A program made the position numbers and the translations under genes. 64,000 nt of DNA from Malacoraja senta (lineage: Eukaryota). This document shows positions 1 to 64,000 of the stretch, in pieces. The stretch covers positions 2,978,001 to 3,042,000 of the forward strand of contig CM075993.1 of NCBI GenBank assembly GCA_038087875.1. The letters run 5' to 3'. How positions within the stretch are numbered: the first letter of the stretch is position 1; every line of letters begins with the position of its first letter. The notes beneath the pieces were generated by a model. It saw nothing but the letters and a program-made list of their open reading frames with translations. It did no database searches and had not been told where the DNA came from.

Positions 1-210
1 CTCTGCCACAGAGGGTAGTTGAGGCCAGTTCATTGGCTATATTTAAGAGGGAGTTAGATGTGGCCCTTGTGGCTAAAGGGATCAGGGGGTATGGAGAGAA
101 GGCAGGTACGGGATACTGAGTTGGATGATCAGCCATGATCATATTGAATGGCGGTGCAGGCTCGAAGGGCCGAATGGCCTACTCCTGCACCTATTTTCTA
201 TGTTTCTATG
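1..210 (+). mobile_element. CR1-clade LINE 3' end (HER1-like), (TTTCTATG)n-tail subfamily
   Basis: ORF2 C-terminal LPQRVVEASSLAIFKRELDVAL; 3'UTR ending CCTATTTTCTATGTTTCTATG. Confidence 0.9.
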
Positions 211-601
211 TAACCTCACTGAAACTTACCGAATAGTGAAAGGCTTGGATAAAGTGGATGCGGAGAGGATGTTTCCACTAGTGGGAGAGTCTAGGACTAG
301 AGGTCACAGCCTCAGAATCAAAGGAAGTTCCTTTAGGAAGGAGATGAGGAGAAATTTCTTTAGTCAGAGGGTGGTGAATCTGCGGAATTCTTTGCCACAG
401 AAGGCTGTGGAGGCCAAGTCAATGGATATATTTAAGGCGGAGATAGACAGATTCTTGATTAGTTACAGGTGTCAGTGGTTATGGGGAGAAGGCAGGAGAA
501 TGGGGTTGGGAGGGAGAGATAGATCAGCCATGATTGAATGGTGGAGTGGTCTTGATGGGCTGAATGGCCTAATTCTGCTCCTATCACTTCTGACCTTATG
601 G
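211..601 (+). mobile_element. CR1-clade LINE 3' fragment, second subfamily
   Basis: ETYRIVKGLDKVDAERMFPLVGESRTRGHSLRIKG..RNFFSQRVVNL, the typical CR1 ORF2 C-terminus; tail GACCTTATG. Confidence 0.9.
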
Positions 602-1460
602 TTTGATTGACCCCGTGTGTTGGGTGTTTGGTCTGGTTATCACGCAAAAACATTTTCACTGAACCTCAGTGCACGTGACAATTTTAAAAAAGGATATCAA
701 AAAAATTGCTAGATTTCCAAGAATATTTAAAATTTGGAGAGAAGGAATGGGTGACGTTTCGGGTCGAGACGTCACCCATTCCTTGTCTCCAGGGGTGCTG
801 CCTGTCCCGCTGAGTGACTCCAGCATTTTGCGTCTGTCTTGAAAAGGTTGGTGTAACTCAGCACCATGTTCAGCATGGCCATTGTGGGCCGAAGGGCCTG
901 TTCCTCTGCTGTACCGTCCCATGTCCTATGTGTCAGTAAAACAAACTGCTCTTTACCGTATTGCGATCGCTACGAGCATCCTGTGGCTGAAAATTGCCTG
1001 CTGTGTTTCCAGAATTAGATCAATCTCCACTTCAGAACTTGCGAGGTGCCTTGGTCAGGCTTGACACCTTGAAAGGATAGATAGAAAGACAAGTTTCGTT
1101 TTTTAATAAGGTGACAAAACATTCCTGTACATCATTTATTCAGCAAGGAACACGGACGTAGAACATACCCGAGATCTTTTTTTCTTTTATACGATGTGGA
1201 CATCAAGAGACAGGACTGTCAAATGCTCAGGCAGATTAACAATCAAATCCTTCCTTGCTGCAAACGTACGGGCGCAGTAAATGCAACAACGCAACATCCA
1301 CTGGGATTCCCAGCATTTATTATCCATTGAACTGCGTGGAACACTGCTCCTCCATCTTACAGCGGTAGAGTTGCTGCCTCACAGCGCCAGAGACCTGGTT
1401 CGATCCTGACTGCGGGTGCTTGCCTGTACGGAGTTCCCGTGACCTGTGTGGGTTTTCACT

Positions 1461-1552
1461 GAAGAGGGTTTCGGCCCGAAACGTTGCCTATTTCCTTCGC
1501 TCCATAGATGCTGCTGCACCCGCTGAGTTTCTCCAGCATTTTTGTGTACCTT
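1461..1552 (+). mobile_element. Penelope-like terminal-repeat fragment with hammerhead motif, inserted in a V-SINE
   Basis: CTGAAGA-GGGT-TTCG-GCCC-GAAACGTT at 1459-1485; direct repeat GGTTTTCACT at 1451-1460 and 1553-1562. Confidence 0.7.
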
Positions 1553-1604
1553 GGTTTTCACTCATCTGGTTAACGTTGGAGGAAATGGGCTAGGTATTAG
1601 ATGG

Positions 1605-1940
1605 GCTGAATGGCTTGCCATACTGTATGGTGAAAGAATGGGTCGACTGGGCTTGTATTCACTGGAATTTAGAAGGATGAGAGGGGATCTTATAGAAACA
1701 TATAAAATTCTCAAAGGATTGGACAGGCTAGATACAGGAAAAATGTTCCCGATGTTGGGGGAGTCCAGAACCAGGGGTCACAGTTTAAAAATAAGGGGTC
1801 GGTCATTTAGGACTGAGATGAAGGACTAAAAGCTCTTCACCCAGAGAGTTGTGAATCGGTGGAATTCCTCTGCCACAGAAGGCAGTGGAGGCCAATTCAC
1901 TGGATGTTTTCAAGAGAGAGTTAGATACAGCTCTTAGGCT
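1605..1940 (+). mobile_element. CR1 LINE ORF2 3' fragment (decayed)
   Basis: LGLYSLEFRRMRGDLIETYKILKGLDRLD..GESRTRGHSLKIRG. Confidence 0.9.
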
Positions 1941-3060
1941 CATGGCTGATCATCCAGAATCAGTACCCCGTTTCCTGCTTTCTTCCCTATCCCTTGATCC
2001 CTTTAGACCCTTCTCCAGAGTTGCTAGAGTAACTCAGCTTCTGGAGAAGGGTCTCGACCCGAAACATCACCCATTCCTTCTCTCCAGAGATGTTGCCTGA
2101 GTTACTCCAGTGTTTGTGTCTATCTTCGATTTAAACCAGCATCTGAAGTTCCTTCCTACACAATAAACACTGTTTCACTTTGTACACTCTCCTGTGTTGC
2201 TAATTGAATCTAAGTTTGGACTGTCTAGTCTAACTTTGAAAGCTGTTTGACAGGCACTTGGTTAGGAAAGGTTTAGAGGGATATGGGCCAAATGCGGGAA
2301 GGTGGGGCTAGTGTAGAGGGGGCACCTTGGCCAACATGGGCAAGTTGGGCTGAAGGGTCCATTTCCACGTTGTATGACTCAAAGTTACTATTGAGCTCAA
2401 TGGTTTGTGGATTCATCATCCAAGGAATTCATCTTCTCTCAGAAACTCCTCGTAAATGATTATGCCGAGTTTTGGTCCATAACCGGGACACATCCATGGC
2501 TTTATTTTCCTCCTACATCTCATATTTTTTAATTATAGTTATATTACTGAATGACCAAAAGGAAATAAATTCCGATGACTGCTTCTCATTGCGTGCGTTA
2601 ATTCACTCACCACCTCAGTGATTAGTAGATTAAATTGCACTTTAAAAGTATTGATTACGTTGTGGCCTCATTTCTGCTGGATAATATAGTGGTCAGGACA
2701 TCAGGTTAAACACCAGAGAAAATTCTAACAGGTGGTAGGCATTAAAGCAGTCTCCATCTGCACCACTCCTCCAGTGTAGGTGTGTGTGTGTGGGGTCCAC
2801 TTTACCCCAATTTAGCATCCTACACACTAGGGCCAGGGCAATTGGCCTACAAACGCGCACGTCTTTGGAATGGGAGGAGAAAACCCACACGGCCACAGGG
2901 AGAACACACAAACTCCACACAGACAGCACCCTTGGTCAGGCTCGAACCCGGGTCTTCTGGCGCTGTGAGGCAACACACATTAATAGATGAGGCGTGCAAT
3001 GGATGCTAGGTCAGTTGTTCATCTTAACACCACGAGAAGATGTTTATTTTAATAAAGGAG

Positions 3061-3272
3061 GTAGCACAGTGGCGCGGAGGTAGATTTGCTGCCTTGCAGC
3101 GCCTGAGATGCAGGTTCGATCCTGACTACGGGTGCTGTCTGTACTGAGTTTGTACGTTCTCCCTGTGAGCTCGTGGGTTTTCTCCGGGCGCTCCGGGTTC
3201 CTCCCACATTCCGAAGACGTACAGGTTTGTAGGTTAATTGGCTTCTGTAAATTGTCCTTAGTGTTTAGGATA
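3061..3272 (+). mobile_element. V-SINE (HE1-like), partial
   Basis: tRNA-like A box TGGCGCGGAGG and B box GGTTCGATCC, then V-domain GAGTTTGTACGTTCTCCC..GGGTTTTCTCCGG. Confidence 0.85.
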
Positions 3273-3552
3273 GATCCAGGCTGAATATCTAAAGTAATAG
3301 AATATTAAGGGATATTGGGAAAAAAAAGTAGTTATGATCACAGGTCATAGATCAAACTAAGTCTTGTTGAGTGCTGGAACCACCTAGAAGGGCCGAAGGG
3401 CCTCCTCCTGTTTCAAGGTCCCCATCAGTGCTTGGCATTGCCTATGCTCCAGTATTCCTTTGGATCAAGCTGAGAAGGAACGCTCAGATGGAAATTTAAT
3501 TCTGTTTTCTCAAAACAAATGTCATCAATGCTATGTTTTTTCGTTTTGGAGG

Positions 3553-3831
3553 TAACAGCGTGGAAACAGGCCCTTCGGCCCACCGATTCCGTGCTGACCA
3601 ACGACCACCCACCCACCCGTACACTCGTTCTATCCCACACACTAGGGACGATTTACAGAAGCCAAACCTGCACGTCTTTGGGATGTGGAGGAAACCAGAG
3701 CACCCAGAGAAAACCCACACGGTCACAGGGAGAACGTACAAACTCCGCACAGACAGCACCTGTAGTCAGGATTGAACCTGGATCTCTGACGCTTTAAGAG
3801 AGCAACTCAAACGCTGCACCACTGTGCTGCC
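3553..3831 (-). mobile_element. V-SINE (HE1-like)
   Basis: Reverse complement of tRNA head, V-domain and GGGCCGAAGGGCCTGTTTCC tail. Confidence 0.85.
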
Positions 3832-4446
3832 CACAATAGATATATGGATAGGAAGGTATCTGGATTGAAGGCGCAGAATGGTATTAGCCAAACTCATCAA
3901 AATATGACTAGCCCAGTAGGCCAAAGAGTTAGAAACATAGAAAATAGTTGCAGGAGGAGGCCATTTGGCCCTTTGAGCCAGCACCGCCATTCATTGTGAT
4001 CATGGCTGATCGTCCCCTATCAATAACCCATGCCTGCCTTCTCCCCATATCCCTTGATTCCACTAGCCCCTAGAGCTCTATCTAACTCTCTCTTAAATCC
4101 ATCCAGTGACTTGGCCTCCAGTTGCAAGGATATTGTGTTCTGAAGGGCCTGTTTCAGCTTTATATACTATAACACCATGACTTAAACATCCACATCTATA
4201 ACATCCATCAACTAATATTTTTGTATATCCTTCCACCATAGGAGGACATTTGGCCCATTGAGTCTATGCAAGCTCTTAGGGTAATCCACCTGTCCCATTC
4301 CTCTAGCTTCCCTCTCCCCTGACTCTCAGTCTGAAGAAGTCTCTCGACCCGAAACATCACCCATTCCTTCTCTCCAGAGATGCTGCCTGTCCCGCTGAGT
4401 TACTCCAGCATTGTGTGTGTCTATCTCCGGTTTAAACCAGCGTCTC

Positions 4447-4770
4447 CCGATGTTGGGGAAGTCCAGAACAAGGGGTCACAGTTTGAGGATAAGGGGGAAG
4501 TCTTTTAGGACCGAGATTAATTTTATTAAAAAAAACAGATAGTGGTGAATCTGTGGAATTCTCTGCCACAGAGGGTGGTTGAGGCCAGTTCATTGGCTAT
4601 ATTTAAGAGGGAGTTAGATGTGGCCCTTGTGGCTAAAGGGGATCAGGGGGTAGGGAGAGAAGGCAGGTACGGGATACTGAGTTGGATGATCAGCCATGAT
4701 CATATTGAATGGCGGTGCAGGCTCGAAGGGCCGAATGGCCTACTCCTGCACCTATTTTCTATGTTTCTAT
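4447..4770 (+). mobile_element. CR1 LINE 3' end
   Basis: VVNLWNSLPQRVVEASSLAIFKRELD; (TTTCTATG)n tail. Confidence 0.9.
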
Positions 4771-4920
4771 GTTTACTGCTCCCGACATGTATTCCATGAA
4801 GCTCGACGTTGTGTTCTCCGGGTGCCTGCACTGAGATTGCAAGTTCTCACCCTGCCATTTGTCGCATGGCAACACAGAAACCATGCAAATCAGTTTGTGC
4901 AAGGGATCTGCATAACAATG

Positions 4921-5185
4921 TGTTAAAGAAGGAACTGCAGATGCTGGAAAATCGAAGGTGCACAAAAATGCTGGAGAAACTCAGCGGGTGCAGCAGCATC
5001 TATGGAGCGAAGGAAATAGGCAACGTTTCGGCCCGAAACCCTTCCGGGTTTCGCCCCGAAACCCTTCCGGGTTCGCCCCGAAACGTTGCCTATTTCCTTC
5101 AGGGTTTCGGCCGAAACGTTGCCTATTTCCTTCGCTCCATAGATGCTGCTGCACCCGCTGAGTTTCTCCAGCATTTTTGTGTACC
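4921..5185. mobile_element. Palindromic Penelope-like terminal-repeat insertion
   Basis: Two inverted copies of the pLTR-like unit; exact 15-bp direct repeat ATCTGCATAACAATG at 4906-4920 and 5186-5200. Confidence 0.75.
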
Positions 5186-5477
5186 ATCTGCATAACAATG
5201 CTCTGTGTCAATGCCAGTGAATGCAGGACATCATCATGTTATCAGCAGGTGTTAGATTAAGCACAGGAAATAAAAAAGATTGCACTTTCCCCATTCCCAA
5301 TTCTTTTTGTCCACCTTGTAACATGTTTATTGACACCAAAAGCTGGAGTAACTCAGCGGGACAGGCAGCATCTCTGGAGAGAAGGAGTGGGTGACGTTTC
5401 GGGTCGAGACCCTTCTTCAGACTTTTAACATGTTTATCTACACAATAGACAATAGACAATAGACAATAGACAATAGT

Positions 5478-5505
5478 CTGAAGAAGGGTTTCGGCCCGAA
5501 ACGTT
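5478..5505 (+). ncRNA. Minimal hammerhead ribozyme motif (TTCG-loop subfamily)
   Basis: CTGAAGA A GGGT-TTCG-GCCC GAAA CGTT; an opposite-strand copy of the CTCG-loop subfamily lies at 5393-5420. Confidence 0.6.
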
Positions 5506-5570
5506 GCCTATTTCCTTCGCTCCATAGATGCTGCTGCACCCGCTGAGTTTCTCCAGCATTTTTGTGTACC

Positions 5571-6200
5571 ATAGACAATAGACAATAGGTGCAGGAGTAG
5601 GCCATTCGGCCCTTCGAGCCAGCACCGCCATTCAATGTGATCATGGCTGAATCATCCACAATCAGTACCCCGTTCCTGCCTTCTCCCCATATCCCCTGAC
5701 TCCGCTATCTTTAAGAGCCCTATCTAGCTCTCTCTTGAAAGCATCCAGAGAACCGGCCTCCACCGCCCTCTGAGGCAGAGAATTCCACAGACTCACCACT
5801 CTCTGTGAGTAAAAGTGTTTCCTCGTCTCCGTTCAAAATGGCTTACTCCTTATTCTTAAACTGTGGCCCCTGGTTCTGGACTCCCCCAACATCGGGAACA
5901 TGTTTTCTGCCTCTAGCGTGTCCAAACCCTTAACAATCTTATATGTTTCAATGAGATTCACTCTCATCCTTCTAAACTCCAGAGTGTACAAGCCCAGTCG
6001 CTCCATTCTCTCAGCATATGACAGTCCCGCCATCCCGGGAATTAACCTTGTAAACCTACGCTGCACTCCCTCAATAGCAAGAATGTCCTTCCTCAAATTA
6101 GGGGACCAAAACTGCACACAATACTCCAGGTGTGGTCTCACTAGGGCTCTGTACAACTGCAGAAGGACCTCTTTGCTCCTATATTCGATTCCTCTTGTTA
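5571..6200 (-). mobile_element. CR1 LINE RT C-terminal fragment, (CTATTGT)n-tail subfamily
   Basis: LYRALVRPHLEYCVQFWSPNLRKDILAIEGVQRRFTRLIPG (ORF 5833-6156). Confidence 0.95.
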
Positions 6201-6856
6201 TAATTGCTCGTTACACATTGCTTATATTATCTAATCAGATACTTAAGAACGCAGAAAATAGAACAGAAGGGTCCCGGCCCGAAATGTCACCTCTACAGAG
6301 ATGCTGCCTGTCCCGCTGAGTTACTCCAGCTTTTGTGTTTATCTTCAGTGTAACCGACATCTGCAGTCCCTTCCCACACAGATCACTATCTTCAACCTAT
6401 ACGTTATTGGGTTATCCCTAGGCTATTAAAGATAGCCACGAGAGCTGGAGTAACTCAACAGGTCAGGCATCTGGAGATGCTGCCTGACCTGCTGAGGTTA
6501 CATGCATATAACAAATGCCTTTCTACCATTTTCTTCTCATCTTCATCTTCATAAGTTCTAGGAGCAGAATAAGGCCATTCGGCCCATCAAGTCTACTCCG
6601 CCATTCAATCATGGCTGATCTATCTCTCCCTCCCATCCCCATTCTCCCCATACCCCCCTGACGCCCGTACTAATCAGAAATCTGTTAATCTTGTGATTAA
6701 TCGCATCTTTCCCTGTTTTTTTTGAATGGTTGATCAAATGCCTCCATCTGGACACAGTATAATCTGTGTTCTTTTATCTTCATTTCAGGCGCACTGAGGA
6801 CATCGAGGAAAAGCTCGGCAGCAAATGTCAACAGTTTCAGTTTCAGCCCTCAGCTG

Positions 6857-7167
6857 GCCGACACGGTGGCGCAGCGGTAGAGTTGCTGCCTCACAGCGCT
6901 TGCAGACCCGGGTTCCATCCTGACCGCGGGCGCTGTCTGTACGGAGTTTGCACGTTCTCCCCGTGGGTTTCCTCCGAGATCTTCGGCTTTCCTCCACACT
7001 CCAAAGACGCACAGGTTTGTCGGTTAATTGGCTTGGCGTATGGGTAAACAAAATGTCCCTTGTGTGTGTGTGTGTGTGTGTGGAGGATAGTGTTAGCGTG
7101 CGGGGATCGCTGGTCGGCGCGGACGGTGGCCGGTCTGTATGTCTAAACTAAACTAAGCTAAGCTAAA
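6857..7167 (+). mobile_element. V-SINE (HE1-like), near full length
   Basis: A box TGGCGCAGCGG, B-box-like GGTTCCATCC, V-domain, (CTAAA)n tail. Confidence 0.9.
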
Positions 7168-7255
7168 AGATTGGTGATACAATCCCTTGTACCTTTGTGG
7201 AGCTGTCCATGGAGCTGGTGCTGAACACTGGTGCTGTCAGCAACTTCAAAACTTA

Positions 7256-7749
7256 AAGGCCTGTCTCACGAGTCTGCGGTCATTGGTGGCGAAACGGGAA
7301 GAATCTACCGCTCCTGGGCCGCCATAGACCGCGCACTCGGTCAAACGCACAATTCCGGGGCCGTGCGGCGTTGTTCCCAACACCGCACGGTGCTAAAATA
7401 AAACCAACACTGTTCAAAAATATGTCCCTACCGCGTCGAACTTGCACCGGCACAGCCTGCGCCAGTGAGGCACGTGTGCGGCACGGCCGCCGCTACAGCC
7501 CCGCGATCCAGGACGGCCGCCGCCACAGCCGCCGCAGATCCATAATGACGTCATCGCAGTCGGCCCGCCCTTTTTTTCACTGACCGCAAGCACGTGGGAT
7601 CAGCCGTATTTAAATCACTCGGCCCCGCGCAGCGTCCGTGCGGCGCTCCCGTGGCATAGGCTCGGCGCTCTCGCCGTTGCCATGCGGTCCACTCTACAGG
7701 CGAAGCCGCGCTTCACCGCCGATGACCGCAACACCGTAAGACAGAGCTT
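7256..7749. mobile_element. CpG-rich non-autonomous DNA transposon, PIF/Harbinger-like
   Basis: Imperfect TIR AAGGCCTGTCTCACG / CGTAAGACAGAGCTT with TTA on both flanks. Confidence 0.6.
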
Positions 7750-8279
7750 TTAGTATTTGATCAAACATCATGGAAACAAGGCCCTTCTGCCCAACCTGTC
7801 CGTGCCAACCAAGATGCCCATCCATGCCAGTCCCATTTGGCCATGTTCAACCTATATTCATCTCTAACCTTGAAGGACACAAAGGGCTGGAGTAACTCAG
7901 CGGGTCAGGCAGCATCTCTGGAAAACATGGACAGTTGATGTTTCAAATTGGGACCTTCTTCAGAATCAGAGTCCACATGCCAAAGATGGCAGTGGAGGCC
8001 GAGACATTTGGGTATTTTTAAGGCGGAGATTGATAGTTTCTCGATTAGGAAGGGCGTCATTTCCTCAACGATCTTCAACCACATCAGAAACAAACAAATA
8101 CTCTTGCCGCTGTCGTGTTGCTGTCCTTGGGAGAAAATGATCTGCTGCATTTTCTAGAGTCATGACACAAATGGCCGTCACATTAATATATGTGTTAAAG
8201 AAGGAACTGCAGATGCTGGAAAATCGAAGGTAGACAAAAATGCCGGAGAAACTCAGCGGTGCAGCAGCATCTATGGAGC

Positions 8280-8610
8280 GAAGGAAATAGGCAATGTTTC
8301 GGGACGAAACCCGGAAGGAAATAGGCAACGTTTCGGGACGAAACCCGGAAGGAAATAGGCAACGTTTCGGGACGAAACCCGGAAGGAAATAGGCAACGTT
8401 TCGGGACGAAACCCGGAAGGAAATAGGCAACGTTTCGGGACGAAACCCGGAAGGAAATAGGCAACGTTTCGGGCCGAAACCCGGATGGAAATAGGCAACG
8501 TTTCGGACGAAACCCGGAAGGAAATAGGCAATGTTTCGGGCCGATACCCGGAAGGAAATAGGCAACGTTTCGGGACGAAACCCGGAAGGGTTTCGGCCGA
8601 AACGTTGCCT
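8280..8610. repeat. Tandem array of ~34-bp units derived from the Penelope-like hammerhead region
   Basis: About nine copies of GAAGGAAATAGGCAACGTTTCGGGACGAAACCCG inside an inverted pLTR pair (~8195-8697). Confidence 0.85.
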
Positions 8611-9183
8611 ATTTCCTTCGCTCCATAGATGCTGCTGCACCCGCTGAGTTACTCCAGCACTTTGCGTCTACCTTCGACTTAAACCAGCATCTGCAGAAAC
8701 GCCACCTATTCCTTCTCTCCAGAGATTGCTGCCCGTCCCGCTGAGTTACTCCAGCTTTTTGTGTTTCTCTTCTCTTTATGACCACGACTATCCACAAATG
8801 CCCAGGACCTCATCCCAACCATGACCAAAGTAATTTGCAACCGAAGAATGCCGCAGTTGAGAGTGGCAATGAACCTCTCCTGCCTTGTGAGCTAGTTTAG
8901 TCCCAAAGTTGCACATGTACTGTACAAGAGTTACATTTGTGTAAATCCAATTCTGTCACCCCTTAGTAAGAGCTAGTTTTTTTTTTTTTTTTTGAAAATA
9001 TTTTTTATTGGAGATAAGTACACAACCTATTAACATCATTACCAGTCTTACATTTTTGAATTGATAATATTGTCAATTATTATTACATTGTCTCCAATCC
9101 TTTTGCCTTTTTTGTTTTTTTTAAACTAGATAGAACTAAAAAGATAGATGAAGTAAAGAAAGAAAAGAGAGAGAAGAGAAAGA

Positions 9184-9215
<32 letters not shown>

Positions 9216-9400
9216 GATAGTTAAAGAAGAATGAAAATTTATTAAAATAAAAAACTTCATTCAAGATATATTCGTACATTTCAGAGTATAACATTTCATC
9301 CATTCTTTAGCCCAGTTTTTCAGTGAACAAACACCAACATCTCTGCTGAGATCAACAGGGATCGCTATGCTGTGATTCAACTTTCTTCCCAATAACTCCG

Positions 9401-9708
9401 TTAGTTTAGAGAAACAGCGCGGAAACAGGCCCTTCGGCCCACCGAGTCCGCACACGACCAGCGATCCCGCGCACTAACACTAATCTACACACACTGGGGA
9501 CAATTTACATTTTATACCAGGCCAACCTGCCCTCAACCTGCACGCCTTTGTAGTGTGGGTGAAACCCCCTGCACGCCTTTGTAGTGTGGGAGGAAACCGG
9601 TGATCCCAGAGTAAACCCACGCGGTCCAAACGACAGCAACCGTGGTCGGGGTCGAACCCGGGTCTCAGGCGCTGTAAAGGCAGCAACTCTACCGCTGTGC
9701 CACCGTGC
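9401..9708 (-). mobile_element. V-SINE (HE1-like)
   Basis: Reverse-strand tRNA head and CR1-like tail. Confidence 0.85.
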
Positions 9709-9748
9709 TAATGTAAATCAGAAATGATTCGGAAGACAATGAAACAAT

Positions 9749-9752
9749 CTCT

Positions 9753-9798
<46 letters not shown>

Positions 9799-9968
9799 CC
9801 TCTCTCTCACTCTCTCTATCTATCTATCTTCTACTCTCTCTCTCTCTCTCTCTCTCCTCTCTCCCTCTCCCTCTCTCTCTCTCTCTCTTCTTTCTTTCTT
9901 TCTTTCTCTCTCTCTCTTCTCCCTCCCTCCCTCTCTCTCTTCCTCTCTCTATATATATCTCTCTCTCA

Positions 9969-10019
<51 letters not shown>

Positions 10020-10105
10020 CCCTCCCCCTCTCTCTCTCTCTATCTATATCTCTCCCTCTCTCTCTCTCTATCTCTCTCTCTCCCCCTCTCTCTCTCTCTC
10101 TCCCT

Positions 10106-10155
<50 letters not shown>

Positions 10156-10176
10156 ATCCCTCTCTCTCTCTATCTG

Positions 10177-10223
<47 letters not shown>

Positions 10224-10251
10224 CCCTCTCTCTCTCTCACCCACTATCTCA

Positions 10252-10303
<52 letters not shown>

Positions 10304-10503
10304 CCCCCCCTCTCTCTCACTCTATCTCTCTCCCTCCCTCCCTCTCTCTCTCTCTCTCCCTCTCTATCTCTCTCTCTCTATCTCTCTCCCTCACCTCCTC
10401 TCTCTCTCTCCCTCTCTCTCTCTCTCCCTCTCTCTCCCTCTCTCCCTCCCTCCCTCTCCCCCCCTCTCTCTCTCTCCACTCTATCTAACTCACTCTATCT
10501 ATC

Positions 10504-10547
<44 letters not shown>

Positions 10548-10570
10548 CCCCTCTCTCTCTCTCTCTCTCT
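9749..10570. repeat. Compound (CT)n/(CTAT)n microsatellite
   Basis: Visible directly in the sequence. Confidence 0.97.
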
Positions 10571-11559
10571 ACACTGGCTCTATAATTAAGCAAATTATGA
10601 ATAAGGACCATGTCCCAAATCATTGGGCATTGGGCACTGGGAAAGTGGCAGGGGCATGTTGTATTATAGTGGCGGACCTCTTGAGATATATACAACCACA
10701 ATTAAACCACAGATTGAACGACCAAACCCTTTACTCTTCCTCCCAATGCTTGTAGCCTGTGATTCCAATCCTCGACGATTCTCTGTGAGAATCATCGAGC
10801 CCATAGACTTGCCCGGGCAATGTCGAGAATAACTCCAGAAGGGGGCAGAGCAATGAAGAATACGACAACAACAACAAGGTAGCCCGACAAACTAGCTCAG
10901 ATAATGTCAACCATAAAGGGCCGTCATTTCCAGACAAGATTGGATTATCAAGGCAAAATGGCTGTAAGCTATTATTTTTAATGTTTGCGAGACCTTTAAA
11001 ATATTCTTTCATCAGCGCCTCGCACATTACAGAGAGAATTGAAACATAAAATCCGGAACTTGATATCAATATAAAGTGGATCCATAATATAGGAAATGTG
11101 GTATTACACTATAGTATTTACCTCAATAAATAATACAGCCTCATTTTACCAGGAAATTGATTTAAGTGTGGGCTATATACAAAATATGAGAATGCATATC
11201 GTCCTTGCCAGGGCTGGCAGCTGGAATTTTAGTTCAAATGACGGTGCAATTTCTGCTGAGTAAATGTGGTATCCGCTGCTAACCACACCATTAAAGAAAT
11301 ACTCCTCTTCCCGTCAAATTGATCCACTCCCCCCCCCCCCCCGTATCTCTGCTTTCATTTAACACCGAGAACTTCGCCAGAGTCACCATGACATGGCAGC
11401 TACTCCCCTATTTATACAGCCCTGCACAGATGAGCTCATCGAGGTTGAAGGTTGGCTGGCGAAGTCCAACTCCCTCACAGATCGATGTGAGAAGTTTGAC
11501 GCTGGTGTTTCTCTCCATCTCCCCTCTGGTCCCCCTCTGCTCCCTGCCCTTCTTCTTTC

Positions 11560-11937
11560 TCTCTTCCTCTCTCCTTCACTTTCCTCTCTCTCCTCCCTCG
11601 CCCTCTTTCCACTTTCCCTCTCCCCACTCTTTCTCTACCACCTTCCCCCTCTCTTTCATTTTCCTCTCCCTACCATCCATTTCCCTCTCCCTCTCTCCCT
11701 CCCTTTCCCTCTCCCATTTTTCTCTCCCCTCTTCCACTTTCTCTTTCTTCCCTTTCCCTCTTTCCCTCTCCCCCCAATTTTCCCTCTCCCTCTCTTCCCA
11801 CTCTCTCTCCCCTCTTTCTGTCTCTCTCCCTCTCTCCCCCCTCTCTCCCTCTTTCTGTCTGTCTCTCTCTATCTATCCCTCTCTTTCTTTCTCTCTCTCT
11901 CCCTCCCTCCCTCTCTCTCTATCTCTCTATCTCTCTA

Positions 11938-11974
<37 letters not shown>

Positions 11975-11976
11975 CT

Positions 11977-12061
<85 letters not shown>

Positions 12062-12188
12062 ATCTCTCTCACCCTCTTCTCTCTCTCTCTCTATCTCCCT
12101 CTCTCTCTCTCTCACTCTCTCTCTTCTCTCTCTTCTCTTTCTCTCTCTCTCTCTCGCTCTCCTCTCTCTTCTCTCTATCTCCTCTCTC

Positions 12189-12221
<33 letters not shown>

Positions 12222-12346
12222 ATATCTCGCTCTCCTCTCTCTTCTCTCTATCTCTCTCTCTCTATATATATATATCTCACTCTCTCTCTCTCTCTTCTAT
12301 CTATCTATCTATTTCTCTCTCTCTCACCCTCTCTTCTCTCTCTCTA

Positions 12347-12400
<54 letters not shown>
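11560..12400. repeat. Pyrimidine-rich / (CT)n microsatellite (duplicate at ~14560-15436)
   Basis: Visible directly in the sequence. Confidence 0.95.
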
Positions 12401-12402
<2 letters not shown>

Positions 12403-13279
12403 CTTTCTCTTCACATCCTCTACAACTTCCTTTGACATTTTCTCTCCTTCATTTCTATCCCCACTCCCAATACTCTTCAAGACTTCAATAGCTGAAGGGA
12501 GATCCCCTTAAATGAATGACTTTGACTTCAAGCCCACAGATTTCAAGCGTGATCTCTGGAACTCTAAATGGTCTAATGTTACCCCCCTACTAATACTGAA
12601 ACAAAGGTTGCTGTGACGAACCAGTTCATCGCTGCTCTCCAATTAACAACAACGCATGAACCATCTGAATAACGTTGCTGTCATTTGAGGCAATATAAAT
12701 ACTGTTCCTGCCAGCGAGTTGACTTTCTGGAGAGGACTCCTGAAATCATTCCTCCATTTTCGTCCTGGCCTTGAATATGTAAAAGGAAATATCTTTGCTG
12801 GTTTACCATGGAGAGTGCCACAGACAATTTAGCATTGGGAAGAGTGACAGGTTCAATACAGGACCTTGTACTATGATGTATAGTATGATAAGCATTCAAT
12901 GTTAATGGGGAAAGGAATGGTTAGTTATTGTTGGTCTGAACATTAGCATTCTCGTCTCCAGTAGGTTTGCTACACTGCACGATATACCACTGTTAGAGTT
13001 GCTGCCTCACAGCGCCGGAGACCCGGTCTTTAATCCTGACCTCGGGTGCTGGCTGTGTGGAGTTTGCAGGTTCTCACTCCGGTTTCCTCCGGTTTCTTCC
13101 CCCATGCCAAAGACGTGCGGGTTTGTAGGTTGATTGGCTTCTGTCAATTGCCCCCTAGTGTGAAGGGGAGTGCATGAGAAACTGGGATGACGTTGAACTG
13201 GTGTGGGCAGGTGATCAATGGTGTGAAAGGACTCACTGGGCCAGAGCCCACTGTATCCATGCTATATCTCTAAACCAAA

Positions 13280-13870
13280 CACAGAGTGCTGGAGTAACTC
13301 AGCGGGTCAGGCAGCATCTGTGGAGAACATGGATAGGTGACGTTTCACAGAGTGCTGGAGTAACTCAGCGGGTCAGGCAGCATCTGTGGAGAACATGGAT
13401 AGGTGACGTTTCACAGAGTGCTGGAGTAACTCAGCGGGTCAGGCAGCATCTGTGGAGCGAAGGAAATGGGCAACCTTTCGGGCCGAAACCTGAAGGAAAT
13501 AAGGCAACGTTTCGGGCCGAAACCCAGAAGGGTTTCGGGCCAAACGTTGCCTATTTCCTTCGCTCCATAGATGCTGCCGGAACATGGATAGGTGACGTTT
13601 CCCAGAGTGCTGGAGTAACTCAGCGGGTCAGGCAGCATCTGTGGAGAACATGGATAGGTGACGTTTCACAGAGTGCTGGAGTTACTCAGCGGGTCAGGCA
13701 GCATCTGTGGAGAACATGGATAGGTGACGTTTCCCAGAGTGCTGGAGTAACTCAGCGGGTCAGGCAGCATCTGTGGAGAACATGGGATAGGTGACGTTTC
13801 ACAGAGTGCTGGAGTAACTCAGCGGGTCAGGCAGCATCTGTGGAAACATGGATAGGTGACGTTTCGGGTC
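13280..13870 (-). repeat. Tandem array of a 66-bp Penelope-pLTR-derived unit (duplicate at ~16317-16840)
   Basis: Unit ACAGAGTGCTGGAGTAACTCAGCGGGTCAGGCAGCATCTGTGGAGAACATGGATAGGTGACGTTTC, interrupted by an inverted pLTR block. Confidence 0.85.
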
Positions 13871-14077
13871 GGGATCATTCTTGATGCTGTGCTTTTAGAG
13901 AAGGTGAGATTGGAGTACGTCAGGGGAAGAGAGACATCAAGACTGTTGATGTCACGTCGACAGTTGGCAGAAGCGCGGCACGGTGGAGCAGCGGTAGAAT
14001 TGTTGCCTTATGATAGGATCAGAGTTCGGCCATTCGGCCCATCAAGGTCTACTCCACATTCTACTCTCCCTCCTAAC

Positions 14078-14277
14078 NNNNNNNNNNNNNNNNNNNNNNN
14101 NNNNNNNNNNNNNNNNNNNNNNNNNNNNNNNNNNNNNNNNNNNNNNNNNNNNNNNNNNNNNNNNNNNNNNNNNNNNNNNNNNNNNNNNNNNNNNNNNNNN
14201 NNNNNNNNNNNNNNNNNNNNNNNNNNNNNNNNNNNNNNNNNNNNNNNNNNNNNNNNNNNNNNNNNNNNNNNNNNNNN
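14078..14277. other. Assembly gap (200 N)
   Basis: Run of N. Confidence 1.
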
Positions 14278-14966
14278 GTAAATGTGGTATCCGCTGCTAA
14301 CCACACCATTAAAGAAATACTCCTCCTTCCCGTCAAATTGATCCACTCCCCCCCCCCCCCCCCCGTATCTCTGCTTTCATTTAACACCGAGAACTTCGCC
14401 AGAGTCACCATGACATGGCAGCTACTCCCCTATTTATACAGCCCTGCACAGATGAGCTCATCGAGTTGAAGGCTGGCTGGCGAAGTCCAACTCCCTCACA
14501 GATCGATGTGAGAAGTTTGACGCTGGTGTTCTCTCCATCTCCCTCTCTGGTCCTCTCCTCTGCTCCCTGCCCTTCTTGTCTCTCTTCCTCTCTCCTTCAC
14601 TTCCTCTGCCTCTCTCTCCCTCGCCCTCTCTTCCACTTTCCCTCTCCCCGCTCTTTCTCTACCCACCTTCCCCTCTCTTTCATTTTCCCCCTCTCTCCCA
14701 TCCATTTTCCCTCTCCCTCTCTCCCTCCCCTTTCCCTCTCCCATTTTTCTCTCCCCTCTTCCACTTTCTCTTTCTTCCCTTTCCCTCTTTCCCTCTCCCC
14801 CCAATTTTCCCTCTCCCTCTCTTCCACTCTCTCTCCCCCTCTTTCTGTCTCTCTCCCTCTCTCTCCCCCCTCTCTCCCTCTTTCTGTCTGTCTCTCTCTA
14901 TCTATCCCTCTCTTTCTTTCTCTCTCTCTCCCTCCCTCCCTCTCTCTCTATCTCTCTATCTCTCTA

Positions 14967-15003
<37 letters not shown>

Positions 15004-15036
15004 CTCCCTCTCTCTCCCCCTCTCTCTCTCTCTCTA

Positions 15037-15099
<63 letters not shown>

Positions 15100-15215
15100 A
15101 TCTCTCTCACCCTCTTCTCTCTCTCTCTCTATCTCCCTCTCTCTCTCTCTCACTCTCTCTCTTCTCTCTCTTCTCTTTCTCTCTCTCTCTCTCGCTCTCC
15201 TCTCTCTTCTCTCTA

Positions 15216-15267
<52 letters not shown>

Positions 15268-15318
15268 ATCTCGCTCTCCTCTCTCTTCTCTCTATCTCTC
15301 TCTCTCTCTATATATATA

Positions 15319-15355
<37 letters not shown>

Positions 15356-15397
15356 ATTTCTCTCTCTCTCACCCTCTCTTCTCTCTCTCTATCTCCA

Positions 15398-15439
<42 letters not shown>

Positions 15440-17049
15440 CTTTCTCTTCACATCCTCTACAACTTCCTTCGACATTTTCTCTCCTTCATTTCTATCCCCA
15501 CTGCCAATACTCTTCAAGACTTCAATAGCTGAAGGGAGATCCCCTTAAATGAATGACTTTGACTTCAAGCCCACAGATTTCAAGCGTGATCTCTGGAACT
15601 CTAAATGGTCTAATGTTACCCCCCTACTAATACTGAAACAAAGGTTGCTGTGACGAACCAGTTCATCGCTGCTCTCCAATTAACAACAACGCATGAACCA
15701 TCTGAATAACGTTGCTGTCATTTGAGGCAATATAAATACTGTTCCTGCCAGCGAGTTGACTTTCTGGAGAGGACTCCTGAAATCATTCCTCCATTTTCGT
15801 CCTGGCCTTGAATATGTAAAAGGAAATATCTTTGCTGGTTTACCATGGAGAGTGCCACAGACAATTTAGCATTGGGAAGAGTGACAGGTTCAATACAGGA
15901 CCTTGTACTATGATGTATAGTATGATAAGCATTCAATGTTAATGGGGAAAGGAATGGTTAGTTATTGTTGGTCTGAACATTAGCATTCTCGTCTCCAGTA
16001 GGTTTGCTACACTGCACGATATACCACTGTTAGAGTTGCTGCCTCACAGTGCCGGAGACCCGTCTTTAATCCTGACCTCGGGTGCTGGCTGTGTGGAGTT
16101 TGCAGGTTCTCACTCCGGTTTCCTCCGGTTTCTTCCCCCATGCCAAAGACGTGCGGGTTTGTAGGTTGATTGGCTTCTGTCAATTGCCCCCTAGTGTGAA
16201 GGGGAGTGCATGAGAAACTGGGATGACGTTGAACTGGTGTGGGCAGGTGATCAATGGTGTGAAAGGACTCACTGGGCCAGAGCCCACTGTATCCATGCTA
16301 TATCTCTAAACCAAACACAGAGTGCTGGAGTAACTCAGCGGGTCAGGCAGCATCTGTGGAGAACATGGATAGGTGACGTTTCACAGAGTGCTGGAGTAAC
16401 TCAGCGGGTCAGGCAGCATCTGTGGAGAACATGGATAGGTGACGTTTCACAGAGTGCTGGAGTAACTCAGCGGGTCAGGCAGCATCTGTGGAGCGAAGGA
16501 AATGGGCAACCTTTCGGGCCGAAACCCTGAAGGAAATAGGCAACGTTTCGGGCCGAAACCCAGAAGGGTTTCGGGCCGAAACGTTGCCTATTTCCTTCGC
16601 TCCATAGATGCTGCCGGAACATGGATAGGTGACGTTTCCCAGAGTGCTGGAGTAACTCAGCGGGTCAGGCAGCATCTGTGGAGAACATGGATAGGTGACG
16701 TTTCACAGAGTGCTGGAGTTACTCAGCGGGTCAGGCAGCATCTGTGGAGAACATGGATAGGTGACGTTTCCCAGAGTGCTGGAGTAACTCAGCGGGTCAG
16801 GCAGCATCTGTGGAGAACATGGATAGGTGACGTTTCGGGTCGGGATCATTCTTGATGCTGTGCTTTTAGAGAAGGTGAGATTGGAGTACGTCAGGGGAAG
16901 AGAGACATCAAGACAGTTGATGTCACGTCGACAGTTGGCAGAGGGGCGGCACGGTGGAGCAACGGTAGAATTGTTGCCTTATGATAGGATCAGAGTTCGG
17001 CCATTCGGCCCATCAAGTCTACTCCACCATTCAATCTCTCCCTCCTAAC
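14278..17049 (+). repeat. Copy 2 of the ~2.8-kb duplication
   Basis: Colinear with 11260-14077. Confidence 0.95.
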
Positions 17050-17550
17050 CCCATTCTCCTGCCTTCTCCCCATGACCCCTGACACCCGTACTAATCAAGA
17101 ATCTATCTATCTCTGCCTTGAAAATATCCATCGACTTGGACTCCACAGCCTTCTGTGGCAATTAATCCCACAGATTCACCACCCTCTGATGAATGAGAGG
17201 GAGAGTTGCTCTTCAGGTTCATATTAAATCTTGCCCCTCTCACTTTAAACGCGCGTCCACTGGTTTCACGCTTCCTTTACCCTGGGTAAAGGATTCTGTG
17301 GCTTCCCCCATCTAATCCCCTCATCAATTGATAAACCTTTACAAGGCGGTCACGGTGGGGCAGCGGTAGAGTTGCTGCCTTACAGCGCTTGCAGCTCCGG
17401 AGACCAGGGTTCGATCCTGACTACGGGTGCTGTCTGTACGGAGTTTGTACCTTCTCCCCGTGACCACATGGGATTTTCCCCGACATCTTCTCCAAAGACG
17501 TGCAGGTACATGGATTAATTGGTTTGGTGTTTGTGTAAATTGTCCCTCGT

Positions 17551-17677
17551 GTGTGGCATGCACAGCCTAAAGTTGTAGGACAACTTGCTCTATTTGATCT
17601 TATTTGACTGCGCACGCCAGGTCGAATGCATTCGTCGAAACAGGGCGGTCCAAGTGAAGGTTGCAATCTCCCACCCC
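17551..17677 (-). mobile_element. HDV-like-ribozyme-headed short retroposon, copy C (tail lost)
   Basis: Homologous to 52877-53016 and 60237-60368. Confidence 0.85.
17624..17677 (-). ncRNA. HDV/CPEB3-like ribozyme motif, degenerate
   Basis: GGGGTGG GA GATTGCA ACC TTCACTT GGA CCGCCCT GT TTCGA CGAA TGCATTC; one mismatch each in P2 and P3. Confidence 0.65.
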
Positions 17678-18475
17678 AAGATGGTGTTAATGTGCGGGGA
17701 TTCCTTGGTGGTCCTGAAGGGGCATGTTTCCGCTCTGTATCTCGAAACTAAACTTAGTATCTCGATCAGTATCTCGACCAGAAACCTTCTCCAAAGGTGC
17801 AGAAGTTCACGTTCAGAATTAGACCATTCGGCCCATCACACAGATCTCCAGCGATGCTGCCCGACCTGTCGAGTTACTCCAGCTCTTTGTGTCCTTTTGT
17901 GTATTAACCAGCGTCTGCATGTTCCTTGTTTCAGAACTCAATATTACCTCCCTTTTCGTTGTGTTCCTGCCAATATGTGCGCTCACCCCGGAATGAAAAC
18001 GGTTGAGCAATCTTGCTTTGTGATCGAAGATTTACAAACACTATTAAAACACAGACAAATCCATCCAGTTCTTAAGTATAAACTATCTCTTCCGTTGCTC
18101 GCAAGTTATGATTGAATTTCGAAGCACATCATTGTGTGGCACAGCAGGAGGCAAGAATTCCTTTGATTGCTTCGCACTGCAATATCGTAAATGTGTTTGC
18201 GAAGGTTAAGTTGATACACTATTTTCAGCTCAAAAGAGGAAATCTTTCATGAACACGTTTACAATGCCATTACATATAACGACCATCAGAAGTCTCTGCC
18301 TCGTGACTCCGAGATCCTGCCCTTGTCGCATCTCGCAGCAAGTAACCCTTGCTCTCCCTCTCTCTCCGTCCCTCCCCACCCCCCACCCTAGTTTCACTGT
18401 CCTCCTGATTAATTTTACCTGATTGCATGCCTCCAATTCGCCAACAATGAACCTGAGTGCAATGGCAATTTCTAA

Positions 18476-19158
18476 CTTTTTTTTTTTTTTTCCATTTATT
18501 TTTTACACTAGAAAAGGAAAAGATTGAAAGAAAGAAGAAAGTGAAGGAAAAAGTGAGAGTGTAGGAAATGTGACAACGAAAAAGGACGAAGACCCTATAA
18601 GAGCAAAATTAAAAACAAAAGAAAAAGAGTTAAGAAATAGACCCTAGAAAAGAAGGAGAAAGAGAAAGAGGAAAAAGAGAGAAACAAATATTTTTATGAG
18701 CATTACGTAAATGGGACATACCAACTCTTCAACTAGCATCCCCCCTTACCTGACCTCAATTTTTTTTTAAAGGTACCTTTGCACCCTATATTTGTAATAA
18801 TTCTATAAATGCAGACCACGTCAGGTGGAAGTGATCTGGTTTACCTGCTAGGAGGAGTCTTATCTCTTCTAGGTGTAATGTTTCGAACATATTTGAAATC
18901 CACATATTTATAGTTGGTATTGGAGCCTTCTTCCAAAATTTTAGAATTAGCTTTTTTCCAGTTATTAACCCATAGCCTATTAGTTTCTTTTGAAACACAT
19001 TTAGTTCTGGACCATCTTCCGTTATTCCGAAGATAATCCATTCTGCTTTGGGTATCAGTCTTATTTTAAATAATTTTGTAAAGATTTCAAAAATTTCATT
19101 CCAAAATTTTTGAATTTTTGTACAGAAAACGAATGAGTGCGCTATAGTAGCTTCTTGT
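18476..19158 (-). mobile_element. L1-clade LINE ORF2 C-terminus, 3'UTR and poly(A)
   Basis: HSFVFCTKIQKFWNEIF..LITGKKLILKFWKKAPIPTINMWISNM..FHLTWSAFIELLQI; poly(T) on + at 18476-18491. Confidence 0.8.
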
Positions 19159-19399
19159 GCATTTCCGTTGCCTTCACTACATGGGAATGTGGGAGTGATC
19201 TTACGTGGACAAAAGAATGGATCTTCCAGTCCTATAATTCCAGCTTAATCGGTTCTTTATAGAAGAAGTTGTACATACAAAAAGTTGAACATCCTCTTTA
19301 TTCTTATACAAATTGTAGCTTTCCGTCCTGACTATCTGTTGGGAACTGCGTTCTCTCCTGGTCCCAGTGGCTTGTCTGATCTGGCCGCTCCCCCTCTAA

Positions 19400-20606
19400 A
19401 GGGGCCGTTCCACTGCGGCGACCTAATCCGCGACTTCGGAAGAGTGTCTTCGATCTTCAAGCTCGAGGGCACTCGCCTGGAAAACCTCGAGCTGGATCAA
19501 CCGTCAGCGATGGAACCGTGAGCCGGATCGACCGACCGCACACACACACACATCGCAAAGGCGGGGGCCAGGGAAAGCGGGGGAGCGCTGTCTGAAATTC
19601 ACACCCGCGATGAAGAGGAAGGTAAAAGACGGCTGCACAGTGTACGGTAAGTCCTTTAGAGAGTGCGGAGGGGGGGGAGGGGGGGAGAGAAGGGGAGAGA
19701 AGGGGAGAAAGGGGAGAGAAGGAGAGAGAAGGGGAGAGTAGGGGAGAGAAGGGGAGAGAAGGGGAGAAAGGGGGAGAGGAGAGAGAAGGGGAGAGTAGGG
19801 GAGAGAAGGGGAGAGAAGGGGAGAAAGGGGGAGAGAAGGAGAGAGAAGGGGAGAGAAGGGGAGAAAGGGGGAGAGAAGGAGAGAAAAGGGGGAGAGAAGG
19901 AAAGAGAAGGGGAGAGAAGGGGTGGATAAGGGGGGAAGAAAGGGAGAGAAGGGGACAGTAGGGGAGAGAAGGGGAGAGAAGGGGAGAAAGGGGGAGAGAA
20001 GGAGAGAGAAGGGGAGAGTAGGGGAGAGAAGGGGAGAAAGGGGGAGAGAAGGAAAGAGAAGGGGAGAGAAGGGGTGGATAAGGGGGGAAGAAGGGGAGAG
20101 AAGGAGAGAGAAGGGGAGAGAAGGGGTGGATAAGGGGGGAAGAATGGGAGAGAAGGGGAGAGAAGGGGGAGGAGAGGGGGAGAAGGAGTGGAGACACTTT
20201 TAAGAAGCCAGACAACTTATAATAAGTTTTGGCGGGCATTTTACCTACCGGTCAGTTTTCCTTGTTCCTGAAAACTCCAATGAGCCAATTAAACTGCCCG
20301 GTCGGTCAGCGAAGGAGATTGCCTGCGGCTGCCCTCGACTGCCTGTAACTACATAGCGACCCCACTCCACTGCACTACGAGTTCAAAAGAACCACGGCGA
20401 CCAATTTTTCCTCGCGGAAAATTTCTCAACATGCTGAAACATTTTCAGGGACCTAGCTGAGGCCGCGTGTGTGCGGGAACGTCCCTCGAGCATGAAGGAG
20501 AGTTCCAGTGACCTCCTAGGACCACGTGCCGGCCATGCCGTGCGTTTGAGTCGAGGGCAAACTCGTCTAAACTTGCAGATTAGGTCACCACAGTGCGACA
20601 GGCCCT
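19400..20606 (+). mobile_element. PIF/Harbinger-like non-autonomous element with an expanded purine repeat
   Basis: TIR AGGGGCCGTTCCACTG / CAGTGCGACAGGCCCT with TAA on both flanks; GGAGAGAAGG-type repeat ~19670-20185. Confidence 0.8.
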
Positions 20607-21492
20607 TAACGCCATCTACGTATCAAATGCCCATCCACAGGCGTTCAAAATAATACTGCTAAAAATATCTAGACAAAATAATACAATATGCCAACGGTAA
20701 CTAGCCTAAACATGAATGGCTCCTACACTGTGTGAATGGTGTGAATCTGTGGGATTCTCTGCCAGTGGAGGCCAATTCACTCTTCATTTTCTGTATCTTC
20801 ACCCCTTACAGTTGCCTCATCTCACCATCAAATACTGGATGTTTTCAAGAGAGAGTTGGTTTTAGCTCCTAGGGTTAAAGGAATCAAGGGATATGGGGAA
20901 AAAAGCAGGAACAGGGGAACTGATCTTAGATGATCAGCCATGATCATATTGAATGGCGGTGCTGGTTCGAATGGCCTACTCCTGCACCTAATTTTCTATG
21001 TTTCTATGAACCATTCTACATTTGCTTATCATTGCCTGCTTTGATCTCTCGTTTTCCACCTTGCCCCTCCATATCTCTAGACTCCCCCTCCCCTGACTCG
21101 GAGGGGGAGTCTAGAGACGTCACCCATTCCTCCTCTCAAGAGATGCTGCCTGTCCCACTGAGTTACTCCAGCATTTTGTGTCTATATTCGATGTAAACCA
21201 GCCTCTGCAGTTCCTTCCTACACATTGGTAAAAAATAACCTGTTACTCCGGCATTTAGTGTCTATCTTCGATGTCGGAGGAGGTGCAGGAAACTGCAGAG
21301 AGAACAATGAGGTTCAAGCAAGTGTAGTCATCTGCAGTGGACAAAAATGCTGGAGAAACTCAGCGGGTGAGGCAGCATCTATGGAGCGAAGGATATCGGC
21401 AACGTTTCGGGTCGAGACCCTTCTTCAGACTGATCCTGCCCTGTTTATCAGATACATGGACGTTTTTTAGATATACACTCGCACACACACTT

Positions 21493-21920
21493 AGAAACAT
21501 AGAAACATAGAAAATAGGTGCAGGAGTAGGCCATTCGGCCCTTCGAGCCTGCACCGCCATTCAATATGACCATGGCTGATCATCCAACTCAGTATCCCGT
21601 ACCTGCCTTCTCTCCATACCCCCTGATCCCTTTAGCCACAAGGGCCACATCTAACTCCCTCTTAAATATAGCCAATGAACTGGCCTCAACTACCCTCTGT
21701 GGCAGAGAATTCCACAGATTCACCACTCTCTGTGTGAAAAATGATTTTCTCATCTCTGTCCTAAAGGATTTCCCCCTTATCCTTAAACTGTGACCCCTTG
21801 TTCTGGACTTCCCCAACATCGGGAACAATCTTCCTGCATTTAGCCTGTCCAACCCCATAAGAATTTTGTAAGTTTCTATAAGATCCCCCCTCAATCTTCT
21901 AAATTCTAGCGAGTACAAGC
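21493..21920 (-). mobile_element. CR1 LINE 3' end
   Basis: ORF 21589-21918 YSLEFRRLRGDLIETYKIL..GIRGYGEKAGTGY plus tail. Confidence 0.93.
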
Positions 21921-22341
21921 CATGTGTCCACTTATGTCCATGAAAGTTGTTCTAACATCTTCTTGTGCGGCTGGGTGTCAAAGTTTGCCTGATGATGTTC
22001 CTTTGAGCCACACGAGCACATCAAAGCTGTGATGCAGGTGGACATTGTTCCAGGCATCCACAACTGAGACAACACAGGTTGGCGTTCAGGCATGGGACAT
22101 GTTCCACCGCGGGCAGCACAGATCAGTGAGACAACGAGAGACAAAGGAAAATCGATCAGTGAATCCCCACTACAAAGGGACCAACTACAAAGGGAAATAG
22201 TGACAATCAGAGGAATGTAGTCAGATCATCAACGGCCCTGCAGATACCTGGAGGTGAGGTGGCCACGTACTAGTGATGAAATCAGCTGCTACTAATATGA
22301 ACTGGAATATATACAGTATATATGGAAAAGTGATGACACTG

Positions 22342-23050
22342 GCACACGCACACACGCACACGCACACACACACACAAACACACACGCGCACACGCACATG
22401 CACACCCACACGTGCACACGCACACGCACGCACGCACACACACACACACACACACGCACATGCACACGCACACACACACACACACACACGCGCATGCACA
22501 CGCACACGCACGCACACACACACACACACACACGCACGCGCATGCACACGCACACACACACACGCACCCGCACACGCGCACACGCACATGCACACGCACA
22601 CGCACACACGCACACACACACACATGCTCACGCACATGCACACACATACACACACACACACACACACATGCACACACACACACACACCCACACACGCACG
22701 CACACATGCACACGCACACACACACACACACACGTAGACATATATACACACACACACACGCACACGCACACACTCACACACGCACAAGCACACACGCACA
22801 CACTCACACACGCACACAGACACACGCACAAACGCACACACGCGCACACACATGCACACACTCGCGCACACATGTATACATATATATATACACACACACA
22901 CATGCACAAACACACACACACATACACACACACACATACACACACACACACGCACACACAGACACACGTGTATATATATATATATATATATTTATACACG
23001 CACACACACACGCACACATATATCTATACATATACATATCTATATATATA
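22342..23050. repeat. Compound (CA)n/(CG)/(TA)n microsatellite
   Basis: Visible directly in the sequence. Confidence 0.97.
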
Positions 23051-24287
23051 GATGTAGCCCAGACCATCTCACAAATCAACCTCCCTTCCATTGATACAAA
23101 ATGCTGGAGTAACTCAGCGTGACAGGTAACAAGGGTCTCGACCCGAAACATCACCCATTCCTTCTCTCCAGAGATGCTGCCTGTCCCGCTGAGTTACTCC
23201 GGCATTTTGGGTCCACCTTCAGAACAGGATTGCTTGTCATTCTGGTATCAATGGGCCAAATGGCTTCTTAATATGTCGCAAAGAACCAACCTATTTATCA
23301 ATGCTGGAGAAACTCAGCGGGTGAGGCAGCATCTATGGAGCGAAGGAAATAGGCAACGTTTCGGGCCGAAACCCTTCTTCTATGGAGCAAAGGAAATAGG
23401 CAACGTTTCGGCCCGAAACCCTTCTTCTATGGAGCAAAGGAAATAGGCAACGTTTCGTCCCGAAACGTTGCCTATTTCCTTCGCTCCATAGATGCTGCTG
23501 CACCCGCTGAGTTTCTCCAGCATTTTTGTCTACCTTCGATTTTCCAGCATCTGCAGTTCCTTCTTAAACAATCTATATATCAGTCCCATTTCAGAATTCC
23601 CTTCTCGGAGCGAGCACGTCCCTCAGACATCTCGCTGTACAAGAGGAGCTTTCATTTGCATATTGCTTCCAAAGGCAGCAAAACTGTCCCGTGGAGAATT
23701 AGCAAACGAAAAAAACGGATGACGAGCCTTCTACCAGGGTATAAAGATGACAGAAAGATTGGTGAATGTGATCGAGCTTAATCGGTGTAGTGAGAGAATG
23801 GTGTAGGGAAAACTAGGACGCTGGCCCGTGGGGAACTATCTCTCAACTTTAGTGTTTCCTTGTGATTCAGGACTCAAATACAACAAATTACTACATCGAT
23901 GCGGAGTTTGTTCATTATTATAGTTGGGCTAAAAGGCTTCCTGTCGACCCGAAACGTCACCCATTCCTTCTCTCCAGAGGTGCTGCCTGTCCCGCTGAGT
24001 TACTCCAGCTTTTTGGTGTCTATTTCCTGTAGACACAAGCTGATCCCAAGTGATAAGCATGATCTTTCGCAGGATGCCACGGTGGGACAGCGGGTAGAGT
24101 CGATGCCTCACAGCGCCGGAGTTCCAGGTTCGATCCTGACCTCGGGTGCTGTGCTGCCTGTGTGGAGTTCGCACGTCCCCTCCCTGTGACCTGCGTGGGT
24201 TTTCTCTGGGTGCTCCGGCTTCCCTCCCGCACTCCCACAAGACGATCACTGTACCTCGGCACACGAGACAATAAAAAACTAAACTCA

Positions 24288-24416
24288 AGGGCCTGTCCCA
24301 CTTGGGCATCATTGGCGCGTCACTGCCTACGTCACCACGCACCATGCGCGCGGAATGCACGCCAAGCACGCGTCACGACAATGACACGCAAATGACGCCC
24401 AAGGGGGACGGACCCT
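24288..24416. mobile_element. Harbinger-like MITE (short)
   Basis: AGGGCCTGTCCCACTTGGGC..GCCCAAGGGGGACGGACCCT; related to 57802-58023. Confidence 0.7.
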
Positions 24417-24517
24417 TAAAGCCATCCATAATTGGTAATGAGTGCCGGCCTTGCCAACAAATGTATTCTTCTGAATGGCTTTAAAACATCATTCAAGCAT
24501 TCGCAAACTCCTCTTTC

Positions 24518-24789
24518 AGTTTAGCTTAGTTTAGCTTAGAGATAGAGCGCGGAAACAGGCCCCTCGGCCCACCGATCCCCGCACAGTAACATTATCCTAC
24601 ACACACTAGGGCCAATGTACACTTACACCAAGCCAATTAAACTACAGACCTTGGAGTGTGGGGGTGAAACCGAAGATCTCGGAGAAAACCCGCGCAGGTC
24701 ACGGGGAGAAGGAACAAAGACTGCACAGGCCGCACCTGTAGTCGGGATAAGCGCTGTAAGGCAGCAACTCTACCGCTGCACCACCGTGT
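24518..24789 (-). mobile_element. V-SINE (HE1-like)
   Basis: Reverse-strand head, V-domain and tail. Confidence 0.8.
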
Positions 24790-25934
24790 CCACCCGCCGT
24801 GAACGAATGAATGAATAAGTTTATTGGCCAAGTATTCACATGCAAGGAATTTGCCTTGGTGCTCCGCCCACAAGTGACAACATGGCACACAGCGACAGTT
24901 AGGAACGACACACAAAACATTAAACATTAATAATAAAACTGCATGTTGTTCAACAACACAGTGCGGTGCGGTGCGATGTTAGATCTTCGACCGCCGGCCT
25001 GCGGCCTACACCATCTTGAAGCCGCGGTCTCCGGTAGGGAGGCACCGATTCTGGACTTACCTTGCCTGTACATCTGGCCGCCCGCAGCGGCGACTACTGA
25101 GGGTCGTGGTCCCAACCACGGGGGGGAAATGGAGGAGGACTGGCTAAGCTTTGTGCCTTCCACCACCAGTGATGAATGCTGTGGTGAATGTTTGTGTTCA
25201 CTTTTTATTGTGTATTGTGTGTTGTTTTTCATCGTGCCGCTGCTGGCAAATTCATTTCACTGCCCTTTACTGTGTACGTGACGAATAAATCTGACTTGAC
25301 TTGACTAGTAAACGCTCATTTATTAACCAATGTTGGCACCACAACTTTATGCATTGAAAGAAAGTCTTGGTGTTCATTTTGCCTCTTGTTACATCCAGAT
25401 TAATTCACGGCGGTAAGGTTTAAATTTAGAAAAAATCAGGAGTGACATTGTTGGTTAAATTTGATAAGTCTTGGGGAAAATGTATTCAACATTTTCACAC
25501 GACATAAATTGTTCCCTCTCCAACCGTTATAAAAATTATTTTACCTTTCTATGGTGGAACGGACTTGACGACAACAGGGACTTAAATTGTTGAAATTCTC
25601 CGCAGATTCTGGTTTGCTTTTTTTTCTAGTTTAGGTTAGGTATACCTGTTATTAATGTAATCCTGATCCCTTTGTATCAATATCGCTGCTATGTTCATCA
25701 TTATTTGTTTTGTTTTGTTTTTGTTTTTGGGGAAAAAAAGCTAATAAAAAGATTTTAAAAGAAAGAAAGAAAGGATGGCTTGGGGTGCTCTGGTTTTGCT
25801 GCTTGCAGGGGAAACATTGCCTCTCACGTTTGAAGGGAACAAAAGGCTTTCAGGACCTCTCAGTGTGCGAATGGACAGATATTGCTCAGCCGATGGGGGA
25901 CTTCGGGAAGCAACGTTGAGAATATGATTGAAGC

Positions 25935-26295
25935 CAGATATTGTATTGTATATCTTTATTGTCATTTCCTGAGTATTCACATACCCAGAGGAAACAAAAA
26001 AACGTTCCTCAACCAGTGTCCATTTCAATGTGCAGTGAAAAATAAATAGAAGTAAAAATACATATATCATAAACAAATTAATACTCTACTCTCTACTAAA
26101 CATCAACAGGCGTTCCGATCGGCAGCGGCACGACAGTGGCTCTGCTGCAGTGTGTCCAGGTTGGTGGTTGGTGCACCATACTTTGGCAGGGGGGCAAAGT
26201 CCGTTTATCAGTCTTATAACCTGCGGGAAGAAGCTGAGGAGCATCCTGCTGGTTTTGCACCTAATGCTCCTGTACCCCTTCCCAGATGGCAGGAT
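25935..26295 (-). mobile_element. Rex1/Babar-like LINE 3' end
   Basis: Minus-strand LPSGKGYRSIRCKTSRMLLSFFPQVIRLIN; 3' GACAATAAAG and short tandem tail. Confidence 0.65.
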
Positions 26296-27152
26296 ATTCT
26301 TTGAACTGTAATCGTGTACAACATGCGGTTTAAAAAAAAAAAAAGGGGAGGAGATTGAGAAGCAAATAGTTTGGACAGAATGAACAGCTGCAACAAGGAA
26401 ACATATGGGCTTTGGCAGCTTAATTGCAAACTAATTGCAGATTGATTCTAACATACACAAGGACAATGATTGCAAAGTAAACAAATGCAAGCAAACATCT
26501 TTCCATTGAAGCATAAATAGCAAGCACTGATGAGCTTGGACTCCCAGCTTTAATACCTCTTCTAAATTATTTCAGCACTGTCTTATTAAAAAGTAGAGGA
26601 CATTAATCAAATAAACGAGACCAGGATTTGTTGAAGTTGTGGTGTTGGGAGGAAAAAGCAACACTGTGAGACAAATGGATGTTCTTTCACATTTTGGCAT
26701 CTATATTACCATGCAACCAATTTGACTTTGCCCCTTGTAACGAGCAGGGGATGTACACGATAAGGCAGAGGTTGTAAAAACCAGTGCAGGGATCCATTTT
26801 GTTGGTGCGGAAGGTAGACAAAAGTGCTGGAGAAACTCAGCGGGTGCAGCAGCATCTATGGAGCGAAGGAGATAGGCAACGTTTCGGGTTGAAGTCCAGC
26901 TGACTTGATATTGAACCTTATCCTCTGGGTCTCTCTGGACGACGTGAGGATTTGTTTTTTTTCCGATTTCAACACAAGTGTTTTCCGGGTCTAATCTCCT
27001 GTCTCCGTGTCAACAGGCCGGGTCTGCGGCCGAGATCCATGTGCAGGAAGGAACTGCAGACGCTGGTTTAAACCGAAGATAAGACACAGAGTGCCGGAGT
27101 GACTCAGCGGGACTGCCGAGATTAATATGGTGGTTGAAACGTTTTACTACCC

Positions 27153-28006
27153 AGACTTAGACTTAGATTTAGACTTAGATTCCTTTATTGTCATTCAGAC
27201 CATTCGGTCTGAACGAAACTTCGTTGCCTGGAGTCATACATATAATAAATAACAAAACACACAATAAACACAAATTAACATCCACCACAGTGAGTTCACC
27301 AGGCACCTCCTCACTGTGATGGAGGCAAAAGTCTTAAAGTCTCTGTCTCTTCCCTCGTTGTTCTCCCTCTGCGCTGAGGCGATCCAGGCTTCTGACGGTG
27401 TGACCCCGCCGGGTGATGGTAAGTCAGTCAGTCCCGCGGCTGAATCCGTGCTCCGTCCGCGACGGGCCGGTTCAAACTCCGCGGCCCGGGGTGGCCAAAG
27501 CTGCCGCCCTCCAGTCCAGCGGACGCAGCTGTAGTTGCGGGAGCTCCAGAAAAACAGGTCACCCACCTGTGACCTGCGAGCTCCCGACGATGTCGTCCAA
27601 CGGGCCCGCGGCCGAGCCTCCGGACTCAGGTCGCCACCAGCGTCCTCAGTCGCCACCGCCGGAACGCCGCCGCAGCCCCCGAAGCCGGCCAGCCCCGCGC
27701 TGGTAAGTCCTGGCTCTGCCTCCGGAGCCTCGAGGTCGGTCGGTCGGTCGCAGTTGGAGTTGGAGGCCGGCAGCTCCGCCATTTTGGCCTCAGCGCAGAC
27801 GGAGGCAGAGAAGGGGGATACGACAAGAAAAAGTCGCATTCCCCCGAAGGAAGAGACAAAAGTCATGTTTCACCCCCCCACCCCACAAATACACAACCCA
27901 ATAAACTAAAATTTAACTAAAACAGGACAAAAGAAAACAACAAAAAAAGTAAAAACAGACGGACTGCAGGCGAGCCGCAGCCGTGCAACAGCGCCGCCAC
28001 TTCCGG
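27153..28006 (-). mobile_element. GC-rich non-autonomous retroelement with (TCTAAG)n tail
   Basis: 5' CCGGAAGTGGCGGCG; 3' CATCACAGTGAG..CTCACTGTGGTG hairpin, GACAATAAA and tandem tail; related 3' ends at ~24960-25305 and ~54260-54450. Confidence 0.6.
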
Positions 28007-28289
28007 ACATTGAAGCTAACCCTGAAGAAGGGTTTTGGCCCGAAACGTTGCCTATTTCCTTCGCTCCATAGATGCTGCCTCACCCGCTGAGTTTCTCCAG
28101 CATTTTTGTCTACCTTCGATTTTCCAGCATCTGCAGTTCCGTCTTAAACATTCAAGCTCCCCCTTCCAGCCCACTCTGGCATTCGATGTGATCATGGCCC
28201 ACACCAACTCCTCCAATAGTAACAGCACATTTGTTAACTGGCCTCCAAATGCGATTAATTGTGAGGTATTCTCTAACCTCATATCCATG

Positions 28290-28582
28290 TTGGCGCAGCG
28301 GTAGAGTTGCTGCCTCACAGCGCTGGAGACCCGGGTTCGATCCCGACTACGGGTGCTGTCTGTACGGGGTTTGTACCTTCTCCCCGTGACCTGCGTGGGT
28401 TTTGTCCGAGATCTTCGGTTTCCTCCCGCACTCCAAAGACGTACAGGTTTGTAGGTTAATTGGCTTGGTGTAAATGTCAAAATGTCCCTAGGACATGGGT
28501 GTAGGATCGTGCTCGTGTGTGTGCGGGGATCGCTGGGAGTCGCGGACGGTGGGCCGAAGGGCCTGTACTGTCCTATGTTCTA
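28290..28582 (+). mobile_element. V-SINE (HE1-like)
   Basis: A box TGGCGCAGCGG, B box GGTTCGATCC, V-domain, tail. Confidence 0.9.
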
Positions 28583-29176
28583 CAACATCACTCTGGCCAA
28601 TGTTTGATAGGAATAAATCGGAGTTTACATAGAAACATAGAAAAATAGGTGCAGGAGTGGGCCATTCGGCCCTTCGATCATCTGAAATCACTGCCCCGTT
28701 CCTGCTTTTTCCCCATATCCCTTGATTCCTTTAGCCCTAAGAGCGACTGTATATCTAAGTTTAACACCATAACACCGCGTACCCACACACTCTCTTCATC
28801 ACCTTCACTATAAACCACTCACACTGTTCCATTAGCTTAGGTTTTTAATTGAGATGTTGGGAGGTTTTGTTACAAATCTAATCTAACGACTTTCTCCTCA
28901 CTGGAAGAACAAAAGTTCCCAACTGACAAGAGTCCCTGAGATTCATCAACCAACTCTTTTTTAATTAAAATACTGAATGAAAGAAAAGGATAAAAGGGTT
29001 GCTATCAATTCCTTTATAGCCTGCAGTCCCTTGTGATCAATATGTAGGGATGGAAGTCAAACAGGCGAGCATTTTTTCCCCCTTTGAGTGGAAATTGAGA
29101 GGGATTGTAGCAGGTGAATCGAGGACCAGAGGACATCGGTTTAAGGAGCGATGTCCTCTGGTCCTCGTTCCCCCTT

Positions 29177-29424
29177 AGGGTCTGTCCCACTTTCACGACC
29201 TAATTCATGACCTTTTTTACTCGTGGACATTTTTCATCAGGCTAGAAAAACGCCCCGAACTACTTGATGCCACGAGTACCTACGACTAGCATCACGGCCT
29301 ACCTACAACCTACCTACGACCTCCTACGACCTCCTACGACCTCGTGACGACCATGCTGCGAGTATGAGTCAAGGGCAAACTCGGCAGAGGTCGTGAATTA
29401 GGTGGTGAAAGTGGGACAGGCCCT
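29177..29424. mobile_element. Harbinger-like MITE
   Basis: TIR AGGGTCTGTCCCACTTTCAC / GTGAAAGTGGGACAGGCCCT; internal CTACGACCTC repeats. Confidence 0.75.
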
Positions 29425-30585
29425 TTACTCTTGGCAAGAGACTTTGTGCGTCTCCCTGATGGTTTCTCATCCACGTCCAACACACCAGGTAAAAAATTAA
29501 CCTTGCAGCCCGCAAGTCTTTGGGATGCGGAAGGAAACCGGAGCACCTGGTGGAAGCCCACGAGGTCACAGGGAGAATGTGCAATCCTGTGCCGAATCCA
29601 CAGTACCTGTCCAAATGTTTTTTTTAAACATCGTCCCAAACACCCACCACCCTTCGTGTAAAACAAGTTGCCCCTCTGGTAGTCCTATTAAATATTTCCC
29701 CCTTCACCTTAAACCAGACAATTCGGAATGCAGAAATCAGAACAATATATTCAACACAATGATATTAGAACAATAGTTGGAAATTATTCCAGACATCCTG
29801 AAAATACAACGTATAGTTTCATTTTCACATTAGAAACATCCTCCAGTTTTCTGCCTGAATTTATCCAGTCTACAGTAAGATAATCCATCAAGTATTTAAA
29901 ACAGAACTCTCACTACCCTGAAGTAAGGCAGATCGGAATCTGCCCGCCGAATTGATATATTTTTAAATTACTTTAAGTGATTGTTAAGTGACTTAGTTCT
30001 CCTTTCACTGTGGAATATACTGCATGTATTTCCAATCATGATAAATTATTGGACGTTGTCGAATTTTATAGGGAGGAGATAAGAAGTTTTTTATGTAGCT
30101 TCTCAGCTCAATAGTTCCGCAATCATATCTATTTACATTTATGGGACTGTATTCCTATTTATTTATTGTCGTCAGGGAAAATTTCATAAGATATTCTGGA
30201 AAGGCTGGGAGCAGTTGCTCAAGTGTACAACAGTCAGCTCCACCAACCTGGGATCATGACAGAATCCTCCTCGTTGCGATTCCCCGAAAACGACGGCACG
30301 ATCCACTTTGTGACGCGTGGGTGCGACCAATTCTGTCAACATGTTGGACGACGACAGAAGCCAAGAGCGAGCTACACGTCGTCTGACACACGAGCGAACG
30401 AACCTGCTCCGGTGATCAGGGTTCAATCCTGACCTCCGGTGCTGCCTGCGTGGAGTTTGCATGTTCTTCAGTTTCCCGTGAGGACTGCAGTTTCCTCCCA
30501 CATCCCAAAAGATTCAGATTATTTGGCCACCCTAGCGTGCATGTGTGTCGGGGGAACTTAGTTTCGTTTAGTTTAGGTGTATGGT

Positions 30586-30975
30586 CACCTTGTGATCCTG
30601 AGAGCGATGCCGTCTGGAGCCATGCTCCTGGTAGGGCCACCCATGGCGGTAAGGTCGAGGGGGAGGTCTGGTCTCTGGCAAAGAGCAATCCAACCAAGAC
30701 CTCAACGGTGGAACAGGCGGAGGACAATGGCTGACCTTAGTGGAGCGTCACAACGGCTGGGAAGGCGGATGAAGGCTGCAGCAGAAAAGGGTCTCCGGTA
30801 GTCTTGGACTCCATGCCACTGGATCCTGACCCAGATCTGTCAAGGACCGTGGGGTGGCTGTCTGTGCACCAGTCTCCCCACGTTAAACAAAGTCACGCAC
30901 AGGCGTCCTCCATAGAGGGAATAGCACCCTGGATACATCCATGGTCAGCCACGGCCGAAGGGTGCCTAAGAAGAG
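30586..30975 (+). mobile_element. RTE-derived non-autonomous element (5'UTR-like sequence plus AAGAAG tail)
   Basis: GAGCCATGC..AGGGCCACCCATGGCGG resembles RTE (BovB/Expander) 5'UTRs from memory; GTATGGT direct repeat at 30579-30585 and 30976-30982. Confidence 0.55.
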
Positions 30976-31014
30976 GTATGGTGTGGAAACATGCCCTTTG
31001 GCCCACCAAGTCAG

Positions 31015-31400
31015 CTATCCCTAAGAGCCCTATCTAACTCTCTCTGGAAATCATCCAGAGAACCGGCCTCCACCGCCCTCTGAGGCAGAGAATTCCACAG
31101 ACTCACAACTCTCTGTGTGAAAAAGTGTTTCCTCGTCTGCGTTTTAAATGGCTTACCCCTTATTCTTAAACTATGGCCCCTGGTTCTGGACTCCCCCAAC
31201 ACCGGGAACATGTTTCCTGCCTCTAACGTGTCCAATCCCTTAATAATTTTACATGTTTCTGTAAGATCCCCTCCCATCCTTCTAAATTCCAGTGAATACA
31301 TGCCCAGTCGCTCCATTCTTTCATCATATGACAGTCCCGCCATCCCGGGAATTAACCATGTGAACCTCCGCTGCACTCCCTCAATAACAAGAATGTCCTT
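31015..31400 (-). mobile_element. CR1 LINE RT C-terminal fragment (a second CR1 3' end follows to ~31680)
   Basis: KDILVIEGVQRRFTWLIPGMAGLSYDERMERLG..FFTQRVVSLWNSLP. Confidence 0.92.
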
Positions 31401-34400
31401 CTGCAAATTTTGTGATATAGAAACATAGAAAATAGGTGCAGGAGGAGGCCATTCGGCCCTTCGAGCCAGCACCGCCATTCATTGTGATCATGGCTGATCG
31501 TCCCCAATCAATAACCCGTGCCTGCCTTCTCCCCATATCCCTTGATTCCACTAGCCCCTAGAGCTCTATCTAACTCTCTCTTAATTTGGCCTCCACTGCC
31601 CTCTGTGGTAAGGAATTCCACAAATTCACAACTCTCTGGATGAAATTTTTTTTCTCTCACCTCAGTCTTAAATGGCCTCCTCAGTCTTCAATGACGTTTT
31701 GGGCCGAGACTCTTCTTCAGACTGGTGAAGATTTGGAACTATATCTGCAGTCTCCATTTTCCCGCCAGCATTTTTTACTGAAGATTTTTTGTCAGTTTAA
31801 AACTTGCTGCAAGAAGGAAAATATTTTGAGTTAGTGGGAGGTGAAGTGATAAAAATCTCCAGAAACACCTTTGACAGTAACCCCATCCCCCCTTGCATCT
31901 TAAGATTCAATTGCCTCTGACAATTGAATCTTAGTTCCAGACCAAACACAGTTAAACCTAGTTGCATGAATTCAAGTCTCATGCACAAGCTCAATCAAAA
32001 TTTACAAGTGCTTCATAAAATATATATATGCAAATTTTCTTCTATTGCAAATTCAATATAAAACGATGCTATCCAATCTCTGAAGGTAATGAAGACTTAA
32101 GAATATTTATCTTCAAATCCTGATCGTTCAGCTGTGGGAAATCATCCAATAACAGCTGCTAATATTTGACCTGTGCTGGAGTAACTCAGTGGGACAGGCA
32201 GCATCTCTGGAGAGAAGGAATCGGGTTGAGACCCTTCTTCAGACTCAACGTCACCCATTCCTTCTCTCCAGAGATGCTGCCTGTCCCGCTGAGTTGCTCC
32301 AGCATTTTGTGTCTATCCTCGGATTAAACCAGCACCTGCAGTTCCTCCCGACACATTAGATTACTATGAAGGTCCTCAGTGTGTGTAGGATAGTGTTAAT
32401 ATTCAGAGATCGCTGCCCAGTGTTTCCGCTCTGTAATTCGAAACTAAACAACTAAACAGAACTGAACTGAATGTCCAAATCTGCGCAACCGCCCCCAATA
32501 GCTCAGGCCCTCGAGTCCTGGCAACATTTTTACACGTTGGTAATAGCGTCTCTTGCATATATCTAATTGAAATGCGTCAATGAGGGATTTCTTTAACGGC
32601 AGAAACTATTCCACCACAGTTCAAATCGTGTCTCCTGGTGTCATTCAATTGGATTTGACTGCTGTCACTTAATTTCTGATTCCCTCTGTTCCTTTGTCCT
32701 TTACGATTAAGACCTTTAATGGATTGTTACCCATTACAATACTTATCATATGGGTTTGAGAAATGATTTGTGAAAGCTTGCAATCGATTGCAATCTCTTC
32801 CATTCCAATCCATGTCTGGTACAATCTAATGCCTTGAAGCCACATTTTTATCAACACGTCCCCTTATAACGCATCCCTGCTGAACTCCTGGTTATATTTT
32901 ACAGCCTTTAGATCTGTGCTAATAGCTCTTCTGGTGTTCATTACACCTTTGTCCACTGAACCTGAGAGATAGATTGGTAATAGGGTCATAGAGTCACAAT
33001 TGATATACTGTGAAAACAGGCCCTTCAGCCCACCGACCAACATGCCCCATCTACATTAGTACCACATGCCCACGTTTGGCCCATATCCCTCTAAACCTGT
33101 CCTATCCATGTACCTTGTCTAATAGTTTCTTAAATGTTGCGATAGTCCCGGCCTCAACTACCTCCTCCGGCAGCTCGTTCCATGCACCCACCCTCCTTTG
33201 CGTGAAAAGGTTACCCCTCAGATTCCTATTAAATCTTTTCCCCTTCACCTGTTATGTTTCTCGATTCGCCTACTCTGGGCGAGAGGCTCTGTGCGTCTAC
33301 CCGATCGATTCCTCTCATTTAATTTCATGTTTTATGTGTCATTCCAAACTATCACTTGCGGGCAGAGCACCAAGGCAAATTCCTTGTATGTGAATACTTG
33401 GCCAATGAACGTATTCCCTCATGATTTTATAGACCTCTGTAGGAGGTGTCCGGTAATGTTCAGGAGAGAAGCAAACACCTTACTACTTTCCAATAAACCT
33501 ACCATGAACGAAAGCTTTTCACTGTACCTCGGTACATGTGACTATAACCTCTGATCCCTCACCAACACTAATACATCCCTCCTCAGATATGGGGCCCCAA
33601 AAACTGTTCTGAATACTCCAGATGCGGTCAGTTCCATCAGATCTCTATTGTCTGAAGAAGAGTCACCCATTCCTTCCATCTGGAGATGCTGCCTGTCCTG
33701 CTGAGTTACTCCAGCTTTTTTCTTTAGTTCAGTTTAGAGATACAGCCCACAAGCCTGTAGGTCTTTGGAGTGCGGGAGGAAACCGAGGTTCTCGGAGAAA
33801 ACCCACGCAGGTGACGGGGAGAAGGTACAAACTCCGCACAGACAGCGCCCGTAGTCGGGATCGAACCCGGGTCTCCGGCGCTGTGAGGCACCGACTCTAC
33901 CACTGCGCCCACTGTGTCTACCTTCGGAGTAAACCAGCATCTGCAGTTCCTTCCTCCGCAGATCACCAGCGTTCTTGTGTCAATACAATGGAGGAACAGA
34001 AATGGGGAAAGGACACACAATGTGCTGTCCACGCATGGATAGGCTGTTAATAGATCATTAATAGTACAGATCAGACGTAATGATGCAGGACAATTGTAGA
34101 TCACTGCAAGTGGAAAATCAATATTTAATGAGGGGACAATTAGGTTGCTAGGGGAAAAAAAATGCAGGCTTGAGGAAAGGAAATGAATTGTCTGGAGAAG
34201 CTTGAAGCTTTCAGGTTAAATATACGCAAAATGCTTGAATGACTTGAGGTGATAACGTCCTCGATTTGCATTGAGAATAGGTTCAGCGGGAAACACTTTC
34301 TCTGTCAGCTGTGGACTGGCAACGTTCAAAGATTTAGTTTAGCTTAGTTTAGCCTAGAGACACAGCGCGGAAACAGGCCCTTCTGTCCGCGCCGACCAGC

Positions 34401-34873
34401 GATCCCTGCACACTCACACTAGGGACAATTTTACATCGAGACCAAGCCGACCTGGAGTGTGGGGGGGAAGTGAAGATCTCGGAGAAAACTCACTGAACCT
34501 GAGAGATGGGTTGTTAATAGAGTCATCGTGTTATAGAGTGAAAACAGGCCCTTCGGCCCAACTTGCCCACACTGACTAACATGTCCCAGCTACACTAGTC
34601 CCACATGCCTGCGTTTGGCCCATATCCCTCCAAACCTGTCCTATCCATGTACCTGCCTAACTGTTTCATAAACGTTGCGATAGTCCCCGCCTCAACTACC
34701 TCCCTCTGGCAGCTTGTTCCATACACCCACAACAACTTTGTGTGAAAAGGTTCCTACTAAATCTTTTCTCCTTCACCTTGAACCTCTGGTGAAGGTCCTC
34801 TGGTCCTCGATTCCCCTACTCTGGGCGAAGTACCACAAAAACAACCGTACGATTTTCCACCCTAACTCCCTCA

Positions 34874-35203
34874 CGGGCCTGTCCCACTTACGCGACTTTT
34901 TCGGCGTCTGCCGGCACCCGTCATCGGTCGTTGCAGGTCGCCGAAAATTTTCAACATGTTGAAAATCCAGCAGCAACCAGAAGAAGGTACGACTCTTTGG
35001 GCGACTATTCACGACCGTACAGGCTTCACCCCGCGACATGTGGCCTGTCTGGTCGTGAGTCGTCTCCTCAGTCGCCCAAAGAGTCGTAGTGTCTTTCTGG
35101 TCGTCGCTGGATTTTCAACGTGTTTGGAAATTTCGGCGACCTGCAACGACCTATGACGGGAGCCGGCAGTCGCTGAAAAAGTCGCGTAAGTGGGACAGGC
35201 CCA
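34874..35203. mobile_element. Harbinger-like MITE with long TIRs
   Basis: GGGCCTGTCCCACTTACGCGACTTTTTC / GAAAAAGTCGCGTAAGTGGGACAGGCCC. Confidence 0.8.
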
Positions 35204-35207
35204 TTAC

Positions 35208-35610
35208 ATAGAAACATAGAAACATGGAAAATAGGTGCAGGAGGCCATTCGGCCCTTCGAACCTGCACCGCCATTCGATATAATCATGGCTGATCATCCA
35301 ACTCAGTATCCTGTACCTGCCTTCTCTCCATACCCCCCGATCCCTTTAGCCACAAGGGCCACATCTAACTCCCTCTTAAATATAGCCAATGAACTGGCCT
35401 CAACTACCCTCTGTGGCAGAGAATTCCACCACTGTCTGTGTGAGAAAAAAAATTCTCATCTAGGTCCTAAAAGACTTCCCCCTTATCCTTAAACTGTGTG
35501 ACCCCTTGTTCTGGACTTCCCCAACATCGGGAACAATCTTCCTGCATCTCGCCTGTCCAACCCTTTAAGAATTTTGTACGTTTCTGTAAGATCTCCCCTC
35601 AATCTTCTTC
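35208..35610 (-). mobile_element. CR1 LINE 3' end
   Basis: Homologous to 21493-21920. Confidence 0.9.
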
Positions 35611-36719
35611 TTAAGCCTCCTCATCTTTGAACCTCTGCTCCCAATCTGTCTTGTTCTTCGTCTCTCTGTAGATACTGAACCTTTCCTCCTACCCCTGCCG
35701 ATGAGAGAAAGTCACTACATCTGACCTTCCAGTTGTGGACTGTTTCCAATGGCAGGGATCTGACTGCAGTTGTTGAGACAGAGTCTGCTGGCCTCGCTGT
35801 GTCGGGCTGGTGTCAGTAAACCCGGGCTTAATGGAACATCAATTACCAGTATTTTTTTAAGACGTCTTAAATCGCCTCCGCACCGCAACACAATACTCCC
35901 TGAAGGCAGCGTGTTCAAAGCGAGCCTGATTCAGGCAGTTCAGTAACTCTGTAAACAGGCGGGGAAGAACTGCAGATGCTGGTTGAAATCGAAGAGTCGC
36001 TGCCTGTCCCGCTGAGTTACTCCAGCATTTTGTGTCGGACTCTGTAAACACCAACGGGCCCTGCCCTCTGCAAAGACTGTGCCGTCTCGTCCGATGCCAC
36101 CCCAGGATTGTGAGTGACCCTTCCACAGCGCCCTGTGCCAGCCTCACCCCTTGCCCCTTACCCCATGGGCACCAGTAATGGTGCGGCCGCTGCCCGCTGG
36201 AAGATCCTCCCCTGGTGACCAAGCAGGGCTGTGTTGGAAGGAACTGCAGATGCTGGTTTACACCGAAGATAGACACAAAAAGCTGGAGTAACTCAGCGGG
36301 ACAGGCAGCATCTCTGGAGAGAAGGAATGGGTGACGTTTCAGGTCGAGACCCTTCTTCAGACTCTGAACAGTCTGTAGAAGGGCCTTGACCCAGAATGTG
36401 TTCCTCTGCTCTGTTTGCTAGCAGGCTCTGTGTTTATTCCCACAGCTCTGAAAATGTTTGAAATGCCAAGCCAATGATACCCTGCAGTGAGGCTGGTCTC
36501 AGTGGCTTCTCCATCACAGTGAGATCATCATTCCTGGCCTTCCATCACATCCCCGACAAAGGGCTTCACCTTTCGGACAAAGAGCTGGGTTTTGAAGAAT
36601 GTCTCACAGGAGAGAGAGAGAGAGATAGAGAGGGGGGAGAGAGAGAGAGGGGGGGGAGAGGGAGGGGGAGGGAGAGGGAGAGATGAAGAGGGAGAGGGGG
36701 GGAGGGAGTGGGGGAGGGA

Positions 36720-36919
36720 NNNNNNNNNNNNNNNNNNNNNNNNNNNNNNNNNNNNNNNNNNNNNNNNNNNNNNNNNNNNNNNNNNNNNNNNNNNNNNNNN
36801 NNNNNNNNNNNNNNNNNNNNNNNNNNNNNNNNNNNNNNNNNNNNNNNNNNNNNNNNNNNNNNNNNNNNNNNNNNNNNNNNNNNNNNNNNNNNNNNNNNNN
36901 NNNNNNNNNNNNNNNNNNN
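36720..36919. other. Assembly gap (200 N) after a GA-rich repeat
   Basis: Run of N. Confidence 1.
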
Positions 36920-37757
36920 AGTATATTGAACTGAACTGTTCTGTATTTATGCTTACAATACTCTGTTGTGCTGCAGCAAGGAAGAATGTCATTGTCCTAA
37001 TCTGGGACACACGACAATACATTCTTTGACTTGCGAATCTAGCTTGGTTGGACAACATGCGGAAACAAAGGTTTTCACTGTACACAAGAAATTAATAAAG
37101 CTAAAAACTAAACCCAAAATTAAATCACATTGGTTTTATTACCCAAACTCCAGCTACTTGTCTCAACCAAGATACAGCGTAGATACTACGAGGGCCAAAG
37201 CAGAACCTGACCTATTCCATTCCAGCACGGAGGAGCAGCGGGTAGAACTGCTGGCTCACGGCGCCTGTGATGCTTCCCGATGAACGGCTCTCTGTGGAAT
37301 CCAACACAGACGCGTCTTGTTATCAGGAGTCAGAGCTGAGTGCTGTGCACTGCAAACTCAAGCCTCGGGGAAGGCACATTAAATGTCTTTGGGGTTTGAT
37401 GGCTTGAACATAAGCCGAGAGAATTAATACCCAAATAGACTTCTGGACATTTTTACATCAGCTGGTTCTTTAAAAAAAAACACACTCTAAAGATTAATTA
37501 TGGCTATTTGCTTCCCCAATGTTGCCCATGGATTACATTCAATTACTACTGAAGTGGTTGCAGAGGGTAAGTGATTAGTTACTGTGCTTGCCACCCTGCC
37601 CTTCTGTGGCCCTGCCTTAAGAACAATTGGACATATACAATGTGAAGAAGGGTTTCGGCCCGAAACGTTGCCTATTTCCTTCGCTCCACAGATGCTGCCG
37701 CACCCGCTGAGCTTCTCCAGCATTTCGTCTACCTACAATGCTTTAATTGTACTTTTA

Positions 37758-38279
37758 AGGGCCTGTCCCACTGTACGAGGTTCCCCTGAGTTTTCCCCCG
37801 ATTCGAACTCGGAGAATGTACGTAGCAGGTCCGTAGGAGCTCGTGGATGTCAAGTAGCGGCTCATACGAGTAACGGTAGGTACTCGGGAAATCCGGTAAA
37901 CTCGTGACGTTTTTTCAACACTGTGAAAAATGTCCACGAGAAAAAAATACTCGTGATGAAAAAAGTTGTTAAGGGGCTGTCCCACTGTACGAGGTAATTC
38001 AAGAGCTCTCCCGAGTAAAAAAAAAAATCAAACTCGTGGTAAGCACGTAGAATGTACGTAGCGGGTACGTCGGAGCTCGGGGACGTCTCTTAGCGGCTCG
38101 TAACGCTAACGGCAGGTACTCGGGAAACGCGGTAAGCTCGTGAAGATTTTGCAACATGTTGAAAAAGGTCCACGAGAACCCCGAGTACCCACGAGCGGCC
38201 ATTACCGTAAATCTCCAAGTTCGAATCAGGGAAAACTCGGGAGAACTCTTGAATTAGCTCGTACAGTGGGACAGGCCCT
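37758..38279. mobile_element. Two adjacent Harbinger-like MITEs (truncated 37758-37968; complete 37972-38279)
   Basis: AGGG(C/G)CTGTCCCACTGTACGAG left TIRs, CTCGTACAGTGGGACAGGCCCT right TIR, TTA flanks. Confidence 0.8.
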
Positions 38280-39877
38280 TTAGTTTTGGAGATGCAGCGT
38301 GGAAACAGGCCCTTTGACCCTCCGAGTCCACGGCGACCAGTCTGAATAAGGGTCTCGACCCGAAACGTGGCTTGGTATAATTGTATAATTGTAAATCGTC
38401 CCTGGTGTGTGTAGGACAGTACCAGAGTACGGGGATCGCTGGTCGTCGGCGGCTCGGTGGGCTGAAGGGCCCGTTTCTGCGCTGTCTCTAAATTAAACTA
38501 AACCTCACTTAGGATTTGTGCTTGTGACTATAAACTGACTTTCACTTGACACCATGTGACCATTGTGTTACTCCAGCACTTTGTGGTCCGGACCTTGGTA
38601 AACCAGCATCTGCAGTTCCTTGTATCGACACCTGCGCACGACGAGCTTTATTAACACAACGAGGAAGAAATATTTAATGACCACCTGTCGAGGAAGGAAC
38701 TGCAGATGCTGGTTTAAACCAAAGATAGACGCAAAAAAGCTGGAGTAACTCAGCGGGACAGGCAGCATCTCTGGAGAGAAGGAATGGGTGACGTTTCGGG
38801 TCGAGACCCTTCTTCAGCCCGCCTAACAGAAATGTGTTCAACTTTTGTCGTACTTACACTTCAATAAATTTCCACCAGTTTTGATTTGCAAACTCATCAT
38901 CTAAACTTGTACGTAGACAAAAATGCCGGAGAAACTCAGCGGGTGAGGCAGCATCTATGGAGCAAAGGAAATAGGCGACGTTTCAGGTCGAGACCCTTCT
39001 TCACTCTAAACTTGAAAGGCTTCTTATTAACAAACAAGTCCCATCCTTCAACAGCTGAGTTTTCATTAATAGTCTTCGTGAAGGGTTAGTTGAAGATTTG
39101 GATTGGAAGGAGAAGCTGTTTCTTGTAAATGTGTAGGAAGGAACTGCAGATGCTGGTTAGACCGAAGATAGACACACAAAAAGCTGGAGTAACTCAGCGG
39201 GACAGGCAGCATCTCTGGAGAAAAAGGAATGGGTGACGTTTTGGGTCGAGACCCACCTTCAGACCGAAGAAGGGTCTCGACCCTGAAACGTCACCTATTC
39301 CTTTTCTCCAGAGATGCTGCCTGACCCGCTATGTAACTTGTAAATGTTCTCTGAAAGTTCTCAAAGGGAAGGGAAAGGAAATACAGCCAGTTTAACTTGG
39401 AAAATGTGTCAATTCATAGGATTTGGGTGTTTGGTATAAAAGGTATTGTATATTTTATAATGGACCAGCTTAGAGCACACGCACACACACACGGCTGAGA
39501 ATATTTCCCAAGCCTTCATCCGCTGTGCTATCCTTGGGGAATGTAGGAAGACACTTTGATTCCCGCTTCCTCCCTCGAGACATTCCAGGAGGCAAAGGCT
39601 TTGGAACAACCTCTATGGTATTTCATTATGAATAAATGATTTATTTATGAATATTACAAGGATTCTGATGAGAAGTTTCACCCGAATGACACAGTTAGAG
39701 GAGAGAGAATGGGAACCACAGAGGCGGGGAGGGATGAAGGGCCATGTTTTTTTTGTTGGAACTTGACTACATTATTCACAATGTCCTCTCGCCACTTTCA
39801 AACCTGTTGCAAACCCGAGGATTTGTGGAGCGTTTCGGATACACCATGATTTTATTTGCAATAATCAAGGCACTTAT

Positions 39878-40305
39878 AGACAATAGACAATAGACAATAG
39901 GTGCAGGAGTAGGCCATTTGGCACTTCGAGCCAGCACCGCCATTCAATGTGATCATGGCTGATCATCCCCAATCAGTACCCCGTTCCTGCCTTCTCCCCA
40001 TATCCCCTGACTCCGCTATTTTTAAGAGCCCTATCGAGCTCTCTCTTGAAATTATCCAGAGAACCTGCCTCCACCGCCCTCTGAGGCAGAGAATTCCACA
40101 GACTCACCACTCTCTGTGAGAAAAAGTGTTTCCTCGTCTCCGTTCTAAATGGCTTACTCCTTATTCTTAAACTGTGGCCCCTGGTTCTGGACTCCCCCAA
40201 CATCGGGAACATGTTTCCTGCCTCTAGCGGGTCCAAGCCCTTAACAATCTTATCTGTTTCAATGAGATACCCTCTCATCCTTCTAAACTCCAGAGTGTAC
40301 AAGCC
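39878..40305 (-). mobile_element. CR1 LINE 3' end
   Basis: ORF 39973-40302; (CTATTGT)n tail. Confidence 0.93.
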
Positions 40306-40976
40306 TTGTCTGTTTTTGTTTCACACAGTGAGGAGGACTATTGCCTCGGAGATGCAGTGAACCAGCTGTGATCCTGACTTTGGGTGCTGTCTGTGTGGAG
40401 TTTGCAGGTCCATTGAAGACCATCACCCGTCTTTGATACCAATCCTACATTAATCTCATTGGCCCCATGTTCCCATCAATGCCCCCTGATAATCTACCAC
40501 TCATCTGCACCCCAGTGGCAATTTATAATCATAAGATCATCAGTGATGGGTGCAGAATTAGGTCATTCGGCCCATCAGTTCTACTCCACCATTCAATCAT
40601 GGCTGATCTATCTCTCCCTCCCAACCCCATTCTCCTGCCTTCTCCCCATAACCTCTGACACCCGTACCTATTAAGAATCAATCTATCTCTGCCTTAAATA
40701 CATCCACTGACTTGATGGGCCGAATGGCCTAATTCAGCTCCTATGACTTATGACCTTATGATATACCCACCACCCATTGTGTAAAAAAGTTGCCCCTCAT
40801 GTTCAAATTAATTCTTCCCCTCTCACCTTAAATGACTGTCACCTGGTTGTTGATAGTTCTACCCTGGGTAAAAGATATTGTGCCATCATCTTATCTATTC
40901 CCCTCATGATTTTATACTCCTCTCAGCCTGTGTGTGATCCTGTTCTTTGTTCTATGTTATCATTGCATGGCAGCTG

Positions 40977-41422
40977 TTTAGTTTAGTTTAGTTTGGAGAT
41001 ACAGCGCGGAAACAGGCCCTTCAGCCCACTGGGTCCACGCCGGCCAGCGATCCCCACACACTAACACTATGCTTACACACTAAGTATAATGTACTGGTAC
41101 AAATGTACATTGTCCCTCGTGTGTGTAGGACGGAAACAGGCCCTTCAGCCCACCGGGTCCACGCCGGCCAGCGATCCCCGCACACTAACACTATCCTACA
41201 CCCACTAGGACAATGTGGGGACATTCACACCAAGCCATTTAACCTACACACCTGTACGTCTTTGGAGTGCGGGAGGAAACCGAAGATCTTGGAGAAAACC
41301 CGCGCAGGTCACGGGGAGAACGTACAAACTCCGTACAGACAGCACCCGTAGTCGGGATCGAACCCGGGTCTCCGGCGCTGCAAGCGCTGTAAGGCAGCGA
41401 CTCTACCGCTGCGCCATTGTGC
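40977..41422 (-). mobile_element. V-SINE with duplicated 3' part
   Basis: Head ~41420-41340; tail segment present twice (40977-41080 and 41132-41210). Confidence 0.85.
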
Positions 41423-42008
41423 CTTGTGGTAAATTTTGACACTCAACTGCTGCTTGTAAGAAGATAGATAAGGAAGAGTAAGGTGTGAAAACAGGGAATG
41501 GTCAAGGAAAATGTGGATAGGCACTAGACACCAAATGCTGGAGCAACTCAGCGGGACAGGCAGCATCTCTGGAGAGAAGGAATTTAACCAACATCTGAGG
41601 TTCCTTCATAAACTAAATAAAGACACTTAAACTGTGTCATCTTTATTTTGAAAGCACTAATATACTGCCCTCTAAAGTCACTTCCTGTGCTTACCTGTAT
41701 TTGAAAATGTATGTTTAATTCATTAAGAGCGTAGCTTCAATTTGCAACATTCTCCATCTGCCAAGTAGTGACCATTAACTTGCTCATGTTGATAGTTCTC
41801 AACTGTAATTGAAAGGCCGTTGCAGTATAAATATGCTGCCTGATCTTTTGGGTTGTCAGATAAATCTGTAATTATTCCCCTTGACAATTACATCGTTATC
41901 CAGAGCAGTTTTCTTCGCCCAAGTTTAACGCATTAAAAGGCGTTTAAATGAAAGTGCGCTCTGCTTCGAAGGAGATTCCAGTGAGGGGACACCTGCGGAA
42001 CGGTAGAT

Positions 42009-42468
<460 letters not shown>

Positions 42469-42469
42469 A

Positions 42470-42885
42470 ACAATAGACAATAGGTGCAGGAGGAGGCCAT
42501 TCGGCCATTCGAGCCAGCACCGCCATTCAATGTGATCATGGCTGATCATCCCCAATCAGTACCCCGTTCCTGCCTTCTCCCCATATCCCCTGACTCCGCT
42601 ATCTTTAAGAGCCCTATCTAGCTCTCTCTTGAAAGCATCCAGAGAACCGGCCTCCACCGCCCTCTGAGGCAGAGAATTCCACAGACTCACCACTCTCTGT
42701 GAGAAAAAAGTGTTTCCTCGTCTCCGTTCTACATGGCTTACCCCTTATTCTTAAACTGTGTGGCCCCTGGTTCTGGACTCCCCCAACATCGGGAACATGT
42801 TTCCTGCCTCTAGCGTGTCCAAGCCCTTAACAATCTTATATGTTTCAATGAGATCCCCTCTCATCCTTCTAAACTCCAGAGTGTG
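42470..42885 (-). mobile_element. CR1 LINE 3' end
   Basis: Homologous to 39878-40305. Confidence 0.92.
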
Positions 42886-43040
42886 GAGTTGAGTGTGTGC
42901 TCTAGTTGAGTAGAAGTATGCGACTGTCATTTGTCAATGGTTGGGTTGGAGAAAGCACGAGAATGGGGCGAGAGGGAAAGATAGACCAACCACGATTGTA
43001 TGAATGGTGGAATAGACTCAATGGGCCGAATGGCCTACTT

Positions 43041-43345
43041 TTAGTTTCGTTTAGTTTGTTTAAAGATACAGCGTGGAAACACTGAGTCCACACCGACCAG
43101 CGATACACACACACTAACACTTTCCTAAACACACTGGGGACAACTTACAACTTTACCGAAGCCAATTAACATGTAAACCTGTACGTCTTTAGAATGTGGG
43201 AGGAAGCCGAAGATCTCGGAGAAAACCCACGCAGGTCACGGGGAGAACGTACAAACTCCGTGCAGATAGCGCCCGTAGTCAGGATTCGAACTCGGGTCTC
43301 TGGCGCTGTAAGGTAGCATCTTTACCGCTGCGCCACCGTGCCGCC
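43041..43345 (-). mobile_element. V-SINE (HE1-like)
   Basis: Reverse-strand head, V-domain and tail. Confidence 0.85.
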
Positions 43346-43419
43346 CAATTCTGCACCAATGCCTTATGGACTTATGGACTAAAGTGTCTGTCTCCCAGCT
43401 CAGTGAGTAACACTGATCA

Positions 43420-43775
43420 TAAGATCATAAGTAATAGGAGCAGAATTATGCCATTCGGCCCATCAAATCTACTCCGCCATTCATTCATGGCTGATCTATC
43501 TCTCCCTCCTAACTCCATTCTCCTGCCTTCTCCCCATAACCCCTGACACCCGTACTAATCAAGAATCTATCTATCTCTGCCTTAAAAATATCCATTGACT
43601 TGGCCTCCACAGCCTTCTGTGGCAAAGAATCCCACAGATTCACCACCCTCTGACTAAAGAAATTCCTCCTCATCTCCTTCCTAAAGGAACATCCTTTAAT
43701 TCTGAGGCTGTGACCTCTGGTCCTGGACTCTCCCACTGGTGGAAACATCTTCCCCACATCCACTCTATCCAAGTC
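43420..43775 (-). mobile_element. CR1 LINE 3' end, second subfamily
   Basis: LDRVDVGKMFPPVGESRTRGHSLRIKG..KAVEAKSMDIFKAEIDRFL. Confidence 0.92.
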
Positions 43776-43816
43776 TGCTCTCAATTCTTTCAGTGCCGGC
43801 TGACTCTGTATATGTA

Positions 43817-43855
<39 letters not shown>

Positions 43856-46048
43856 CAGCATTTTCTAGTTTCCCTTCATCTCGATTCATACCCTGTCTGG
43901 AATAAGCAGCCAAAGTAAATGATAGGAGAAAATAACCACTTTATTAAAATTTAAATGGTCACAAACCCATTTAGTATGATTCCCACATGCACAAATTTTC
44001 TGATTGTCACTCACTGCTAGAAGGCAGAAAATATCTTAAACCTAATTTATGGCAGTCAACTTTACGGAGTCTGCATTCTACAGCCTAAATATAATCTGAC
44101 TATATGCATTAAGAATTGCCTTGGTTGACTATATAATACTGAGTCATGCATTGAATTGTATCTCTCGTGGACCCAGATTTTATTGCTCTGCGCATAGGGA
44201 TTTTCATTGACTTATTGCTAAATAATGCAAAGATATTATTCTTTCCACATTTTTATTTAGCACAAGGAAGATAAATTCTGGGACGAGCTGTGTTTGCAAA
44301 TGGGACTGATTTCTACCTTGCTGGGAATTAGTGTCAAATGCAATTTCGAGCAAAAAGTGATTTGGAGTTGTAACCCTATTTCCGATGCTTAATTCTCGAG
44401 ATAGAACGGCTCCCACTCCTTGTAACTCCTCTCTTTAATCTAATCAAGTCCAACTGCAGATTATCTGCCCACATTACTCACGAAACTCATTTAAAGAGCT
44501 TGAGAACAAGAACAGGAATCAGCTTGAGAAAGAACCGCAGATGCTGGAAAAATCGAAGGTAGACAAAAATGCTGGAGAAACTCAGCGGGTGAGGCAGCAT
44601 CTATGGAGCGAAGGAACAGGGACCTATTCCTTCGCTCCATAGATGTAACCTGACCCGACCCGACCCGTAATCCATTTCAGTATCCCGACCCGACCCGACC
44701 CGACTCGCAGTGTAATCACGTTGCGGGGGAACAGTTTGTGTTAATAAATTTAAAATTCTGAAAATGAGGAGAAGATTTTTACCAAAGAACTTTTATTTTT
44801 ACCAGGATGTTTCCGTAACCGGCTTCCGTCTCCGCACTAGGTATCGTTGCTCCGCTACGGGATCTTTGGTGCGGAAGACGGAAGCCGGTTACGGAAATGG
44901 GGCCGAAAATGACCCACGAATCTGCCTGTGACCGTACTATGTATTTTTCGTCGAGTGGACTATCTTGCTCGCTATGGGATCTTTGACCAAAATTGTACGC
45001 AATACTCCAATGTGGTCTTACCAGAGCCCTATATAACCTAAGAAAAGATCACCAATCCCAAAACAAGAAATCCAGGCCATTACATTTTTGAAACCTTTTG
45101 TTTCCCTGCATTTAATATTAAATTTCTTTTTTTTTATAAAATGTGAATCTGAATTTATTTCGGTTCTAAGAAGTTCACACCACCCAGTACGCGTAGTAAC
45201 TAATTCTATCCAGGATAATGTGGTAATTATATATCTGGTCCCTCAGGGCATAAAAGTCATTACCCGACAATTCTTTGCATACTCAGGAATTATATGCATC
45301 CTATCCAAATGTGTCTGGCAATTCTGTAATGTCAGTTTAAAGAATCAATTCAATTCCAGAGCATCTCCCTCATGGTTATTAAGATCACGGCGTTCCTGTC
45401 TGGATCCTACACTGGATACTGCGAACGCCCTCATCTTAGACAGGTCCTTCACAATGTTTAAGAAGGAACTGCAGATGCTGGAAAATCGAAGGTAGACAAA
45501 AGTGCTGGAGAAACTCAGCGGGTGCAGCAGCATCTATGCAGCGAAGGAAATAGGCAACGTTTCGGGTCGAAACCCTGAAGAAATAGGCAATGTTTCGGGC
45601 CGAAACCCGGAAGGGTTTCGTCCCGAAACGTGCCTATTTCCCTTCGCTCCATAGATGCTGCCTCACCCGCTGAGTATCTCGGTCCTTCACAATGCTGTCT
45701 GGAGAGGAGAGGGAGAAGATTTAGGAAATTTTATCTCTGTCTGCTCTGTTGTCACCTTCCCCAAACTAACAATGATCTATTCTACATTTTCCTCGTGCTT
45801 CGTCTCTGTTGATGTCTTGTTTTCACACCTTGCCCTTCTTCTCTCTGTGTCTCCTCTCCCCTGACTCTCGGCCCTGAAGAAGGCTCTCGACGCGAAACGT
45901 CGCCCATTCCTTCTCTCCTGGGATGCTGCCTGACCCGCTGAGTTTCTCCAGCATTTTGTGTCTATCTTTGAGCTAGTGAATATTTTCACCGCCTGTGTGT
46001 TGTGTTGGCTTAAGAAAGGGACGTGCTTGTTTATGGAAGTACATTTTT

Positions 46049-46465
46049 CTCCGCTCAGTCCGTCTTAACCTACCTGATCTCCTGGTGGTTCAGCTCTTCA
46101 ACTCCCCTCCCATTCCCAATCTGACCTTTGCTGTCCTGGGCCTCCTCCATTGTCAGAGTGAGGCCCAGCGCAAATTAGATGAACAGCATCTCATATTTCC
46201 CTTGGGTAGTTTCCACCCAGCGGTAGGAACTTTCTCCTCTAACTTCAGGTAGCCCTTGCTTTCTCTCTCCATCCCCCTTCCCAGTTCTCCCACCAGTCCT
46301 ACTGTCTCCGACTACATTCTATCTTTGTCCCGCCCCCTCCACCGACATCAGTCTGAAGAAGGGTCTCGACCCGAAGCGTCGCCCATTCTTTCTCTCCAGA
46401 AATGCTGCCTGTCCCGCTGAGTTACTCCAGCATGTTGTGTCTCCCTTCGATTTAAACCAGCATCA
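46049..46465 (+). mobile_element. Penelope-like element 3' end: GIY-YIG C-terminal remnant, 3'UTR and hammerhead/pLTR
   Basis: LRSVR..PDL.V.Q.FNSP..VLGLLHCQSEAQRKLDEQHLIF.LGS; hammerhead-like motif at ~46353-46380. Confidence 0.8.
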
Positions 46466-46685
46466 TATTCTACCCATTTTACTGGCTAACTGCGTGGGTC
46501 TTTGATATTGAAATTAGGCCTTTGGAATTCACTACCTTCACTGGATTCGATTTGTTAGTTGAACAGTGGTGTTGCTCGGAACAAGTGTGAAGAAGGGTCC
46601 CGACCCGAAACATCGCTGATCCTTTTTCTCCAGAGATGCTGCCTGTCCCGCTGAGTTACTCCAGCATTTTGTGTCCATCTTAGTT

Positions 46686-47030
46686 TTTAGGTTAGTTTAG
46701 CTTAGAGATACAGCGCAGAAACAGGCCCTTCGGCCCACCGAGTCCGCACCGGCCAGAGATCCCGGTACACTAGTACTCTCCTACACACACTAGGGACAAT
46801 TTACAGAAGCCAATTAACCTGCGAGCCTGCACGTCTTTGGAAGTGTGGGAGGAAACCGAAACCCGCGCAGGTCACGGGGAGAACGTACAAACTCCGACCA
46901 AGTATTCACATACAAGGAATTTGCCTTGGTGCTCCGCCCACAAGTAACAACATGACATACAGTGACAGTTATGAATGACTCAGAAAACAGGTAGTCGGGA
47001 TCGAACCCAGGTCTCTGGCGCTGCGAGGCC
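46686..47030 (-). mobile_element. V-SINE containing a Rex1 3'UTR fragment (46897-46990)
   Basis: The insert matches 48117-48210. Confidence 0.75.
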
Positions 47031-48085
47031 ACCATCTAGAATGCGAGTTCACTTTAATGCCCGTGCGTGGTGAATGACCTCGCTGAGAATGGTCGTGGGT
47101 CTGCAATAAAGGTGAGTTGGTGCCTGTCGTATTTTCGACCAACCGTTCCCTCTCACAAGGCAAATTCCAGCATCGATTCTAACCTTTCTGGTGCTGATAT
47201 CCGCTCAGAAACACCAACCCTGACAACCCCCCCCCCCCCCCCCCCCACCCCGCCCCCCCCCCATTCCGTGTCTCAATGAACTCACCACTCGTTCTTTCCA
47301 GCAACACTGGGCGTAGACCAATTTTCCACAACCTCTCCTCGTAGATTAGCCACGGAGACAATGGCTAATGGATGGAATCTCCCAGTCACTGTAGCGCATT
47401 TGAAAAATATGAGCAGATTAATAATTTCACTGTTACGTTAAAGTAATTCATTGCAATGCGATGATTCTCACTTAATCACCATCTCTTCATAAGATTTGCA
47501 AAGACAATTTGAATATTCAGTTGATATGATTTTAATTAGGATGAGATTCATCGCTTGTCCATATCCAATTGAACAAACACCATTTGCCAAGTTAAATACA
47601 CTTTCGAAGAGTATTTTCATAAAACTCACAGCCATTACCCGAGCATTTTCCTCTCAGCTGTGCTTGTCATTAATTTTTCTTGATAAATTAAGAATCAGTA
47701 AATTGCTATATTAATTACAGTTTGATTTATAAATATTTTCAGTCTGTTCAACATGTTCATAAATTATGTACAAACATTATTAAACATAATAATGAAAAGG
47801 TATAATCAGGATTTATGAACGCCTCAAGTAATTTTCTGGTCGTAGAATTTTGCAGATTGATCACCTAAAAATGATCTTCCCGCTAATTGAAGGAATCAAT
47901 TATTTTTTGGGGTCTGCTGCGTCATAAATGCACGTGGAAGTGCATACGATGTAATCTTTCATGGTGACAGTTCCGACTTTGTTAACAGATTGTCTAATGA
48001 AGCTTTGTGAGGAGACAGACACAGAATGCTGGAGTAACTCCGCGGGACAGGCATCATCTCTCGAGAGAAGGAATGGGTGACGTTT

Positions 48086-48980
48086 AAGTAAGTAAGTAAG
48101 TAAGTACGTTTATTGGCCAAGTATTCACATACAAGGAATTTGCCTTGGTGCTCCGCCCACAAGTAACATCATGACATACAGTGACAGTTACGAATGACTC
48201 AGAAAACACTAAACATGAATAATAATAATAAGACATTAATGATAAAACACCATTGATCAAGCATGTGAACAAACACCATTGATCAAGCATGTGAACCAAC
48301 AAAATACCAGTTCAAAGGGAGGCTACAGATTTTTGGCTGTTGAGTAGAGCAACTACTCGTGGATAAAAACTGTTTTTATGTCTGGCTGTGGCAGCTTTGA
48401 CAGTCCGGAGTCGCCTTCCAGAGGGAAGTGATTCAAAGAGTTTGTGGCCAGGGTGAGAGGGGTCAGAGATGATCTTGCCCGCTCGCTTCCTGGCCCTTGC
48501 AGTGTACAGTTCGTCCTCAATGGAGGGAAGGTTGCAGCCAATAACCTTCTCAGCTGATCGGACGATTCGCTGCAGCCTCCAGGTGTCGTGCTTGGTGGCT
48601 GAGCCAAACCAGACCATGATGGAGAAGGTGAGAACAGACTCTACGATGGCCGTGTAGAATTGGACCAGATTGTGCTTCCTCAGCTGCCATAGGAAGTACA
48701 TCCTCTGTTGTGCCTTTTTGACTGTGGAGTCGATGGTGGCCCCCACTTAAGGTCCTTGGAGATGATGGTTCCCAGGAACTTAAAAGACTCCACAGATGTG
48801 ACTGTGGTGTTGTTGATGGTGAGTGGGGTGAGGGGAGGGGGAGCTCTCCTAAAGTCTACAATCAATTCCACTGTCTTAAGAGCACTGAGCTCCAGGTTGT
48901 TGCGATGGCACCAGGATGCCAGCTGTAACACTTCCTGTCTGTAGGCAGATTCCTCCCCATCTTGGGTCAGTCCAATCAGG
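48086..48980 (-). mobile_element. Rex1/Babar-clade LINE RT C-terminal fragment, frameshifted, with (TTAC)n tail
   Basis: WCHRNNLELSALKTVELIVDFRR..FKFLGTIISKDLKW / KKAQQRMYFL..LPSGRRLR..NSFYP. Confidence 0.9.
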
Positions 48981-49896
48981 ACAGGGTGACAAAACAGGAC
49001 AAAGGGAATAGAGATCAAGGAAAATGTAGAATAGATAATCTTGATCCCCATTCCCTTTGTCCTGTTATCACACCTTGCACTTTCTTATCTATGTATCTCT
49101 CTCTCTCCCCTGACATCAGTCTGAAGAAGGGTCTTGAACCAAAATGTCACCTGTTCCTTCTCTCCAGAGATGTGCCTGTCCCGCTGAGTTACTCCAGCAC
49201 TTTGTGTCTATCTTCGGTTTAAACCGTGCATCTGCAGTTCCTTCCTGCACTAAATAAAGAACTGTGTCATCATTATCTTAAAAGCACGGTTGCAGGGGAA
49301 AATACCCGGAGCAGTTTGTGAGGATACTGTGCTCACAAGCCTGATTCGCAGCCGTCATCCCTCAGTAGTCAGATGGTGCAGCGATGATAAAAGCTCTGAG
49401 GCTGAGCGACTAATATCACAAATAAAGGAAATGGCAACAAAAAAACCTCAGAGATCTTCCGTTTCCTCCCACATTCCAAAGACGTGCAGCTTTGTTGGTT
49501 AATTGGCTTGGTAGATGTATAGGATAGCGTTTGTGTGCGGTGATTGCTGGTCGGTGCGGACCCGGTGGGCCGAAGGGCCTGTTTCCGCTCTGTATCTCGA
49601 AACTAAACTATATCCTGCTTTCGTTTAGTTTGAGTCACAGACTTCTACAGTAACAGGTCCTTTAATCCAACTGATCTGTGCCAACCAGGAAGCTTGGTCG
49701 TAGGACGCACTTCTTGTCTGAAGAAGGGTTTCGGCCCGAAACGTTGCCTATTTCCTTCGCTCCCTAGATGCTGCTGCACCCGCTGAGTTTCTCCAGCATT
49801 TTTGTGTACCTGCCCATCTAAGCTTGTTCCATTTGGCTGCTTTGGGCCTATATCCCTTTATAGACCATTCCAATACAAGTACCTGCCCAAATCCTT

Positions 49897-50217
49897 AGTT
49901 TATGTTAGTTTAGTTCAGTTTAGTTCAGAGATACAGCGTGGAAACAGGCCTTTCGGCCCACCATGTCTACGCCGACCAGCGATCCCCGCACACTAACACT
50001 CTCCTACACGCACCAGGGACAATTTACAAATTGCAGAAGCCAATTAACCTACAAACCTTTGCACGTCTTTGGAGTGTGGGAGGAAATCGGAGCACCCGGA
50101 GAAAACCCACGTGGGTGACGGGGAGAACGTACAAACTCCGCACAGACAGCACCCGTTAGTCAGGATCGAACCCGGGTCTCCGGCGCTGTGAGGCAGCAAC
50201 TCTACCGCTGCGCCACC
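49897..50217 (-). mobile_element. V-SINE (HE1-like)
   Basis: Reverse-strand full structure. Confidence 0.88.
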
Positions 50218-50676
50218 CATTGGTTGGACAACAGAGGAGTTACTTCACTGGAGAGCCGCGTGCGTCTGCAAGCAGTGAGCTAAGCAAGGGGGCTCAGAGG
50301 ATATTGAAAATGGCTGTAAGCAAATCCCTGCTTTGATTCCCCTCTTCCTCGTGCTCTGAGCCTTGAGTGCACTTTTTTGTTGATCTCAATCAAAAAATAG
50401 TCTGCAACGGAGACCCTCGTTCTTTGGATGGCTTACTGCTGTAAATCTGCTGGGGGATTTTTTTTATCATAAGGCTGTAAGAGTACACTTGAGCTTGCTT
50501 ATTGAATCTCACATTTAGTTTAGGTTAGTTTAGTTTAGAGGGACAGCGCGGAAACAGGCCCTTCGGCCCATCGAGTCCGCACCGACCAGCGATCCCCGCA
50601 CACTAACGCTACCGTACACACACCAGGGACAATTTTGCATTTATACAAAGCCATTTAAATAAACCGAGTCATTTAA

Positions 50677-50898
50677 AGGGCCTGTCCCACTGTACGAGTC
50701 ATCCCGACTATTTTTTTACTCGTGGACATTTTTCATCAGGATGAAAAAACATCCCGACTTTTACCTGATGCCCCGAGTACCTACGGCTGGCACAACGAGC
50801 CGCTACGAAGCATCCACGAACTCCTGCGGCCTCCTACGGACTCGTTACGAACATTCTGCGAGAATTCGTGAATTACCTCGTACAGTGGGACAGGCCCT
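50677..50898. mobile_element. Harbinger-like MITE inside a V-SINE
   Basis: 19-bp TIR AGGGCCTGTCCCACTGTAC with TAA on both flanks. Confidence 0.85.
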
Positions 50899-50987
50899 TA
50901 ACCTACAAACCTGTACAATAGACAACAGGTGCAGGAGGAGGCCATTCGGCCCTTCGAGCCAGCACCGCCATTCAATGTGATCATGGC

Positions 50988-51527
50988 TCCAAATCTGAGG
51001 AAGGACATTATAGCCATAGAGGGAGTGCAGAGAAGGTTCACCAGACTGATTCCTGGGATGTCAGGACTGTCTTATGAAGAAAGACTGGATAGACTTGGCT
51101 TATACTCGCTAGAATTTAGGAGATTGAGAGGGGATCTTATAGAAACGTACAAAATTCTTATGGGGTTGGACAGGCTAGATGCAGGAAGATTGTTCCCGAT
51201 GTTGGGGATGTCCAGGACAAGAGGTCACAGCTTAAGGATAAGGGGGAAATCCATTAAAACCGAGATGAGAAGAACTTTTTTCACACAAAGAGTGGTGAAT
51301 CTCTGGAACTCTCTGCCACAGAGGGTAGTTGAGGCCAGTTCATTGGCTATATTTAAGAGGGAGTTAGATGTGGCCCTTGTGGCTAAGGGGATCAGAGGGT
51401 ATGGAGAGAAGGCAGGTCCGGGATACCGAGTTGGATGATCAGCCATGATCATATTGAATGGCGGTGCCGGCTCGAAGGGCTGAATGGCCTACTCCTGCAC
51501 CTAATTTCTATGTTTCTATGTTTCTAT
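50988..51527 (+). mobile_element. CR1 LINE 3' fragment nested in an opposite-strand CR1 (50917-51695)
   Basis: PNLRKDIIAIEGVQRRFTRLIPG..; ATGGCT at both junctions. Confidence 0.9.
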
Positions 51528-52504
51528 GGCTGATCATCCCCAATCAGTACCCCGTTCCTGCCTTCTCCCCATATCCCCTGACTCCGCTATCTTTAAGAGC
51601 CCTATCTAGCTCTCTCTTGAAAGTATCCGGAGAACCGGCCTCCACCGCCCTCTGAGGCAGAGAATTCCACAGACTCACCACTCTCTGTGAGAGAAAGAGA
51701 GTCTTTAGAGTGTGGGAGGAAACCGAAGATCTTGGAGAAAACCCGCGCAGGTCACGGGGAGAACGTGCAGACTCCGTAGTGAGGATCGGACCCGGGTCTC
51801 TGGCGCTGTGAGGCAGCAACTCTACCGCTGCGCCACCGTGCCGCCCTTGGATATGTCTTCAGGTTATTCCATCCTTATATTTGCCTTCTTACATTTGATT
51901 TGATCTTTCAATTATATTAACTGCATTATCTAAACATTGACTGGACTGTTTTTATCCCATTAACCTGATTTAAGTCTCCACTTTCATTCCATACTTGGTA
52001 TTGGAATGACATACATTTAGTTGCCTCATATGCAATTTTTAACGTCTGTCTATATTAACTTAATTCACCATTTGCTAATTCAGCTGGGTAACTTTGGCTT
52101 TTATGTAAGCATTCCTGGGGCTTTGCGAGCAAGGCCAGAATGTTTTGGTCTTCTTTGAAATGGTGCAGTCGGGATCAAACCCGGGTCTCTGGAGCTGTGA
52201 TGCAGGAACTCTACCGCTGCACCACTGTGCTGCCCACATGTAAGTGTTGACAAGCCTTTAAGATCTGAGTATAACATAGGCAAGACTAAAAGATACATTG
52301 CTGTTCCTAGATCATAGGGTCGTTAAGCTCCACTTGGGGAAAGGGGAAAAAGCAGGGCAATGAGATTGAAGTTCCACAAGGAACTAACGCAAACTGGATG
52401 GACTGAATGGCCTCTTAGTTATAATGTCAAACAGTGCGGAAACAGGCCATTAGGCCCAACCTGCCCACGCTGACCAAGATGCCCCATCTACACTACTGCC
52501 AACT

Positions 52505-52802
52505 TTAGTTTAGTTTAGAGATACAGCGTGGAAAAAGGCCCTTCAGCCCATCGAGTCCGTGCCGACCACCGATCCCCGCACATTAACACCATCCTACACC
52601 CACTGGGGACAATTTTTACATTTACCAAGCCAATTATCCTACGAACCTGTACGTCTTTGGAGGCCGAAGATCTCGGAGAAAACCCATGCACGGGGTCACG
52701 GGGAGAACGTACAAACTCCGTACGGACAGCACCCGTGGTCGGGATCGAACCCGGATCTCTGACGCTGTGAGGCAGCAACTCTACCGCTGCGCCACCGTGC
52801 CA
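52505..52802 (-). mobile_element. V-SINE (HE1-like)
   Basis: Reverse-strand full structure. Confidence 0.88.
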
Positions 52803-52876
52803 CCCAGTTGGGTGACAGAAAGCCACTTAACTTTGGCCCTGCTTAAGGACCTGCCCCACTTGGACGTCATTTGCGC

Positions 52877-52930
52877 TGGGTGGGAGATTGCAACCTTCAC
52901 GTGGTCTGCCCTGTTTCGACGAATGCAATC
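52877..52930 (+). ncRNA. Minimal HDV/CPEB3-like self-cleaving ribozyme motif
   Basis: P1 (T)GGGTGG/CTGCCCT, P2 GATTGCA/TGCAATC, P3 ACC/GGT, L3 TTCACGT, J4/2 CGAA with the candidate catalytic C at 52920. Confidence 0.8.
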
Positions 52931-53016
52931 AACCTGGCGTGCACAGTCAAATAAGATCAAATAGAACAAGTTGTCCTGCAACTATTTGCTGTGCACGCCA
53001 TACGCAAGAAGAGGAA
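52877..53016 (+). mobile_element. HDV-like-ribozyme-headed short retroposon, copy A
   Basis: 11-bp TSD GTCATTTGCGC (52866-52876 and 53017-53027); AAGAAGAGGAA tail; no tRNA A/B boxes. Confidence 0.9.
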
Positions 53017-53775
53017 GTCATTTGCGCGTCACGCAGATGGCGCGCAAAGAGTTTGTACATCACAAAATCCAGGGGGGCCGTGCGCGACCGCGTGTCATTG
53101 CCTACATCACCACGCACCATACGTCGTGCAGCGTGACGCGTAAATGATGACGCGTAAATGATGACGCGTAAATTACGCGCAAATGACGCCCAAATGGGAC
53201 AGGCCCTTACGCAGGGCCAAAATTAAGTGGCAAAGTTAATGCGAAACTTCACATCTCTTCAGTTTCGTCAATCTCCCGATTGGAATTACTCCCTGGGAGA
53301 ACTGTTGACGGCAACATCTGCCTCTTCTGAGATGGCTGCTTCCTATTAAGCTGACGCGTTGAAGTAACTCCTTAAAAATGTTCCCATTAGCTTGCTCCCT
53401 GGGGAATGATAAAATAATAAGCCTGCGCTTTTCTGAGTTGGGTCAGTGGTACCAATTTAAACAATGTTCTCTTCCTTCCAATTTTGGAAAAGCTCTACCT
53501 AAAAAAAGAACTAATTGGCAATTAATTTCACTGCAGTTGGGTGGATCCCTGTGTAAATTACGTACCACGTTAGCTCATGGCCCAGCCATGCATTGTGGAT
53601 TTCTTTGGAAGGTCTATCGTAGCTGTTTCAATGGATGTTCCGTCACTCTGTCCTTTGCTCGTCGTTGACTCAAGTTAGATGGACTCATGGAGTGACACAG
53701 CGCAGAAACGGGCCCTTCGGCCCATCGTGTCCACACCGATCCTCAAGAACTCACCTTCACTCATCCCATCTGTTA

Positions 53776-54220
53776 GTCCGATCAGCAGAGAAGGTTATTG
53801 GCTGCAACCTTCCCTCCATTGACGAACTGTACACTGCAAGGGCCAGGAAGCGAGCGGGCAAGATCATCTCTGACCCCTCTCACCCTGGCCACAAACTCTT
53901 TGAATCACTTCCCTCTGGAAGGCGACTCCGGACTGTCAAAGCTGCCACAGCCAGACATAAAAACAGTTTTTATCCACGAGTAGTTGCTCTACTCAACAGC
54001 CAAAAATCTGTAGCCTCCCTTTGATCTGGTATTTTGTTGGTTCACATGCTTGATCAATGGTGCTTTATCATTAATGTTTTATTATTATTAATGTTTAGTG
54101 TTTTCTGTGTCATTCGTAACTGTCACTGTATGTCATGTTGTTACTTGTGGGCGGAGCACCAAGGCAAATTCCTTGTATGTGAATACTTGGCCAATAAACT
54201 TACTTACTTACTTACTTACT
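53776..54220 (+). mobile_element. Rex1/Babar LINE 3' end
   Basis: VRSAEKVIGCNLPSIDELYTARARKRAGKIISDPSHPGH..; (TTAC)n tail. Confidence 0.9.
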
Positions 54221-54464
54221 TCTCTCTATAATTTACCATCGGTAGAAGAATAAAGAACAGGGGAGAGACAAGACTTTGCCTTCCATCACTGTGAGGAGGT
54301 GTTTGGAGATTCACTGTGTTGGATGTTAGTGTAAATATGGTTAAGTGTGTGTCTTGGTTTTTTTCTTGTTCGTATGACTGCAGAAACGGAATTTAGTTTG
54401 AGCTTAGGTTCAAATGACAATAAATGGTATTCTAATTCTGATTCTGATTATGCACCAGAAATCA

Positions 54465-54710
54465 TGTGTAGGAAGGAACTCCAGATCCTGGTTTAAACCG
54501 AAGATAGAGACAAAAAGCTTCAGTAACTCGGCAGGACGGGCAGCGTCTCTGGAGAGAAGGAATGGGTGACGTTTCTGGTCGAGAGCCTTCTTCAGACACT
54601 GAAGAGTCAGAGTCTGAAGAAGGGTCTCGACCTGAAACGTCACCCATTCCGTCTCTCCAGAGACGCTGGCTGTCCCGCTGAGTTACTCCAGCTGTTTGTA
54701 TCTATCTTTG
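54465..54710. mobile_element. Inverted pair of Penelope-like pLTR units with back-to-back hammerhead motifs
   Basis: Minus-strand motif ~54568-54594 and plus-strand motif ~54614-54641. Confidence 0.7.
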
Positions 54711-55149
54711 ACTGTAATCATGTATTGTCTTTCTGCTAACTGGTTCACACGCTACAAAAAGCTTTTCACACACTGCAGCGAGGGTGGCTTTTCCTCATCA
54801 ATGCACGCTGCATCAATTTAGACCGAAGGATTTTCTCCGTGTTTGAAGAAAAAATGCATTCAAAGTGACAGACCACGGGGGACCCATGTCAGTTTAATTC
54901 CAAGTCACGGGCAAACTTCTAACATGCATGACATGCAATGTGTCATGCGTGTTAAAATTACAAAATGTCCCCCTCTGGCATATAATTGTAAGATAAAACA
55001 ACTACGAGCAGCGAGGCTAAACAGGAGGGGAAACGTTTGCAGTTAGTATTTGTCGCACAGAGTCTCTCGCCCAGAGTAGGGGAATCGAGAACCAGAGGGC
55101 ATAGGTTTAAGGTGAGAGGGGAAAGATTTAATAGGAACCAAAAAATTCA

Positions 55150-55560
55150 GAAGACTGAGGGGGGGATCTTATAGAAACTTACAAAATTCTTAAGGGGTTG
55201 GACAGGCTAGATGCAGGAAGATTATTCCCGATGTTGGGGAAGTCCAGGACAAGGGGTCACAGTTTAAGGATAAGAGGGAAGACTTTTAGGACCGAGATGA
55301 GGAAAACATTTTTCACACAGAGAGTGGTGAATCTGTGGAATTCTCTGCCACAGAAGGTAGTTGAGGCCAGTTCGTTGGCTATATTTAAGAGGGAGTTAGA
55401 TGTGGCCCTTGTGGCTAAAGGGATCAGGGGGTATGGAGAGAAGGCAGGGATGGGATACTGAGTTGGATGATCAGCCATGATCATATCAAATGGCGGTGCA
55501 GGCTCGAAGGGCCGAATGGCCTACTCCTGCACCTATTTTCTATGTTTCTATGTTTCTATG
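55150..55560 (+). mobile_element. CR1 LINE 3' end nested in another CR1 subfamily fragment (~55060-55660)
   Basis: ORF 55198-55461; (TTTCTATG)n tail. Confidence 0.9.
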
Positions 55561-55735
55561 TAACCCGAGGAGTAACTTTTTCACACAAAGGGTGGTGGGT
55601 GTATGGAACGCGCTGCTGGAGGAGGTAGGGACTAGTTGAGGCTGGGACTATTGCAACAGCTGAGAATCATTAGGCAGGTAGATAGACCCAAAATGCTGGG
55701 TCTATATCTCTCGTTTTCCCTTTTCCTTAACCAGT

Positions 55736-55763
55736 CTGAAGAAGGGTCTCGACCCGAAACGTC
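55736..55763 (+). ncRNA. Minimal hammerhead ribozyme motif (CTCG-loop subfamily)
   Basis: CTGAAGA A GGGT-CTCG-ACCC GAAA CGTC. Confidence 0.6.
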
Positions 55764-55969
55764 ACCCATTCCGTCCCCCCCCAGAGATGCCTCCTGTCCC
55801 GCTGAGTTACTCCAGCATTTTGTGTCTATCTTCAATGTAAACCTGAGAAGCCGATTGTCGGCCAGGGATGGTGAGATCCCAAGAGAGATAGCCAACAAAT
55901 GGCCAACGTTCAGCCTATCAGGGTAACCACCCTGCCTGAGATCATCTGTTGCAGGTCCTGATCGGCTCT

Positions 55970-56370
55970 GACCTCCCTACCATCGAGGGGATCTACCACA
56001 GTCGCTGCCTCAAAAAGGCTGGCAGTATCATCAAGGACCCACACCATCCTGGCCACACACTCATCTCACCGTAGAAGGTACAGGAGCCTGAAGACTGCAA
56101 CGACCAGGTTCAGGAATAGCTACTTCCCCACAGCCATCAGGCTATTAAACTTGGCTCGGACAAAACTCTGAACATTAATAGCCCATTATCTGTTTATTTG
56201 CACTTCATCTGTTTTATTTATTCATGTGTGTATATATTTACACAATGGTACATGGACACACTGATCTGTTCTGTATTCATGCCTACTATGTTCTGTTGTG
56301 CTGAAGCAAAGCAAGAATTTCATTGTCCTATCTGGGACACATGACAATAAACTCTCTTGAATCTTGGATC
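55970..56370 (+). mobile_element. Rex1/Babar-like LINE 3' end, different family
   Basis: LPTIEGIYHSRCLKKAGSIIKDPHHPGH..TTRFRNSYFPTAIRLLN. Confidence 0.8.
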
Positions 56371-56489
56371 TTGATTTTGTTTCCGATCTTTTCCTGCTCC
56401 CAGTCCCCTCCGACCCTGGCCTGCAATGTCCGAAGAAAGGCCCTGACCCCCCAAACGTCACCTGTCCATGCTCTCCAGAGACGCTGGAT

Positions 56490-56730
56490 GAAAGAACTCC
56501 AGATGCTGGTTTAAAGCCGAGATAGACACTGAAAATGCCGGAGTAACTCAGCGGGGCAGGCAGCGTCTCTGGAGAGAAGGAATGGGCGACGTTTCGGGTC
56601 GAGACCCTCCATCAGTCTGAAGAAGGGTCTCGGCCCGAAACGTCACCCATTCCTTCTCTCCAGAGATGCTGCCTGTCCCGCTGAGTTACTCCGGCATTTT
56701 CAGTGTCTATCTTTGGTACAACCCAGCAAT
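56490..56730. mobile_element. Inverted pair of Penelope-like pLTR units
   Basis: Near-perfect inverted repeat centred at ~56616; minus-strand core CTGATGG, plus-strand core CTGAAGA. Confidence 0.7.
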
Positions 56731-57096
56731 TCCTTGGTTATTACTAAACTTAGCCCTTGCGATGTCTTTCTAGGGGACTGAGGGCAGTGTGTGTGATAAC
56801 AACCAGATGGCTTTGGCCCTACATCTCATTTATACTGCAGGCTAGCTGGGGGAGAGGGGGGGGGAGTGCGGAGGGGGGTGCAGGGAGAGAGGTTAGTGCC
56901 GATCTGACATCTGTGTTTTGACCGCTAACTGACAGTGTCACTGCTGCAAGAGCGACGCTTCACTTCACCACCTCTGCACAGCGAAAGCACACCTGGGCTC
57001 GAAACCTGGCCAGCATCAAGTTAGAGGCTGCAAACTGTAAAGTAATAGCCGAGCTCGGTGCTGCAAGAAATCCCTCGTGCCTCTGCAGTAACAGTC

Positions 57097-57500
57097 ATAG
57101 AAACATAGACAATAGGTGCAGGAGGAGCAGGCCATTCAGCCCTTCGAGCCAGCACCGCCATTCAATATGATCATGGCTGATCATCCAAAATCAGTACCCC
57201 GTTCCTGCTTTCTCCCCACATCCCTTAATTCCGTTAGCCCTAAGAGCTAAATCTAACTCTCTCTTGAAAACATCTAGTGAATTGGCCTCCACTGCCTTCT
57301 GTGGCAGAGAATTCCACAGATTCACAACTCTCTGGGTGAAAAAGTGTTTCCTCATCTCAGTCCTAAATGGCCTTCCCCTTATTCTTAAAATGTGACCCCT
57401 GGTTCTGGACTCCCCCAACATCGGGAATATTTTTCCTGCATCTAGCCTATCCAATCCTTTAAGAATTTTATATGTTTCATTAAGATCCCCTCTCATCCTT
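57097..57500 (-). mobile_element. CR1 LINE 3' end
   Basis: ORF 57191-57496. Confidence 0.92.
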
Positions 57501-57538
57501 CAACTTTAGGCTGTGCACGCCATACGCTAGGAGAAGAA
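57501..57538 (+). mobile_element. 5'-truncated copy of the ribozyme-headed retroposon
   Basis: CAACTTTAGGCTGTGCACGCCATACGCTAGGAGAAGAA matches the family 3' end. Confidence 0.75.
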
Positions 57539-57801
57539 CTCTCTCTTGAATATTTGTGTCTATATTCAAAAATGTTTTCAAAATGGATGGTCTTTGTTCT
57601 GAGCAGCCATGACCCACAAATAACAGTATCAATATTAAACTAAATGTTTAATGTAATTGCACGCTTCGTTGTGCTGTTTGGTGTCAATATTTAATTAAAA
57701 CTTAATTGAATTATAGAAATTGACAGCAGTGTTTCCATGAAAACAGAAGAAAATGTTCTCAGACTTATTCCACCCTCAGGCCTTGCTCTGTAAGCCTCTT
57801 A

Positions 57802-58023
57802 AGGGCCTGTCCCACTTGGCCGTCATTTGCGCGTCACGCAGATGGCGGGCGAAGATTTTGTACATCACAAACTACTGCGACACCGCGCGCAGCCACGAGT
57901 CACTGCCCATGTCATCACGCACCATGCGCGCATCGCGTGCGTGCATCATGACGGGTGAATGATGTCGCGTAAATGATGTCGCGTAAATTAATGCTCAAAC
58001 CACGGCCAAGTGGGACAGGCACT
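57802..58023. mobile_element. Harbinger-like MITE
   Basis: TIR AGGGCCTGTCCCACTTGGCCGT / ACGGCCAAGTGGGACAGGCACT with TTA on both flanks. Confidence 0.85.
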
Positions 58024-58068
58024 TTAGCCTTCAATAGGAATTCCAAAATTGAAGCCAGGATGTCATGA

Positions 58069-58931
<863 letters not shown>

Positions 58932-59530
58932 TTAGTATGAAGGAACTGCAAATGCTGGTTTGAAGCAAAGAGAGACACAAAATGCTGGAGTAACTCAGCG
59001 GGACAGGCAGCATCTCTGGAGAGAAGGAATGGGTGACTCTTCGGGTCGAGACCCTTCTTCAGACGGCAGACACGACCAGGTCTCATGACGCAGCTTTATA
59101 GGCCACATCAGGGAAATTGTGTGCAGTTCTGGTCAGCCCATTGCTGGGAGGACGTGCAGGCTTTAGGAAAGGGTGCAAGGGCAGCTTTAACAGACTGTTA
59201 CCTGGTTTAGGGACTATTTGCTACAGGGAGAGGTTGGACAGACTTGGATTGACAAACCTATGTCCTCAGGTTCTCGATTCCCCTACTCTGGGCACGAGAC
59301 TGCACAACATAGTCTTTTTGCGATGTTTCTCTATCACATTTGATAACTCCATTGGATCCTCCAGCTTCTAAAGATATAATTTTGGATCTTATACGACCTC
59401 TCTTCTGGTCACCTCTTGCTTAAAAAAACCCTCTTGCTTTAAAAAAAACCTCTTGCTTCACAACATGTATTTCAACGCTGTTTTTGCTACAGAAAATTAA
59501 TTTAAGTCAAGCTGTGCTTAAGCAGATGGC

Positions 59531-59812
59531 ATGGTGGCGCAGCGGTAGAGTTGCTGCCTCACAGCGCCAGAGACCCGGGTTCGAACCCGACGGGTGCTGT
59601 CTGTACGGAGTTTGTACGTTCTCCCCGTGGGTTTTCTCCGAGATCTTCGGTTCCCTCCCACACTCCAAAGACGTACAGGTTTGTAGGTTAGTTGGCTTGG
59701 TGTAAATGTAAATTGTCCCTAGTGTGTGTAGGATAGTGTTAGTGTGCGGGGATCGCTGGTCAGTGCAGACTCGGTGGGCCGAAGGGCCTGTTTCCGCGCT
59801 GTACCACTAACT
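59531..59812 (+). mobile_element. V-SINE (HE1-like)
   Basis: A box, B box GGTTCGAACC, V-domain, tail. Confidence 0.9.
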
Positions 59813-60236
59813 GAAAGCATTTTGCTGAGCCACACCAGAAGAAATTAAACCCTATCGCCGTTCGAATACATTTTAATCATACTTAAAAGAAATACAAGTT
59901 CTAATCGCATTACTGCAGAGTTACTGATTCCTTATACTTGAACCGGTTCAAAGAGATTGCTGCAGTCAATAACCTATTAGTATAATATCCACAAACCTCC
60001 AGCAAATAAAGGTCACCTAGTATAATGAAAACTCTGTAAATCTGGATGTGTAAAGTTTGACATTTTCTTAAAAGTTAATTGCCAGCCAAGAGAATTCACT
60101 CTTTGCTGCCTCCATATTAAAATCGTTTCTCATAAGGTCATAAGTGATAGGAGCAGAATCAGGCCATTCGGCCCATCAAGTCTACTCCGCCATTCAATCA
60201 TGGCTGATCTATCTCTCCCTCCTAACCCCATTCTCC

Positions 60237-60368
60237 TTCTTCTTGCGTATGGCGTGCACAGCCTAAAGTTGTAGGCCAACTTGTTCTATTTGATCTTATC
60301 TGTGCACGTCAGGTTGATTGCATTAGTCGAAACAGGGTGGACCGCGTGAAGGTTGCAATCTCCCACCC
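60237..60368 (-). mobile_element. HDV-like-ribozyme-headed short retroposon, copy B
   Basis: 12-bp TSD ACCCCATTCTCC (60225-60236 and 60369-60380); (GAA)n tail. Confidence 0.9.
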
Positions 60369-60369
60369 A
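60316..60369 (-). ncRNA. Minimal HDV-like ribozyme motif
   Basis: (T)GGGTGG GA GATTGCA ACC TTCACGC GGT CCACCCT GT TTCGA CTAA TGCAATC. Confidence 0.8.
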
Positions 60370-60910
60370 CCCCATTCTCCTGCCTTCTCCCCATAACTGA
60401 CACCCGTACTAATCAAGAATCTATCTATCTGTGCCTTAAATATATCCACTGACTTGGCCTCCACAAGGAGTCCCACAGATTCACCACCCTCTGACTAAAG
60501 AAATTCCTCCTCTTCTCCTTCCTAAAGGAACGTCCTTTAATTCTGAGGCTGTGGCCTCTAGTCCTAGACGCTCCCACTAGTGGAAACATCCTCTCCACAT
60601 CCACTCTATCCAAGCCTTTTACTATTCGGTAAGTTTCAATGAGGTCCCCCCTCAGAGTTACTCATTGAAAACAATCATTGCAATTCCAATTAAAGAGCAA
60701 ATAGATAATTGGGAATTCAATTACAATTACTGGGTTGCACTGAAAGTTGCCAATATTGTTACAAATTACACCCAAATAGTCATCGATCGCGACTCAAATA
60801 ACTTTTCAGCTGCCTGACAAAGTCTTGACTTCAATCTGATTATTTTTTCTGCCCTCCTTGTGAGGATAAGATCTGGGATTAGCATTTGAGCAAAGTAAGT
60901 CCATTTGACT

Positions 60911-61452
60911 GGGCGATCATTTCGCTGAACACCTCCGCTCAGTCCGCCTGGACCTATCTGATCTCCCAGTTGCCAAACACTTTAATCCCCCTTCCCATTC
61001 GCACACTGACCTTTCTGTCCGAGGCCTCCTCCATTGTCAGAGTGAGGCCAAGCGATTTGCTTGGGCAGCTTACAACCCAGCGGTATGAAATTAATTTCCC
61101 TAACTTCAAGTGACCCTTGCATCCCACCTATCTCCATCCCTCCCCCACCCAAGTTGTACTAGCTTGAAAGTCATCTTGTCATCTACAAAGGCATTTACAG
61201 TCTTGTTGTCTGTAACTCGTTTTCACCTAGCCCACACCTCACAATGGCCTGTTTCCTTGATCATTGTTACTTGTTTGCATATCTGTCATTCATTTGTTCT
61301 ACACCTCTCCACATCACCAGTCTATATCTCTTGTCTCCCTCTCCCCTGACTCTCAGTCTGAAGAAGGGTCTCGACCCGAAACGTCACCCATTCCTTTTCT
61401 CCAGCGATGCTGTCTGACCCGCTGAGTTACTCCAGCTTTTTGTGTCTATCTG
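60911..61452 (+). mobile_element. Penelope-like element 3' end: GIY-YIG remnant, 3'UTR and hammerhead/pLTR
   Basis: GDHFAEHLRSVRLDLSDLPVAKHFNPPSHSHTDLSVRGLLHCQSEAKR; hammerhead motif at 61358-61385. Confidence 0.85.
61358..61385 (+). ncRNA. Minimal hammerhead ribozyme motif in Penelope context
   Basis: CTGAAGA A GGGT-CTCG-ACCC GAAA CGTC. Confidence 0.65.
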
Positions 61453-61477
61453 AAGTCCAGTGTAAATCAGGTGCATA

Positions 61478-61815
61478 TTAGACAATAGACAATAGAAAAT
61501 AGGTCCAGGAGTAGGCCATTCGGCCCTTCGAGCCAGCACCGCCATTCAATGTGATCATGGCTGATCATCCCCAATCAGTACCCCGTTCCTGCCTTCTCCC
61601 CATATCCCCTGACTCCGCTATTTTTAAGAGCCCTATCTAGCTCTCTCTTGAAAGCATCCAGAGAACCTGCCTCCACCGCCCTCTGAGGCAGAGAATTCCA
61701 CAGACTCACCACTCTCTGTGAGAAAAAGTGTTTCCTCGTCTCCGTTCTAAATGGCTTACCCCATATTCTTAAACTGTGGCCCCTGGTTCTGGACTCACCC
61801 AACATCGGGAACATA
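61478..61815 (-). mobile_element. CR1 LINE 3' end
   Basis: ORF 61575-61826. Confidence 0.92.
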
Positions 61816-62051
61816 TTCAGGCTCAATCCTCACCAATGGTGCTGCCTGTGTGGAGCTCGCATGTTCTCTCCGGGTTTCCCCTGGGTGGTTCAACATCCTC
61901 ACACATCTTAAAGACGCGCGGGTTGGTAGGTTAAATGGCCGCTGGTGGTAGAATCTGGGAGAACAAACATTGGATGGAGAAGGATTAATGTCAAACTAGG
62001 AATCTGATGATCTGCGCACATTCAATGGACCAAAGTCCTTGGTTCCCTGGG

Positions 62052-62290
62052 GTGGTCACGGTGGCGCAGCGGTAGAGTTGCTGCCTTACAGAGCTTGCAG
62101 CGCGGGAGACCCGGGTTTAATCCTGACTACGGGTGCTGTCTGTACGGAGTTTGCACGTTCTCCCAGTGACCTGCGTGGGTTTTCTCCGAGATCTTCAGGT
62201 TTCCTCCCACACTCCAAAGACGTGCAGGTTTGTAGGTTAATTGGCTTGGTGTAAGTGTAAACTCTCCCTAGTGTCGTGCAGTATCTCTAA
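62052..62290 (+). mobile_element. V-SINE (HE1-like)
   Basis: A and B boxes, V-domain. Confidence 0.88.
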
Positions 62291-62423
62291 AAAAATCATA
62301 GACATAGAATAATACAGCACAAGAACAGGCCCTTCAGCCCACAATCTCTGTGCTGACATGATGCAAGGACCGACTCTTATCTACCTAAGAATTGGTCTTC
62401 ACATCATGTCATGTCCATTGTCA

Positions 62424-63205
62424 TGAGCCTGTCCCACTTTGGCGATTTTTCAGCAGACTGCCGGCGACTGCCAAGTTGCCAGCAGTTGCCTGAAACACCG
62501 ACAACTGGAACGGCGACTGTCAGAGTGGAACAAACACACACACACACACACATCGCTTCCTTCACCAGCCCGTTATGCAGGCGGGGGACAGGGCAAGCGG
62601 GGGGAGCGCTGTCTGAGTGAAATTCCCACGGTGCAAAGCCAAGGTGATACAGACACACACCGCGATGAACAGGAAGGTTGGCGCTGTGATTAAGATGGCT
62701 AAAGCACAGTGTATGGTAAGTCCTTTAAAAGAGGGGGGAGAGAAGGGGAGAGAGGGGGGGAGAAGGAGTGGAAACAACTTTTAGGAAGCCAGAGAAACAC
62801 GGCTGTGAAGCTCGGCCGGACATTTGACATTACCGATCGGTTATCCTTGTTTCTGAAAACTACTGGTAACGTTTTTTTTCCCCAATGTGTCAATGAAATT
62901 CACCGGTCAGCACCGGCTCCAACCTACGAGAACCTACGAGAACCTTCGACCTCCTGGCGACCCACTAGGACCTCCTGGCGACCCGCCTACGGCACGAGAA
63001 TTCTCGCTACGCTCCATGGCGGCTTCATTCTAGTCGCCGCTAACTTCTCAACATGTTGAAAAATTCACGGCGACCACAATGAGGCCGCGACCAGTTCCCA
63101 GAATGCGGGAACTCCTCGGGCCCGTGAAGGCGACTCCCCGGCAACCACCCGCGAACATGTGGCGACTGCACTGGCCTAAAAAGTTGCCTAAGTGGGACAT
63201 GCCCA
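62424..63205 (+). mobile_element. Harbinger-like element related to 19400-20606
   Basis: TIR TGAGCCTGTCCCACTTTGGC / GCCTAAGTGGGACATGCCCA; shared internal AAGCGGGGGAGCGCTGTCTGA..GGTAAGTCCTTTA. Confidence 0.75.
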
Positions 63206-63339
63206 TTGGTCAGGAGCATGTGAGAAGTGGTCAGATTTTAGACAATTCTGTTGGGTTCAGTGATAGAATATTATTTACATTGAAATCTGAATGAAGAGAT
63301 ATATGCAGGGTAAGTGTTTCACAGCGTGATGTGCAGGTC

Positions 63340-63935
63340 ACAGCTTCTGAACTAAAGGATGTTTTTTGTTAGGAAGGAGATGAGGAGGAATTTCTTTAGT
63401 CAGAGGGTGGTGAATCTGTGGAATTCTTTGCCACAGAAGGCTGTGGAAGCCACGTCAGTGGATATATATATATATATATATTTTAATATTTTAATTTTAT
63501 TAGAAGTAAGTACAATTGTATACAATCATATTTTCATAATACCTTTTATGTACAGCTTCTTATTTTTTAAAATATTTTGTAATAAAGATGAAAAAGAAAA
63601 ATGTTAGATAATGAAAAATAGAAAAATGTGAGATATATAGTGTGTGAAAAAGAAAAATAGAGAGTGAAAAAAGAAAGTTGAGACATAGAAAATAGAAGAA
63701 AAAGAGTAAAAGAAGAAAAGAGAAGAAAAGAAAATAGAAGTAAGGAGATCATTTATAATCTTGACCATCCCCAGTCACGGATTAGCTTTTACGTCAGTGG
63801 ATATATTTAAGGTAGAGATAGATAGATTCTTGATTAGTACGGGTGTCAGAGGTTATGGGGAGAAGGCAGGAGAAGGCAGGAGAATGGGGTTAGGAGGGAG
63901 AGATAGATCAGCCATGATTGAGTGGCGGAGTAGAC
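63340..63935 (+). mobile_element. CR1 3' end interrupted by an AT-rich insertion (63468-63790)
   Basis: 16-bp TSD ACGTCAGTGGATATAT at 63452-63467 and 63791-63806. Confidence 0.8.
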
Positions 63936-64000
63936 TTAGAGTTATAGAGTCATAGAGTGATACAGTGTGGAAACAGGCCCTTCGGCCCAACTTGCCCACA

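What the first reader, a model, noticed from the sequence alone, without database searches (positions are those of the whole stretch)
52877..53016. A 140-bp SINE-like retroposon whose 5' head is a minimal HDV/CPEB3-like ribozyme
Seen: the insertion has an exact 11-bp TSD (GTCATTTGCGC), and a sibling host MITE at 57802 carries that sequence only once. It ends in a GAA-type tail and has no tRNA A/B boxes. Its first 54 nt read P1 (T)GGGTGG, GA, P2 GATTGCA, P3 ACC, L3 TTCACGT, P3' GGT, P1' CTGCCCT, GT, TTCGA, CGAA, P2' TGCAATC. Established: this order is the nested double pseudoknot of HDV-like ribozymes. TTCACGT, the GT after P1' and J4/2 CGAA match the mammalian CPEB3 ribozyme as I recall it. 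HDV-like ribozymes process the 5' ends of R2, RTE and L1Tc retrotransposons and of some non-autonomous derivatives. Inference: this is a promoter-less retroposon that cuts itself out of host read-through transcripts and borrows LINE machinery, with P4 reduced to ~5 nt. I cannot confirm that it is undescribed. Caveat: position 1 is T here rather than the canonical G.
Basis: partly seen in the sequence, partly recalled or inferred. Interest (0 to 1): 0.92.

Follow-up and report, generated by a model that had tools for sequence, protein, structure and literature searches.

The report
Retroposon headed by HDV-like ribozyme
A 140-base mobile element, present in thousands of copies in this animal genome, begins with a miniature HDV-type self-cutting RNA fold that it shares with its parent LINE, which is a known way for retrotransposons to free their RNA from host transcripts.

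Summary
Window 52877-53016 is one copy of a ~140-nt retroposon. The exact 21-mer of its head core occurs 5,225 times in the 1.94-Gb genome. Copies have 7-15-bp target-site duplications and a (GAA)n tail.

The family's first base is G, not T. In a sample anchored on the 3' end, 44 of 60 copies start at that G. In 34 of 54 near-full-length copies the duplication abuts it directly.

Nucleotides 1-54 fit the HDV-like nested double pseudoknot: a 7-bp P1 with G1.U, a 7-bp P2, a 3-bp P3, a CPEB3-identical L3, C44 in J4/2, and a 5-nt linker instead of P4. A descriptor of that fold hit 0 times in 3.84 Mb of shuffled sequence and hit only family heads in 286 kb of real DNA. The two best Rfam matches are HDV-type ribozymes, but both fall far below threshold.

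I found the partner, a ~3.1-kb endonuclease/reverse-transcriptase LINE of RTE-like build. It has the same head at its 5' end and the same 46 nt plus tail at its 3' end. The "SINE" is therefore an internal-deletion derivative, like R2 SIDEs or NARTc.

Cleavage is inferred. No RNA data or covariation support it. I rate it a new member of a known kind.

The parts
52866..52876 (+). left target-site duplication GTCATTTGCGC
   Evidence: It is identical to 53017-53027 and occurs once in the empty sibling site near 57826.
52877..53016 (+). one copy of the ~140-nt non-autonomous retroposon (ribozyme head + spacer + LINE 3' module + tail)
   Evidence: One search scored 40 copies at 95-100% identity. One search counted 5,225 exact copies of the head 21-mer in the genome.
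52877..52930 (+). 54-nt HDV-like ribozyme fold. P1 52877-83/52906-12; J1/2 52884-85; P2 52886-92/52924-30; P3 52893-95/52903-05; L3 52896-902; P1.1 C52898-G52913; linker in place of P4 52915-19; J4/2 52920-23.
   Evidence: Descriptor scans. Rfam global alignment to HDV-F-prausnitzii covers exactly nt 1-54 of a sibling copy. The nested MFE gives P1+P3 and P2.
52877..52877 (+). predicted cleavage site, 5' of this base. It is T in this copy and G in the family.
   Evidence: G in 74 of 86 copies. The duplication abuts this base in 34 of 54 sampled copies.
52920..52920 (+). predicted catalytic cytosine (family nt 44), first base of J4/2
   Evidence: C in 77 of 86 retroposon copies and in 9 of 9 LINE heads (alignment).
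52936..52999 (+). 3' domain hairpin. Arm GGCGTGCACAG at 52936-46 pairs with arm CTGTGCACGCC at 52989-99.
   Evidence: Sequence. The MFE of a sibling copy forms a 14-bp stem here, z = -2.25.
52971..53016 (+). module taken from the partner LINE's 3' end: its last codons, its stop codon (family nt 108-110), a ~22-nt 3' UTR and the (GAA)n tail
   Evidence: The LINE ORF ends ...STLDLQL* inside CAACTTTAG, followed by GCTGTGCACGCCATACGC.
53017..53027 (+). right target-site duplication
60237..60369 (-). second full-length copy in the window. It is the CCACCC / CTAA variant and is flanked by the 11-bp duplication GGAGAATGGGG (60370-80 and 60226-36).
   Evidence: It is also a relaxed-descriptor hit.
17546..17677 (-). 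third, older copy. It begins GGGGTGG and sits inside another repeat. P3 and P2 each carry one mismatch.
57501..57538 (+). 5'-truncated copy holding only the 3' module. It could derive from the retroposon or from the LINE.

Best explanation
The insert is one copy of a short, internally deleted derivative of an RTE-like LINE. It consists of the LINE's 5' end (about 80 nt) joined through a short spacer to the LINE's last 46 nt and its (GAA)n tail.

The first 54 nt of both the LINE and the derivative fold as a minimal, P4-less HDV-like ribozyme.

Proposed mechanism:
1. Source copies are transcribed as part of longer host or read-through transcripts (inferred).
2. The head folds into the nested double pseudoknot. 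Using C44 of J4/2 and a divalent ion, it cuts the phosphodiester immediately 5' of G1 without needing any upstream sequence. This is inferred by analogy with the HDV ribozyme family.
3. The freed RNA starts at G1. Its 3' module is recognised in trans by the LINE's endonuclease/reverse transcriptase. That the 3' modules are the same sequence is shown. That the protein recognises the module is inferred.
4. Target-primed reverse transcription runs to the 5' terminal G and leaves 7-15-bp target-site duplications (shown).

The window copy itself is a dead insertion. It carries T at +1 and lies inside a MITE-like element.
For: **Family and ends**
- The head 21-mer occurs exactly 5,225 times and the 3' 21-mer 3,184 times in the genome.
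- I took the first 60 places on contig C1 that carry the 3' 21-mer, a sample blind to the 5' end. Alignments start at nt 1 in 44, nt 2 in 8, nt 3 in 1 and nt 5 in 1. The remaining 6 are truncated or other.
- Of the 54 near-full-length copies, 50 have a duplication of 7-15 bp (mode 11-12). In 34 it abuts nt 1 exactly. Two pairs of these loci are segmental duplicates.
- In contigs of four public runs, unlike flanks begin at G1 in 28, 44, 58 and 2 contigs. They begin one base upstream in 4, 15, 15 and 1 contigs.

**Fold**
- The strict descriptor hit 23 of 30 copies at nt 1 and hit nothing in 3.84 Mb of shuffles.
- In 286,250 bases of real loci, all 52 hits were family heads.
- 94.2% of pair cells form standard pairs, against 19-44% when the 3' partners are slid by 1 to 3 columns.
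- The nested MFE of the 54-mer is exactly P1+P3. In the 140-mer the MFE forms P2.
- Of 4,227 Rfam families, the two best matches on a G1 copy are HDV-F-prausnitzii (14.4 bits, E 0.57) and CPEB3 (12.4 bits, E 0.36). The HDV-F-prausnitzii model aligns end to end onto exactly nt 1-54 with no non-canonical pair flagged.

**Partner LINE**
- The LINE ORF ends inside the shared 3' module.
- The first-look search gave at least 541 candidate LINE 3' ends.
- Pfam finds Exo_endo_phos_2 at 34.6 bits and RVT_1 at 48.1 and 52.9 bits, all above their cut-offs.
- Sense-oriented LINE 5' ends carry the same head, followed by LINE-specific 5' UTR.
- Between the LINE and retroposon majorities, nt 9-54 differ at 2 of 46 positions. 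These are G32>A, which turns U5.G into U5-A, and G45>U, the free N of J4/2. Both leave the fold intact. Nt 55-80 differ at 6 of 26 positions (Fisher p = 0.023).

**Literature (passages read)**
- RTE, baggins, R2 and L1Tc elements use 5' HDV-like ribozymes to leave co-transcripts (PMC6765202).
- About 50 nt suffice for the minimal double pseudoknot (PMC4870747).
- Minimal variants lack P4 (bioRxiv 10.1101/2023.06.13.544163).
Against: - No cleavage assay and no RNA evidence exist for this element.
- Rfam scores are far below the gathering thresholds (35 and 44 bits), and the E-values of 0.36-0.57 are not significant on their own. On a 501-nt stretch no HDV-type hit appeared at E<=10.
- There is no covariation. 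One pair shows a change on both sides against 0.8 expected, and 443 of 500 shuffles reach the observed percentage of paired cells. The family is too young for this test, and the frequent variants at nt 31/32 are CpG transitions that happen to keep wobble pairing.
- The nested MFE of the 54-mer is no better than shuffles (z +0.92). Pseudoknots are not modelled by that tool.
- P1.1 has one G-C pair plus a U.U mismatch, and P4 is absent, so activity could be weak.
- I wrote the descriptor after seeing the element, although from canonical features.
- A sharp 5' end is equally expected from a fixed transcription start.
- Only one LINE 5' end complete to nt 1 was seen (L145), and it reads TGGG rather than GGGG.
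- Only 21 of 54 sampled copies still keep the whole fold.
Confidence: 0.75

Rival explanations
1. The conserved head is a structured 5' UTR module of the LINE with another job, such as an internal promoter, a translation or reverse-transcriptase-binding element, or 5'-3' pairing. It does not self-cleave, and G1 is a transcription start. The HDV-like fold is then a non-catalytic look-alike or a decayed former ribozyme.
For: - A sharp 5' end fits a transcription start as well as a cleavage site.
- There is no covariation, no Rfam threshold hit, no P4 and a weak P1.1.
- In L1Tc the same 77 nt act both as promoter and as ribozyme (abstract of PMC3383444 in the listing), so 5' heads can have other roles.
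- The 5' part of the retroposon also pairs with its 3' module in a 14-bp stem.
Against: - The exact HDV topology, with G1.U, C at the J4/2 start and N-R-A before P2', did not occur once in 3.84 Mb of shuffles or in 286 kb of real DNA outside the family.
- The only two fixed LINE/retroposon differences in nt 9-54 are fold-neutral.
- The best Rfam alignment spans exactly nt 1-54.
Confidence: 0.17
2. It is an ordinary Pol III SINE derived from tRNA, 5S, 7SL or snRNA with an internal promoter, and the ribozyme-like fold is a coincidence.
For: It is short, high in copy number, and has no run of four T in the family sequence.
Against: - ARAGORN finds no tRNA.
- Rfam gives no tRNA, 5S, 7SL or snRNA hit at E<=10, even on 67-71-nt stretches.
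- The same head starts a ~3.1-kb protein-coding LINE, which is not a Pol III product.
Confidence: 0.03
3. It is a chance resemblance in a junk repeat, with no functional head at all.
For: The window copy itself has T at +1 and is a dead insertion. The nested folding energy is unremarkable.
Against: - Family-wide precision of the 5' end.
- Conservation of the head between the LINE and its derivative.
- Zero background for the descriptor.
Confidence: 0.02

Closest known systems
R2 SIDEs and R2/R1 hybrid SIDEs of Drosophila (Eickbush & Eickbush 2012, PMC3414825; abstract and outline read)
   Same: Both are non-autonomous elements made of a LINE's 5' HDV-like ribozyme joined to a LINE 3' end. Both are spread by the LINE's target-primed reverse transcription and have target-site duplications.
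   Different: SIDEs sit at specific rDNA sites and are rare. This family is dispersed, with 5,225 exact head 21-mers in the genome. Its partner is an AP-endonuclease LINE of RTE-like build, its ribozyme lacks P4, and the host is an animal genome of vertebrate size.
L1Tc and its truncated form NARTc in Trypanosoma cruzi (PMC3185411, PMC3383444; listings and abstracts only)
   Same: An HDV-like ribozyme occupies the first tens of nucleotides of both the LINE and its non-autonomous derivative. Target-site duplications are about 12 bp.
   Different: The L1Tc head is 77 nt and also acts as a promoter. It belongs to a different LINE clade (ingi) and a protist host. No promoter activity has been tested for the present head.
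RTE and baggins retrotransposons with 5' HDV-like ribozymes (Ruminski et al. 2011, known here only through passages of the review PMC6765202; the original was not held)
   Same: These are promoter-less AP-endonuclease LINEs freed from co-transcripts by a 5' HDV-like ribozyme. The present partner LINE has the RTE hallmarks I recall: about 3.1 kb, EN+RT, a very short 3' UTR and a simple-repeat tail.
   Different: Clade membership of the present LINE was not tested by phylogeny. I could not check whether those ribozymes have P4 or whether any vertebrate example is described.
Minimal (P4-less) HDV-like ribozymes from metagenomes, and theta ribozymes of gut phages (bioRxiv 10.1101/2023.06.13.544163, passages; PMC10879173, listing only)
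   Same: Both have the double pseudoknot of about 50 nt with the P4 domain missing.
   Different: Those come from metagenomes and phages and act next to tRNAs or have unknown roles. This one sits at the 5' end of an animal retrotransposon.
Mammalian CPEB3 ribozyme (Rfam RF00622)
   Same: The L3 (UUCACGU) is identical, as are GU after P1' (one G-C P1.1 pair plus U.U) and CGAA in J4/2. Both start GGGG (consensus printed).
   Different: CPEB3 is single-copy, intronic and has a full P4. This element scores 12.4 bits against a threshold of 35. P3 and part of L3 match the bacterial HDV-F-prausnitzii consensus equally well. The likeness may therefore reflect constraint on the fold rather than shared descent.
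Rex3, the RTE-family LINE of teleosts (review PMC6274825, passages)
   Same: The stop codon lies a few nucleotides before a tail that begins with GAA repeats. It encodes EN + RT and has target-site duplications.
   Different: The Rex3 tail continues as GATG repeats and its 3' UTR is 3 nt. Here the 3' UTR is about 22 nt and the tail is (GAA)n. That review has no occurrence of the word ribozyme.

Membership tests
HDV-like (delta-like) self-cleaving ribozymes | Nested double pseudoknot in the order P1-P2-P3-L3-P3'-P1'-(P1.1)-P4-J4/2-P2' | tested here: met
   The descriptor hit 23 of 30 copies at nt 1 and nothing in 3.84 Mb of shuffles. All 52 hits in 286 kb of real DNA were family heads. 94.2% of pair cells are paired.
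HDV-like (delta-like) self-cleaving ribozymes | 7-bp P1 closed by a G1.U wobble at the cleavage site | tested here: met
   G at nt 1 in 74 of 86 copies and T at nt 36 in 83 of 86. The window copy itself has T at nt 1, so it does not meet this feature.
HDV-like (delta-like) self-cleaving ribozymes | Catalytic C as the first base of J4/2, followed by N-R-A directly before P2' | tested here: met
   C44 in 77 of 86 copies, A46 in 84 of 86 and A47 in 84 of 86. J4/2 reads CGAA in the main retroposon type and CTAA in the LINE heads, 9 of 9.
HDV-like (delta-like) self-cleaving ribozymes | P1.1 mini-helix between L3 and the bases after P1' | tested here: inconclusive
   One pair, C22-G37, is present in 62 of 64 rows. 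The second position is U.U, as in the CPEB3 consensus.
HDV-like (delta-like) self-cleaving ribozymes | P4 helix | tested here: not met
   Only the 5 nt UUCGA lie between G37U38 and C44. The literature says minimal variants lack P4, so P4 is not required for the fold.
HDV-like (delta-like) self-cleaving ribozymes | Score at or above the gathering threshold of an Rfam HDV-type model | tested here: not met
   RF02682 scored 14.4 bits against a threshold of 44. RF00622 scored 12.4 against 35. On the window copy the scores were 10.2 and 9.4 bits.
HDV-like (delta-like) self-cleaving ribozymes | Compensatory base changes supporting the helices | tested here: inconclusive
   One pair shows a double change against 0.8 expected by shuffling. 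Copies are 91% identical per column, which is too little divergence for this test.
HDV-like (delta-like) self-cleaving ribozymes | Site-specific self-scission 5' of nt 1, abolished by C-to-U at the catalytic position | not testable with these tools
   This needs a bench assay.
Mammalian CPEB3 ribozyme (RF00622) | Single conserved copy in a CPEB3 intron, full P4, score of at least 35 bits | tested here: not met
   The element is a multi-copy retroposon, has no P4 and scores 12.4 bits. Only the core motifs match.
Internally deleted non-autonomous LINE derivative (SIDE-like) | The 3' end is the partner LINE's 3' end | tested here: met
   Retroposon nt 95-140 match the LINE's last codons, stop codon, 3' UTR and tail in 29 LINE loci.
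Internally deleted non-autonomous LINE derivative (SIDE-like) | The 5' end is the partner LINE's 5' end | tested here: met
   LINE 5' ends L145, L144 and L147 carry the head in sense orientation, followed by LINE-specific UTR and an endonuclease ORF. Six further head pieces are seen at LINE copies (L107, L108, L110, L112, L116, L124).
Internally deleted non-autonomous LINE derivative (SIDE-like) | Insertion by target-primed reverse transcription: target-site duplications and 5' truncations | tested here: met
   50 of 54 copies have duplications of 7-15 bp. Truncated copies are present (window 57501-57538).
RTE clade of LINEs (the partner element) | Phylogenetic placement of the reverse transcriptase within RTE | not tested
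   Only the architecture was checked: about 3.1 kb, EN + RT, a ~22-nt 3' UTR and a simple-repeat tail. The list of RTE hallmarks is recalled, not taken from a call.
Pol III SINEs derived from tRNA, 5S, 7SL or snRNA | Head similar to one of those RNAs, with internal promoter boxes | tested here: not met
   ARAGORN finds none. No such Rfam hit appears at E<=10.

The most novel reading that the evidence does not exclude
The CPEB3-type core (identical L3, P1.1 and J4/2) is not convergence. On this reading, heads of RTE-type retrotransposons like this one are the stock from which the mammalian CPEB3 intronic ribozyme was co-opted. P4-less 'minimal' HDV-like ribozymes, so far known from metagenomes and phages, would then be a working form inside vertebrate genomes. 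Roughly two in five of the more than 5,000 dispersed copies remain intact and could cut host transcripts.
Probability: 0.07. Interest if true: 0.85.

Novelty: new member of a known kind. Interest (0 to 1): 0.55.

Why it matters
If the head cleaves, this is a compact 54-nt natural HDV-type ribozyme without P4, with a clear biological role, in an animal genome of vertebrate size. Passages of a 2023 preprint state that the origin and function of minimal HDV-like ribozymes are still open, so the case would give them a eukaryotic setting.

It would also add a high-copy example to the short list of ribozyme-headed deletion derivatives of LINEs (R2 SIDEs, NARTc).

There is a practical side. The exact head 21-mer occurs 5,225 times, and 21 of 54 sampled copies keep the whole fold. 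Thousands of potential self-cleavage sites may therefore lie in host introns and UTRs, and annotation and transcript analysis of these genomes should take them into account.

The concept itself is established, so a specialist would be interested rather than astonished.

Tried and rejected
- **RNA evidence.** No RNA holder was listed for the element. The four runs I laid were contigs, two of them probably DNA. They show element borders only, not RNA starts.
- **Covariation.** There is none beyond shuffles.
- **Nested folding energy of the 54-mer.** It is not better than shuffles.
- **Looking for the LINE with 'not-this-base' patterns.** I placed such patterns next to retroposon segments. These returned only retroposon variants. 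One further hit was a solo head followed by unrelated sequence (L033/L043), with no + strand ORF of 100 aa or more directly downstream of the head.
- **How the LINE was actually found.** Two of the 60 3'-anchored samples turned out to be LINE 3' ends.
- **A candidate full-length LINE.** A head 21-mer and a 3' 21-mer lie 3,357 bases apart on C1. The 3' member is a truncated retroposon copy, so the spacing is a coincidence.
- **Walking to a full-length LINE.** Only one 5' end complete to nt 1 was seen (L145), and no single intact LINE was read.
- **Clade of the LINE.** No phylogeny or protein homology search was run.
- **Prior description.** Four full-text searches found no ribozyme-headed retroposon of a vertebrate:
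  - HDV-like ribozyme + SINE + retrotransposon gave 12 papers.
  - HDV-like + ribozyme + elasmobranch gave 0 papers.
  - HDV-like with shark, skate or cartilaginous-fish terms gave 15 listed papers, none containing 'HDV-like'.
  - HDV-like + RTE + ribozyme + non-LTR gave 8 papers.

  The key originals were not held: Webb 2009, Webb & Luptak 2011 and Ruminski 2011. Dfam and Repbase are not available here. The family may therefore already be catalogued.
- **The shark and skate search terms.** These rested on my recalled impression that the neighbouring tRNA-like SINE resembles an elasmobranch family. That was not tested.
- **The scan's own notes.** No look-alike was found by sequence and there were no notes for this genome. 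One note on an unrelated 140-nt repeat in another genome did not bear on this case.
Full report
**1. The observation**

Window 52877-53016 (+) is a 140-bp insertion. It is bracketed by the exact 11-bp duplication GTCATTTGCGC (52866-76 and 53017-27). A sibling of the host element near 57826 carries that 11-mer once, and its flanks align across the empty site. The host is a MITE-like element with terminal inverted repeats.

The insert ends in AAGAAGAGGAA. Its first 54 nt can be drawn as follows:
- P1 52877-83 with 52906-12
- J1/2 GA
- P2 GATTGCA 52886-92 with TGCAATC 52924-30
- P3 ACC with GGT
- L3 TTCACGT
- GT, then TTCGA
- J4/2 CGAA, starting at C52920

Rfam's printed CPEB3 consensus confirms this.

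**2. It is a family, and the family starts with G**

The window holds two more full-length copies (60237-60369 on the minus strand, with an 11-bp duplication, and 17546-17677 on the minus strand). It also holds a 5'-truncated one at 57501-57538.

The window's own assembly is 1.94 Gb in 6,182 contigs. A first-look search gave at least 1,628 candidates, and the 40 scored were 95-100% identical. The exact head 21-mer occurs 5,225 times and a 3' 21-mer 3,184 times.

G is at nt 1 in 27 of the 30 best copies and in 74 of 86 distinct copies. The T in the window copy is a minority state.

Near-identical sequence is present in public runs labelled as nine coded organisms from 13 studies. Some of these may be the source of this assembly.

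**3. Where copies begin**

To avoid bias, I took the first 60 places on contig C1 that carry the 3' 21-mer.
- Alignments begin at nt 1 in 44, nt 2 in 8, nt 3 in 1 and nt 5 in 1.
- The remaining six break down as follows:
  - three are 5'-truncated copies (starting at nt 20, 51 and 89);
  - one carries an internal deletion (alignment from nt 38, with the head upstream);
  - two (alignment from nt 95) later proved to be ends of the partner LINE.
- Of the 54 near-full-length copies, 50 have a target-site duplication of 7-15 bp (mode 11-12). In 34 it abuts nt 1 with no extra base.
- Two pairs of these loci (L070/L071 and L083/L084) are segmental duplicates, so the independent counts are slightly lower.

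Contigs of four public runs likewise switch to unrelated flanks at G1 (28, 44, 58 and 2 contigs) or one base before it (4, 15, 15 and 1).

**4. Is the fold more than chance?**

I wrote a descriptor from the canonical HDV features:
- 7-bp P1 with G1.U
- J1/2 of 0-4 nt
- P2 of 6-9 bp
- 3-bp Watson-Crick P3
- L3 of 7-8 nt, with C at its third place paired to the G after P1'
- 0-60 nt in place of P4
- C-N-R-A directly before P2'

It was written after I had seen the element. The results were:
- It hits 23 of 30 copies, always at element nt 1.
- It hits nothing in 3.84 Mb of dinucleotide shuffles of the window.
- In 286,250 bases of real loci, both strands, all 52 hits are family heads.
- Without the G1 requirement, its only hits in the window are the two better-preserved copies, at 52877 and 60369.

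The nested MFE of the 54-mer is exactly P1+P3 and leaves both P2 strands free. In the 140-mer, P2 forms, next to a 14-bp 3' hairpin.

On a G1 copy, the two best of 4,227 Rfam families are both HDV-type:
- HDV-F-prausnitzii scores 14.4 bits (E 0.57). The model aligns end to end on exactly nt 1-54.
- CPEB3 scores 12.4 bits (E 0.36).

Both are far below their gathering scores of 44 and 35, so formal Rfam membership is not met. A missing P4 and unmodelled pseudoknots explain part of the deficit.

**5. Results against the ribozyme reading**

- On 64 distinct heads, 94.2% of pair cells form standard pairs, against 19-44% for slid partners. But there is no covariation: one double change against 0.8 expected, and 443 of 500 shuffles are as well paired.
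- The common variants at nt 31 (C/T) and 32 (G/A) keep pairing with G6 and U5. They are also simply CpG transitions.
- The nested energy of the 54-mer is not better than shuffles (z +0.92).
- P1.1 has one G-C pair plus U.U.
- No RNA holder was listed and the laid runs were contigs, so nothing can be said about transcripts.

**6. The partner LINE**

Two of the 3'-anchored samples were not retroposon copies. Upstream of the shared ...CAACTTTAG|GCTGTGCACGCCATACGC... they carry an open reading frame ending ...QTIPHIVNDCPL...STLDLQL*. Its stop codon is the TAG at family nt 108-110. That 3' region gave at least 541 first-look candidates, and the 40 scored were 91-94% identical.

Longer copies encode reverse transcriptase (RVT_1, 48.1 and 52.9 bits). 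Further upstream they encode an AP-type endonuclease (Exo_endo_phos_2, 34.6 bits). All these scores are above their cut-offs.

From head to tail the element measures about 3.1 kb. This estimate comes from pieces of different copies, and no intact copy was read.

A very short 3' UTR (about 22 nt), a simple-repeat tail and a single EN+RT frame are the RTE build as I recall it. The teleost RTE relative Rex3 also has its stop codon just before GAA repeats (passages of PMC6274825). I did not run a phylogeny.

**7. The LINE has the same head**

A LINE-specific 5' UTR segment has only 21 matches in the genome. In sense-oriented 5' ends it is preceded by the head:
- L145 reads ...agtac|TGGGTGGGAGATTGCAACCTTCACGTGGTCCACCC...CTAATGCAATC... 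and then continues with LINE-specific sequence.
- L144 and L147 start at about head nt 9.
- L144 continues into the endonuclease frame.

The retroposon is therefore LINE nt 1 to about 80, plus a short spacer, plus the LINE's last 46 nt and tail. That makes it an internal-deletion derivative.

Between the LINE and retroposon majorities, nt 9-54 differ at 2 of 46 positions. G32>A makes U5-A out of U5.G, and G45>U is the free N of J4/2. Nt 55-80 differ at 6 of 26 positions (Fisher p = 0.023). This is modest evidence that the source elements kept the ribozyme core under constraint.

**8. Mechanism**

Shown by the data:
- the anatomy of the element
- its precise 5' end
- the target-site duplications
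- the 5' and 3' modules shared with an EN/RT LINE

Inferred from the HDV-like family (passages of PMC6765202):
- Source copies are transcribed within longer RNAs.
- The head cleaves 5' of G1 with C44 as the catalytic base.
- The LINE protein recognises the 3' module in trans and copies the RNA up to G1.

I put this at 0.75. The main rival, at 0.17, is a non-cleaving structured 5' module with G1 as a transcription start. A Pol III SINE (0.03) is contradicted by the absence of any tRNA, 5S, 7SL or snRNA likeness and by the head's presence on a 3.1-kb coding LINE.

**9. Comparison with what is known**

It works like R2 SIDEs (abstract of PMC3414825), like L1Tc/NARTc (abstracts in the listing), and like the RTE and baggins elements summarised in PMC6765202.

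It differs in several respects:
- It is dispersed and high in copy number.
- It lives in an animal genome of vertebrate size.
- It lacks P4, like the 'minimal' HDV-like ribozymes. [quoted passage not shown]

About 50 nt are said to suffice for the minimal fold (PMC4870747).

The CPEB3-like core is real, but P3 and part of L3 match a bacterial HDV-type consensus just as well. I therefore read the likeness as constraint on the fold, not as evidence of common descent.

**10. Novelty and verdict**

Four full-text searches found no description of such an element in a vertebrate. However, the key original papers were not held, and Dfam and Repbase could not be searched. The scan's own notes held no look-alike.

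I rate it a new member of a known kind, with a P4-less twist, and give it an interest of about 0.55. The decisive test is a cleavage assay of a natural G1 copy with and without the C44-to-U change.

Noticed in passing
L107:541-599, L108 with L137 (inverted piece next to the LINE's truncated 5' end), L112:1364-1436, L116:1383-1453, L124:1313-1380: In 5 of 30 LINE 3'-anchored loci, a 5'-truncated LINE copy is joined head to head to an inverted piece of the LINE's own 5' end. The inverted piece covers head nt 5-19 up to nt 75 or more, and in L112 and L124 it runs at least 135 nt further. The inner ends all lie close to the RNA's 5' terminus and the outer ends vary. This looks like twin-priming-type 5' inversions that reach the very 5' end of the template.
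   Followed up: partly
L033 / L043:620-674: A solo ribozyme head (nt 1-54, slightly mutated) is followed by unrelated sequence, in what looks like an intron (a GT donor-like site lies just upstream). No LINE or retroposon body follows it.
   Followed up: partly
window 52936-52999; L002:1558-1623: The retroposon's 5'-derived part and its LINE-3'-derived part pair in a 10-14-bp stem (GGCGTGCACAG with CTGTGCACGCC). In the LINE, the matching 5' and 3' UTR segments share only an 8-nt complementary core around the palindrome GTGCAC. The retroposon differs from the LINE at nt 59 and 61 in a way that lengthens the stem.
   Followed up: partly
window 52840-53215 and 57800-58020, with a further end near 58070: The host of the insertion is a MITE-like element of about 220 bp. 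It has terminal inverted repeats (GGCCTGTCCCACTTGG ... CCAAGTGGGACAGGC) and an internal tandem of GACGCGTAAATGAT units.
   Followed up: no
window 52500-52810 (minus strand): A longer SINE-like repeat lies directly upstream of the host MITE. It has a tRNA-like head, with a B-box-like GGTTCGATCCC on the minus strand. The same repeat hosts the older retroposon copy at 17546-17677 and appears beside several loci. ARAGORN and Rfam did not call it.
   Followed up: no
L018/L019, L028/L029, L070/L071, L083/L084: These pairs of retroposon loci have identical flanks. They are segmental duplications (or assembly duplicates) that carry a copy along, so copy counts slightly overstate the number of independent insertions.
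   Followed up: no
L136:1602-1695 and L136:1695 onward: This LINE copy has an internal deletion of about 0.9 kb. Next to it lies an inverted piece of the LINE 5' UTR that lacks the head.
   Followed up: partly
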